From Vitrella brassicaformis CCMP3155 (lineage: Eukaryota > Protista > Chromerida): a stretch of DNA of 64,000 nucleotides. The notes below the pieces were generated by a model. It had not been told where the DNA came from. It ran no database searches and saw only the letters and a program-made list of their open reading frames with translations. Within the stretch, counting starts at the first letter, position 1, and each line of letters opens with the position of its first letter. The position numbers and the translations under genes were made by a program. Where the stretch lies: the NCBI GenBank assembly GCA_001179505.1, contig CDMY01000406.1, forward strand, positions 1-64,000, written 5' to 3'. This document shows, in pieces, positions 1 to 64,000 of the stretch.

Positions 1-109
1 CCCCTTGAGCCTGTTTGGGTCTGCGTGCTGATGGGACTGTATTTGTATGAGTATCACGGACACACAGACGAGTGTTACGGTTAATGACAGTTTCCCCACT
101 TCCTCTCCT

Positions 110-165
110 CTCTCAATGCTCACCGATTCAGATCTGAGTACGGCCTCTCAGTGGAGGCTTCTCAT
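110..165 (+). promoter_or_regulatory. Conserved upstream element, copy 1 (core TCTCAGTGGAGGCTTCTCAT at 146-165)
   Basis: Exact 20-mer also at 48813-48832 (+) and 4381-4400 (reverse complement), with flanking ATGCTCACC similarity. Confidence 0.5.
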
Positions 166-549
166 CGTTGCAGGGCACTCACAATGAACAACCTATCCGC
201 TCGTCCGTTTCTCTGGGGCAAGCTCAAAGCTCGCGGCAGAAGGAAGCAGAGGATTGAACCGATGCCATTTGCAGTTTGGAGTTGAAGGTGGTAAGCCGGC
301 CAGCACTGCCCATGATCCATTGCATCTCACAGACACGTCAGCGTCACGCACACGACATCAACCCATCTACTCACGCCACACCTACCATGCCACCCGTCAA
401 TCCCATGGGTCCATCCACCACCACAGCCACCCTTCCTCCCTCCGTCCCCTCTGCTTATCTATCTGTCAGCTGTCAGTCATCCAGACACCAACCCGTCCCT
501 CTCTCCCTTTGCGTGAATGGGTGCACCGACCGGGGCCACAGGAGATATA

Positions 550-682
550 CACACGATCGGCTTCGCCAGGAGCATGACAGCCGACAGATATGACAATCAC
601 AGCCACACACACGCAACATGTGCCGGGAGACAAGGCAGCAGGCAGACGCCACGCACACACCGATGCCCTCCCTCCCTCCCTC
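550..682 (-). repeat. Short dispersed element downstream of genes (copies near 6297-6410 and 14150-14260)
   Basis: 631-665 is the exact reverse complement of 6306-6340 (35 bp); a second block TGTCA-GCTC-TGGCGAAGCCGA is also shared. Confidence 0.7.
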
Positions 683-733
683 TCTCTAAGCAGACAGACA
701 GAGACTGTACACCCAAGAAGAGCTGGTGTTACA

Positions 734-3700
734 TCACTTGGCCACCAGCTTCATAGAGAGGTAGTTTCCTTCGTGTTGCACCCAGCAGCATCCCTCGGCC
801 ATGGTGTAGAGCGCCTTGAGATGCTCAAAGCACTCCAACACCAGCGACCGGAGGTCTGTGAGCCTGGCTGCCTGATCCTGCCCCTGCAACTCGCCTCCTC
901 TAGGTACCCACCGACATCGACCCTCGCCGGCCGCAGCGTGCACACGAACCTCACGAACGACCGCAGGTCTGCCTTGCCCCTCCACACCTGCCACTCGTCG
1001 TCCTCTACTGGACAGGTCATGTGCTCTATGTGCGGGCAGCGCAGCGACCACTCCGCCGGCACATCCTCCGGCCAGTCAGACGAGTCGATAGGGTGGTCAT
1101 GGCCAGGAGGCCGGAAAGAGACCTCTTCTAGCGATGGCAGAGGCAGGTACGAGAGCAACTCACAGCCCACGGCAAAGCTACGAACAGTGGCCAAGGTCAC
1201 TTTCCTGACTGCCCTCAGACCCGCGATGAAGCGACTAAGCTTTGATGGGGCAGAGGGAAGCTCAGAGAGGACGACATCGTAAAGCCGGAGATGGATGTGT
1301 TCGAGGGCCGGGAAGTGCCGGCTGGCCGCCGTCTGGCCCTCTCCCTCCCTCTCAGTGAGCCACTCGGGGATGCTCGCCACCACATCTGATGCACTCGTCT
1401 CGGTGTCACAGATGTCGATGTACTTGGCGTGGGTGAAGATGAGCTTGTCACGCCAGCTCCTGTGCAGCGGGATGCCACCCAGGAGCAAGTCCACCTGAAG
1501 GACACAAACACAAACACACACACACACGGGCGGACGCACACATGCTGCCCGATCTAATGTGTCTGCCCTTTCCTTCCTGACCTCAGTCGCCTCTGACGCC
1601 AGCTGTTTTGCGATCTCGCCGTATAGGCCAGTCGGCGCACGCGGGGCACCCCACGTCTCACCGCAGTCGACCGTCAGCCCGCTCCGTGGCCGCCACTCGA
1701 GCTCGCAATGCACCTCTGCCGCCCACTCGGCGATGCCCCTCAGGTCGTCCTCCCCCTGCCCGTACTCGTCGTCGATCATCGGGTCGGACACCACGAAGCA
1801 CAGCTTCCTCGGCACGACTAAAAGGGCAAAAGCAGAGACAGGTAGTCCACCCGACCAAATGAGAAATCTTGCTAGTGTCTCTGTCGGTCACCTTTGCTCT
1901 CTGGTTTGCCCCAGTGCTGATTGAGCGCGTCTTTGAGGTCGTTGATACGGCCCAAATCTTTGAGATCGTGGCGGAACTTATCGGGCATCTGGATCTCGAT
2001 GCCGGTGATGGTCGTGAGGTTGGGCCAGTTGGCGACAGCGGCGGTGAAGTCGGCCTCACACATTATATACTCGGCCTCCAGTCGCTCCATCTTGGTCGAA
2101 GTGCTGAGCAGGGACGCGAAATTAGAGAAGACGTGGGGGGCGTGGAGGCTCCTGAGGGCTGGGAGGGCCCACCGACGGTTGCTGCAGACAGACAACCACA
2201 GCAACGCGACATACAGCTGGTCAGGGCAGACACCCATCCTCTTTTCTCCTTCGTCCTCTGCGCCCATACCTAATGTGCCACAGCCATTTCTCTGATTGGA
2301 TGTTCGCCTGCGTCAGTTTGGGGAAGCGGGTCGCGTCCCCCGGGGCGCGGGCCACCGGTAAGCCGAAGATCGGGTCAGATGGCACCGGCGACACATGCAG
2401 CTCCTCGAGCGTCTCTGCCGACTTCTCCAGCAACTCGGCCACACACGGCACCACATCCGACGCATCCACATGGGCCGCTCGGATGTTGACCTGCACACAC
2501 ACACATGTGGACGTCACAGCTTCGCAGCACGGCCCTGTGTCCGTATCTCACCAGGTGCTTCACGTCCCTCAGCTTTCGTATCTTCTCGTAGCTGCTGGTC
2601 TCGTCTCTCGTCATGGCGAACTGTCGGAAGACGCCATATGTACTGTCTGTGGCCTTCTGGCGGGTCTCCTTGTTGACGCGCGTCAGGCGAGTGGCCGTCC
2701 TCGTGGTAAAAAACGCCCCCATATGACCGACCACGCCCTCGGGCAGACCAGGCAAACACGGCCGGCCGTAATCCTGATACACACATGCACAACAGAAGGA
2801 TAAGGCATGTAGTCAGTGGGGATGGTCGCGTCCTGTGTCGATGTGCATGTGTCACCTGTGGGCTTCCCGTCTGCTGGCGTGTCGCTGCTGCTGCTGCTGC
2901 TGCTGCTGTAGCACCAGAATTGCCAACCGAACCACCTGAAGACACACAACCACGACCATCCATCACAGCCACCCTTAAGATGTTTGCAGACATTTGGCGT
3001 GTGGATGTGTCCTGTGTACCTCCACTACTCGCGGCGGCAGCAGCAGCCGGGCTGGCTCCCACTTGTGAGCCCTTCCCGTCACCAGCAGACACCTGAATGA
3101 GCACGTGAGGCGGTCCATCAGTACTTGAATTGCATTCATGTGTGTGTGTGCCTTCGCATATATACCGCTTTGCTGAGGTACGCTGCCTTGCTGGCCTCAT
3201 CGTGGATGTTGTACAGCCACCGAACCAGCCTGCCGTCACCGTCTGTGCGCTGATGATGGACACGCGCACAGACACACGGAGAGATCTTGACTCGGGTGAG
3301 ACTTCTCTTCGTCAGTCCGTCCCCACCTCTTTGTTTTGGGCGTCAGGGGGGATCTGGGCGAGTTCATTGCTGAGCGTCGAGTCGGCATCTGTTAGGGTCT
3401 CCAGCACGCCGGACAAACGGGCAGCCAACGATACACAGGCCTGTCGGCAAAGAGAAAAACACAAAGAACAATCAGAGGCGGGTAGGGTATGAGATGTGGG
3501 GATGGAATGGCTGCACGTGTGGCTTGTTCCAGCGCGAACCTCTGTGTTGCTCTCGGCATCTGATATCTGCAGATCCGCCGCCTCAGTTTTGGCGGCCATC
3601 CGTGAGGTGACCTGCACAGAGCAAAGCAAAGCAATTGCTCCACAGCCACCATGTGCTGGCAGCTCGCCCGCCCCTCTCATCTTTTCTCACCGAGTGTATC

Positions 3701-3886
3701 TGATCGATGACATCCCGCAAGCTATCCTTATCGCCATACAATCCGCCGCCCTCCTTCCCTGAGTGAACCACACGGGTCACGTCTTTCGATGCATCGTGTG
3801 GCTGTGTGCGTGAGTGTGCTATGACCTCTGGAGGCAGCGGGGCCGCCATCGCTACTTGAGTCCATCGCCAGGACACTATCGACCAC
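734..3886 (-). CDS. Multi-exon lineage-specific protein with F-box-like motif and LRR-like body; apparent 1-nt frameshift near 893; 5' end uncertain
   Basis: Spliceable exons give DYGRPCLPGLPEGVVGHMGAFFTTRTATRLTRVNK (F-box-like), then LEELHV/FPKLTQANI/WALPALRSL/FPALEHIHL/LPSLEEVSF (LRR-like motifs). The C-terminus ELQGQDQAARLTDLRSLVLECFEHL...KLVAK* lies in a different frame from VDVGGYLEE. Confidence 0.6.
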
Positions 3887-4069
3887 CTGCACCAACGAGA
3901 GAGAGAGAAAGACGATACGGGCACCCACCCGCCCGTTTGTGCTTTCAGCTTGGCACTCACTGCTCAGGTGATCAGGTGCGTGTGGGCGATTTCGGCAGCC
4001 TCCATGCAGCTGTGTGTCGATGCTGCTGCCGACACCTCAGCTCCACCTCAGATTGCCCATAAGATCTGG

Positions 4070-4104
<35 letters not shown>

Positions 4105-4380
4105 TGCACAGGCATCAGGGAGGGGAACATGTGTGTGAAGGGCTCTGCTCGGACCCTGGGCTCGGACACTCACACGTGTATTCATCGCTGGCAACGAACG
4201 AAGGGGGCGCTCAACACATCTGTAGCCGCACACCTGATGGATGGATGAATGGATGAATGAATGCCAGGGGAATGCATAGATCTGTCCTCTCCTGCGCATA
4301 CCCTGCCTCCCTGCGCAGACAAAAACCGTTTCTTCTGAGTGCGAGCTTATGAGCGAGGAAGGACCGAGGTGTGGACAGCG

Positions 4381-4440
4381 ATGAGAAGCCTCCACTGAGA
4401 CGTGCTGTACTCCCCGATAATTTGGTGAGCATCAGAGATG
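4381..4440 (-). promoter_or_regulatory. Conserved upstream element, copy 2, about 140 bp before ATG 4541
   Basis: Reverse complement aligns with 48774-48832 and 110-165. Confidence 0.5.
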
Positions 4441-4540
4441 AGAAGGACTGATGGATGAATGCCATTGAATGGAAGGATGTGCATCTCATCTCATCTTCTT
4501 GCTGATCTTTTTTTGCTTCAGGCGTTGTCGACCTATAGCC

Positions 4541-5989
4541 ATGGCGGCTGCAGCGTCATCTTCATCCGCTGCTGCTGATGATGATACTGTGGCCGGCTTG
4601 CCGCAGCCACCTGTGAGTGGCCTGTGAGTGAATTCTTAAGACTGCACACACACACACAGATCATATGCCACGCATCACGGTTGTCTCTTATTGTTTCATC
4701 CATCAGGCAATGTCATCATCGAGTCGCGGCCGCCCCACCAGCCCTCAAGACCTGCTGCCCCTGCTCATCAGCAAAGCCGCCCGCTCGAATCCCACCAGAC
4801 GCGCACTGATCGCACAGATTGCCAACGGCCCCTTCACTCAGCAACAGCTGCAGCTGGACCATAACAAGGAGAGCATCACCCGCACTGTGACCCAGGGCGT
4901 CAAGAAGCAAATCGACGCCCAGCTCGTTGCCAAGGGCCTCAAGGACATCGTCTCCCTCTCCGCTGACCTGACATCGCTCGACGTGCTGCTGGACCTGGTA
5001 TACTTCATCGACACGAGCGGCGAGCTGGCGGGCTGGGAGCCGATCATCAGGGTGGCCAAGCATCAGGGGCGGGGAGGCGGGCAGTTGCCGATAGAGCTGA
5101 CCAGTGCTGATGTGGAGGCGGTGGGCAGCCGGGCGGTCTACGACAGCCGGTGTGAGGCGCTGCGGCAGCTCTCGCTGATCGGCCGGCACATCGGTATGAC
5201 GCTCGGGCGCGACGATGGCGAGGAACGGCTGAATGGGCTTCGGCTGACCATCCGCCCACTGCAGACACTGCCGGCCGACCATCCCTTCCGCGATGGATAC
5301 GACCCGGCCAACCCCGTGTGTGAGTATCATGGTGAGGGCGGGAGAGAAGGGGAGGACTATAGGAGGGGGACCATTGGGTGTGTGTGTGTGTAGGTTCTGA
5401 GTTTCCGTCCATCCGCGACGCTGTGCTGTTTGAGTGAGAAAAATGACACACGCGGACACATAAACACATTGGCTGCACCGCTCTGCCGTGATGTGTCTGA
5501 TCAGGATGCGTTGGGGAGGGTCGGAGGTCGTGTACCAGGATGGCAACCGGTGGCACAATGCCCCAATCTACGACCGACTGGTCAGCCTCACACCCACAGA
5601 CACACGATTGCCTCACCAGCTGTCCCCCTCGCTCATTGTCATATCTCACTTTCTCTTCAGCGGCAGCTCGCCTCTCAGGAGTCGCCCATCTGGGGCTGTC
5701 ACACCACCAGCACCAGACACTGGGCGGCAGCAGACTTCCGGCGCATCATAGTGCTGCACGGCGACCAGCCCGGCCACCACGTCGAGGCACACATCGCCAT
5801 CAGCAGCTCCCCCATATATGCCATCGCCTACCTCTACACGACGAAGCCTCCGGTGGATGGCAAGGAGGGAGCCGCCAGGTTCCGGTGGATGGCAAGGAGG
5901 GAGCCGCCAGGTTCCCCCAGACAGTGACGGTGGTGCGGCAGGTGATGGGGGCCGACGCACAGGTGGCGTTCGGCACCCAGCTGGCCTAG
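4541..5989 (+). pseudogene. Lineage-specific expanded family member ('GRGGGQLPIEL / LYTT..RFP' family), 3' end frameshifted by a 32-bp tandem duplication
   Basis: Exons MAAAASSSS..., SSRGRPTSPQDLL...GRGGGQLPIEL...CEALRQLSLIGRHIG...QTLPADHPF, and QRQLASQESPIWGCH...LYTTKPPVDGKEGAARF. Paralogs at 12467, 35339 and 47307. 5849-5880 is repeated at 5881-5912. Confidence 0.7.
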
Positions 5990-6804
5990 CTCTCCCCCCT
6001 GCAGCTGCTGGTGGTGGTGGTGGCCCCGCCCCTGCAGGTTACCACACCGCCCACACCCCTCCCCCCCGCCACCGCACACTTGCCTGATGGACGACCCCCA
6101 CGTGTGTGTCATGCCTTGTGTGTCAGGACTGATTCTGTGGTGCAGGTGGACAGGGTGGCGGCCTCTTTACAGATGCGATGTGTGATTGAACCTTTACCTT
6201 CAAGGCGGTCGGTGTGCAATCTCTGTCTGCCTGTCTACAGTCTGTCTGTGTGTGTGTGCGCATACAGACAGGGATTGAGGGAGGGAGGGGGGGATTGAGG
6301 GAGGACATCGGTGTGTGCGTGGCGTCTGCCTGCTGCCTTGCTGGGCCGCTTCATGGATGGATGGATGGTGTGTGTCTGCCTGTCACGCTCATGGCGAAGC
6401 CGACGGTGTGCCCGGCGGACCAACAGCAGCTCGCTCGTCCATTCATTTGTCTCTGTGCCGGGCTGCATTCATGAGTCGATGGACAGCCACAGAAACACAT
6501 GCAGTGAAAGCTTGGCTGGCCAGCCTTCATCCAACACACACACACGCACGCAAAGAAGTCGCCGAGCCGTTGGCTGTCGGTGTGTCTCTCGAAGGATACA
6601 TACATAGGTTATCCATCCCATCTATCGTGAGTGAGTGAGTCTCACATCTCCATCAACGCAAAAATAGCAAACAGACCCCTCACTCACGGCACATACCCGA
6701 CTGCAACTCATCGCATCCATGTCCTATCCTGCAGGCGCACGTACTACCACGCCATCAGAATGCCCTATGTCTTGGACTTTGTCTTGTGTGTCCCACGATG
6801 GATG

Positions 6805-9800
6805 TTAGTCGCCTCTGTGATGCCTCCTGTCCGGCCGCTCTGAAGGACGACTCTCCTGGCTTCTCACTGTGCTCAGCCGCGAGGCCAAGGCACGGAGCTC
6901 CGCTTGCGCCTCACGATGCTCGTCGGCAGCTGAGACACACAACATACACACACACACACACACACACAAAGACTCATCTGACTTCTTCGGGCTGTTCGTG
7001 TCTCTGTTGCTTACCGGCCATGTCAGCCGTCTTTGCCTCCAGCAGCTGGTATATGCGGCGAAGGAGAGCATCGCCAGCCGCGTTGAAGGTGGAGGCCGAG
7101 TACATGCAGCTCTGCGATATGATGTAAAAGCCCGGCGAGGGAATCAGATAAGCGCCGCTGCCATCTGGAGAGGGAAACACAGAGACACACATGTAACCCG
7201 CCAGTGTCATGACACTGTGTGCCAGTCGTGTCTTGCCTTGAGGATGATCCCAGGCGGCTCTTTGTCGATTGCCATCATTGAACAGAACACGCAGATTCTG
7301 ACAGGGCAGACCACACGATGACCGACACAAGGTGCCGACTGTGTTCTGCATCTTCTGACCTCGTGCCAGGCCATCGAGACGTGAAAGAGGTCTCCCCCGC
7401 CCTCTGGAACGCCCTCACACCTCACACCGGGGGAAAGAGTCCACTTCTCCTCCCTCACTCCGCTGTCGGAAATCTCGTCTGCTCGTCGATAGTGGCAGCG
7501 GGGATACATCCAGCTGGTCGTGTACAGGATGTGGGCCCTCTTCGCTGTTTTTGCCTCCTTGTCGAGCAGCGACAGAATGTCTGAAGGAGACAGGGAGGAT
7601 TTTGCAGCCGACTGTTTTTTTCATTTTTGGTCGTTTCTCACCGAGACAGGCCTCACGAGCGATCATATCCTCGCACCAGAGTGTGTGGACAACGCCTTCA
7701 TTCAACAGATGGACGCCCTCCTGCTCGATGGAATAGTAGCCCCCTGACGCGCCAAACAGACCGAGACACAGAGACTGATGTTCTCTTCTTTGCTTGATGG
7801 CTGGATGAGTGGCGCTGGCCTTACGTCTTCCGTCAGTGCCGACGGGCGCATCCAACACTTTCTCCCTGCCACCCTCGGTGATGCCCATCACGAAGCACAT
7901 TGACTGAAAGAGAAGGCAGGCAGCCCGACAACAATTCGTGCCCGGCTGTCGGCCTTGATGTGTCTCGGCTCACCTTCTGCTCGATGTGAGCATACCACAG
8001 CTCATTCGTTAGCTGGAGACACTCCTTGCTGTCCAGACGATGCTTTGACGGATCCGATCCTATAAAGCCGACGACATACTCACACTTCAGTTGTATCTGC
8101 TCGCTATTGCCGCTGCTGCTGCTGTTGTTGCTGCTGCTAGCGCTGCTGGCGCTGCTGCTGCTATTGCCGCTGCTGCTGGCGCTGCTGGCGCTGTTGCCGC
8201 TATTGACGCTGCTGCTGGCGCTGCTGGCGCTGCTGGCGCTGCTGGTGCTGCTGCCGCTGTAGCTTGACTTGAGTTTGTAGTAGAGGTGCAGCCCCGGCTG
8301 ATGGAGGTCTCTTGTATCGTGATCCTGCAACATCACGACAACTGACACAAACGTGTCTTTTCCTTCGTACTGTATTTCTAACCTGATGCCACGGGGCGGC
8401 CGAGTCGAACGTCGCTTGCTGTGCTTCCGCTTGCTGTGCTTCGGCAGTTCTCGATGCGGTGGGCTGGTCGGGTGAGTTGACCGGCCGGAGACGGATGAGC
8501 TGATTGGGCTTGACCAGGGAACGTATCCGGGCCCATATGTCCTCCGGGGAGATGTCGGACAGCCTTCTGACAGCCTTCCGCAACTCCTTGATCTTCACGA
8601 GAAGTGGTTCGATCTTCGCACTTGACGTCGCTCTCGCCACGCTGAACAGCAAGAGTCGAGTCTATCAGGTGCATTTTTCGTGGCTTTTCTGTTACACTCA
8701 CGTGTCGGTTGCCCTGGCCGTTGAGTGTGAAGGCGAGCTGGGTGGTGGGGAGCTGGGCGGCAGGCTCGGTCGCTCGGTCGCCCTGGTCCTGCAGCCAGCC
8801 ACATCAACAAGCAGAGAGACCCCATGACACGATTCTCACCCATACCCTTGAATTGGCTTACGTGTCGCTGGCCATCGGTGAGACCGCTGCGCTGGGCCTT
8901 GCGAAGGGGCCAGCTACAACAACCACACGACAAGACAGACACAGATGATCAATCACTTTATCGCATTTGTGCCGCACCTGAGGCCTCTCTCAACGCGGCG
9001 CTCAGGCCAGGAACAACAAACTGGAGAAGGTCCTGCCGATAATGACGAAGAGACTCCGGCCGCAGGAGTTCTCCGTCAACCAGCAAGTACAGGCCTGCGC
9101 CTCGGAGAATGTAGTTGCCACCTGCAGACATACGCAAAACACACCACAGTGACAAGCAGAGAAGGATATCCAGGCCGTGTGGTTCTTCCTTCACCTCCTG
9201 GAGCGTGATCCCAAGAGCCGCTCCCGTTATTTAGGACGAACTCGAGACCCTGAGTATTGATTGGCAAACATGTTTGCACATTTCACCCACGAAAGACGAG
9301 TCACTGCGTGGATCCCTGTGCGGTGTGCAGCTTACGCTATGGAATGGCATTTGCGCATGCCATACACAGCGGTCGTCGGAAAACGTATTGCACACGATGC
9401 CTGGAGGGTCTGTCCAGCGGCCGTCGGCGGGCTTTTGGAAGTGGATGCGGGGCGACGTCCAGCCGGTGAAGTAGAGAAGGTGCGCCTCTGCTACGCCGCG
9501 CGCCGCCTTGTCGAGGATACACAGCCGGTCTGACGAACAAACAGCTTGTGAAAAACCGTGTGTCTCTCATCGATCAGCTTCTTACCGACATAATCCACAT
9601 TACACCTCAGGACGTCCAGGCGTCCGTCTTGGAGAAGACACACGCCTTCCGCTGGGGCGCTGTAATTGGGTTCTGAGAGTAGCACAGCAGAGGCGCAAGC
9701 AATTTGGATGACGGCGTCTGTCGTTCTGAAGCGCTCACTTCCTGTGAGTGACGGAGGATTGTCCCACTCAGTGTGACTTGCGTCACACATGACAAAGTCG

Positions 9801-10318
9801 GCGGCCTGCATGCACCAAGGCATCCTCTTACATTGACTTTCCTGCCTTTGCCTCCCACGCCCCTGCTTACCTGGTGCTGAATGTGCAGATACCACAGCCC
9901 TCCCTCAAGCGACACGCACTCACGGTCAGCCCACTCGGCCGACCCCTGCCGGCTGTAGTGGCATACTGGGCAGTGCCAGCCCGACCGGTACAGCTGAGAA
10001 GATCAACACACAGCACACAACAGACACAAGGTCAGACGTCTTAGTGCCTGTCAGAAGCTGTCTCCCCATCTCTGCCCGTGAGGGTACTGACGATGTGGAT
10101 GCCGGGCCTCCTGATATCCACCTGGACGCACAGAACACAGCACGTGGGAGTCGTGTCGCCGTACCCCCATGCATCCCAATAGTCACCTCGTTACGGCTGA
10201 TGTTGACGCCTTGCCACACGTCGTGTGGCAGCAGGGAGCCGAGCTGCGCCAACTTGAGGGCGGTGGGGCTTTCCAGAGAGAGCTTGGTCCGGTCGATGAG
10301 GTCCTTGAAACTCGTCAT
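6805..10318 (-). CDS. Non-catalytic protein with four CBM25-like (starch-binding-type) modules, copy 1, apparently intact
   Basis: Spliced modules: (1) LYRSGWHCPVCHYSRQGSAEWAD...DFVMCDASHTEWDNPP...NYSAPAEGVCLLQDG; (2) LLYFTGWTSPRIHFQKPADGRWTDPPG...LEFVLNNGSGSWDHAPGGNYILRGAGLYLLVDG; (3) degenerate LHLYY...MCFVMGITEGGREKVLDAPVG...GYYSIEQEGVHLLNEG; (4) HILYTTSWMYPRCHYRR...WTLSPG...LRVLFNDGNRQRAAWDHPQ...GAYLIPSPGFYIIS. The pattern matches the CBM25 consensus from memory. Confidence 0.65.
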
Positions 10319-10415
10319 CGGGGAAGGGAGAATCATTCAAACTTCGGAGACTGGGGGCTGCTGGGGGCTAGTACCACTGGCAGGAGACGCCACTGGCAGC
10401 CTCGTGAGTCGACTG

Positions 10416-10628
10416 ATGCCCCGCAGCGGCGTCAAATCGCAGGATGTCGGCATCTCCATCCCTTTGGTCCTCTTCCTCTGCTCCATCCTGCTGCTCTTTT
10501 CCCTCCCGCCCTCCTGCCTCACTGAGGCATTCACGTCCCTGCCGGTGGTGTCGGTCAACACAACCCTCTACTACCCCGCCGGCAACGGGTCGGCGTGTCT
10601 GGTCGACCGCAGTATCATGTTTGCCATG
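10416..10628 (+). pseudogene. 5' fragment of the solute-binding-protein-like gene, truncated at ...SIMFAM
   Basis: Matches 22075-22287, then switches to an inverted piece of exon 2. Confidence 0.8.
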
Positions 10629-10718
10629 CATGGAAACTGGGCGTTGCCAACCTGACACACCTTTCTCGACCTCTCGCTGCAAGTGGCGCCGGTGGGTGGG
10701 TGGGTGTCCACGAGTGGG

Positions 10719-11018
10719 NNNNNNNNNNNNNNNNNNNNNNNNNNNNNNNNNNNNNNNNNNNNNNNNNNNNNNNNNNNNNNNNNNNNNNNNNNNNNNNNNN
10801 NNNNNNNNNNNNNNNNNNNNNNNNNNNNNNNNNNNNNNNNNNNNNNNNNNNNNNNNNNNNNNNNNNNNNNNNNNNNNNNNNNNNNNNNNNNNNNNNNNNN
10901 NNNNNNNNNNNNNNNNNNNNNNNNNNNNNNNNNNNNNNNNNNNNNNNNNNNNNNNNNNNNNNNNNNNNNNNNNNNNNNNNNNNNNNNNNNNNNNNNNNNN
11001 NNNNNNNNNNNNNNNNNN
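10719..11018. other. Assembly gap (300 N)
   Basis: Run of N. Confidence 1.
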
Positions 11019-11650
11019 AGAGGCGCAAGCAATTTGGATGACGGCGTCTGTCGTTCTGAAGCGCTCACTTCCTGTGAGTGACGGAGGATTGTCCCACTCA
11101 GTGTGACTTGCGTCACACATGACAAAGTCGGCGGCCTGCATGCACCAAGGCATCCTCTTACATTGACTTTCCTGCCTTTGCCTCCCTCGCCCTGCTTACC
11201 CTTTACTGAATGTGCAGATACCACAGCCCTCCCTCGAGCGACAGGCACTCACGGTCAGCCCACTCGGCCGACCCCTGCCGGCTGTAGTGGCATACTGGGC
11301 AGTGCCAGCCCGACCGGTACAGCTGAGAAGATCAACACACAGCACACAACAGACACAAGGTCAGACGTCTTAGTGCCTGTCAGAAGCTGTCTCCCCATCT
11401 CTGCCCGTGAGGGTACTGACGATGTGGATGCCGGGCCTCCTGATATCCACCTGGACGCACAGAACACAGCACGTGGGAGTCGTGTCGCCGTATTCCCATG
11501 CATCCCAATAGTCACCTCGTTACGAGGGCCGATGTCGACGCCTTGCCACACGTCGTGTGGCAGCAGGGAGCCGAGCTGCGCCAACTTGAGGGCGGTGGGG
11601 CTTTCCAGAGAGAGCTTGGTCCGGTCGATGAGGTCCTTGAAACTCGTCAT
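11019..11650 (-). pseudogene. 5' fragment of the 4xCBM25-like gene with in-frame TAA (11203-11205); possibly an assembly duplicate
   Basis: Repeats about 9680-10318 and 17520-18153; abuts the N gap. Confidence 0.65.
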
Positions 11651-11747
11651 CGGGGAAGGGAGAATCATTCAAACTTCGGAGACTGGGGGCTGCTGGGGGC
11701 TAGTACCACTGGCAGGAGACGCCACTGGCAGCCTCGTGAGTCGACTG

Positions 11748-11960
11748 ATGCCCCGCAGCGGCGTCAAATCGCAGGATGTCGGCATCTCCATCCCTTTGGT
11801 CCTCTTCCTCTGCTCCATCCTGCTGCTCTTTTCCCTCCCGCCCTCCTGCCTCACTGAGGCATTCACGTCCCTGCCGGTGGTGTCGGTCAACACAACCCTC
11901 TACTACCCCGCCGGCAACGGGTCGGCGTGTCTGGTCGACCGCAGTATCATGTTTGCCATG
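11748..11960 (+). pseudogene. Second 5' fragment of the solute-binding-protein-like gene
   Basis: Matches 10416-10628, with the same junction. Confidence 0.75.
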
Positions 11961-12466
11961 CATGGAAACTGGGCGTTGCCAACCTGACACACCTTTCTCG
12001 ACCTCTCGCTGCAAGTGGCGCCGGTGGGTGGGTGGGTGTCCACGAGTGGGCGTCTTCGTGTGTGCATTTGTTTTCCTGTTGTGTGTCTGTTCAGTCGCTG
12101 CAGAGTGTGTCGCTCTTTTTGTGTGTGGAGAGCTACTTCGGCGAAGAGACGCTCGAAGGGAGAGAGGTAAACAGAGTACAAGTCTGTTTGTGTGTCTCAA
12201 CCAACGTGTGTGGTGCAATGGGTCCACGGATGCCCGGCCGGTCATCAGGAGTATTCCTGTGGGGCAAGCAAAAGAGACGGGTGCGTTTAGAAGGCACTAA
12301 TATGACACACACGATCGACTGTCCACCACACAGGCGACCAAGTAGCTGTCGGTCACTCATGCGCCGGAGATGCTCTTCTTGCACATCAAACGGTATCTCA
12401 CACAGACAGACAGACACACAGCCACACAGCCACACATACCTCTCATTCTGCCGTCTTTCGCCTCAG

Positions 12467-13567
12467 GCCGGCCAGCACATTGGCCTATTTGACCTGCTGC
12501 CGGACGTCGAGCGTGACGTCTTCTTCGCTCTGCTCGGCCCCGACGGCCTCGCCCGCCTCCGGCGCACCTGCACACTCGGCAGCCAGCGCGTGTCGGAGGC
12601 CTATGTCAAGACGCAGATCGATGCACTTCTCGTCGACAAGGGCCTCCAGGACATCCTCAGCTACGACCTGCCATCCGTCGGTCATCTGCTGCGGCTCCTG
12701 CACATCATCCAGCAGAGCGGCGAGTGGGCGGCCATGGTGGCCATCATCAGAGTGGCTGTGCATCAGGGGCGGGGGGGAGGGCAGTTGCCGATAGAGCTGG
12801 GCGAGGCTGATGTGGAGGCGTTGGACGGCCGGGCAGTGTTTGAGGGGCGGTGTGAGGCGCTGCGCCAGCTCTCACTCATCGGCCGGCACATCGGCCTGCC
12901 GCTGTGGCTCGTCAACAGCGAGGAGGTGCTGGGTTGTCGGTCGTATGGTGAGCGAGGTGGGAATACCTATGGGCAACGGATCATTTGGTTGCGTGTCTGT
13001 GTGTCTGCAGGTCGGGAGTTTGCGTCAGTCCGCGACGGTGTCCTGGACAGGTGAGAGATGAGTGGTAGGGGTACACATTGGCTGCCCCGCTCTGCCGTGA
13101 TGTGCCTGATCAGGATGGGTCGGGGAGGGTCGGAGGTCGCCCGTCAGTATGTCTACCAGGGCAACGATGCCACACGCCTCAACCGACTGGTCAGCAAGGA
13201 ACACACGACTGCCTCAGCAGCCGCCCCACTCGCTCATTGTCATATCTCACTTTCTCTTCAGCGGCAGCTCGCCACTCAGGAGCTGCCCATCTGGAACTGC
13301 CACACCATCAGCACCTGCCTGGCACCAGAAGGCTTCTATCGAATGATAGTGCTGCATGGCGACCAGCCGGATGACAGATTCACGGCCCACATCGACATCT
13401 TCAGCTGCCACATCGATGCCCACGCCTTCCTCCACACGACGGAGCGTCCGGTGGATGGCAGGAAGGGAGCGGTCAGGTTCCCCGAGACAGTGAGGGTCGT
13501 GCATGAGGTGATGGGAGCCGACGCACAGGTGGCGTTCGGCAACCAACTGGCCGTAGAGGTAGACTAG
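12467..13567 (+). CDS. Lineage-specific family member with F-box-like N-terminus (5' exons not resolved)
   Basis: GLFDLLPDVERDVFFALLGPDGLARLRRTC...GRGGGQLPIEL...CEALRQLSLIGRHIG; last exon ...FLHTTERPVDGRKGAVRFPETVRVVHEVMGADAQVAFGNQLAVEVD*. Confidence 0.75.
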
Positions 13568-13889
13568 AACAACTCATCTCTCAAATGCCGACTGTACAGA
13601 CGGCCTCCCTGTCTGTCTGCCCACGGCAGCAGATGGCAGGCAGGCGTGTTCGAGAGACTGACGGATGGATACCTTGGTGGACGGTGTGTGAGTCTGCGTG
13701 ATGGGACGGAGTGGATGGCGTCCTTCAGTGGGTGACGGATTTTCTTATATAACGGGATACAATGGAGGTTCTCTCTCCCCACAGAAACATATTCACCAGT
13801 CAATCCGACTCGTCTGTTCACACATAGTGTGCGACGCTAGCCTGCAGGGGCGGGGCCAACAGCACCAGCAGCTTTGCTGTCTCCTGACG

Positions 13890-16800
13890 CTGTCTCAACA
13901 CCGCCCACACCCCTCACCCCAGCCCCCCCGCCCCGTTACCACACACGCGCCTCATGCCTTCAAGTTGTGTGTCAGGACTGAATCTGTGCTGCAGGTGGAC
14001 AGGGTGGCGGACTGTGTACACATGCGATGTGTGATTGAACCTTTACCTTCAAGGCGGTCGGTGTGCAATCTCTGTCTGTCTGCCTGTCTGCAGTCTGTCT
14101 GTGTGTGTGTGCGCATACAGACAGGGATTGAGGGAGGGAGGGGGGGATTGAGGGAGGACATCGGTGTGTGCGTGGCGTGTGCCTGCTGCCTTGCTGGGCC
14201 GCTTCATGGATGGATGGTTGGTGTGTGTCTGCCTGTCACGCTCATGGCGAAGCCGACGGTGTGCCCGGCGGACCAACAGCAGCTCGCTCGTCCATTCATT
14301 CGTCTCTGTGCGGGGCTGGCTGCATTCATGAGTCGATGGACAGCCACAGACAGACAAACACATGCAGTGATTCAAAGCTTGGCTGGCCAGTTTTCATCCA
14401 ACACACACACACACACACGCAAAGAAGTCGCCGAGCCGTTGGCTGTCGGTGTGTCTCTCGAAGGATACATACATAGGTTATCCATCCCATCTATCGTGAG
14501 TGAGTGAGTGAGTCTCACATCTCCATCAACGCAAAAATAGCAAACAGACCCCTCACTCACGGCACAAACCCGACTGCAACTCATCGCATCCTATCCTACA
14601 GGCGCACGTACTACCACGCCATCAGAGTGCCCTATGTCTTGGTCTTGTGTGTCCCACGATGGATGTTAGTCGCCTATGTGATGCCTCCTGTCCGACCGCT
14701 CTGAAGGACGACTCTCCTGGCTTCTCACTGTGCTCAGCCGCGAGGCCAAGGCACGGAGCTCCGCTTGCGCCTCACGATGCTCGTCGGCAGCTGAGACACA
14801 CAACACACACACACATACACACACATACACAAGGACTCATCTGACTTCTTCGGGCTGTTCGTGTCTCTGTTGCGTACCGGCCATGTCGGCCGTCTTTGCC
14901 TCCAGCAGCTGGTATATCCGGCGAAGGAGACCATCTTCAGCCGCGTTGAAGGTGGAGGCCGAGTACATGCAGCCCTGCGATATGATGTAAAAGCCCGGCG
15001 AGGGAATCAGATAGGCGCCGCTGCCATCTGGAGAGGGAAACACAGAGACACACATGTAACCCGCCAGTGTCATGACACTGTGTGCCAGTCGTGTCTTGCC
15101 TTGAGGATGATCCCAGGCGGCTCTTCGTCGATCGCCATCATTGAATAGAACACGCAGATTCTGACAGGGCAGACAACACGATGACCGACACAAAGGTGCC
15201 GACTGTGTCCTTATGCGTCTTCTGACCTCGTGCCAGGCCATCGAGACGTGAAAGAGGTCTCCCCCGCCCTCTGGCACCCCCTCACACCTCACACCGGGCG
15301 AAAGGGTCCACTTCTCCTCCCTCACCCCGCTGTCGGAAATCTCGTCTGCTCGTCGATAGTGGCAGCGGGGATACATCCAGCTGGTCGTGTACAGGATGTG
15401 GGCCCTCTTCGCTGTTTTTGCCTCCTTGTCGAGCAGCGACAGAATGTCTGAAGGAGACAGGGAGGATTTTGCAGCCGACTGTTTTTTTCATTTTTGGTCG
15501 TTTCTCACCGAGACAGGCCTCACGAGCGATCATGTCCTCGCACCAGAGTGTGTGGACAACGCCTTCATTCAACAGATGGACGCCCTCCTGCTCGATGGAA
15601 TCGTAGCCCTCTGACGCGCCAGCAAACCGAGACTGATTTTCTCTTCTTTGCTTGATGGCTGTATGAGTGCCGCTGGCCTTACGTTTTCCGTCAGTGCCGA
15701 CGGGCGCATCCCACTCTTTCTCCCTGCCCCCCTCGGTGATGCCCATCACGAAGCACATTGACTGAAAGAGAAGGTAGGCAGCCCGACAACAACCGTACCC
15801 AGCTGTCCGCCTTGATGTGTCTCGGCTCACCTTCTGCTCAACATGACCATACCACAGCTCATTCGTTAGCTGGAGACACTCCTTGCTGTCCAGACGATGC
15901 TTTGACGGATCCGATCCTATAAAGCCGACGACATACTCACACTTCAGTTGCATCTGCTCGCTATTGCCGTTGCTGCTGCTGTTGTTGTTGCTGCTGCTAT
16001 TGCCGCTGCTGCTAGCGCTGCTGTTGCTGTTGCCGCTGTTGCCTGACTTGAGTGTGTAGTAGAGGTGCAGCCCCGGTCGCTGGAGGTCTCTTGTATCGTG
16101 ATCCTGCAACATCACGACAACTGACACAAACGTGTCTTTTCCTTCGTATTTCTAACCTGCTGCCATGGGGCGGCCAAGTCAAACGTCGCTTGCTGTGCTT
16201 CCGCTTGCTGTGCTTCGGCAGTTCTCGATGCGGTGGGCTGGTCGGGTGGGCTGGTCGGGTGAGCTGACCGGCCGGAGGCGGATGAGCTGATTGGGTTTGA
16301 CCAGGGAACGTATCTGGGCCCATATGTCCTCCGGGGAGATGTCGGACAGCCTTCTGACAGCCTTCCGCAAATCCTTGATCTTCACGAGAAGTGGTCCGAT
16401 CTTCGCACTTGGCGTCGCTCTCGCCATGCTGAACAGCAGGAGTCGAGTCTATCAGGTGCATTTTTCGTGGCTTTTCTGTTACACTCACGTGTCGGTTGCC
16501 CTGGCCGTTGAGTGTGAAGGCGATGTGGAAGGCGAGCTGGGTGGTGGGGAGCTGGGCGGCAGGCTCGCTCGCTCGCTCGCTCGGTCGCCCTGGTCCTGCA
16601 GCCAGCCAGGTAGGTCAACAAGCAGATAGACCACATGCCACGATTCCCTCTCAGCATTTCAGCAGCAGTCTTGGCTTTCCTTACGTGTCGCTGGCGGTGG
16701 GCGAGACCGCTGCGCTGGGCGTCACGAAGGGGCCAGCTACAACAACGACACGACAAGAGAGACACAGATGATCAACCACTTTATCGCATTTGTGTCGCAC

Positions 16801-18468
16801 CTGAGGCCTCTGCCAGTGCGGCTCTCAGGTCAGGGACGACAGACTGGAGAAGGTCCTGCCGATGATGACGAAGAGACTCCGGCCGCAGGATTTCTCCGTC
16901 AACCAGCAAGTACAGGCCTGCGCCTCGGAGAACGTAGTTGCCACCTGCAGGCATACGCAAAACGCACCACAGTGACAAGCAGAGAAGGATATCCAGACCG
17001 TGTGGTTCTTCCTTCACCTCCTGGAGCGTGATCCCAAGAGCCGCTCCCGTCATTTAGGACGAACTCGAGACGCTGAGTGGAGACACATACACATTTGGCA
17101 TAAGAGAAAGCACATTTCACCCACTCGTGGGTCTCTGTGCGGTGTGCACTGCAGCTTACGCTATGGAATGGCATTTGCGCATGCCACACACAGCGGTCGG
17201 AAAACGCATTGCACACGATGCCTGGAGGGTCTGTCCAGCGGCCGTCGGTGGGCTTTTGGAAGTGGATGCGGGGCGACGTCCAGCCGGTGAAGTAGAGAAG
17301 GTGCGCCTCTGCTACGCCACGCGCCGCCTTGTCGAGGATACACAGCCGGTCTGACGAACAAACAAGCAGCTGGATTCACGATGAAAAACCCTGTGTCTCT
17401 CATCGATCAGCTTCTTACCGACATAATCCACGTTACACCTCAGGACGTCCAGCCTTCCGTCTTGGAGGAGGTACACGCCGTCCGCGGTGGCGCTGTAATT
17501 GAGTTCTGAGAGTAGCACAGCAGAGGCGCAAGCAATTTGGATGACGGCGTCTGTCGTTCTGAAGCGCTCACTTCCTGTGAGTGACGGAGGATTGTCCCAC
17601 TCAGTGTGACTTGCGTCACACATGACAAAGTCGGCGGCCTGCATGCACCAAGGCATCCTCTTACATTGACTTTCCTGCCTTTGCCTCCCTCGCCCTGCTT
17701 ACCCTTTACTGAATGTGCAGATACCACAGCCCTCCCTCGAGCGACAGGCACTCACGGTCAGCCCACTCGGCCGACCCCTGCCGGCTGTAGTGGCACACTG
17801 GGCAGTGCCAGCCCGACCGGTACAGCTGAGAAGATCAACACACAGCACACAACAGACACAAGGTCAGACGTCTCAGCGCCTGTCAGAAGCTGTCTTCCCA
17901 TCTCTGCCCGTGAGGGTACTGACGATGTGGATGCCGGGCCTCCTGATATCCACCTGGACGCACAGAACACAGCACGTGGGAGTCGTGTCGCCGTATTCCC
18001 ATGCATCCCAATAGTCACCTCGTTACGAGGGCCGATGTCGACGCCTTGCCACACGTCGTGTGGCAGCAGGGAGCCGAGCTGCGCCAACTTGAGGGCGGTG
18101 GGGCTTTCCAGAGAGGGCTTGGCCCGGTCGATGAGGTCCTTGAAACTCGTCATCGGGGGAGGGAAGGGAGAATCATTCAAACTTCGGAGACTGGGGGCTG
18201 CTGGGGGCTAGTACCACTGGCAGGAGACGCCACTGGCAGCCTCGTGAGTCGACTGATGCCTCGCAGCGGCGTCAAATCGCAGGATGTCGGCATCTCCATC
18301 CCTTTGGTCCTCTTCCTCTGCTCCATCCTGCTGCTCTTTTCCCTCCCGCCCTCCTGCCTCACTGAGGCATTCACGTCCCTGCCGGTGGTGTCGGTCAACA
18401 CGACCCTCTACTACCCCGCCGGCAACGGGTCGGCGTGTCTGGTCGACCGCAGCATCATGTTTGCCATG
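13890..18468. repeat. Segmental duplication copy B
   Basis: Aligns with 6040-10628. Confidence 0.95.
14666..18153 (-). pseudogene. 4xCBM25-like gene, copy 2, with premature TAA in module 1
   Basis: Copy 1 reads CAC ATT CAG CAC CAG|gt; this copy reads CAC ATT CAG TAA AGG|gt (17706-17708). The other exons look conserved. Confidence 0.65.
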
Positions 18469-19225
18469 AATCGTGCGCTGACGGAGCTCAAGGCGGCCGA
18501 GGGCAACCAGAGTCTCATGGCCAGGTGGACGGCGCCCGTCGAGGAGGGCGGGGCGGGAGAGACCAACTACCGGTGGGCGAACGAAGATGGGCCTTTGTCT
18601 TCTCTTTTGTGTTCACGGTCACCTCTCCTCTGGTTGTCCTCTGTGTGATTGCGTCAGGTTGGCAATCGATTGTGGTTTGGACACCGCCCAGTTCCCATGG
18701 CCGCCGGTGGTTGAGAACAGCAGGCTGGAGAAAGCACTCGAGCGCAAGGTGGCGTCCATGCACTCACAGAAGGACACAAAGACAGAGAGACAGGCAGCCT
18801 TTAATGTTTTCTGTTGCCCTTTGTTGTCAGTCGTTGAACTTGGCTTCCTTTGTGTTGCCGCAAGAGGAGGCGGAGCCCCCGGTAATTCGGACGGCCATCG
18901 ACATCGCCCGTGCAGAGGCAGCGACCATTGGCCGGCACTACATCGGCGAGCCGCTGGGAATCGAAGTCATCAAGTACGGCTCGGCGGCAGAGACACTCGC
19001 GGTGAGTGAGGGGGGGAGTGAGACACGGCGACTATCGGTGTCTCACTGATGGCTGTCAGGAGTTGAACAGCGGCGATGTCGACCTGACATTGCCGTGGTT
19101 TGCCAAGGGCGGGCTGATCGGCGAGAGGACGTCCCCCGAGGGCATGATGGGGCGCACTGTGGCCTTCGACGTGGGCTGCGACGCCGCCATCAACCAATAC
19201 ATTGTGTCCGTGTCAAGACTCAAGA
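18256..19225 (+). pseudogene. Solute-binding-protein-like gene, exons 1-4 only
   Basis: Aligns with 22075-23065; homology stops in intron 4 just before the exon-5 acceptor (about 19290). Confidence 0.8.
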
Positions 19226-19347
19226 GTGAGGGACGCTTGCGTGTGTGTCGCTGCAATGATTCTCATGTGTGTGTGTGTGTCTTGTGTCTGTCTGAGGGGG
19301 ACGAAAAGGACCAGATGAAACCGTGTTTCGGTGTGTTGTGCATGCAG

Positions 19348-19537
19348 GTTGAATTCGAGAGCCCCGGGATCCATCTCGTGAGCTCATGGGGGAAAATTTA
19401 ATGAGGAGACTGGCTGAGCCATCTGAAATTTTGAATGTGTTGGTTGTTTTCAGTTGTATATGTCGGCCTGACAGCCCCCCGTGTGCCACTTCAGGGGCGA
19501 CAAGGGCGACTGGAGCGACAAGGAGTGCGTCCAGCCG
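19348..19537 (+). pseudogene. Relic CBM25-like exons on the + strand
   Basis: cag|VEFESPGIHLVSS resembles VDIRRPGIHIVST; cag|LYMSA*QPPVCHFRGDKGDWSDKECVQP|gtaagt resembles LYRSGWHCPVCHYSRQGSAEWADRECVSL, with TGA at the conserved Trp. Confidence 0.6.
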
Positions 19538-19718
19538 GTAAGTTAAGACACGGGGGAATGTGTCATGGAATGTGGCTTGACGTGTGTTTTGTTTGGTGTA
19601 GGGCGTCGGGCGGGGAGGGTCGTTTGTCTGTTGATGGAGACGGGGGAGACGGTTTGAGGCCCAGGAGAGAGCGATGTGTCGGATGCCCACCAGTATTACA
19701 TTGTGCGCAGTGGACTCA

Positions 19719-19751
<33 letters not shown>

Positions 19752-20005
19752 GTGACGTCCTGTCAGTGCATCAACTCACATGCATCGTGTTCGTCAGTAT
19801 GTCGAGCCACCCAAGCACACCAAACCAAAGCATTGAAGCGAGTTTCAGTTTGCCGATGAATTGTGCTGTTTGCTCACTCGTTCATGTGAGTGAAGCCATT
19901 CAGTCATCGAGTCCAACAGAAAAGAGTACGACATCTAGCCAGTCATGGCACACACACATTACAATCAGTCGCACCACCCGTTCAACGCACGCATTCCACC
20001 ACTGC

Positions 20006-21807
20006 TCAGTCAGACAGACCTGGCACCACCGTCCCCCTGTCGATGACGTCACGCTCGAGACCGAATGGCCGCAGCACACGGCGGACGGCACCAATCGACT
20101 CGGGGAAGCGCTGGGTTAGCGATGCCGGCGCATCAGCAGCAAATCGCTCGGTCGTGTACAGACAGATGCGGCCAAACCCCACCCACAGAAAGGCGGCGAC
20201 GGTCTCGTTGGGTCTGAAGCCGCTCACTATCACACGACACTCGTGACTCGCATTTCCATAAGGCAGATTGACCTGGTCGTAGCGATAGTCCACGGCGGCG
20301 ATGCCCAGATCCTCTGTGATGCCCTCGGTCAGCAGACGGCCATACCGAGGGTCATCACGGCCGATATCTGCATAGACCACAATCTTCGCATCCACCCCAT
20401 GCTCGTAGCACCACCTCCAGAGCAGCCCGTTGAACAGGAATGATGAGAATGAGGGGAACAGAAAGTAGTACCAGCGGATGGCGGGGTCGGTCCGCTTGTA
20501 GCCGTTGGTGTAGCGATGGCCGCTCGGCAGATCACCTAATGGCACCACATGAAACGAGTCATTGCCGATCCTATAGCCCCCATTGTCGGCTTGCTGCAGC
20601 GCCAGGCTGAGCACTCCATGTGTCAGCATATGGCCGATGACCCTGTAGATGGCCATTGCGATCGGCAGTTGATGGAAGGCCGTTGCTGTGGGCAGCGAGT
20701 TGGCCGACAGCCAAAGGGGCCGCGTCGTGTTGGCGGGGGTCAGTCGATAGATGAAGGCCAGTCGAAGAAACCGCCCCAACGACCGCCACTCCTCACCGCT
20801 GCCCTGCTCCAGCAGCCAGACGAATCTCAAGCCGCCCTCCACGTCACCATCAATGTCGAAGGCCAAGACGTCCTCCAAGCCGAGACGCCTGATGGCCCTG
20901 TCGATGTGCTGCTGGACGCCGTTGAGCAGCGTGCTGGTGACGGTCGTCGGGGTGTGGCCCAGCAGCTCCTGTTGCCTGAGGCCTGTGACAGCGACACAGA
21001 CACGACCAGCTGATGACAATTGGCACATGTATGTATTGGTTGTACTTGGAGCCTTCTTCAATGCAGCATCGACGCCACGATTGACGAGCGGCAACAGATG
21101 TTGTCGCTGGCGGAGATCGACGGGGCGGAGGACGGCCCCGTCGATGACGAAATAGAGTCCCGACTCGCGAAGGACATAGTTGCAGCCTGCACACACAAAA
21201 GACACCCAGAAACAGAGAAAGAAAGCATTCAAGGAGCTCGTCTTCATTCATCACCCCACCTCCAGGGACATGATCCCAGCAGCCCTTTCCGTCAGTGAAG
21301 ACAAACTCGAGGAATGAAAGCAAAACAAGCTGATCTATCAGACGAATGATGCATTGTCTCTCCGTGCGATGTACAGCTTACGGCATGTGACGGCACGACC
21401 GCATGGAATACCCCGTCGGCACCAAATGCATCACACTGGACGCCGGGAGGTGTTGTCCAGCGGCCGCTGGGCCTCTTGAAGTGGATGTTTGGTGAAGTCC
21501 AGCCGGTGAAGTACAGGATGTGCATCTTTGCCACGCCCCGAGACGTCTGGTCGATGTCATACAGTAGATCTGAGGAAAGAAGGGAGTTGCGAAAGATTCC
21601 CAGCAGCTCCTGTTGCTGAGTGCGGGTGACGATCTGTGAGCGGAGAGCGGCTCGCGTGGCATTGTCAGTCGACATGGCCATGCGGGCCATCTTGCTGATG
21701 GGCAAAGACATGTCAAAGAGGTCGGCGGGCTGGAAGAGGGCATCGCTGGGGGGCTGCGACGAGGGCGCTGCACCAGTGGGCTGCATCAGTCGTGATTGTG
21801 GGGTCAT
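20006..21807 (-). CDS. Chimeric protein: one CBM25-like module fused to a large lineage-specific domain ending LYTTE...RFP
   Basis: HILYFTGWTSPNIHFKRPSGRWTTPPGVQC | LEFVFTDGKGCWDHVPG | CNYVLRESGLYFVIDG, then VQQHIDRAIRRLGLEDVLAFD...RICLYTTERFAADAPASLTQRFPESIGAVRRVL. Confidence 0.75.
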
Positions 21808-22074
21808 GTGCGTGAGAGATCTGCAGGCACACGAAGACACGAAAGAGCTTCTGTTTTTTGGCATTTCGATGCCACCTTTGCTTCTCTGAGTGCCATCTTA
21901 CCCTCACTGAATCCGCTTCCGCTCCGGCTCCTTTCGTATGAGGCTAAGCTTGCAATCCCTTCGGTTCCGTTTCGGGGCTCGCATGCGAGCTTGGGGGATT
22001 TGGGGCTTTGCATGCATTTCGCGAAGCGTAGCGATCCCGCCAGCCCGACGGAGGAGGGAAATCCATATCGACTG

Positions 22075-23621
22075 ATGCCCCACAGCGGCGTCAAATCGCA
22101 GGATCTCGGCATCTCCATCCCTTTGGTCCTCTTCCTCTGCCCCATCCTGCTGCTCTTTTCCCTCCCGCCCTCCTGCCTCACTGAGGCATTCACGTCCCTG
22201 CCGGTGGTGTCGGTCAACACGAGCCTCTACTACCCCGCCGGCAACCGCTTGGCGTGTCTGGTCGACCGCAGCATCATGTTTGCCATGAATCGTGCGCTGA
22301 CGGAGCTCAAGGCGGCCGAGGGCAATCAGAATCTCATGGCCAGGTGGGCGGCGCCCGTCGAGGAGGGCGGGGCGGGAGAGACCAACTACCGGTGGGCGAA
22401 GATAAGATGGGCTTTGCTTTGTCTTCTCCTTTGTGTTCACTGCCATCTCTCCTCTGATTGCCCTCTGTGTGATTGTTTGTGTCAGGTTGGCAATCGATTG
22501 TGGTTTGGACACCGCCCAGTTCCCATGGCCGCCGGTGGTCAACGGCAGCAGGCTGCAAAAAGCGCTCGAGCGCAAGGTGATACGCATGCACTCACAGAAG
22601 GACACAAAGACAGAGAAACAAGACGCTGCCTCTCGTTGTTCTGTTGCCCTTTGTTGTCAGTCGTTGAACTTGGCTTCCTTTGTGTTGCCGCAAGAGGAGG
22701 CGGAGCCCCCGGTAATTCGGACGGCCATCGACATCGCCCGGGCCGAGGCAGCGACCATTGGCCGGCACTACATCGGCGAGCCGCTGGGAATCGAAGTCAT
22801 CAAGTACAGCTCGGCGGCAGAGACACTCGCGGTGAGTGAGTGGGGGAGTGAGACACGGCAACTGTCGGTGTCTCACTGATGGCTGTCAGGAGTTGAACAG
22901 CGGCAATGTCGACCTGACATTGCCGTGGTTTGCCAAGGGCGGGCTGATCGGCGAGAGGACGTCCCCAAAGGGCATGATGGGGCGCACTGTGGCCTTCGAC
23001 GTGGGCTGCGACGCCGCCATCAACCAGTACATTGTGTCCGTGTCAAGACTCAAGAGTGAGGGACGCTTGCGCGTGTGTCGGTGCAATGATTCTCTCATAT
23101 GTGTGTGTGTGTGTGTGTGTGTGTCTTGTGTCTGTGCAGCCTGGAAAACGTTTGACGACCTGCAGCAGGCAGGCGCAGAGCTCAAGATGGTCACCGCTTA
23201 CTCAGGTGAGTGCATCACGTCTTAGTGGACAAGAATGTGCGTGTGTGTGTGTGTGTATTCCTCTCTCATGGCTGCAGGTCGGTACAGCATCTTGAGTGCC
23301 ATATTCCCGTTGGCCGAGATCGTTTTCGACCCCCATGTCAACGAAAAGAGCGAATTTGTGGCCTTTCTGGCGGGCAATATCACAGGTCAGAGGCTATACA
23401 GTCTGTCCACACGAACATGCACACGGTCCCATCCAGTCACCACGCCCCTCCCCTCTCTGTCTGTCTGTGTGTGTGCAGGTATTCTCGGTGACAAGTCGCG
23501 CATCCGCTCGACGACGGGCATCCCCTCGGGCTTCCTGGACCTGCTGTTCGAGGAGGTCAACACGGGCATACTCGTGCCCATCACGGCCTTCTACCCCGCA
23601 CCCGGACACCTCTGCCCATGA
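22075..23621 (+). CDS. Secreted solute-binding protein family 3 (type II periplasmic-binding fold)-like protein, 7 exons, complete copy
   Basis: Hydrophobic signal ISIPLVLFLCPILLLFSLPPSCLTEA; motifs AIDIARAEAATIG, ELNSGNVDLTL, GRTVAFD, KTFDDLQQAG, FPLAEIV, EFVAFLAGNITGILGD; frame-consistent GT-AG junctions; several N-glycosylation sequons. Confidence 0.7.
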
Positions 23622-23695
23622 CAATGGTCGTCGGTCACCACGGACACAGCCGAGGGGCCACCACACGGCAGCCGACGGAGCACTCACTGACTGAC

Positions 23696-26082
23696 TCATT
23701 GGGGTGCGAGCATGGCGAATTCGGCCATGAGGGGGAGGTGGTCGGATGGGAAGAGGGCAGAGGGGAGGGCCGTGTGCTGGCTGCACACAATAACACACAC
23801 ACACACACACGCACACAGACAGACAGACAGTGGATAGATGGACCAGCTCTATTTGTCGGACATTGTGTGTGCATCCGTGTGTGTGTATCTGTGTGCGGCG
23901 TGGGGTGCTCACCTGAGTGCGTCCTCCTGTGGCAATTTGATGGCCTCGACGGCCACGAGGTCGGGCCCCTCGAAGAACAGATAGTCGAGACACCCTGAAT
24001 GAAGACCATGCACATTTGTTACACACGTGTCAAGCTTGACACCCTCCGGTGGGGCCACCGGTGCATATCGCTTACCTTTGAATGCCACCGTGTAATTGGT
24101 GAACTGAGGCTCTTGGCCGAACACCTCTCTGTAAGCACTCCGATAGGGCTGCACTTGCAACGAAGGCACCGCCTGCATCGGGATCTTGTGCCGACGGGTC
24201 ACCTGGTTGACCAACACAACACATACAGCAGAGAAAGGCTCCGTCTGCTGCTGCTGCTGCATGAACCAGCCGAGTGACTCAAGTGGCTTACTCACCGGAT
24301 GGTCGGGATGGTCCGCCCCCACCGTCCCCTGTGTCAGCAGCTGGTACACACCACTGTACAGCCGACCAACATCCTCCGCACTCTCGCTCTCCACAGCAAC
24401 ACCATCACCATCACCATCAGTCCGCCCTTTGTCTCCCTGCTGCTCGGTCGGCTCACTGCTGCCGGCGATTTCAGCTGGCGGGTCGGCGGCAGACCGTGTG
24501 GTGCGCATGGAGAAGCCCTGCACGTGGAAGGGCGAAGGGGGCGTGGGGCTGCCCGGCCGGGCCACAGCCACAGACGGAGGGCTCGATGAGGGGGGATGGG
24601 TCTCGGGGACCTGTTAGTGGACAAAACGTAGATAGCTTCACACGGCATGTGTGTGTGCGTGTGTGCGGGAGGAGCTTACGGGAGGGTGTCTGAGCGACTG
24701 GTTGAGCGTGCGTGATCCGCTCTTGGCGGGCGCCTGATACCGGGCGGCGAGAGAGGGCAGCTCGGGGTCATACCGATCGGCGTGAACCTGATTGACGCAC
24801 ACACACACACACAGCAATGGGGCAGGGTGCCGCTGAATGCCTGTCTGTCGGTCGGTCTGTGTGTGTGTGTGTCGATTTGCCTTGTATGGGACCGAGTTGA
24901 AGTCGCCCGCCAGGATGCAACCGCCCTGCGGCTGCTTCTCGGGACTGCTCTTGGCGAACTCCTCGCAATACGCCGACACCTCCTGGTGGCTCGCACACAC
25001 ACGTTTGTCTGCCGGTGTGTCTGTCTGCCGGTGGTGTGAATTCGACCCATCTCCTACCTTTGCCAGGATGTAGGCCTGTAGGAGCTTGATGTCGGGGAAG
25101 AGAGGGTCCCAGAAGAGATGGGTCGACACCACGTGCACCACTGGACCGCTCTGAGTGATTTGATTCGACGCCCACAGAGAAAAAGACAGGGGCAGCATTC
25201 ACTCACTTCCAGCCATATATCCGTTTGTGTGCGTGTATGTGTCTCACGGGCATGAGTGAGAAGGATGCGATGACGGCCATGTTGAGCTTCTCCTTCAGCT
25301 CACGCCACAGAGCCCACTGCACCTGGCAACACACAATGGAGTCACAACCACATGGAGGAATTGATGGATGGATGGATGGATGTGCTTGCCTTACATCTGT
25401 GCCGGTCATGTGCATGTGTTGGCTGAACCACTTGTCCAGCAGCGAATTGAACCGAAACGTCTGTGTCGACAACAGCCGGAATACCTCGGGCCTGCACAAC
25501 CGCCCCAACACACACACACACACACACACGCACACACACACACGCACACACACACACACACACATGATGACACCGACGGACACACACAGAAAGAAGGAAC
25601 GTACCTGTAGAAGATTGCGCACCCGTCCCCGCTCGGCAGCGTCGAGTTGAACATGTGCACCGCCTTACGGTATCCCCCCGCACCCAGAGAGGTCGACAGC
25701 TGGTCCAGTGACACCTGCTCAGCCTTCCAGACAGCCGACACACACATCACACACGCGCACACCTCTGCGTGTCTGTCTGCCTGTGTGTGACGGACCTCCT
25801 GCAGGCAGAGTATGTCGGGGTCATGGTGCAGCAGCTCCTTCTCTATCCTGGACATCCGCACCGGAAACTTGAGGACACTCGGGGCGCAATAAAAGTACTT
25901 GGACGACCGCAGAGCGTCCAGCTGCACCGACCGATGAGAGAGTGAGAAATGACAGGCACATCACATGCCGACCCTCGCTGCGCTGTGTGTGTGCCATGTC
26001 ATTGCGGGTGGCTGACCCGCCTCACCCTGTGCATGATGTTGTAGGTGAGGACCCTGAACGTGCGGACCGTCCCAGCAGACAT
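23696..26082 (-). CDS. Endonuclease/exonuclease/phosphatase-family protein (CCR4/nocturnin/Angel-like)
   Basis: FRVLTYNIMH, DILCLQEV, DGCAIFYR, VVSTHLFWDP, ILAGDFNS, FTNYT, CLDYLFF, PSDHLPLMAEF. Confidence 0.92.
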
Positions 26083-26307
26083 CAGACAGACAAGCACATC
26101 CTCACCGCCCTCCCTCGCCCCGCTCCATCCGGTCGCTATGCAGCGATGAATCAATCAATCGACTAGGCGCGCTGAATGCATTGCAGCCCTGTCACAAACA
26201 CCCCCGAGGGTCAGGCGTATCTGAGCGTTTCGTGTGACTGTCTTCTCTGCTCACTCACCTCGGCGTCGTTTTTGATTGACTCGGAAGCCAAACCGACAGA
26301 CAGACAG

Positions 26308-26396
26308 CTGACTGATTCTTGCAAGATCTACGGATGCCAAACTATATAGATCACGAGAGGGCCGCAGCGCCTTAGTTGCATCTCCCGAGCTCGCAG
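26308..26396 (+). promoter_or_regulatory. Upstream element shared with 28181-28270
   Basis: Exact CAAGATCTACGGATGCC plus flanking AGATCA-GAGAGGGCC and TTGCAT..AGCTCGCAG in both copies. Confidence 0.45.
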
Positions 26397-26535
26397 CAAG
26401 CTCGCAGACGGGAAGAGGGAGCTCCGAATTACGTCTCATCTGCAGCCACAGCAGGTCAGCAAGAGTGGATGCTGCATAGATCTGCACATCGATCAATTGC
26501 AAGTGGCTGCAGCTGGTGATCGGGCCCGTCCGGTG

Positions 26536-27572
26536 ATGTCTGACTCGACGGCCTTCTTCCCCCGTCTGTGCGCCCGCATCCGTGCCGTCGACTCCATCCT
26601 CTGCATCGGCCTCGACCCGCATACTTCCCTGCTCAACAAGACCACCTCTGCCGACTCTTCCTCCCTCCCCACCGCAGCCGACGTCGAGGCCTTCTGTGAC
26701 GGCCTTATCGACGCCACCCTTGCCGTGGCCTGCTGCTACAAGCCCAACGTTGCTTTCTTCGAGGCTCTGGGCGGCCCCGGGCTGGAGCTGCTGGCCAAGC
26801 TGATCGCCAAGATACCAAAGGACATCCCTGTGTTGCTCGACTGCAAGCGGGGCGACATCGGCTCGACCGCTGCTGCCTATGCGACGGCCTCTTACCATCA
26901 CCTGAAGGCCGATGCCGTCACCCTCAGCCCGTACATGGGCACCGACTCTATCGTGCCGTTTATAGAGGACGGCAGCAAGGCCGCCTTCGTCGTGTGCAAG
27001 AGCTCCAACCCTGGCTCCAACGACCTGCAGGCACTGGCGATGAGTGACGGCAGGCCGCTCTACCTGCACGTGGCGAGGCTGTGTGAGCGGCTGGGTCGGA
27101 CCCACGACAACAACGTGGGCCTGGTGGTGGGGGCGACTGACTGTGAAGCGTTGCGGAGGGTGCGGTCGGAGTGCCCTGATGTGTGGATACTGGCGCCGGG
27201 GATTGGCGCACAAGGAGGCGACCTCAAGGAGGCCCTCACAGCCGGTACCTAAGGACAGCACCTACCAATGCTTTCCTTCGTGTGTGTGCCATTGATACCG
27301 AGCCACCACTGTGTTTTGATGGGTGTGTACTGTATGTGTGTTGTGTGTGTCAGGACTTCGTCCGGACGGTCTGGGGATGATCATGCCCGTGTCACGAGCC
27401 ATCTCACGAGCTGAGGTGGGGACCAATCTCCCAACACGTGGCTGGCGCATCTGTGTGCATGGTATGTGCATGTGTATGTGTGTGTCAGGACATGCGCGGG
27501 GCAGCTGAAGAGTTGCGGCAGCAGATGAATGCAGTCAGAAGGGAAGTGGTCCATGGTGGAAGAATGGGCTGA
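26536..27572 (+). CDS. pyrF: Orotidine-5'-phosphate decarboxylase, monofunctional, bacterial/Plasmodium-type subfamily
   Basis: LCIGLDPH, YKPNVAFFEALG, LDCKRGDIGST (DxKxxDIxxT), VTLSPYMG, GLVVGAT, LAPGIGAQGG, PVSRAI; 3 exons. Confidence 0.97.
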
Positions 27573-28180
27573 TTGATGATGTTAGCTGAGCTGAGCTGAG
27601 CTGCGTCTCCTTTCGGTGTGCTGAGATCGCTCTAGCAAGACAGATTGATCGATGGTCTCGTGCAGGCCAGGGAGGGGTGTGGGTTTGTGTGTTGCTGTGT
27701 TACCTACCTTTCCGCCTGGACAAGCGAGTCCACGTTGTCAGTCAGTGACGCAGGAACGAGTAATCGATTGCTTGATCGACATATGCAGGCAGAGTTGGTG
27801 CGCTGGCTGTGTGAGACTCGATGTTCACCACACACACAGAGTGTCCATTCTCACTCTCTGTGTGCAGTGACCCTCGAGCATCTCACAGACACACATGACA
27901 CGGCTGACTGTGTGTTGACGATGTGTCCAAGGCAATGGCAATGCGCTCACCTCACACTCACAACTGAGCCCATCACTGCAGCGGCCCCATTGCAGTGATT
28001 TCACCTCCCGTCCGATCGCGAGCTGAAATCTGCAGCAGATCTGACGCCTTCCCTCTCTCTCTCTCTCTCTCCCTCCCTCCCTGTCCCCTCCCAAGTCATC
28101 TCCGTCGACGGGCAAAGCGCTCGTTGACCAACGACTCCTACGGACAGCCGATGCCGTTGGAGGCGATGGTCTTCGCCTGG

Positions 28181-28270
28181 CTGACCGGATTCTCACAAGA
28201 TCTACGGATGCCGACTTACACAGATCAGAGAGGGCCTCAGAAACAACTCATTGCATTCTGAAGCTCGCAG
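28181..28270 (+). promoter_or_regulatory. Upstream element shared with 26308-26396
   Basis: Direct alignment of the two copies. Confidence 0.45.
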
Positions 28271-28622
28271 GGAGGCGTAGGGCAGGCGGCTCGTCAAAGC
28301 GACAGCCCACCGGACACGGAGGGGTCTCATTGCATTCCTTGCGCAACGCGAACAGAGACCAACGACTGAAAGATCACCGTTCCAGGCCTTTCATTCACCA
28401 GAGAGCAGTTGTCAGGGTCCTTCGACGAGTGTGCGTCGCACTGACATGACCGACGGGCTCATTCTTGTGGTACTGAACGCAAAGAGCCCACTTCTCTGCT
28501 TGTCAGGCACTGGTGGATGGATGGATAACTGTGTGCTTGTGTGTCTGTGCGTGTCTTTGTGTGTTTGTGTGTTTGCTTGTGTGACACCGCCAGGTGACAA
28601 TCGTGTTTTTGGCGAAGGGTGC

Positions 28623-29326
28623 ATGGGTACTCCTGGAGACGGCCCTTATGAGTACCCGGGACAGCCACTGGCACGGCTCCCATCAGACATGAGCAGCAAT
28701 GCACCGCTGGGGCTCTATGACGGTACGGATGGTACCTCACTCAGACACTCACTCCACACACTAACATTCGTCGCGTCTGTCCGGGTGCAGAGCTGACGAA
28801 CGACCCATTCTTCCGAAAACAGGATGAATCACAGGGTGAGCAAAGCATTCGAAGGAGCCGAAGCAGTGTGTCACTCCCGCATGTGGTGGTTGCTTGCGGC
28901 TGTGAATGTCAGGTATGGACTACGGCGTCCCGCGGCTGCCGTCGCTGAGCATGACGCCCACACCTCGAGGCAGCGAAAACGGCGACAGTGACATGGGCAT
29001 CGGCATCGGCAGCCAGGCAGGCGTGGGCGGCCAGCAGCAGCCCATGCAGATGGGCATGATGGCTGGTGGTGGTGGTGCAAACGGAGGGGCGGGGACGCAG
29101 ATGATGATGCAGAGCGACGCCATGACACAGCAGGCGGCCATGCAGGGGTGAGCAGAGATCAGATCAGATGGACGCTCACTCGAAGTCGGTTGGCCTCACT
29201 CTCTCTCTTTCTCCATGCTGCGTCTGTTTTGCTGGCAGTCTGCTGCAGTCGTCCTCCATGCCGCCCTCTCTGCTGCCCTACCACCACCAGCCGCCCATGT
29301 ACCCATCACCATACGAGCAGCACCGT

Positions 29327-29358
<32 letters not shown>

Positions 29359-32128
29359 GCCACTGTTCCACCCGCCCCCGCGGCCGTTGCCGCCACAGAC
29401 GAGCGCATCTTTCCCCCTCCCCAATCCACGGCCAAGCGCCACGAGGTCAGTGCAGGCAGGCATCTTGCTCCCTTGGTCAATGGACCGATCGACGTGTATG
29501 TGTCCGTGGCCATCAGGCCTCCGCTGCCCCCTTCGCGTGTGGCTGAGAGTCCTGTAGAGGATCGGAAGATGAGCCCACACCGCTTCACGCCCCTCTCGCC
29601 GGCCGTGTCGTCATCTTCACGCTCACAAGGTGAGTGTATGGGCTCTCTAGGTGTGTATATGGCCTTGTGTGTCTGCAGATGGCGAGGGCGGTCCGGGTGC
29701 CGGCGGCCGCAGCAGAGCCCACCATGACCAGCCGCAAGAGCTGAGAAGAAAACAGGTGAGTGAGTGGACTCAACACATACACACATACACAAACACGTTT
29801 ATCTGATTGATGATGTGTGTGCAGTCGCCCGAGCGTGCGGTGTCGCCTTTGATGGAGCACTGGAGCACCATGGCGAGCGGCGGCCAGGCGGCCAAGGGCG
29901 GGGCGTCCAAGGACAACTTCACCGCCATGATCGGCGACATGAAGACAGACGTCCAATACGGCGTGCGGCAAGGTCACATGAGATGAGATGGGACGAGAGA
30001 GACCGGCGGCAGAGAGCAATGCTGGTGCGTGTGTGTCTGTGTGTGTGTGGAGCAGGTATCATGTCTCAGGCGGCTGTCCCCAGCTCGTCTGTGAGTGGGA
30101 TGGGCAGCAGCGACGACGACCCAGACGGCGAGGGGGGCATCAACAGCGTGGTATCAACACACACAACGCACACAAACCTACCTACGGCGCAGGCGCCCAT
30201 ATCGCATGTGCGCTTCCCTTCCCGCTCGTCAGGCGAACAAGATGCGCCACCTGTCGCTGTGCTCTGATTTCCTGACCGCTGCTGAGGCCGCCTTGGCGGC
30301 GGCACCGACAAGGGAGGAGGTGCGCGTCAAGGAGGTCCCTGACATTGAGCTGCCAAACGTGGAGGTGATCAACAGAAGAAACACCATCACGGCAGAGCGG
30401 CGAATGACCCCAATGTGTGTGTGTGCGGATGGATGTCAGGTGCATGTGGACACCGATCTCGATTCCGGGTCGGTGTTGCTGGTGCGGCCCGACGGCCAGA
30501 CGTGCAATGAGGTCAGTGTGGCTCCCGGCTCGTTCGATCCGCTCTCGTCACATGTGTCTGTCTGTGTGTGTGGATGCCTCAGGTGGTACTGCAGGTGCGT
30601 CCGCCCGACCCTCTGACGATCGACAAGTTCGTCTTCAGCGTCGTCATCGAGAGAAATGCTGGCGGGGAGAAGTCGCCCGCTGCGAGGAGGTGAGGTACAC
30701 CACAACACCCACCACACCACACACATGTGCCAGGGCCACACACTCGTTGATGCTCTGTGTGTGTGGGTGTGTGGTGTGCAGACACTCTGTGAGCCGGTCG
30801 CCCGAGCACACCGACTCCTCACCACATGCAGTAAGACCACCACACACGTACAGCTATGCTGAGAGACCTTTCTGGGTATGTGGATGTGTGTGTGTGACCA
30901 ATTTTGCAGTCGGGTCCTGACATTCCGATGCAAGATGCTGCCATCGTCAAGAGGGAGAAGGAGGACGGCCTGCTCTCACCCAAGGTCAGTCGGCATTGCC
31001 AGAAACACACACACACACACGGCAGCTATAGCTTCTCTCTCTGTGTGTGTGTGTGTGTGTGTGTCAGAGTGCCAATATCAGTTTGTTTGGCCGCGAGACG
31101 GTGACGATATCTGTGCGGGCGTCAAGCGGACTCAAGAGCATGACCCCCAAGATACAATCGGTACACCACCACAGCACACGAGATGGCCAGCCATCCAGCC
31201 CTTTCTGTCTGTGGCTGGCCGCATGGTGGCTGCAGGTGTACCTGGCCGATCAGCACAAGCACTGCGAATGCAAGCTGGACATTCAGGTACACACACCTGC
31301 ATGGACTGCGCATTGATACTGGTCGGTCCATTTCTTTCTGTCTGTCTGTCTGTCTTTCTGTCTGTCTGTCTGTCTGTCTGTCTGCAGGACATTGTGCTGT
31401 ACAACCGTGTGGGTTTCTTCAAACCCACTGCCATGAAGCCCAAGCCACTGGTAAGTCAGTCAGTGGGCACGTCATATAGAGGTCAAATGCAACGCACATG
31501 GCTGGGCTGTGCTGTGTGTCGTGCAGCGTCACCAGTGGGCGTGGTATCGGAACGCATCGCTGCAGGACACTTACGAAAACAGAGAGCTGGAGCTCAAGGT
31601 AAGTTGCCGAATGCGCGACAAGAGACAAAGGGGAGGGCGCCCCCCCCCCAAACCAACCTGTGTGTGAGTGTCCATTTGTGTGTGTGTGCAGGAGTGCCGT
31701 GCGGCGCCTGAGGGCCGCAGCACCCGATGGCGCACCGACAAATTCATCGCCGACTTCCTCGTAGTACACAGCCCACCACACAACACAACACGGGCGATGC
31801 CCATCTGCTCTCTCCCTCCCTCTGTGTGTGTGTGTGTGTGTGTGTGTCACTTCCGCAGTGCAATTTGTCAACAGCCCTTCAGGCGTCCTTCGAGCTGCTG
31901 CCGCTGTCAGAGGACTGCCAGCGGGGCGTCATCAAGGCCGTCCGGCTGCACCGGGCCGACGGCACGCCGGGCTTCTGCCGCATCGACGGCATCCTCAACT
32001 TCCGGACCAACACACAGTCGCAGCTGCGGGTGCAGGGCGGCGCGTGTGAGATCGCTCTACGGGGCTTCACGTGTGCGGCCACCCAGATTACGGCATCCGA
32101 CAGGGTGCACCGGAAGAATATGGACTGA
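28623..32128 (+). CDS. Multi-exon hypothetical protein; Gln/Pro/Gly/Met-rich N-terminus, apparently folded C-terminal half
   Basis: Chain of GC3-rich exons flanked by GT-AG, ending GFCRIDGILNFRTNTQSQLRVQGGACEIALRGF...KNMD*; no family recognised. Confidence 0.6.
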
Positions 32129-32731
32129 CTGTGTGATGAGCAGACGGACAGGCAGACAGACAGACAAACAGACGGGCGTGTGTCCGTGGGAGGCACCTGT
32201 GGTGTGGGTGTGTGGTGCGAGTACAGGGCGGTCGTGGGGTGGGTGGGCAGGGCGGTTTTTTGAGCAAACGTGATTGAGACGACTGTATGCTCCAGTGAGT
32301 ATTGTATTCTATTCTATTCTAGGAAGAGTTCTGTCGGCGATGGGATCTTGCATCGCATCATGTGAGAGATATTTACCTCAAGTCCGCATTCGGCTCATAG
32401 AGTGCGGGCTTTGGGTGGTTTTCTGCTGCATGAGGCATGAGCCCACGTCGGTCAGGAATGAATAACCTGATGATGAGCAATGGAATGCACAGAGTCAAAC
32501 AAGTTTGATGATCTGATACCTTGTCGGACACACACCCACCCACACACCCGGTAGGTCCTCATCAGTGGGTCCTCATTTGACACACAAACACGAGCACCCA
32601 GCTGGATGGACAGACGACACATTTCTCATGTCACAGACAGACACCACGACCATCCATCCCACATCCACCCACTCAGACCAAAAAGCCTCTCACACGCGTA
32701 CACACACACACGCATTTCACCCCCACGTCAA

Positions 32732-34970
32732 TCAATCGATCACAATGGCGTCGTCTTTGGCCTTCTTTTTCTTTTTCTTCCTTTTCTTCTTCTTGACCAC
32801 TCCATCCACCTGGCGGCCCTCATCCCCCTCCCCTCCCTCCCCCTCTCCATCGCTCTTGGCCCTGCCCTTCTCCTCCTCTCTGCTCGTATGCACATCCGTG
32901 CCCGCAGCAGCCGCTGCTGATGCGGGCTCAGCTCGGTCCGTTCCCCTGTCCTTGTTTTTCTTCCTCCGTTTCTCCTCCACGTGGGGCTGGCTCTCGTCGT
33001 CCTGCCCGTCCCACCCATTCAAAGCCGCCTCAGCCTCCTCGCCGCTCGGGGCCGCCTCGTCCCTTTTGCGCTTCTTCTTCCTCTTACCCTTGACACCCGC
33101 CCCATCCACCACACCATTGACCTCTCCACCTGCTGAGGAGGCAGCAGCTGCAGCGGCAGCAGCGCTCGACGCAGCGGCCGCTGCCGCTGCCGCCGGTTCC
33201 TCCTGCTGCTCGGGCTCCCTCCTCTTCTTGGCCCTCTTCTTGCTCGGTGGCTGGGCGGCTCCATCAGAAGCTGCAGCAGCTGCAGCTGCTGCGGGCTCTG
33301 ACTTGACTTGATGCAGCATCTCCTGCTCGTCGGGCGCCTTCCTTTTCTTTTTCTTTGCTCGCGCAGCCATGTCATCCGCAGGGGCAGGGGCGGATGCAGA
33401 TGCCGACGCAGATGAAGCGGCCGCAGCAGCTGCGGCAGCTGCTGGGGGCTGGCCCGCCATGTCTGTTGTTTGCCGTTTCTTCTTCTTTTTGGGTTGGTGG
33501 GTCATGTTGTCCATGGGGTGGGGCGGCTGGCTGCGGGGATTAGAGGGCTGGAACAGAGGGACGAGAGGCCGCAGGACGCCCTCATCGTCGACTGGACCTG
33601 CAGAGGGAAAAATCAAGAGGAGTGGATGAGTGTGTATCCGGGGGGGTGCAGGTGGTGGGTGCGCTGCTTGCTTGCCTGTATCGTTTTGGTCTTTGAGCGA
33701 TCCATCCAGGTTCATCAGGCCACCATCCCTTCCCTCACGCAAACTGACAGATTGACAAGGGATGCCAGTGGTGGATGCGTGGATGGGAGGATGGTTGGTG
33801 GGCCCTCGTGTTGCCCACCTGACGACGCGGAACTGCACGTAGTCATCGATGCCGATGGACGACTCGGCCGCCGACCTCTCGGCGTCCACCAGGTACCTGT
33901 CCATGTCTGGATCGTCGTCGACCAGGTCTCTCTCCCTCTTGATTTCGCCCTTGACGCGTTCACGCTTGAAGTGCTCTTCATCTTCCTTGGTCAGGTCGAT
34001 GTCACGGTCGACGGCATTCTTCCATCGCGTGAAGAGCGACTGCCCTTCATCGGCCACGCACCACCACCGATTCTGGTCGGCCGGCACACACACAAAAGAC
34101 AGGAAGGCGGTCGAGTTGGTTGTGCGTGTGTGGGTGTGCGATGCATCTATCCCGATCAGACCTGTGCATATTTGAGGTACTTGGGCAGCCGCTGCCTCGA
34201 CACGAAGGCGGGGAAGAGGCCGTGCACTGTGATAGCTATGTAGTGGCTGCCCACATAATGCACCCGACCAACTGAACAACACGGACCGATTCACATACGT
34301 TCGCCTTTGCCAGCATCCGTGCTGCCCACGGAGAAGGTCTTCTGGCACAGGCTGCCAGACGAGGCACTTGAGCTGGACGTCCACCAGGGTGTACCCTGTG
34401 TTGTCGGCGCAGTTGGCCGTCGTGTAGCCGCACGACTCGAGAGCACGGGCCGAGTGGTGCGCCATCCACACCCCACGGAACTCTGGCAGATACCTGAGGG
34501 GACGACGCATTCATCCACAGCCACCAATCCAATCCAATCAGCCAGCCAGCCAATGAACCAATGTGTTGATGATGCCTGTCCGCACCTGTGCAGTAGGTTC
34601 GAGAGGAAGTACTGAATGCCGGTCAGCGGCTCGTTCAGAAAACGCGCCTCCAGCTGGACCGTGTTCCTTCAGCCACAGCACAGCACAGCATCAACGCAAA
34701 ACCCATCCACACTGTCCAATGCAGCTGCAGTGTTGCCTCATCGGTCGCGTACTTTGCTTCGATGACCACAAACGAGTCGACGTCCACTCCATCGGCATGG
34801 AATTCGCTCGCCATGTTGTGCAGCTGTGCCACGGGGCTAGAGTCGGTCCTGGCGAGTCTTGCGTCAAGGTGTGGGGCGAGCTCCCGCCTGGAGCGGAGGA
34901 TGAAGGGCACCACCTTGCTGCGCTTGATGGGGCGGCAGGTCACCACTTCCCAAGGCCGCTCGTCATCCAT
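32732..34970 (-). CDS. RPA43: Probable RNA polymerase I subunit RPA43 (RPB7-like) with Lys-rich tail
   Basis: VLPLEP..VRTGI, RYLPEFRGVWMAH, DNTGYTLVDVQLKCLVWQP..DLLRG, IDDYVQFRV, GLMNLDGSL, then a long acidic/poly-Lys tail, as in RPA43 homologs. Confidence 0.65.
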
Positions 34971-35338
34971 TCAATCAATGGATCACGGACACACGCGGAG
35001 GGCACCGGGGCTGCCCTTCGAGGCTAGCTGACGACGAAGGTGAGTGAGCATCTCCCAAGCATCTCCTGAAATGCGTCGATGAGTCGGATGAAATCGCATT
35101 GGCGAATATCGGCCCTGATGCTTCAGCATCTCTATCAACACGTCCGTGGCAGTTGCTTGAAGCCGGTCTTGTCGAAACAATTGTCTAGAAGAAAATGCGA
35201 GCTCAAAATTGCAGATCTGCGAGCTTAGCTGCAAGGACAAGAGTGCACTCAAGTCTCCGTCTCACCGTGAGGCGCTCAGGTGACCCGTGCTTCTGCTGCC
35301 GACCTCATCCATTCAAGGCATCCATTCCAGCATCCGGG

Positions 35339-36652
35339 ATGAAGAGAAAGGCGGCACGCACGGCGAGGCAAGCGGCTGAGCAGCAGCCATCCGCATCCGC
35401 ATCAGCTGCACAGCAGTCACGCCTGACAGCGTGTCCCGACGGCGTTGTCTTGATGGTCTGCGGATTCCTGGGCGCCGATGTGGCCGCCTTCCGCCTGACC
35501 TGCCAGCGCAACAAGGGGCTCATCACGGTCACATTCCTCACTCATCGCGTCAACGGCATTCTGCGGGCCAACCACATGGACGGAGTGCTGCGTGTCCAGC
35601 CGCCCAATGAGGGCCGACGGCTGCGTCGACATCTGGGCCAGCTGACCTTTGTGTTGGGGCTCATCTATGTGCTGGAGAACGGCGGCCTGTGGGAGCGGTG
35701 GGCGCCTCTGTTTTGGCTGGGCAGGAGCCACGGCCGCATCAGCACACTGCCGGCGACGCTGTCGAGTGACGACCTGCAGAAGGTTGGCGGCAAGGCGGTC
35801 TTCAATGGGCGATGTGAGGCGGTCCGGCAGTGGTCACTGTTCGGGCCACAAGTTCAACGAGCAAAACGACGCTGAGATGACGCTGTGGCGCACCCGGCAC
35901 GGCCGCGAGCAGATGGGGTCATTCAGCCTGACCGTGTACACGGAGCAGACACTGCCGGCCAACCACCCCTTCCCATTTGACGATAGAAACCCTCCGGGTG
36001 GGCGGGTCAGGGGAGAGGGATAGTTGTGCCGTCTCATCTGTCTGTCTGTCTTTTCTTGCGTTTTGCAGTCCGCATGAGAGACGTCCTCTCGGCCTCGTTT
36101 CGGGATGCTGTGGTCAGATGGTAAGTAAGGACAGAGACCAGCGAAAAGAAGACAAAGACAACACCCGGCTGCGGTTGGTTTGACTGATTGATTGGTCAGT
36201 ATGCGTGACTGCCGTGCGACACGATACGTCACGACCAAATTTGCCCTGCCGGGGCATCAAGACCGAAGTGTTAGTCACCAGATTGATTCCACAGGCCTAC
36301 ATGAAATTGCCCTGTCTCTCTTCATCTGTGTGTGAATGTGTGCTTGGTTCAGAGAGAGCTGGTGACGCAGGCGCCGCCCATTTGGGGCTGCACTATAGCC
36401 TCGTCCCATGTGATGCCGCCCGGCGGACCTCGTCAGCGCGTCGTTGTGGTCTGTGGCGACCAGCCGGGAGACACGTTTGCCGCCCACATCTACTTGTATC
36501 TGCACGGTGCGACGGCGAGCACCGCCCTGTTCACCACAGAGAGGGCACAGGGCGGGGTGCGGAAGCCCATGACTGTGGCGAGGGTGCGGCAGCGGCTGGG
36601 CAATGACGACATGCAGGCGATCTTTGAAGACTCGCTGAACCAATTTGCGTGA
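35339..36652 (+). pseudogene. Lineage-specific family member with F-box-like start and a frameshift at about 35846
   Basis: LTACPDGVVLMVCGFLGADVAAFRLTC...GRCEAVRQWSLFG continues as HKF...QTLPANHPF only in the +1 frame; last exon ...LFTTERAQGGVRKPMTVARVRQRLG. Confidence 0.65.
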
Positions 36653-37210
36653 ATGAGAGGGGTGGTGCATGGAATGAATGAATGAAGGGTGCTTGGGTGG
36701 TCAAGGACGTGGCTCTTGGGGATTTTCACGAGGCAGAGAACGGGAGGGAAAGAGGGTGTGGGTACATCTGCGTCGGCCGTCTGTCGGCAGTTGCGAGCAA
36801 GGATGGTGTCAGGGGCCGTGGCTGTGTGGGGAGAGGGAAGACAAGGCAGGTTAGTTGTCGCCATCAGGTGTTTTTGAGTAAGCTGCTGTTGATGAGTGAG
36901 GTGGGGGAGTGAATGAGAAGAGGAAGCAGAGAGGGAGGGGCCTGTCTGTCTGTCTGCCTGTCTGTCTGTCTGTCTGTCTGTCTGAGGGTTGGGTTGTTTG
37001 CATGTGTTGTGTTTGTGTGCAGGAGTCTTTGGCTTTCGTGCCTGCACACCGCGGCTGGGGGTTTGACACTCTGACTCTCTCCACTCCCTCACACTTAAGT
37101 GAAAGCGTCATTTACACCACACCACGTGTCAGTCAGGGAATTCATCGCCCGCCTACATGGCACACACACTCAGGGATCAGACACATAGGCCACAAACCAC
37201 ACGACACACA

Positions 37211-40200
37211 TCAGTCACGTATGACGAATATCGCTGGAGGGCGGCACCCATCTCTGCCTCTTAACCTGCATGCCCATGGTCGTCTGCCTCCCACCCAAAA
37301 CGCCCACTGAATCAACCACATCCCGAGGAAAACCACCACAAACAAGTACCCGATGAAAAACACCCACATAACGAAATGTAGGAAAGAGTACATCACAAGC
37401 CACAGTAGCAGTAGGAAAGAGTACGTCACAAGCAACAAACATGACCAATATATGCAGTTGAACGCATCAGCCACACAGCCACATGCACGGCCAAGGAGCG
37501 ACGATCCCTTGTACTTCCGCATGGTCCTTTTGTTTTGGGCCGAGAAAGGCATTTCCAACGGCGTTTTCCCCTGTTGGCATGCACGAGACGAGTGCGACAC
37601 TGAGCTTCCGGGGAATATTTGCTCACTTGATTGTTTTTTATCTCCAAGAGACCTGCGCCGCCCCACTCAAGCCTGACACCCACCCACACCCACAGCAGGA
37701 GAGAAAAATTCTGTAGTTGTGATGCTCGCATCTTTCATCAGTGTCTCTCACAACTTAGCCACAAGTTTGGGGCCGCGTCTGTTGCCGAAGAAGATAAAGG
37801 GCATACCCATGAAGAGGACGACTGTCAGCACTGCAGAGCAGAAGCAGAACTTCGTGGCTGGCTGCACACCTTGTTCTGTGATATAGTACATACCACGACT
37901 TACAGCACAGTGAAGTGCCGTGTTTCCATCCTTGGTATGCCGTTTGCAGGGAGAGAGACACAGACAATTGAACACATAGAGTCATCCTCCATTGTTGTCT
38001 TTACATCTGTCCCTCACTTTGGCCTGCTGCGTCAGTAGGTGTTTCCCTCCTTTGGCATACATCGCCTCCAAGGCATCACTTCCCCCCAATTTTGTGCAAG
38101 CGATGAATGGCGTCGCACCAGGAGCAGGGGCAAGGCCTTGTCTGTCTCTGTCATTGTTTTTCATTTCCAGTAGGGGCGCCCCACCCCACGCCAATCTATT
38201 CGACACAAAAGAGAGTGAGAACGGAATATTCACGTCGTTTATCTGTGTGTCTCACAGCTGAGCCAAAGCTTCGCGATGATTCCCCTCTCCAGCCAAATCG
38301 AGCGCCGTGGCGCCATCCTGCATGTGATGGACAAAAGGGAAGAGCACTCAGCAAGGCGAGAAGCGTGTGTGTCTTCATCTGTGTGTCTCACGCTGTCCTG
38401 TTGGGTGAGTATGTCATTCCCCCCTTTGGAATGCATCGCCCGCATCGTGTCAACTTGACCGCACCGGGCGGCACCGATGAATGGCGTCTCGCCAAACTGC
38501 ACGCACACACATACGCAAAATCGACACAGCGAGGCATCCGAAAGATGTTTGCACTGTTACCTTCATTGTGCGTGCATCGAGCAGCTTAGGGTCCCACGCC
38601 AGCAGCTGACTGACGGCCGCAGTACGGCCAGCGGTGGCGGCAAAATGCAGGGCAGTCCACTTATCATTCTGCATTTCATCATATTACAGCAACACACGCC
38701 TGATCATTACCACCAGAGCTTTCACTGTATTGGCACCAGGTCTGTTTGCTCCAAGATGGACGGGCCATATTTCTCAAACATCAGGGTCATGATCTGCGTA
38801 TGGCCTTTCTCCGCCGCCCTCAGGAAGGGAGTCATTCCGGTCTGCGCAAGGCAAATGCAAATCAGAGGTTCCCTCGTTGTTACGGGCCCTTGATAGCATT
38901 TGACCTTGAAGCAGAAGAATCGAGCTCTCCTGTCGTCGAGGATTCTCGGCCCACGGAGGTTGAGCAGCTGAGCAACCGATGTGATATCACCAGCATTCAC
39001 TGCCGCGTGGATGTTTCGCTGCAAAAGATACGCAACAATCGTGAGAAGCAGGAGGGATCAGCCTTGCTCCTTCGATATTACGTATTTGATCTCTGCCGGC
39101 AACGCTTCGTCATCGATTGTCAGGACGACATCGGTCTGCCCATACAAAGGCGACAAGTACAAGAAGGTGCGTGAGACATGACTCACGTAGTCGTCCCGTA
39201 CATCTTTGATTTTTTGGCGGAGTGTGCTTGGCCTGGATTTGTGCCGGAGTGTGCAGTGTGTGCTTGACCCGGGAGCCTGCACACACAACACAGGCAGCAG
39301 AATGTAATGTCGATCGTTGGTCCATCTGTCTACAGACCAGTCCCCGCTTGAGGTGAGGTCGATGCCAGGGTGCTGGGCGGTCCCGTCGTGGTGGTAGCCA
39401 TGCTCATGTGGGCACCCGATGAAGGGCCGACGGGATACTCAGCAGCAGGAGAGACAGAAGGCGAAGGCTTCGACTCCGGGACTGCATGCATTTGAAAGGG
39501 CATCAGGCAATGGCGACTCTGCCGCATTGTAGGCGCAGCGGAATCAATGCACCTGTCTCTTTCGACGGACCAGACGGAACGTCCAGCTTGGCCAGCACCT
39601 GCCGACCAGAGACAGGACGTCAGACGTTTGGCATCGCTTGTGGTTTCTCCCTGTCGTGTGTGCATCGGGTACCTCTTTGGCTGTGGGGCGATCGGCCGGA
39701 CAAAAGGCAAAACAACTCTGATCAACAATCACGATGAGAAGGGACGTGCAGTGCCCATAAGGATTCTCTTCATCTTGGTTTGCCTCGATGGGATTCTTGA
39801 TTCGCGCGGGCAGAGATGCTGGGATTTCCGGAATCTGACAGGGAGAAGGAGACATAGATTTGTGTACGATGCCTTATAAGTCTGATAGCGGTACCTCTTT
39901 ATTGACGACCACTTTCGTAAATATAATCGGCAAGCCTTTCCCCTCAAAAGGCGGCCGACCTGTAGGATACGTTCGCCATCTTGTCTTGTGTCTCACTTGG
40001 TTTTCGTGTCTCCTGACCTCCATGCAGCTGAACCGCAATTCCTCCAATCGCCCATATATCCGCCTTCTCAGACAGCTTGTCCACTGCATATGCACACACA
40101 CGATGGAGCGATCTGCTGTGCATTTGCGGACTTACGGTCCGTGTCAAACCCCTCGGAAGGCATGTAGTTGGGCGTCCCACCGGCTGCACACCACACGAAC

Positions 40201-41016
40201 TGCGCTACGCATTTGTTTGTCGGCGTGAATACTTGCGGTGAGAATCGTCTTTCTCTGAGCCCCGCGAATCATTCCGAAATCCGAAATCTTAATGGTCAGG
40301 TTCCTATCCAGCTGACAAGCATTCGGAACAACGAGAGACTTGGGATACCATGAAAGAAGAGGAATTCTGCCGTAACCGACCAGTAGGTTTTCTGGCTTCA
40401 GGTCTCTGTGCACGACGTTCCGACTATGGAGATACTGCACACCCTCGCATATCTGACAGCAGCCGCCACATACAAACGAGACGCGTCACGGATCTCCTCT
40501 TCTCATGTGTCTCCGGCACCTCTCTCAGGAGCCTGTCTCGCACGTCCGGCGGCGGGGGTCCATTCTTCGCCAGGTAGGACGCCAGCGAGCCGCCCTCACA
40601 CAACTCTGACGAACAAGCGGCACATGGAGAAAGCTAGGAGGACGATAAAAAATGGGCTGGGTACCCGCCACAATCATGAGGCCATGCTTGTCGTCTCTGC
40701 AGACGCCCTTCAGCTGCACGATGTTGGGGTGACGGAGCTGCGTCATCGGCAAGGCCTCTTTGAGCACCTCCATGAACTGCTCGGACTCCCGGAGCTCTTC
40801 ATTGCCTTTGTAGACCTTGACCGCCACGGGCTGCCCTCGCAGCTCTCCCCTGTAGACCTTCCCGAACGCTCCCTCGCCTGGGTGGCAAGCAGACGCACCA
40901 TGATGATTCCCCAGATATCCCTTGTGGGGTTCATGGGGCTGACCGAGCTCGGTGTCGCTCACAGTGAGGTCCTTGGGGTCAATCACCAAGTCAGCCAGTG
41001 ACACCAAGTCAGTCAT
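37211..41016 (-). CDS. TKL-like Ser/Thr protein kinase + ankyrin repeats + hydrophobic C-terminus
   Basis: [45 protein letters not shown]; ankyrin motifs [43 protein letters not shown]; final exon has a ~55-aa hydrophobic stretch. Confidence 0.85.
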
Positions 41017-41196
41017 ATTGGAAGCGTGGGGGGCTGTGAGGTCTGACAACCACCAGGCGAGAAGGGTCAAACGGCCGTCAAACGCCGGATCAAGCTCGCT
41101 CTCGCTCCCTGTTGTGCTTGAATGCAGCGTCACGGTGAACGTGAACTGGGTGGGACTTGACGGACATAGACCTCACAACGACACCGAGCACAACGA

Positions 41197-42081
41197 ATGA
41201 GAAGGACGACAGCACGACGGCCCCCGAAGGCAGGAAGGGCCTGCCTGACAGCCCTTGTCGTGGCCGTGCTCATGGGGCTCCTCCTTTTCTGGTGCTGGAC
41301 GGCCTTGCTCGAGCCGGCGCTGCTTAAGAGGATGCAGAGAGGCGTCTGGTTCGTGTATCTAAAGCCCTCGGCACACCTCTGGGACACTCTGCACGCAGCT
41401 GCTGACCCGCAAGGCGGCTTGTGGGGCTACAAGGCGAACGTCCACGGTGAAATCGACACCTTTATCTCAGCGAGACACCCGCATTATCGCTCTCTCTGGG
41501 ATACGGCATGCAACTTGGGATACCTCCTGACGCGGCTGGCCCATAGTCATCCTAATGCGACGCATTACGGCAGCGATATCAGCCCTTTGATGGTCAACGT
41601 CACGCAGAAGAGATGTGATGGCCACTGTGTCACCGCTCCCTCCGACCTATTCTCCCTCCAACAGCACGACACACGTCTGCCAAGAGCATTCCCACGGGCG
41701 TTCGACTTGGTTATCGTGTCGGATGTGCTGTACTATGCCAAGTGGCGCGGCCTCCCCCCGGTACTCTGGCAGTATGGCCTTCTTCCAAGCTGGCTCATCT
41801 CTGCTTCCCAGCATTCATTCTGGGACCGTTTGAGAAGCCTGGCGTGTTCTGAGGTCATTCTATCAAATCACGAGAACAATCCGGCTGTGTTGGGGCTGAT
41901 GACAGCCATGGGCGCCACCCCCGTGATGCCCAAGAAGACGATATGGACAGCTAAAGGGACCGCTCCGCGCGAGGCTTGCAATGGGAGTGGCGAGGAGGAG
42001 AGAGACGCAGTGGTTGGCTCCTCTAGTGTGTCTCACATGAAGGGGAAACCACGGGGATTTGCTCTTGCGCCTGGCCGCTGA
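41197..42081 (+). CDS. Intronless class I SAM-dependent methyltransferase (NodS-like) with N-terminal membrane anchor
   Basis: ACLTALVVAVLMGLLLFWCWTALL; motif I-like LWDTACNLGYL, GSDIS, FDLVIVSDVLYY. Confidence 0.75.
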   Translation: MRRTTARRPPKAGRACLTALVVAVLMGLLLFWCWTALLEPALLKRMQRGVWFVYLKPSAHLWDTLHAAADPQGGLWGYKANVHGEIDTFISARHPHYRSLWDTACNLGYLLTRLAHSHPNATHYGSDISPLMVNVTQKRCDGHCVTAPSDLFSLQQHDTRLPRAFPRAFDLVIVSDVLYYAKWRGLPPVLWQYGLLPSWLISASQHSFWDRLRSLACSEVILSNHENNPAVLGLMTAMGATPVMPKKTIWTAKGTAPREACNGSGEEERDAVVGSSSVSHMKGKPRGFALAPGR

Positions 42082-42385
42082 TAAGTGGGTTGTTGCATGC
42101 ATATCGTTCATGGAACAACACGAACACACCACCGACCTGCGTATCAGGGACCATGCTATCTGAGAATTCATGAGCGTCAATGTCGATATGCGTCCGAGCT
42201 CTACGTGTCTGATGAAGTATAGATGTCCATCGGCAAGGTGTCAGACAAGACAGATGTCCTTCTCCCACACTCAAACCACACCCACACGCACATCGTTGGG
42301 AACATTTTTGTTGGCATGCCATGTGAGGCACCACTCGTCCATCCAAGTTGCCAGCCCCCACAGTGATGGCCAGTGCATACATTCA

Positions 42386-43022
42386 TCATGCCTTTGCCTC
42401 ATTGTAAAAGGCGTGCGTCCACGCACAGAGAGACTTGGCGGCCTTGGACTGCCTGCCGACATTGTCAGGGGTGTAGTCGGCATTGTCAATGCACTTCTGC
42501 AGCTTGTCCAGCACCGCCGTCGATACGTTGTCACTGCTCACGCCCTTCAATCGATCCAAAAACGATGGCTGACACAGACAAGGAGACAGGGACAGACACA
42601 CAGACAGAGACATCGACAGACATTGTGAGATAGATAAGCGATGCGCCGTCTGCAAGGCATACGTCAGAAAGCACTTTCTGGACCACGTGCCAGTCGGTTC
42701 CTTCCCCGAGGATGGTGTTCACAGCCTCCATAGTCATCCTGCATGTGCAATGCGCCAAGGGAAGTGGGAGACAAAAGGAAGACCTTTTGTGTCTTTCGAT
42801 TACTTGACGAGTGGAGGCGGGACGGGGAGACTCTTAAGTTCTGTCACTTGACTCTGAACGTGGGCGCAGAGTAGATGCAGAGGCTGCCCGCAGCGGCTGT
42901 CCTTCACCCACCTTGTCAACGCGAGCAAGGGCGGCTGATGCTGAAGGAAGCAGAAGCAAACGTGGAAAAGGAAACAGAAGCGAGAGGAGGAAACGGCACC
43001 GTGCAGCTGTGTGCTTACCCAT
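42386..43022 (-). CDS. Stand-alone dynein-stalk microtubule-binding-domain protein (~113 aa, 5 exons)
   Basis: Frame-consistent splice gives MASAALARVDKSQVTELKSLPVPPPLVKMTMEAVNTILGEGTDWHVVQKVLSDPSFLDRLKGVSSDNVSTAVLDKLQKCIDNADYTPDNVGRQSKAAKSLCAWTHAFYNEAKA*. Confidence 0.75.
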
Positions 43023-43140
43023 GGTGCGATGGGAAGCTGGGAGCCTTCCGGAAGACTGCTTCCGGAAGACTGGGGGCCCCGGGGGCAGAAATGCAAGCTA
43101 AGCCGTCTCCACAGAACGGGACATCAGGCAGCCTCTAGCG

Positions 43141-43712
43141 ATGACGTCCTCTCTCTCTGGCCCCCCAGAGGCCGGCTCTGTGTCGCTGAGTGCCACTGGG
43201 CTGAAGGGCAAGGTCGGCGCCCTCGCCAACTCGCTGTCGGTCGCCTGCGAAGAACTCCATGGTCAGTCACGGAACACAGCACAGAGAGCCCTTGTCTGCA
43301 GAGGGGCCTCACTTCCAATCGCTCTTGTGTTGTTTGTGGTGCAGTTGACCGCAGCATTCTGGACACCATCAGGGGGGAGAGGGAGCTAAGGCAAGGGGAG
43401 CTGCAGGTGCAGCTTGATGAGGCCAGGCGGTTCTTCCAAGCAGAAATACAGGCATACACACACGAGGACGACACACACGTGACGCACACACTCACAATTC
43501 ATGTGTGTCCCTGTCTGTCGTGGTGGATTGGATGACGCATGTAGAGAATGGAGGAGGAGTTTCGCGCACAGGCTCAGCTGCAGAAGACGGAGAACGGCCG
43601 CATCCAGCAGTCTGTCACCTCTCTCAAGGCGGAGAAGACCAGCCTCCACCAGCAGATTCTCTCACTGCAAAGGCGTATCGAGGAAATAGAGGAGGAAGTG
43701 GGGCATGACTGA
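43141..43712 (+). CDS. Small coiled-coil protein (3 exons)
   Basis: GLKGKVGALANSLSVACEELH | VDRSILDTIRGERELRQGELQVQLDEARRFFQAEIQ | RMEEEFRAQAQLQKTENGRIQQSVTSLKAEKTSLHQQILSLQRRIEEIEEE. Confidence 0.7.
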
Positions 43713-43933
43713 CTGATTGGACGGGGCAAAGTGTGTGCGGGGGCTTGTGTGTGGACGACCGTCTGAACTTGCCGTGAAATACCTAGGACGATTCGCATGG
43801 AGAGAGAGCATCGAGAGCATGAACATGTCCTTTAGACACACACGCAGCAGCCCACACGTCTACGTCTGTACGAACACGGGTCGCATCATGAATAGATGCA
43901 CTGCTCACGCACACACCCATCCCTCAGCCCTGG

Positions 43934-45291
43934 CTATCGCGGCGGCCCGGCCTCATCTGTCGGGTTGTCCTTCATGCGCTGGATCTCCGCATTCGCCTGC
44001 AGCACCCACAAACACATAAAGCCGCAAACAGTGGCACAAAGGGGCTGGCGCGTGCGTAGCTGACTGGTCTCTTTTTGACCTTCTGGCGGTCCTGATAGCT
44101 GAGAGCATCATACTGCTGGCCCGTCATGGCCTCCCACTGCAGACAGTCAGTGAGAAGGCACACGCACACACACATGCTCAACGGATGCACTGCACGAAGA
44201 GGGATATGTGGACGTCTTCAAGACCTTTTTGATGTCTCTCATGTTGTGCACTCGCGGCTCGTACGACACCTGCTGCGGCTTCTGTGCCTTGACACGCTCG
44301 TTGAAACCCGCCAGCCTGCACACACGCAGACGACCGGCAGACACATCCAGACAATGAAGCTGCATTTCTGTATGTGAGCGGCTTACAGGGCCTGCATATC
44401 CGCGTCGTCAGCGATGTTGACTTTGCCCTTCGGAGGGGGCGCAGCAGCCGCAGCAGCGACGCCCCTCGCACGGCCCCTCTCCCTCTCCCTCTCCCTCTCC
44501 CTCTCCCTTCCCCTCTCCTTAGGCCGCCTCTTGGGCTGGCCACCGGCAGGACCCTCCTCAGATTCGTCTCTGCCACCGCCAGCAGCGCCGCCCTCGTCAG
44601 CCCGCCCCCCACCCTCCCCACCTTCCCCATCCTCCCCGTCCTTGACATCATCATCCTCCGTCCGCCGTTTCTTGGCGCCCTTCCCCTCCCCCTCCCCATT
44701 AGGCCTCTTCTGCGCCGCCCTGCCCCTCTGGCCATCCTTCTTGATGGCCTTCGATGCAGCCGACACACCATGGCCGCCGCCAGCCGGACGCCATGCGGGC
44801 CTGGCGGGCTTGTTGGCGCCCTTTGGTTGCTCGGACGAAGGGTCGCTCACGGTCGGGCCTTTCTGCTGAGCAGCAGGGGCACCAGAAGGCTCAGGAGCAG
44901 GCTGGCTCTGTGTGGCGGCGGCACCGCCTTTGTCCTTCTCCTTCTCTGCATCCTCAGCATTGCCATTCTCGGTCGCTGCACCAACGGCAGGCTTGACCTC
45001 ACCATCCACTTGCTCAGGGACGCTCTCCTGCTGCTGATATTGCTGTGGGTCCGATAGATGCGGATGCTCGCCGCTCTCCTGGCCGTCGGGCTTTGGAAGA
45101 GGGCGGGAGGCGTGCGATATGCGCATTCTTGTGGGAGGGGGTGGCCGTCGCCTCTGTTGCTCATGCAGGGGGTGGGGCTGTCGAAACCACTCGTCGTATG
45201 AGGCCGCCTGCTGCTCGCCAACTGCATCGCCAAGGTCTGCCGCTGGCGGAGGGACGTCAAAATCGAATGGATCTGCCTCCTCGCCAGCCAT
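43934..45291 (-). CDS. Hypothetical protein: low-complexity charged N-terminus, compact C-terminal motif
   Basis: 305-aa open first exon, then YEPRVHNMRDIKK | WEAMTGQQYDALSYQDRQK | ANAEIQRMKD. Confidence 0.65.
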
Positions 45292-45428
45292 TGGCCTCAA
45301 CCACCGACAATAATACTACAGATAATCGCCATCAAAAGATGCGTGCGGCATCGCGAAAGGGTGCGAGCTGGAGAAAGGAGGAAGCAGGAGTATTCAGTCC
45401 CGACGGTGGCATTGTGGATGTGCCAAAG

Positions 45429-46894
45429 ATGGACGAGGGAGAGTCCCCGGCGCTTCTGCTTCCCCTGGCAGACGACTTTCATGTGCACCTTCGACAAGAT
45501 GCCATGATGAAGGCCGTCACGCCCGCCGTCATCCACGGCGGCTCGGTGAGCATGGCCTCGCCGGCATGCTCACCTTTCATCAGTCCTGGTGTGTCATCTA
45601 TTTCAGGACAGAGTTGTGGTGATGCCAAACACGATACCGCCCATCCGCACGTGCGCAGAGGCAGCTGACTATCGGGCAAAGCTGCAGGCGATTGACCCAC
45701 GAGTGGACTACCGAATGACTCTCTATCTCGGTGAGCTCTGCACACGCGCACACGAATGGACGAATCAAACGCCATCAATTCTGCCCGTGTTGCGTGTTTC
45801 TCCAGGTCAAGAAGTGTCAGCGGATGATCTCCGTGCCAACGCGGATGAGAGCGGCGTTCGTGGCGTCAAGAGCTATCCCCGCGGCGTGACGACCAACAGC
45901 GAGGCCGGCATCGAGTCCTACACCACCTACTACCCCCTGTTCAGCGAGATGGAGAAGATGGGACTCACACTGCACATCCACGGGGAGGTGGGCAGACGCC
46001 CAGATGCTCACGCGGATGTCCAATGAGGAGATAGGTGTGTCCGTTGTGCTGCAGGTGCCTGGTGTGTCGGTTTTAACCGCCGAGGCGAGCTTCCTCCCTC
46101 AGCTCGAGGAGCTGCATCGGGCATTCCCCAGCTTGAAGATCGTAAGCGCGATACGCACTGTGGAGAGAGATTGGCGTAGAAGGCATGTGAATGCGTGTGT
46201 CGCTGCTGCTTGTAGGTGCTTGAGCACGTCTCGACAGCAGCGGCCGTTTTGTTGGTGCGTCGGCTCGGCCCGACTGTAGGTGCCACAGTGACGGCCCACC
46301 ACCTGGACCTCACCATCGATGAGGTGGTGGGGTGCTCCCACAACTTCTGCAAGCCTGTGGCCAAGATGAGAGAGGACCGGGAGGCCATCAGACAGGTCGT
46401 CATGGATGAAGGTGAGACGTGCTCGAAGCTGTCTGCTTACACACACGTAATCTTTTCTGTCTCTGGATGCATGTGTCTGTCTGTCTGTCTGTCTGTGTGT
46501 GTCAGGCCATCCCCGTTTCTTTCTCGGCTCCGACTCGGCCCCCCACCCCCGGCACAAGAAGGAGATCGGCATGAAGGCCGCAGCAGGATGCTTCACTTCC
46601 CCTTTCCTCCTCGCATACCTCGCCGACACCTTTGTCTGGGGGTCGAGCAGATACACAGACGATGACACCACCGTCACCAAGCGCCTGCCTGACTTTGTGG
46701 GCCGCTTCGGCGCGGAGTTCTTTGGGGTACCTGTCAAGAGATATGAGGAGGGGAAGCCAGCGGTCGAGCTGAGGAAGAGGGCGTTCACTGTGCCGTCGGT
46801 CTGGGGGGAGTCGATACTGGGCAGCGAAGGGGCGGTGGTGCCCTTCAGGAGTGGGGATGTGCTGCGGTATGAGAGCCGTTTGGTTGGGCTGTGA
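45429..46894 (+). CDS. pyrC: Dihydroorotase, stand-alone type II (E. coli PyrC / fungal URA4-like); start may be 45339
   Basis: DFHVHLRQ, VMPNTIPP, GVKSYPRGVTTNS, LHIHGE, LEHVST, TVTAHHL, FCKPVAK, FFLGSDSAPH. Confidence 0.97.
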
Positions 46895-47306
46895 GTGTCT
46901 GTCAGTCCACCGGTGTCCGTGGGACGAAGGATTTGTATGTCGTGGAGATCGACAGATGGATGCTTGGACAGATAAGCATGTGAATGCAGGCTGCCTTGGT
47001 GCCTGGCTGACTACCAAACCACGCCATTTGTTGATCGATGGAACGGTCCGTATGAACTCCGACTAGCCGACACGCAGTCAGTCGTGCACGCAGCCACGCT
47101 GCCACACAGACACATTACGCTGTTTCCATCCATCCATCCATCCACTCGCCCGCGTCTCGTTGGTCGATGAGATGCGACGTATTGCTACAGCCAGTCCATT
47201 CGCCCGCCCCTCACACATGCACCTGTATGTGTCTACACATCGATCTGCCTGCCGTGGCCACCTGGACAGACAGCCAGGGGGCCAACCCCCCTAGTCAAGT
47301 CTACAG

Positions 47307-48708
47307 CTAGTTGCCGCCCAACACCACATGCGCATCGGCTCCCAACACCTCACGCGCCAACCTCACTGTCTGCGGGAATCTGGCTGCACGCTTCTTGCCA
47401 TCCACCGGACGCTCCGTCGTATAGAGGCGGCTAGAGGCAAAGTTGGTGTGGGTGTAGATGATGATGTGGGCCGCAAATGTGTCGTGGGCTTCGCCACCGT
47501 GAAGCAGAATCACCCGCTCGAAATAGCCTGTTGCCGGTGCGTGGCTCGTGCTGATGGTGCACCGGTCCCACACAGGCGGCGGCTGAGTGGCGAGCACCCG
47601 CCGCTGAAGAAAAAGGGACGCATGGCGATGAGTGAGTTGAGTGAGTGTGCGTGTGACTGACCAGTCGGTCGTAGATTGGGGCGTTGCTGTATGGGGTGAC
47701 ATCCTGGTGTGCAACCAGCGACCCTCCATGACCCAACCTGATCAAACACATCATGGCAGAGCGGTGCAGCCAATGTGTTTACGTGTTCGTGTGTGTATCC
47801 CATCCTGCTCAACCCTCTCACTCGTTCAACACAGCGTCGCGAACTGAAGCATGGTCGAGACCTGCAAACAAACGTCCGCATACACAGCCAGATGGTCCAT
47901 CTCCCTCGCTCCCTCCCTCTCCCTCTCCCTCTCTCCCTCACCTAGAAGCTCACACACGGGGTTGGCCTCGTCGTATCCGTTGCGGAAGGGGTGGTCGGCC
48001 GGCAGCGTCTGCGCTTTGCGGATGGTGAGCCGATGTCCATCCAGCCGCTCCCCATCGTTGACGCGCTCGAGCTCCATGCCGATGTGCCGGCCGATGAGTG
48101 AGAGCTGGCGCACAGCCTCACACCGCCCGTCAAACACCGCCCGGCTGCCCACCCCCTCCACATCAGCACTCCTCAGCTCTATCGGCAGCTGCCCGCCTCC
48201 CCGCCCCTGATGCTTGGCCACTCTGACGATCGGCACCGTCGCCGTCCACTCGCCGCTCTTGTCGATGAAATACGCCAGCCGCAGCAGCAGGTCGAGCGAT
48301 GTCAGGTCAGCGGAGAGGGTGATGATGCCTTCGAGTCCCTTGGCGGCCAGCTGGGCTTCTATGTGCTCCTTCACCAACTGGGTCACAGCGCTGGTGATGC
48401 TCTCCTTGTCCTGGTCGTCGTTGATCTGCGACAGGAGTGCCCGCCTGGTGTCCTCCAAGTGGGCCGCTTTGCTGATCACAATGGACGAGAGGGGCGGAGG
48501 GCTGAGGGTGGGGCGGTCCTGATCCGATGATGACGTCGCCTGATAGATAAAACGAACCGACAAGAGACCAAGAGAGCCGTAGTGATGGGTGGCAAATGAT
48601 ATCTCTGTGACATTGTGTGCGCCCTTCATTCACCTGTGGCAGCGGCAAGCCGGCTCCATGATCACGATCAGCAGCAGTAGCGGATGAAGATGACGCTGCA
48701 GCCGCCAT
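47307..48708 (-). CDS. Lineage-specific family member (closest paralog of the 4541 gene)
   Basis: MAAAASSSS..., GRGGGQLPIEL, CEAVRQLSLIGRHIG, QTLPADHPF, LYTTERPVDGKKRAARFPQTVRLAREVLG. Confidence 0.8.
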
Positions 48709-48773
48709 GGCTAAGTCAAGAACGCCTGAAGGCAAGAAGATCACGTCAATTGGATCAGCAGGGCCATCCTTAT

Positions 48774-48832
48774 CATCTCTCAATGCTCACCAAATTGTCC
48801 GTGAATACAGCGTCTCAGTGGAGGCTTCTCAT
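48774..48832 (+). promoter_or_regulatory. Conserved upstream element, copy 3, about 105 bp before ATG 48708
   Basis: Exact 20-mer at 48813-48832. Confidence 0.5.
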
Positions 48833-48943
48833 GATGCGCTCTGCGGGAGAAGGGCAGGATCGTAGCTTGCGAAACCCTGAACCCGAAACCCTTGCATTCT
48901 TTCTCCCTTCTTTCCCCTCCCCTTCGCGATTGACTGTGGGCCA

Positions 48944-51673
48944 ATGGCTGACAAGAGGGGCCCGTTCTCGGCCATCTTCGCGCTGCTCAACGCCTTCGAT
49001 GTGTGGCTGGCAAGGCGATACTACGTACTTTCGAGGGCCATTGGCCGCAGCCCCAAGGCCGTCGCTGTTGGTTGCTGTGTCGTCGCCGCGCTCGGTCTAT
49101 TGTGCTTCCTGCTATTGGTGCGAGAAGAGAATAGGGCGGAGAAGCTGTATTTTGACCAGGACAGCGAGGCGGCAAAGGTGGAGAAGCGCTACGAAGACAT
49201 CTGGGAGAAAAAGGGTTTGAGGGTCGGTTCGGTGCTGCTCGTGTGGCGGGGTAAGCTGACAAATGAGTGCAGATGAGCAGAGGTTGTTACTTCTTGCCGA
49301 CATGCTCTGGCTTCGTGCAGGTGATTTTGGTGGCAACGTGTTGGACGTGCAGCAATTCAAGGCTGCATATTCCATCTTCTCCGAGCTGTACACCTTGCCC
49401 TTCGACTACAACGGCCGTCAGCTGACTTACGAAGACATATGCTTCCGCCCGTCTGGCCCCGGCACGCCATGTGTCGTCACGTCCATATTCTCTGCCTGGG
49501 GAATCCCGCCATTGGACCAGAGTGTCATCGACGGTGTGACAACGAGACAGGAGATACTTGATCGGCTCAACGACCCTGCCGCAATGGATCACCGAAACGA
49601 GCCTCTGGTGGAGTCGCTGCCGAGCATCCTTCCCAAGGTCAAGAGAGACCAAGATGGAGACATCATCGAGGCGACCTCTTTCCAGGTATGTCCAAATACC
49701 AAGGAAGAGCGCTGCTTTCAATGGCATTTCTGCCCGCATTGGGTCAGTTCACCTTTGTGACCAGCGGCAGCGAGGACAAGGCACTTGAGTTTGAGGATGC
49801 ATTTGTCAAGGCAGTCCTCGACCCTGACACCGACGAGTACGGCAAGATTGGCGGATTCAATGTCTATCCAGTCACGGAAAGCTCTCTCAACAACGAGCTG
49901 GACAAAAGCACCTCTGAGGACTTCCCTTTGATGGTACAGAGAAAGAGCTGCTGTGTATACAGAGCTTCACACTGTACTGCGTGTCTCAGGTGGTGGCCTT
50001 TGTTGTCATGGTCAATTTTGCGATCACAGTGACCCTCAAAGTTGGCAATCTCGTCCGGTCTTGCACGGGGCTGGTGAGCATCACTGCGATTAAGGGTACA
50101 CACACCTCCCTATGGTCTGGTCGATCATCGTGCATGTTTGCAGGCGACACTGGGCGTCTTTGGTGTGGGCATGGGGCTCATCACAGGGTTTGGCCTGGGT
50201 GTGCTGTTCGGTGAGGATGCAGCATGCAAGACGATAGAAGAGATACACACAGCCAGGTCTTGTCTGTCGTATGTGTAGGTGTGCCCTTTGTGAGCATAGT
50301 TGGCACCGCCCCCTTCCTCGTGGTCGGTATAGGAATCGATGACATGTTCATCCAGATCGCCACCTTTGACGAGCAAGACCCCGATGAAGAGCCCGAGGAG
50401 CGAGTGGCCAAGGCGATGCAGGCTTTGGGCCGTCCATCACCATGACCACAGTGACCGACGTTGTGGCTTTCGGAGTTGGCGGCTTCTCGCTGTTTCCGGC
50501 CATCCAGTTTTTCTGTGTCTGCTGCTCTGCATCTCCATGGTCTTTGTCTTCATGGTCTGTGACAAGATGACATCTCATTGGTTGGAGACACGCACATGTG
50601 CTGTATGTGTTGGTTGTCAGGTCACCTTCTTTGTGGCTTTGCTCGTGCTGGATGCGAGAAGACAGAAGGCGAACCTGTAATCCAGCCGCAACAACACAGA
50701 CAGACAGACCTCCCTACATTAATAATGACTTCGCTGGGTGCAGGTCCGATTTCCCCTTGCTGTTCTGTTGCATGAAGTCAAAGGAGAGTGACATGTACAA
50801 GCAGCCCATAAGGGACGTGCCGTGGGGCCTGTCTGCAACAGTGAGGACAAGGCTGGGCCCGTTTCTCGCTCACCCGATCGTCAAGGCTGCTGTCGTCTTG
50901 GCGTATCTTGGACTGCTCTCTGGAGGTCAGAGGGGAAGGCGCACACAGACGTGGGGTCGTTGCTCATTCTTCTGTGTGTTGCAGCCATAGTGGGTGTATT
51001 AAAGCTCAAAGAGGGGCTAGAGCTGAAGAATTTAGCGCCCTTCTGCAGCTATTTCCGAGCAAGAATTCAAGCAGAGGAGGTGGGCAAGGCAAGGCAAGAC
51101 ACCACACGGCAACACAGCGCAGATTGCCGTATCTGTGTCTCATGCAGAAAACAGGCGCTGACATGGTCTCAAGTGAGCTGTCTGTGGCCGTGAGTCTCCG
51201 GAAGGTGGACTTCGCCACGCCGGCAACGCAGGCATCCATCGATGCCGTGACCAGGAAATTCGAGAAAAGCAAGTGGACAAACAGAGACCCACAAAGACGG
51301 GTAACGGCAATCGGACCTTTATGTGCAACTGAGTGCCTTTCCTCTGCATAACCCAGATCACGAGCTGGCTGCGGGGGTTTGAGGATTGGGAGACGAACCA
51401 AACAGCGGCGACGTGCCCGCCAGACTTCTCGGCGTGCCTCAACAACTTCCTTTCCACGGAAGGAGAGGTCAGCGAGACAGACAAACGGGCAAAGCACTCA
51501 CTCATGGAATGGACTTCGCTGCAGCGCTATGAGAAAGACGTCTTGAGGAGGCCGACCGATGGTACTGTGAAGGCCTCCCGCTATTTCGTGCTCACCAAAG
51601 CGACGCCAGACTTCCTGAAACAGGTATGCCAACCGACCGAACACACTTCACCCAAGTCAAATGCTTGGTCATG

Positions 51674-51704
<31 letters not shown>

Positions 51705-52795
51705 GACAGCGCAAGCTGATGACTGCCTATCGAGACATTGCCGAAGACTCTGATTTCGCCAGGAAGGGGGAGATTCTGGTCTATCATCCAGGCTTCTACT
51801 ATTTCGAGCAGAGTATCGTGATCCGAGATCAGACGCTCCTCAACCTGGGGTGCGCCGCCTCTGCTGTGCTCGTGTTGACCTACATCTTCCTGGCACACCC
51901 GGCCGTGTGTTTCTCTGTCCTGGTGGGCCTCTATCCATCAATGCATGTGATCATGCCTGCATACTCATTTTGGTTTCTCTGTGCTGTGCTGTGGTGTGCA
52001 TGGCTGCAGGTGATGATTGTGAGTATTGACGCCATGATTGTCGGCTACATGTCCCACTGGGGCATCCCTCTCGACTCGGTGCGCAGCTGTCTCACCGAAG
52101 CACAGTCAACGATACGTGTGTCTGTGTGTGTGTATGTTTGTTTGTGTCTCTGCTGGTTCAGATCACAATGATCAACCTTGTCATGGCCATCGGTGAGTAG
52201 GGGAACAGCAAGGCCACTGATATACATTATGACATGTCCGTCTCGGATTTCGGTGTAGGCTTTGCGGTCGATTATTCGGCCCACATCGCTCACGCCTTCA
52301 TGCAGGAGACAGGCACACACAACGAGCGCATGATCAAGGCCCTCCAGTCCATGGGTGTCTCCGTCGCCAACGGGGCGTTGTCCACGCTGCTGGCGACGCT
52401 GCCACTCATCGGCTCTTCCTCCTATATCTTTTATGTGTTCTTCCAAATGTTCTTCATGGCTGTTCTGTTCGGAGCCAGTGAGACACACACAGAGCACCTC
52501 ATGACCCCACACAAGAGTCCTTATCATTCTGTTCTTGTTCGTGGATGCAGCGCATGGTTTGATTTTCCTTCCCGTCTTGCTGTCTCTCATCGGTCCCCGG
52601 TCGTCATCACACCGATCCGCTGACGAGCAAAAGCCAAAAGACACGCGGAAGATCGAGCCTTCGGGCGAAGAGGAGTTGCCACGGCTGGCTCAGATGTCGG
52701 TACCCTCAGACCTGCAGACAGCGCCGGGCAACAGCAGTGACGACGGGGGAAAGGGGAAGGACGATAGTGGGAAAGGGGAAGATGCGACCGTGTAG
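48944..52795 (+). CDS. Patched/NPC1-family (RND, sterol-sensing domain) membrane protein
   Basis: PFLVVGIGIDDMFI, GPSITMTTVTDVVAF, FFVALLVLDARR, GFAVDYSAHIAHAF, GVSVANGALST, HGLIFLPVLLS. Confidence 0.92.
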
Positions 52796-53005
52796 TCGGG
52801 TTGAAAGATGGGAGACTCTTTCTTAGGAGATAGCCAGCGTTATGTTTGCTGTGTCTCTAGTCTGAAGACGTTCACATACGCAGATGTAAAATGAAGACAT
52901 TCCGCTCTCTTCCCATCAACACAACAGTCACCGACACGCCGGGTCTCTGCGAGCGCGAAAAATGCAGATCATCGCAGTCCCTCGCTCCTTAAGTCCCTCC
53001 CGGCG

Positions 53006-54069
53006 ATGGTGACTGCCCATCTCATGGTGGCGGCGCTCTTTGTGTGGTGCCTCGCCATCGGAGGCGTAGGCGGGTACGGCTCAAGCACTGGCACAGGTCG
53101 GAGGCGAAGCCACTGACACGACGCCAGCGCGTGGGTTGTCTGTTGGTTGACCTCTGCATGCAGGTCATGTGGTGCTGTTTGCCCATCCTCTCACGACGGC
53201 TCACCACAGCGGCTCAGCAGGTGAGTGCGGCCTGCTGCAGGCCGAACAAACCATGCAGCACCAGACAGGCAGACACTTCGGCGCCTCACTCGAGTGCACC
53301 GAAGAGCGCATGCACGCACACACAGTGTTTGTTATGGTGCGTTGGGGTGTGTGTGTGTGTGTGTGTTGGTGTGCGTGTGTGTAGGTGTAGGTGCCTACCG
53401 GCTGCGCGGCTCGTCGGGTACGCAGGCAGCGTCTTGCACACCACACCTCCCGAGCTGAGAGACTCCGTCATGTCTGTCTGGGCTTACACACAGTCTCACA
53501 CACACGCATTCATGTGTGCTGGTCTTCAGATGGGTCTCACCGGCCGCTGCTGTTGGCGCCCTCCTCTTCACACACGGTGAGTGAGAGGGGAGAGGGGGGG
53601 AGAGGGGTGAGAGGGGGGCTCCTTTCCATACTGTGTGTGTGTGTGTGTGTGTGTCTGTGTTTAGGCTCCGACGCTGGAGAGTGCGCTGTTTGCAGAGGGA
53701 GGCGGCGGAGAGTCGACAGGCAGCGGCAATGACGCGCCCACACAAGAACAAGAACGTAAGGCCACGAACGACAAGCAGACGGCCCGGCCGCCTTGTCTAC
53801 CGTCGTGTGTTCGTTTTTGTTTCCCATCAGTCAGGGAACTCATCCAGACACAGGGAGAGCTCATCAAGGCCAATATGGAACTCATCCAGGCGCAGGGACA
53901 GCTCATCCAGGCACAGCAGGACGCCCTCGCCAGTATTGTTGAAGAAAGCAGGAAGGGCTGGGAGGCCCACGACAAGAGGTGGCAGGACATCGTCAAATGA
54001 AACGAGATGAACATCAAGTACCTCCAGCGCTACATCGACACTACACCGAAGACTCAGCCCTTTCAGTGA
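53006..54069 (+). CDS. Coiled-coil protein with signal peptide + transit-peptide-like leader; in-frame TGA at 53998-54000
   Basis: Six phase-consistent exons: MVTAHLMVAALFVWCLAIGG|VMWCCLPILSRRLTTAAQQ|VPTGCAARRVRRQR...|...ELIQTQGELIKANMELIQAQGQLIQAQQ...IVK*NEMNIKYLQRYIDTTPKTQPFQ*. Confidence 0.5.
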
Positions 54070-54476
54070 GACCCCGATCCGGGTACGCACACAGACACCC
54101 AGTCAGCCCAATCCAGACGTCTGGATGGATGGTCTTCCTTGTGTCCATCCCCTCCTCCCTTTCCCTCCCCCTGTCGTCTATTGGTCCAGGAGGTCGGGGC
54201 GGTCCTCACTTGCCCCCTGATAGATGTGTTCTATCACCTATGGGGCAGATCACAGGCTGATGTGCGTGCGGTTGTGGGACGGAAGTATGAGTGGATCTCG
54301 TCTAATGTAGACAGCAATCTGCCATCCGCTCCTTCCCGTCCACACAAACGTCCTATTCAAATTCCCCATCTGAATAGCAGCCCATTTGAATAGGGTTTCG
54401 TCTTCTGCAGGGTTTGTGGGGTTTCGTCTTGAAATCAAAAATACACTTTCCAGCCCTCCTCCTTCCATCAGCGCGT

Positions 54477-55555
54477 ATGTCGAACCAACACCCTTCTGTC
54501 ATGCTGCCGTGTCACGACGGCGCCAAGTGGCCCAAGATCTGCGATATGGTCAAGAAGTACGCCAGCGGCGGCCCGCCCGACACCAATAGCCTCCGCCAGT
54601 TCATCATCGAGCTGCAGCACACCCTCACGAACAGCAAGCGGTTCACCATTGAACAGTTCAACTCCATCTTCGAGGCCATCCCGCCGTCTGACCAGAACCG
54701 ATTCCGCTCGTTCGCCATCCCCCAGATGTGCCGCAGCGTGCTCGCCATGCGCCGGCTCTTCCGGACGGCCGTCCCCGCGCTCATCCCGGGCCGCCTCGGT
54801 TGTGTGACGCTGACGGCCGAGCAGTGCTTCTCGCTGCTGGCGGCGGGTTTCCTGTGCATCTTGCCCTTCCAGAAGGGCCCGCCGGGCAGCCGAGGTCTGG
54901 CCATCAACTTCTTCGGTCTGTTCCGCAACACGCAGCCCAACAAGGTGCAGAAGCTGCAGTGCTTCGTGCTGTACTTCATCCGCATGAGTGAGATCATCGA
55001 CAAGGGCGACCGCGACGAGATGGACCGGCCGATCGAGTTCCGCCGGTTGGTGTCGCAGCGCCGCAGGGGCGCCGAGTGGTGGGGCAGGGCGGAGCAGGTG
55101 CTGGGCGAGGTGGTGGTCAAGGCCAGTGACGACAAGATCGAGGACTCCAACCAGCTGCAAGCCGACTTCGCCAACCGATGCCTCGGCGGCGGCGTGCTCT
55201 CGCAGGGTGAGGGGAGGGGACACATCCNNNNNNNNNNNNNNNNNNNNNNNNNNNNNNNNNNNNNNNNNNNNNNNNNNNNNNNNNNNNNNNNNNNNNNNNN
55301 NNNNNNNNNNNNNNNNNNNNNNNNNNNNNNNNNNNNNNNNNNNNNNNNNNNNNNNNNNNNNNNNNNNNNNNNNNNNNNNNNNNNNNNNNNNNNNNNNNNN
55401 NNNNNNNNNNNNNNNNNNNNNNNNNNNNNNNNNNNNNNNNNNNNNNNNNNNNNNNNNNNNNNNNNNNNNNNNNNNNNNNNNNNNNNNNNNNNNNNNNNNN
55501 NNNNNNNNNNNNNNNNNNNNNNNNNNNGGGAAGACCGCATGTGGTCATGATGCCT

Positions 55556-55607
<52 letters not shown>

Positions 55608-56936
55608 ATGTGGGTGGATGTGTCCGCAGGTTGTGTGCAGGAGGAGATTCGTTTCGCCATCTCCCCCGAGTTGGTGGTGTCGCGCCTGCTGATGGCCCCC
55701 CTGCTTCCGCTGGAGGCCGCAATCATCACGGGCAGCAAGCGCTTCACGGCCTACGACGGCTACGCCAGCAGCTTCACCTGCACCGGCCTCTGCACCGACC
55801 CCGCCCCCGTGCACCCGCGCAACAAGGCCGTCCACAGCTTCGTCGTAGCCCTCGACGCGACCAACTTCCACCATGCCGACCGGTCGGTCCAGTACGGTGT
55901 GGGCAACATGCTGCGGGAGACCAACAAGGCCCTGGCGGCCGTGCAGTTCAAGGACGTCAGAGCAGACAGCCTCGCGTTCGCATCTGGTGAGTGAGTGATT
56001 GAGGGGGAGGGCGGTCGGTGGGGCGATGCTGGGACGACACACACGTGGTGTGCGTGTTTGGGGTGTCTGTCTGTGTCAAGGCAACTGGGGCTGCGGTGCG
56101 TTTGGGGGCGATCCGCAGCTGAAGTTCCTGCTGCAGTGGATGGCGTGCAGTGTGGCGGACCGTGCGCTGCACTACTACCCCTTCACGGACCCCCGCGTCA
56201 AGAAGATGGCCGACGTGGTGCAGATGCTGCGGCAGGGCCAGTGGACGGTCGGGCGGCTGTGGACCTTCCTCCTCGACCGCAGTGCTGACAGCACACTCAA
56301 GACCAAGGGCGCATTCAAGACGCTCTTCGAACACCTCAACCAGACATACGCCGTGAGTGGAGAGAGTGCGACGGACACACACGCGGAGATCCATGCAATG
56401 CATGCATCCCCCTGTGTGTGTGTGGTGGGGATTGACAGGAGGAGGAGGAGGATATTCCCGTGCCGATGGAGGAAGAGGAGGCCCTCCCCGCCGACCAGCC
56501 TATGGACGAGGCTGAGCTCTACTTCAGTGGACTGGTGGGTGGGTTGTGGGCAAACATCACCAGCACACAGAAACACACATACACACACACACAAATGAGT
56601 GCATCCAACGGTTTTTGTGTGTCACACAGGGCGGTGATTTGGATTTCGGCGAGGACGAGCTGCTGGCTGGCCCGCACCTGCCGCCCGACGATGCCGACAT
56701 GGGCAACTACGAGCCCCCCAAGAACAACCATTCTGACGGTACGGACGCCCGACCATATGCCAAGGTGCCCAGTGCTGAGGAACCTGTTATGTGTGAGTAT
56801 CTGTTGTGTGTATGTCGGTCGATCAGCTGTGATGCGCGACACGGGGCGCGATGAGTCGGGCATGGATCGCCAGGGGTTCGACGACTTCCTCCTGGCACAC
56901 ATGGGCGGCGGCAGTAGCGCCAGCGACGACAAGTGA
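54477..56936 (+). CDS. PARG: Poly(ADP-ribose) glycohydrolase with acidic C-terminal tail (N gap inside an intron)
   Basis: [31 protein letters not shown] (PARG signature GGG-x6-8-QEE), YDGY, SGNWGCGAFGGD, KFLLQWMA. Confidence 0.95.
55228..55527. other. Assembly gap (300 N)
   Basis: Run of N. Confidence 1.
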
Positions 56937-57465
56937 CAACTAGGGGCAACCAATATGGCATAGTGGAGGGAGGGAGGGAGGGAGGGAGGGGGGAGAGAGA
57001 TGCTTAGCCATAGCGTGGTGAGAGATAGAGGGATGGGCCCTGCCTGCTTAGACAAATTGATTGGTCAGACGGACGGAGGCTTCCCCCCCAATCATCGTCC
57101 ATGAGTGAGTGCATGTGGGTCTGTCTGTGTGTGTGTGTTGTGTACAGTGTGGTTGCCCGTCGGTCAGACGCTGTTCGTTCCATCCAGTCAGTATGGACAC
57201 AATTACGGCATCAATCGCCGATGAGTCGAATTCGTGAGTCCATCGCATCCGCCAGCCACATGACAGACACAATCGCCATGCCACGCCACGCCGCCACACA
57301 CACAGGCAGAAGCATGATAAATAGGCTCACTCATTCACTGACTGACGGCCACACCACATTCTCTCACCGACAAACAAAACACAAATAAACAAACCGCCAC
57401 ATAGCCATTCCAGTAAGGACCACTAACTCTCGGCCCATACTCAGTCACTCGATGGCGATTGCAAA

Positions 57466-60400
57466 TTACTCCATCATCCCGTTGGCCGCCCCATGGTGTC
57501 CACCCGAGCTGCTCAGCTCGGCCTGCAGGGACTGCATCGGCACCAGCGAGGCGGGCTGCGGCGAGCCGGAGGCCGCGAGGGGGTTGACGGCCTGCAGACC
57601 CAGGGCATTGCCCAGCTCGCTGAACACACGCTGCAGCTCCTGACGCAAATGCCTTGAGTGGTGGGATGGGGTGGGACAGCAAAGCACACAGACAGATGGT
57701 GTGTATGTGTATGTGTATGTGGCTCAGCTCAGCTGCTCTGTTTGTTGTCTGTCTGTCTGTTGTGTTAGCTATGGTATGCCTTAATTGCCGCCTACGCGTC
57801 TTTGGATGCGATTGCCGCCGTCAGCTCAGGGAAGAGCGCCATCAGGTGGCACTTGGACCCTGCACAGACAGTACAACGACACACCACACACCACACACAG
57901 CTGATCTGATGCCCCCAGCCTTTTGCCGCCCCCTCCCCTCCCTGTCCGTCTGTCTGTCTGTCTGTCAGATGCGATGCTCACTCACCGGCGACTTTGCAGG
58001 CCTGCTGTATGTGTGTTGGGAGGATGTGTGCGTGGCAGTGTGTGAACACGGCGGGGTCGATGCTCAGCTGCCGCAGCTGGCCCAGCAGGAAAGACACCTC
58101 GTCGAGACGCGGCTTCGGCAACGGACACTGCACCGCACCAGCCAGAGCCACATGCCATGCAGCGCAGAGAGACATTTTGGCCGGCACCGCTGAGCTGAGC
58201 TGAGCTGACCTGTCCGCTGGTCATGTCGTCTCTGATGAACTCTCCCAGGATGGTGCGGCACCTGTCGAGCAGCACCGGCAGGGCCGCCGACGCCAGCACC
58301 ATGTCCAAACTCTTCTCCGCGGCTGGCTGCTGGGGGGCTGGGGCTGTCTGCGTCTGTGTGTGTGGGCCGGGGGGAGGGGGGCGAGGGGGCGGCGGGCTGC
58401 AGATCTCAAACAGCCTGCAGTGCAGTCGATTCGCCGGAGAGGCAGGATCACACACACAGATGCATTGCTTGTGAGGTGAGCTGAGGTTCTGGTTGGTTGT
58501 TTGCCCACTCACTTTGCGAGTGCAGTTCGTGCGAGGAGCGGCCTATCGCGGCTGACGGCGCAGTAGTGGTCCAACACATGAATCTGCACCAACAAGAGAA
58601 GGCATTACTGACACACTTAGGGTGGTGCTGCTAATGCTCTCTGGCCAATGAGTGACGGACTGACCGACCAGCATGTGGAAGATCCTCTTAGCGTCAGGGA
58701 TGGCGGCGGCCAGCCCCCTCCCGCGGCGCACAGTGAGGATGTCGCACGTCCTGCTCTTGACCACATGGTCATAGACCTCCCCCTCCTTGAGCAGCATCTG
58801 GTACTCAGCCCGCCCCAGGTGCTTCAGCCGCCCAACGTCCCACTCCAGCACCAAGTGACGCACCACCAGCCCCACCGACAGCCAGTACCGCTCAAGCACC
58901 TCCCTCTCCCTCTCCCTCTCTCGTGTAGCCGTCGTCACTCCTTCCCGGCCGCTCAGTGCCCGCACGGCCGTCATGGTGGATTGCAGCAGGTCGAGGATGC
59001 CCTCGTAGCCCAGCTTCCAGTACCCAAAAGTGCTCAGTGACGCGCCCGAGTGGGTGGACTTGGTGCGCACGAGCAGCAGGAAGGTGTGGAACAGGAAGGG
59101 GACGCACTCGAGCACCGTCCACACCCCCAGCAGCTGTGGCGAGGTTTGGCTGTCGGCTGGCGAGGATGACGGCGTGTCTGTGTGCTGCTGGGGAGGGAGA
59201 GGGGGAGAGGGAGAGGGCATCGTGGACGACGGCAGGAGAGGCCGTCTCGTTGCCGCCTTCCTTGTCTGCTGAGCCCCTGCCCGCTGTTGTCGCCTCTGCC
59301 GGCCGTCCCCTACGCCCACAGGCCGCTCGACCACAACCACGCTCCCCCGCTGCGGCAGGCTCACAGCCCGGCACACCGACACACCTGTCCGCCTGTCCAC
59401 AGCATCTTCCATCTCTCCCCCGTCGGCAGCAGCACTCGCCGCTCGCTGCTGCTCGTCCGTCGAATCGGCCGTCTGCTGCGGCGCGGTGAGGCCGTATTGG
59501 ATGGACGACGGGAGCAGCGGCGAGTGGACGCCCTTCTGCGCTGTGTGTGTGGGTGGAGGGGCGGGGGGCGGGGGAGGCGACGGGCGCCCAGGTGGTGAGA
59601 GTGTGGGCGGCATGAGGTCTGCGAGGATGGTGCGGACGGACTTGCAGATGAGGGAGAGGGTCTTGGCGGCGAGGGCCAGCTTGTTGCTGTCGACGAACAT
59701 GATGCGCGGATGAAGCAGCACGTGGCACAGCTGACACACAACAGAAAGAAGATCACTCACACACACTCACACACACACACGCACACACAGGCGCTTCTTT
59801 CCCCTTAGTCTGTGCAGCAGACAGACCTGTTGCCATATCCTGGGCACGGCGATCATCACATGCTCCCTCCCCTCCCCCGCACACCGCCGCACCTCCCAAT
59901 CCAACACAACAACGCCCACACCGCCCCCGCCATTGGAACCGCCATCGTCCACACGGCAATAATGCGCCGGCACCAGGCCGTAGCCCTCCCCGCCCCCACT
60001 CACAACATACGGCTGCCCCAGCAGCTTCTCAACGTACTCGAGTACGAGCGACTGGGGGTACGGCACGCGCAGCGTCGAGATGTGGTAGAAGTTCAGCTCC
60101 ATGAAGTTCTCCTCGGGTGTCTGGGGGCCGGGCTTCTTCTTGTCGGCTTCTGGGGCGTCTGGGGGAGGGGGCGGGGGAGGGGAGGTGGCTGGGAGGGACT
60201 GCGGGAAGTGTTTCTGGTACTGGGCATTCTTCTGCACGCACTTCCTGCAACCAAGGGAACAAACGAGCCAGCAATGAGGTAGGAGTCTCCCTCTGATCTC
60301 TGCGCCCGTCTGCGTGTGTGTGTACCAGGGCGGCGTGGGCTGTTTGGTGTAGGCGTTGACCGGGGGCAGCTGCCCCCACCCCTCCTCCCTCCTCTCGTAC

Positions 60401-61943
60401 GCCTCCATAACGCGCCACTCGTCCACCAGCCCCTCCCCATCCACAGAAAGCCGATCCAGCGACGGGGGCACATCCGTCCTTGCCCGCACATAGGGGTCGA
60501 ACCGGTCGATAGTCGACCGCACGGACGGCAACCCCTCCTCAGCCAGAGCGTAGTGCCTGGAATGCTCGAACTGACGCTTGTAGGCGGCGAAGCAAGAGGC
60601 GTATGGCGGCGCTGAGAGGGGGAGGAGGGAGGGGTGGGGGGAGGGGGAGGTGAACAGCGATGGGAAGATTGCGGGGCCGTCCAGTGGGCGGCCGTCGGTC
60701 TCTGCCGGGGGGGTCGGCTGCACACACGGCGACACTGCTCCATCCACCGGCGACGCTGAGAGAGAGAGAGAACACGCGATGAGCGAGTTTCTTTCATGTG
60801 TGTGTCTTGTCTGTGGTCTGGTCTGTGTGAGGAAGTTCGGACCTTTTCCCCCGTGTGAAGGGTGTGTGTGCGGCAGCTGGACTGGTGTGGCATTGGGGAG
60901 GTAGTAGCATCTCGAGGTGAGGAGGCTGACGAAGAGCTGTGTGACCAGGAGGTGGTGCACGGGCTGCATCGACGAGGCGTGGCTCATCCGCACCTCACCC
61001 AGACTCTGAACCAGCACCTGCACATACACACACCCAACACATCACGATACTCACGGGCACATCCACCACCCCATGGATCCCCCCGGGCGTGGCGTACTTC
61101 AACGAACTTCTCGGGTATGACGTCCATGTGGCTTATCTGCTCGCCCACATAGCGGAAGATACTCCAGCCGCTCCCCCAGACGGAGAACCACATCCGGTCG
61201 CACACCACCACCCCCTCGCACGCCACGCACTCCTGCCAACCCCACCCAATTTCCATGCGAATCGCCGCCTGCTGCTGCTGCTGATGCGGCTCTTGGAAGG
61301 TCTCCCCTTGATCGGTGACGTCTGTGGTGTCACTGGTGGTGTGGTTATCGTTGCGTGTGATATAGATGGGCTGCTGGCTGTTGGGAATGCGGATCAGGTC
61401 GGCCAGCGTGCGGGCGGCAGCGCTGCTCACTGCACCAAGCAAGATACCCCACACAGACGACAGACATAGACAACATGTGTTCGAATGCACTGACTGACTG
61501 TCCGCCTGACCTTCGACAGAGGGCGCGGGGAAAGACCCCTGTGTGTGCCGTGCGTCGCTGGTGGTGTCTGCCAGCGTCAAAGCCGCCCTGGTGAGCTCCA
61601 GCAGCGCCAGGGCTGCCGGCGCGAGCGACTGCAGACCGACCACGGGCACATAGCCATTCAGCACACGGTACACCTGAAGACACAAAGACAAACCTCACCA
61701 CCAGACACGTAGCCAGGTCTGTGTGTCTGACTTACCCCCTGCAGCGTGAGCACAAGAGTCTCGTCCCACTGCTTGACGACAGAGTCGCGGCTATGGTGGA
61801 TGACCAGGGGGGTGGAGGCGCCCCCAACAGCATGATGGTGTGCGGTGGAAGGAGTGGTCGGCGCCGCTGTCCCATAGAGAGCCAGGTGGTACCGCTGATG
61901 AACCTGGTGCAGCGTGCGAACCAACACCTCCACCACACAGCTG

Positions 61944-61975
<32 letters not shown>

Positions 61976-64000
61976 TTTGTTCTGCGAACTAACTAACAGG
62001 TTCACCCATTCCCACCCACCCTGTGTGTACGTACCTCTTCCAATAGGCGGCTGGGAGCAGTTTCCCATGAGTCAGCAGGATGGACGTCAGTGTCCTCAGG
62101 GCGCAGTTCCTCACCTCCGGCCGGCTGTCGTAGCTGAGGCAGTGCAGCCACAGCAGAATCTCCGACCACAGGGCCTCGGAGGACGTGTCGCTCGTGTCGT
62201 CCTCCCGCCGCTGCTGGCGCTGGCGCTGGCCGGCCGTCTGCTTCTGCCGTAGGGTGAGGGTGTCGGTGATGTTCCAGAGGAAGCCGACAGCTCGGAAGGA
62301 CGTGTTGATGCCCAGACACTTGGTGGAGGCGAAGGCGCCCACGGAGCTCACAAGACCCACCAGGCTGATCTGCATCGAGTGGAATGAAATGCAGCACAGA
62401 GTCATGTTGACTTGTGCGTGCGGCGCAGTGTGTGTTGTGTGGGTACGTTTGGTGGGATGTGTTCCGTGAAGTCCTGCAGGATCAGCTCGATCAGCTGGAA
62501 GAGCAGTCCGAGCGTCCGCCTCCCCAGCTTGCTGGGCGTCTTGCCCGCCACTCCCGGGCCGCCATCCATCTCTGCCGCCCCCTCCCCTCCCCCAGCCACG
62601 CCCTCGCCCTCGCCCTTGGTGGTGCCCTTCATCGACTCAATCTGCCGCTGGATGAACCTGTGTGCGAGCTCGAACGTGTCGCCGAACTCCTGTGCGGTTG
62701 CCTGGCCGATCCATTGGATGATCCAGCACCAGGTGGGGGAGCTGAGGATCTGACCCTTGGACTGCAGGAAGTTGAGCATGCCCTCCACCACCTTGAAGCG
62801 GACGTCCTCGAAGTTGGACTGCGTGAGGTCGCCGAAGGGCGCCAGCAGCAGGCACTGACAGTCGCTGAGCAGCGCCGCATCGAAGCCCTCACCCCGTTCC
62901 TCGGCGTCGGACAGACGAGCCGCCACCAGGACGCCCGGCATCCCACGGCCCTCGCGCGGCACAAACGGCTCCACCTCTGCATGAGCACACAGAGATGGAA
63001 CGATGTTTGCCTCCCTCCTGTGGCCATGTGTGTGATCGGCCTCACCTCTGCTGCTCTTGTGCTCCTTGTCTTGGTCTTCACCCGTCTCCTTCTTGGCGCC
63101 CATGAGTACCTTGACGGCATGCTGCACCAGCTGCCACAGCCCCAGCACCCCCTGCAGCCGCGGCGAGGACGGCAGGCTCCGCGTGTTCCACACACACATC
63201 AGGTAGTTGAGCAGCAAATCCCATACCGCAAACAGACGCGGCAGATTCCTCCGGTCCAGACACAGCCCCACAAACACCAGCCGGTTGAGCGCGAAGAGCC
63301 ACACCTGGCTCTCGCTGCCGTCTGCCAGGGCGTCTCGGTCGGTGTCTGGTGGACGGGATGATGGGGGGGCGGTCGATGAGGGGATGGATGAGCTTGGAGC
63401 GCTTGCCGTGGATGGGGTCCTCTTCGTGTCTTCCGTAGATGCGCGTGTGACGGGCGGCCGGTTGCGGGGAGCGACGCGCATCCGTCCAATGCCCCCGCTC
63501 TCGCCCTCCTGCTCATTGTCGTCGCCAAATGCGAAAGCGCCGCTCATGGACAGGGCCGGGGGGTTGTAGTCGGCCACTCGGGAGGCGTCCCTCTCGTCCG
63601 GCACATCCTCAACCATCTCCTCGCCAGCCGCGCTCTTCATCGACAGGTAGTCCTCAGACACGCCGATCACACGCGCCATCGACTGGGCGTCGATCTCGGC
63701 CTGCTGGGGGTCCATCTCGCTGGCGTCACGATCAGCAGAAGACGGGGCAGCAGGGGCGGATTTGTTGTTCTTGTCGCGTCCTAGGCCCTCGAAAAGCAGC
63801 TGTGGCGTGGCTGCCGTGGCGAGTGTGGGTGTGGGCTGGGAGGGGTCCTTGGGGTGGTTGGGGGATCGGGTGAAGGCGGCGGCTGGGGGCTGTGACGCAT
63901 TCTGCAGCACCTCCTTCTCGATGTAGTACAGCAGGTGCTCGCCAAGCGCGCTCACGAAGTCGACCCAGCTGTCCTCCCCCAGGTAGCAGCAGGAGTGAAA
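57466..64000 (-). CDS. MON2: MON2-like endosomal/Golgi trafficking protein, 3' part (5' end outside the window)
   Basis: INTSFRAVGFLWNITD, DSRPEVRNCALRTL, QWDETLVLTLQGV, ALPVLLDRCRTILGEFIRDDMTSGQCPLPKPRLDEVSFLL, ELQRVFSELG. Confidence 0.85.

What the first reader, a model, noticed from the sequence alone, without database searches (positions are those of the whole stretch)
6805..10318. Catalytic-domain-free protein with four tandem CBM25-like modules
After splicing, four repeats share the pattern LY-x-(S/T)-x-W-x-x-P-x-x-H(Y/F)...W...FV-x-x-(N/D)-G...WD-x-P...Y-x-x-x-x-x-G-x-x-L-L-x-x-G; module 3 is degenerate. No signal peptide and no hydrolase, kinase or phosphatase domain is visible. The repeats are invisible in the ORF track because each is split over 3-4 exons. 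Inference: a cytosolic starch-granule scaffold or targeting protein, functionally analogous to plant PTST proteins (which use CBM48).
Basis: partly seen in the sequence, partly recalled or inferred. Interest (0 to 1): 0.75.

Follow-up and report, generated by a model that had tools for sequence, protein, structure and literature searches.

The report
Enzyme-free four-module starch-binding protein
An intact 18-exon gene of the alga Vitrella brassicaformis encodes a protein with no export signal, made of four CBM25 starch-binding modules (three keep the sugar-binding residues) and no enzyme domain: a plausible but untested starch-granule adaptor from a fast-duplicating gene family seen so far only in Vitrella.

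Summary
On the minus strand, 10318..6805, 18 exons join into a 772-residue open frame. All acceptors are AG; 16 donors are GT and one is GC. It holds four repeats, each split over three exons at the same places and phases. Three repeats (M1, M2, M4) are true CBM25 modules. A profile of their first halves hits only CBM25 structures in the PDB (2C3V, E 6.7e-11). A near-identical paralogue passes Pfam's CBM_25 cut-off. A paralogue's module folds confidently (pLDDT 90.5) onto 2C3V. The binding triad His/Trp/Trp is kept in M1, M2 and M4 and lost in M3. No signal peptide, membrane segment or catalytic domain was found.

The scaffold role, PTST-like, is inference only. The gene belongs to a tandemly duplicating family found only in Vitrella. 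One member fuses two such modules to a USP deubiquitinase. The neighbouring copy C carries a stop codon and frameshifts. UniProt already auto-names that copy a CBM25 protein, but I found no public model with all four modules.

The scan noted related CBM25 genes before on other DNA of this genome (s1-199359, s1-221727).

Verdict: new member of a known kind, of moderate interest.

The parts
6805..10318 (-). Coding region of the four-module gene (copy A): 18 exons, 772 codons plus stop. Exons, high to low: 10318-10187, 10121-10092, 9993-9871, 9805-9739, 9672-9586, 9529-9336, 9249-9195, 9121-8978, 8913-8862, 8788-8702, 8641-8383, 8324-7974, 7903-7825, 7743-7642, 7580-7360, 7297-7237, 7164-7015, 6929-6805
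   Evidence: open frame, splice signals; same junctions as the public paralogue model P0001; all splice sites kept in copy C
10104..10318 (-). N-terminal region, residues 1-50. Not hydrophobic. Its motif is shared with paralogues P0002, P0003 and P0008. Function unknown.
   Evidence: no Pfam match
9611..10103 (-). Module M1 (residues 51-138; end of exon 2 plus exons 3-5). CBM25 of the M1 type; platform residues H66, W74, W109.
   Evidence: 19.3 bits, E 5.6e-8 against an HMM of 402 non-Vitrella CBM25 modules; 52.6 bits with the iterated HMM
9060..9488 (-). Module M2 (residues 161-250; exons 6-8). The best-preserved CBM25; platform residues H176, W185, W224.
   Evidence: Pfam CBM_25 on exon 6 alone, E 5.8e-4; 50.7 bits against the non-Vitrella HMM. 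The same module in paralogue P0001 scores 33.6 bits in Pfam (cut-off 27.3) and aligns to 2C3V residues 10-98
8301..9059 (-). Linker (residues 251-418; exons 8-12 in part): helix-prone stretch, Pro/Ser-rich low-complexity stretch, and the exon 11 segment with an Ala/Gln-rich run. No domain found.
   Evidence: Exon 11 is also present in paralogue models P0015 and P0019. The frame of exon 10 is the least certain part of the model.
7679..8300 (-). Module M3 (residues 419-575; exons 12-14). A degenerate CBM25 of the M1 type. The platform positions are E492, L507 and L544 in place of His, Trp, Trp.
   Evidence: z 13.3 against M1; not detected by CBM25 HMMs
8103..8270 (-). Poly-Ser loop inside M3, encoded by a (GCT)n repeat. 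Exon 12 is 78 nt longer here than in copy C.
7097..7539 (-). Module M4 (residues 602-704; exons 15-17). CBM25 of the M2 type; platform residues H617, W634, W677. The intron after exon 16 has a GC donor.
   Evidence: 29.0 bits, E 5.3e-11 against the non-Vitrella HMM; weak Pfam CBM26 match on the same module of P0001
6808..7096 (-). C-terminal tail (residues 705-772), charged and predicted helical.
   Evidence: Long helix 543-586 in the AlphaFold2 model of P0001, at low confidence; no Pfam match
10319..10415 (.). 97-bp spacer between this gene's ATG and the ATG (10416) of the divergent plus-strand gene. That gene begins with a strongly hydrophobic, signal-peptide-like stretch (read by eye). Candidate bidirectional promoter (inferred).
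   Evidence: the unit is repeated at 13965-18468

Best explanation
The gene encodes a non-catalytic, most likely cytosolic, multivalent alpha-glucan (starch)-binding protein. Three modules (M1, M2, M4) are intact CBM25 beta-sandwiches. Each should bind one alpha-1,4-glucan chain on a His/Trp/Trp platform. Single CBM25 modules bind granular starch weakly, so three on one chain should bind tightly through avidity. M3 is a decayed module that now serves as a spacer with a poly-Ser loop.

Shown: gene structure, CBM25 identity, kept binding residues, and absence of an enzyme domain or signal peptide.

Inferred: starch binding, cytosolic location, and a role as an adaptor that coats or bridges granule surfaces and presents its helical linker and tail to partner proteins.
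For: - Intact 18-exon frame with canonical splice signals, using the same junctions as the public paralogue model.
- A profile of the first halves of the modules hits only CBM25 structures among 177,635 PDB sequences: 2C3V at E 6.7e-11, 2LAA and 2LAB at about 1e-7.
- Paralogue P0001 is over 90% identical to this gene across the modules. It passes the Pfam CBM_25 cut-off, 33.6 against 27.3 bits. It aligns to nearly all of 2C3V, residues 10-98 of 102, at E 3.1e-8.
- An HMM built only from 402 non-Vitrella CBM25 modules finds M1, M2 and M4 at full length: 19.3, 50.7 and 29.0 bits.
- A paralogue's M2-type module folds at pLDDT 90.5. Its eight best PDB matches are all CBM25 (TM 0.59-0.78 on the target's length; 0.71-0.78 for the 2C3V-type crystal chains), followed by CBM26.
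- The 2C3V binding residues are W34, W74, H26, D81 and N76 (PMC4625611). The His/Trp/Trp equivalents are unchanged in all 13 detected Vitrella modules, although the paralogues are only 44-78% identical to the model.
- CBM25 has a single site, and tandem modules raise affinity about 50-fold (PMC3398936). A tandem CBM25 targets proteins to starch granules in potato (PMC5715617).
- No signal peptide or membrane segment. Vitrella starch is cytosolic.
- dN/dS between copies A and C is 0.47, with synonymous changes in excess (37.5 observed against 22.6 expected; my chi-square from the call's counts is about 12.8). Copy A is intact while copy C is broken.
Against: - No binding, localisation or expression data exist for this copy.
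- The polar contacts differ from 2C3V: N76 is His in M2 and M4, and D81 is Asn or Ala.
- M1 and M4 fall below Pfam's cut-off.
- The fold was predicted for a paralogue's module (about 50% identical to M2), with bacterial CBM25 sequences in its alignment, so it leans towards that fold.
- The whole-protein model failed, at pLDDT 38.
- Lineage-specific constraint on copy A alone is not significant: 7 synonymous against 10 non-synonymous changes.
- The scaffold role has no direct support.
Confidence: 0.55

Rival explanations
1. A recent duplicate in a birth-and-death family, with little or no function of its own. It is intact by luck or gene conversion and is on the way to decay like its neighbours.
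For: - Copy C, only 5-9% diverged, has a stop in exon 3 and frameshifts in exons 10-11.
- Relic exons with stops lie nearby, at 12325-12453 and 19430-19531.
- M3 has lost its binding residues, more so in copy A than in C, where the WD tryptophan survives.
- No transcript was found.
- No public protein model of 330-1050 residues for copy A turned up.
- Constraint on the A lineage alone is not significant.
Against: - 772 codons and 34 splice signals are intact.
- Overall dN/dS is 0.47, with a clear excess of synonymous changes.
- The His/Trp/Trp triad is unchanged in every detectable module of all paralogues.
Confidence: 0.15
2. The CBM25 fold has been put to another use. The modules bind a different glycan or a protein, and serve as a general interaction cassette unrelated to starch.
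For: - Polar ligand contacts differ from bacterial CBM25.
- The two-module cassette is fused to unrelated partners: a USP peptidase in P0002 and an orphan domain in P0010.
- The family was found only in Vitrella.
- The gene sits head to head with a gene that begins with a signal-peptide-like hydrophobic stretch.
Against: - The aromatic platform that defines alpha-glucan recognition in CBM25 and CBM26 is strictly kept.
- The nearest outside relatives of the modules sit on alpha-amylases.
- Asn at the D81 position is in fact the consensus of the family.
Confidence: 0.15
3. A regulator within a granule-targeted ubiquitin system. The enzyme-free protein competes with, or docks, the paralogue that joins two CBM25 modules to a USP deubiquitinase on the same glucan surface.
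For: - P0002 (CEM03528.1) has M1- and M2-type modules followed by a complete UCH/USP domain, 150 bits.
- The N-terminal motif is shared.
- An earlier scan note, s1-199359, reads the same locus this way.
Against: Pure inference from paralogy. No ubiquitin-related feature exists in this protein. The USP-like pieces next to it are short, and one of them contains a stop.
Confidence: 0.1

Closest known systems
BhCBM25 of Bacillus halodurans alpha-amylase G-6 (PDB 2C3V, 2C3W, 2C3X) and the CBM25 modules of Paenibacillus polymyxa beta/alpha-amylase (2LAA, 2LAB)
   Same: Same family by sequence and predicted fold. About 32% identity for the M2 type. The His26/Trp34/Trp74 platform and Asp75 are kept.
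   Different: The bacterial modules are secreted and attached to amylases. Here the protein has no export signal, no enzyme and introns within each module. N76 is replaced by His in two modules.
Protist alpha-amylases built as CBM25 x2-4, FN3 x2 and a GH13 domain with the plant-type C-terminal domain (P0042 from EukProt; P0134 from transcript-sized contigs)
   Same: Their CBM25 modules form the sister group of the Vitrella modules in the module tree (parent support 0.89).
   Different: They carry a catalytic domain. In Vitrella, the gene best matching P0134's catalytic part, on contig C189, shows no CBM25 beside it. The Vitrella modules stand alone or are fused to other partners.
Plant PTST1, PTST2 and PTST3 (and FLO6)
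   Same: Analogy of design: a non-catalytic protein with a starch-binding module plus helical segments. In plants these bring enzymes to granules (my own knowledge, not tested here).
   Different: PTST proteins use one CBM48 and are plastid-targeted. No CBM48 match here. Not homologous.
Bacterial enzyme-free multi-CBM25 proteins (for example P0005: 691 residues, six CBM_25 and nothing else) and starch-adherence proteins such as Sas6 (PDB 7UWU)
   Same: An array of starch-binding modules without a catalytic domain. Sas6 appears among the weak fold matches.
   Different: Those are presumably bacterial surface or secreted proteins for starch capture (my inference; P0005 comes from a 337-kb ENA contig). 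This one is eukaryotic and intracellular.
Vitrella paralogue P0002 (CEM03528.1): two CBM25 modules plus a USP deubiquitinase. Animal laforin-malin and STBD1 serve as functional parallels.
   Same: Same N-terminal motif and the same M1 and M2 module types, 44% identity over 300 residues. It links a glucan-binding cassette to another activity, as laforin (CBM20) does for glycogen (my own knowledge).
   Different: The gene studied here has a second module pair in place of the enzyme.

Membership tests
CBM25 (CAZy family 25; Pfam PF03423) | Sequence match to the family profile above the curated cut-off | tested here: met
   Paralogue P0001, over 90% identical across the modules, scores 33.6 bits against a cut-off of 27.3 for M2. 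The window's own exon 6 alone scores 20.6 bits, E 5.8e-4. The joined model, used only in local scripts, scores 19.3, 50.7 and 29.0 bits for M1, M2 and M4 against an HMM of 402 non-Vitrella CBM25 modules. M3 is not detected.
CBM25 (CAZy family 25; Pfam PF03423) | Beta-sandwich fold like 2C3V | tested here: met
   AlphaFold2 model of the M2-type module of the paralogue in this window (transcript contig L010): pLDDT 90.5. The top eight PDB matches are all CBM25 (TM 0.59-0.78, rmsd 2.3-3.6 A; 0.71-0.78 and 2.3-2.7 A for the 2C3V-type chains). This gene's own modules could not be folded, because the joined sequence has no reference.
CBM25 (CAZy family 25; Pfam PF03423) | Ligand platform His26/Trp34/Trp74 (2C3V numbering) | tested here: met
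   M1: H66, W74, W109. M2: H176, W185, W224. M4: H617, W634, W677. M3 has E492, L507, L544, so the feature is not met there.
CBM25 (CAZy family 25; Pfam PF03423) | Demonstrated binding to starch or malto-oligosaccharides | not testable with these tools
   Needs recombinant protein and binding assays.
PTST family (plant Protein Targeting To Starch) | A CBM48 module | tested here: not met
   No CBM48 or AMPK-type glycogen-binding match on any exon or paralogue protein. 1Z0N appears only as a weak fold match, TM 0.43-0.53.
PTST family (plant Protein Targeting To Starch) | Coiled coil that binds a starch synthase; plastid location | not tested
   Only a low-confidence predicted C-terminal helix. 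No transit or signal peptide.
CBM53 (starch synthase III type) and CBM26 | A better match to these profiles than to CBM25 | tested here: not met
   No PF16760 match in the gene; the genome's one match is on contig C587. CBM26 gives only a sub-threshold match on M4, 16.5 bits against a cut-off of 28.1.

The most novel reading that the evidence does not exclude
The M1-M2 pair of CBM25 modules is a portable starch-granule address tag that Vitrella has copied onto several partners: a USP deubiquitinase, an orphan domain, and a second copy of itself. Together these proteins would form a granule-surface network found only in Vitrella. The four-module protein would act as its scaffold or competitor. 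The network might relate to the amylose-containing starch that lies tightly against the pyrenoid, a feature that sets Vitrella apart from Chromera.
Probability: 0.2. Interest if true: 0.6.

Novelty: new member of a known kind. Interest (0 to 1): 0.35.

Why it matters
Starch metabolism in chromerids, dinoflagellates and apicomplexans is being mapped enzyme by enzyme (bioRxiv 10.64898/2026.09.25.754361). Non-enzymatic granule proteins of these lineages are hardly known. This gene gives a concrete, testable candidate: an intracellular protein with three intact CBM25 sites. It also shows that the public annotation misses the full architecture. The annotated paralogue is truncated because that copy is broken. 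If the protein binds granules, the family, including its USP fusion, would offer a way to study how proteins are brought to cytosolic starch in relatives of the apicomplexan parasites. If it does not, this is one more lineage-specific gene expansion.

Tried and rejected
1. The joined 772-residue model has no reference, so it was never sent to a database, family or folding tool. Searches went exon by exon or through paralogue proteins. The joined sequence was used only inside local scripts built from window coordinates.
2. Pfam on single exons gave only one partial CBM_25 match (exon 6), because each module is split.
3. AlphaFold2 on P0001 with a 13-row alignment failed (pLDDT 38.3) and was not used for fold search.
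4. cDNA evidence: a protein-guided scan and an exact exon 14/15 junction pattern in metagenome contigs found nothing.
5. The word-based homologue search with P0001 found only three Vitrella proteins. Low-complexity words may have crowded the candidate list.
6. Pfam on the open frames of the plus-strand neighbour (11736-14504) gave nothing. An F-box-like motif that I saw by eye was not confirmed.
7. An apparent likeness between the C-terminal domain of P0010 and the neighbour gene was not supported by tblastn.
8. I first took the 1-kb repeat flanking the N gap (9689-10718 against 11019-12050, 98.5%) for an assembly overlap. The second copy carries copy-C-like residues in exon 1, so it is more likely the head of a separate copy.
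9. One protein-atlas call and two Pfam calls failed because the chosen frames contained stops. I did not read through them.
10. No complex prediction was run, because no specific partner is claimed.
Full report
**Where we are.** The window is contig C406 of a 72.7-Mb assembly in 1064 contigs. Exact look-ups name the organism as Vitrella brassicaformis CCMP3155. It is a photosynthetic relative of the apicomplexans and stores starch in the cytosol (bioRxiv 10.64898/2026.09.25.754361). The DNA is about 58% G+C with many short introns.

**The gene.**
- Three-frame reading of the minus strand and a coordinate-based check give 18 exons between 10318 and 6805.
- They join into 2319 nt, that is 772 codons and a TAA stop, with no internal stop.
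- Every acceptor is AG behind a pyrimidine tract. Sixteen donors are GT and one (after exon 16) is GC. Introns are 56-98 nt.
- The public model of the neighbouring paralogue (P0001 = CEM10919.1) uses the same junctions wherever the two overlap, including the GC donor.
- The frame through exon 10, in the low-complexity linker, is the least certain part. Its junction to exon 11 recurs in paralogue model P0019.
An in-frame ATG also lies at 10336.

**A limit on method.** The joined protein has no reference, so I sent it to no search, family or folding tool. Those steps were done exon by exon, or with paralogue proteins that the databases returned. The joined sequence was used only in local scripts.

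**The repeats are real.**
- Pairwise local alignment of the four segments against 300 shuffles gives z = 15.5 (M1-M2), 20.2 (M2-M4), 13.3 (M1-M3) and 7.7 (M1-M4). M3 resembles only M1.
- So the protein is a duplicated pair: M1 and M2, then M3 (M1 type) and M4 (M2 type).
- Each module is encoded by three exons, with a phase-0 and then a phase-1 intron at matching positions. The duplication therefore came after the introns.
- M3 holds a 56-residue poly-Ser loop encoded by a (GCT)n repeat at 8108-8259. Exon 12 is 78 nt shorter in the paralogue.

**The repeats are CBM25 modules.**
- A profile of the first halves of seven Vitrella modules (A1) finds exactly three sequences in the PDB, all CBM25: 2C3V at E 6.7e-11, and 2LAA and 2LAB near 1e-7.
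- Against 1.84 billion representative proteins, the same profile finds 248 proteins at E up to 0.001. Seven of the 19 best are Vitrella paralogues. The five non-Vitrella hits from the top nine that I scanned in Pfam are multi-domain proteins full of Pfam CBM_25 modules.
- P0001 is over 90% identical to our gene across the modules. It passes the Pfam CBM_25 cut-off (33.6 against 27.3 bits, module M2).
- P0001 also aligns to residues 10-98 of the 102-residue 2C3V chain at E 3.1e-8.
- To avoid circularity I built an HMM from 402 non-Vitrella modules only. It finds M1 (19.3 bits), M2 (50.7) and M4 (29.0) at full length in the joined model, and does not find M3.
- The M2-type module of the paralogue at 20474-21786 can be referenced without introns on a transcript-like contig (L010). 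AlphaFold2 folds it at pLDDT 90.5.
- The eight best PDB matches of that model are all CBM25 (TM 0.59-0.78 on the target's length; 0.71-0.78 for the 2C3V-type crystal chains). CBM26 comes next.
- That alignment contained bacterial CBM25 sequences, so the model leans towards their fold. Even so, sequence and predicted fold agree.

**Binding site.**
- In 2C3V the ligand is held by W34, W74, H26, D81 and N76 (PMC4625611).
- By the alignments, the His/Trp/Trp platform is H66/W74/W109 in M1, H176/W185/W224 in M2 and H617/W634/W677 in M4.
- M3 has E492/L507/L544 at these positions.
- The triad is unchanged in all 13 detectable modules of the Vitrella paralogues, which are only 44-78% identical to the model.
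- N76 is Asn in M1 and His in M2 and M4. The D81 position is Asn in M1 and M2, which is the family consensus, and Ala in M4.

**What is absent.**
- No exon and no paralogue protein of this architecture matches any catalytic family.
- The N-terminus is not hydrophobic and there is no membrane segment.
- The divergent neighbour gene starts only 97 bp upstream, so there is little room for a further 5' exon.

**Family and surroundings.**
- The gene (copy A) lies in a tandem array. A 4.5-kb unit, 6116-10628, recurs at 13965-18468 with 92-94% identity, introns included.
- The head of another copy sits at 11070-11650, beside an N gap. A one-module chimera lies at 20474-21786.
- Each unit is head to head with a plus-strand gene that opens with a signal-peptide-like hydrophobic stretch.
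- Further copies lie on C406 beyond the window and on C479, C343 and C386.
- Copy C has a stop codon in exon 3 and frameshifts in exons 10 and 11. This explains why its public model starts in exon 4 and skips most of the linker.
- Copy A is the only intact four-module frame in the window. No public protein of 330-1050 residues corresponds to it.
- Between A and C, introns differ by 5.2%. dS is 0.076 and dN is 0.036, giving a ratio of 0.47 with a clear excess of synonymous changes.
- Polarising the changes with a third copy gives too few events to separate the two lineages: A has 7 synonymous and 10 non-synonymous, C has 7 and 9.
- One paralogue, P0002 (CEM03528.1), joins M1- and M2-type modules to a complete USP deubiquitinase.

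**Origin.** In a tree of 415 CBM25 modules, the 13 Vitrella modules form one clade (support 0.95). Its sister group comes from transcript-sized contigs and a EukProt transcriptome, so these are probably protist sequences. Two of the four source proteins (P0042, P0134) encode alpha-amylases with CBM25, FN3 and GH13 domains; the other two showed only CBM25. In Vitrella, the gene best matching P0134's catalytic part, on C189, shows no CBM25 beside it.

**How it most likely works.**
- A single CBM25 binds granular starch weakly: Kd is about 30 micromolar for BhCBM25. Two modules in tandem (CBM25 with CBM26) bind about 50 times tighter (PMC3398936).
- CBM25 has one site and recognises single alpha-glucan chains of both amylose and amylopectin. 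A tandem CBM25 carries fusion proteins onto starch granules in potato (PMC5715617).
- A protein with three intact sites and no export signal, in a cell whose starch is cytosolic, should therefore sit on granule surfaces. This is inference.
- Whether it merely coats, bridges granules or recruits partners through its helical linker and tail is open.
- The PTST comparison is a fair analogy of design but not a family relationship.

**Rivals.** The rivals are a decaying duplicate, a cassette put to a non-starch use, and a role beside the USP paralogue. They are listed with their tests in the rival explanations.

**Novelty.** UniProt already auto-names the truncated paralogue a CBM25 domain-containing protein. 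Enzyme-free CBM25 arrays also exist in other organisms (P0005, presumably bacterial). The finding is thus a new member of a known kind. What is new is the full four-module architecture in a eukaryote, the degenerate third module, and the family context.

**Earlier notes of this scan.** s1-212061, s1-212271, s1-199359 and s1-221727 touch the same family on this and other DNA of the genome. I used them as leads only.

Noticed in passing
window 14666-18153 (-): Paralogue copy C is 91-94% identical to copy A, introns included. Under the same splicing it has a stop codon in exon 3 and frameshifting insertions in exons 10 (+20 nt) and 11 (+13 nt). Its public model CEM10919.1 therefore begins in exon 4.
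   Followed up: yes
window 11019-12050, beside the N gap 10719-11018: Head of a further copy (exons 1-4 plus the divergent promoter). It is 98.5% identical to the heads of both copies A and C, with copy-C-like residues in exon 1. Its 3' part is missing, probably in the gap.
   Followed up: partly
window 10416 onward (+); also about 11741, 18249 and 22068 (+): Divergent neighbour gene whose product starts with a strongly hydrophobic, signal-peptide-like stretch. It recurs with each CBM25 unit. Its ATG is 97 bp from the CBM25 gene's ATG. No Pfam match on its open frames.
   Followed up: partly
window 12089-12199 and 12325-12453 (+): Short stretches 53-62% identical to residues 522-585 of the USP domain of paralogue P0002. 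The second contains a stop, so they look like relics of a USP gene.
   Followed up: partly
window 19430-19531 (+): An M1-type first-half exon on the opposite strand, 65% identical to P0002 residues 59-92 and containing a stop codon. A stray, decayed CBM25 fragment.
   Followed up: no
window 20474-21786 (-); locus L010: Chimera gene with one M2-type CBM25 module and an orphan C-terminal domain. Its spliced product (P0010) lies uninterrupted on an 1859-nt JGI contig (sample 3300017148), which I take for a transcript, so this gene is probably expressed.
   Followed up: partly
G000:C343 about 70.9-71.1 kb (protein P0002): Two CBM25 modules fused to a complete ubiquitin-specific peptidase (Pfam UCH, 150 bits). 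A possible glucan-targeted deubiquitinase.
   Followed up: partly
L009 = G000:C587:44071-46762: The only Pfam CBM53 match in the genome (28.7 bits, over the cut-off), perhaps part of a type III starch synthase. Distinct from the CBM25 family.
   Followed up: no
G000:C386:87.3-89.6 kb (L001, L007, L008): At least three more CBM25-like first-half exons of two sequence types near a contig end, with an N gap. They look like a further multi-module gene; I did not check for a public model.
   Followed up: no
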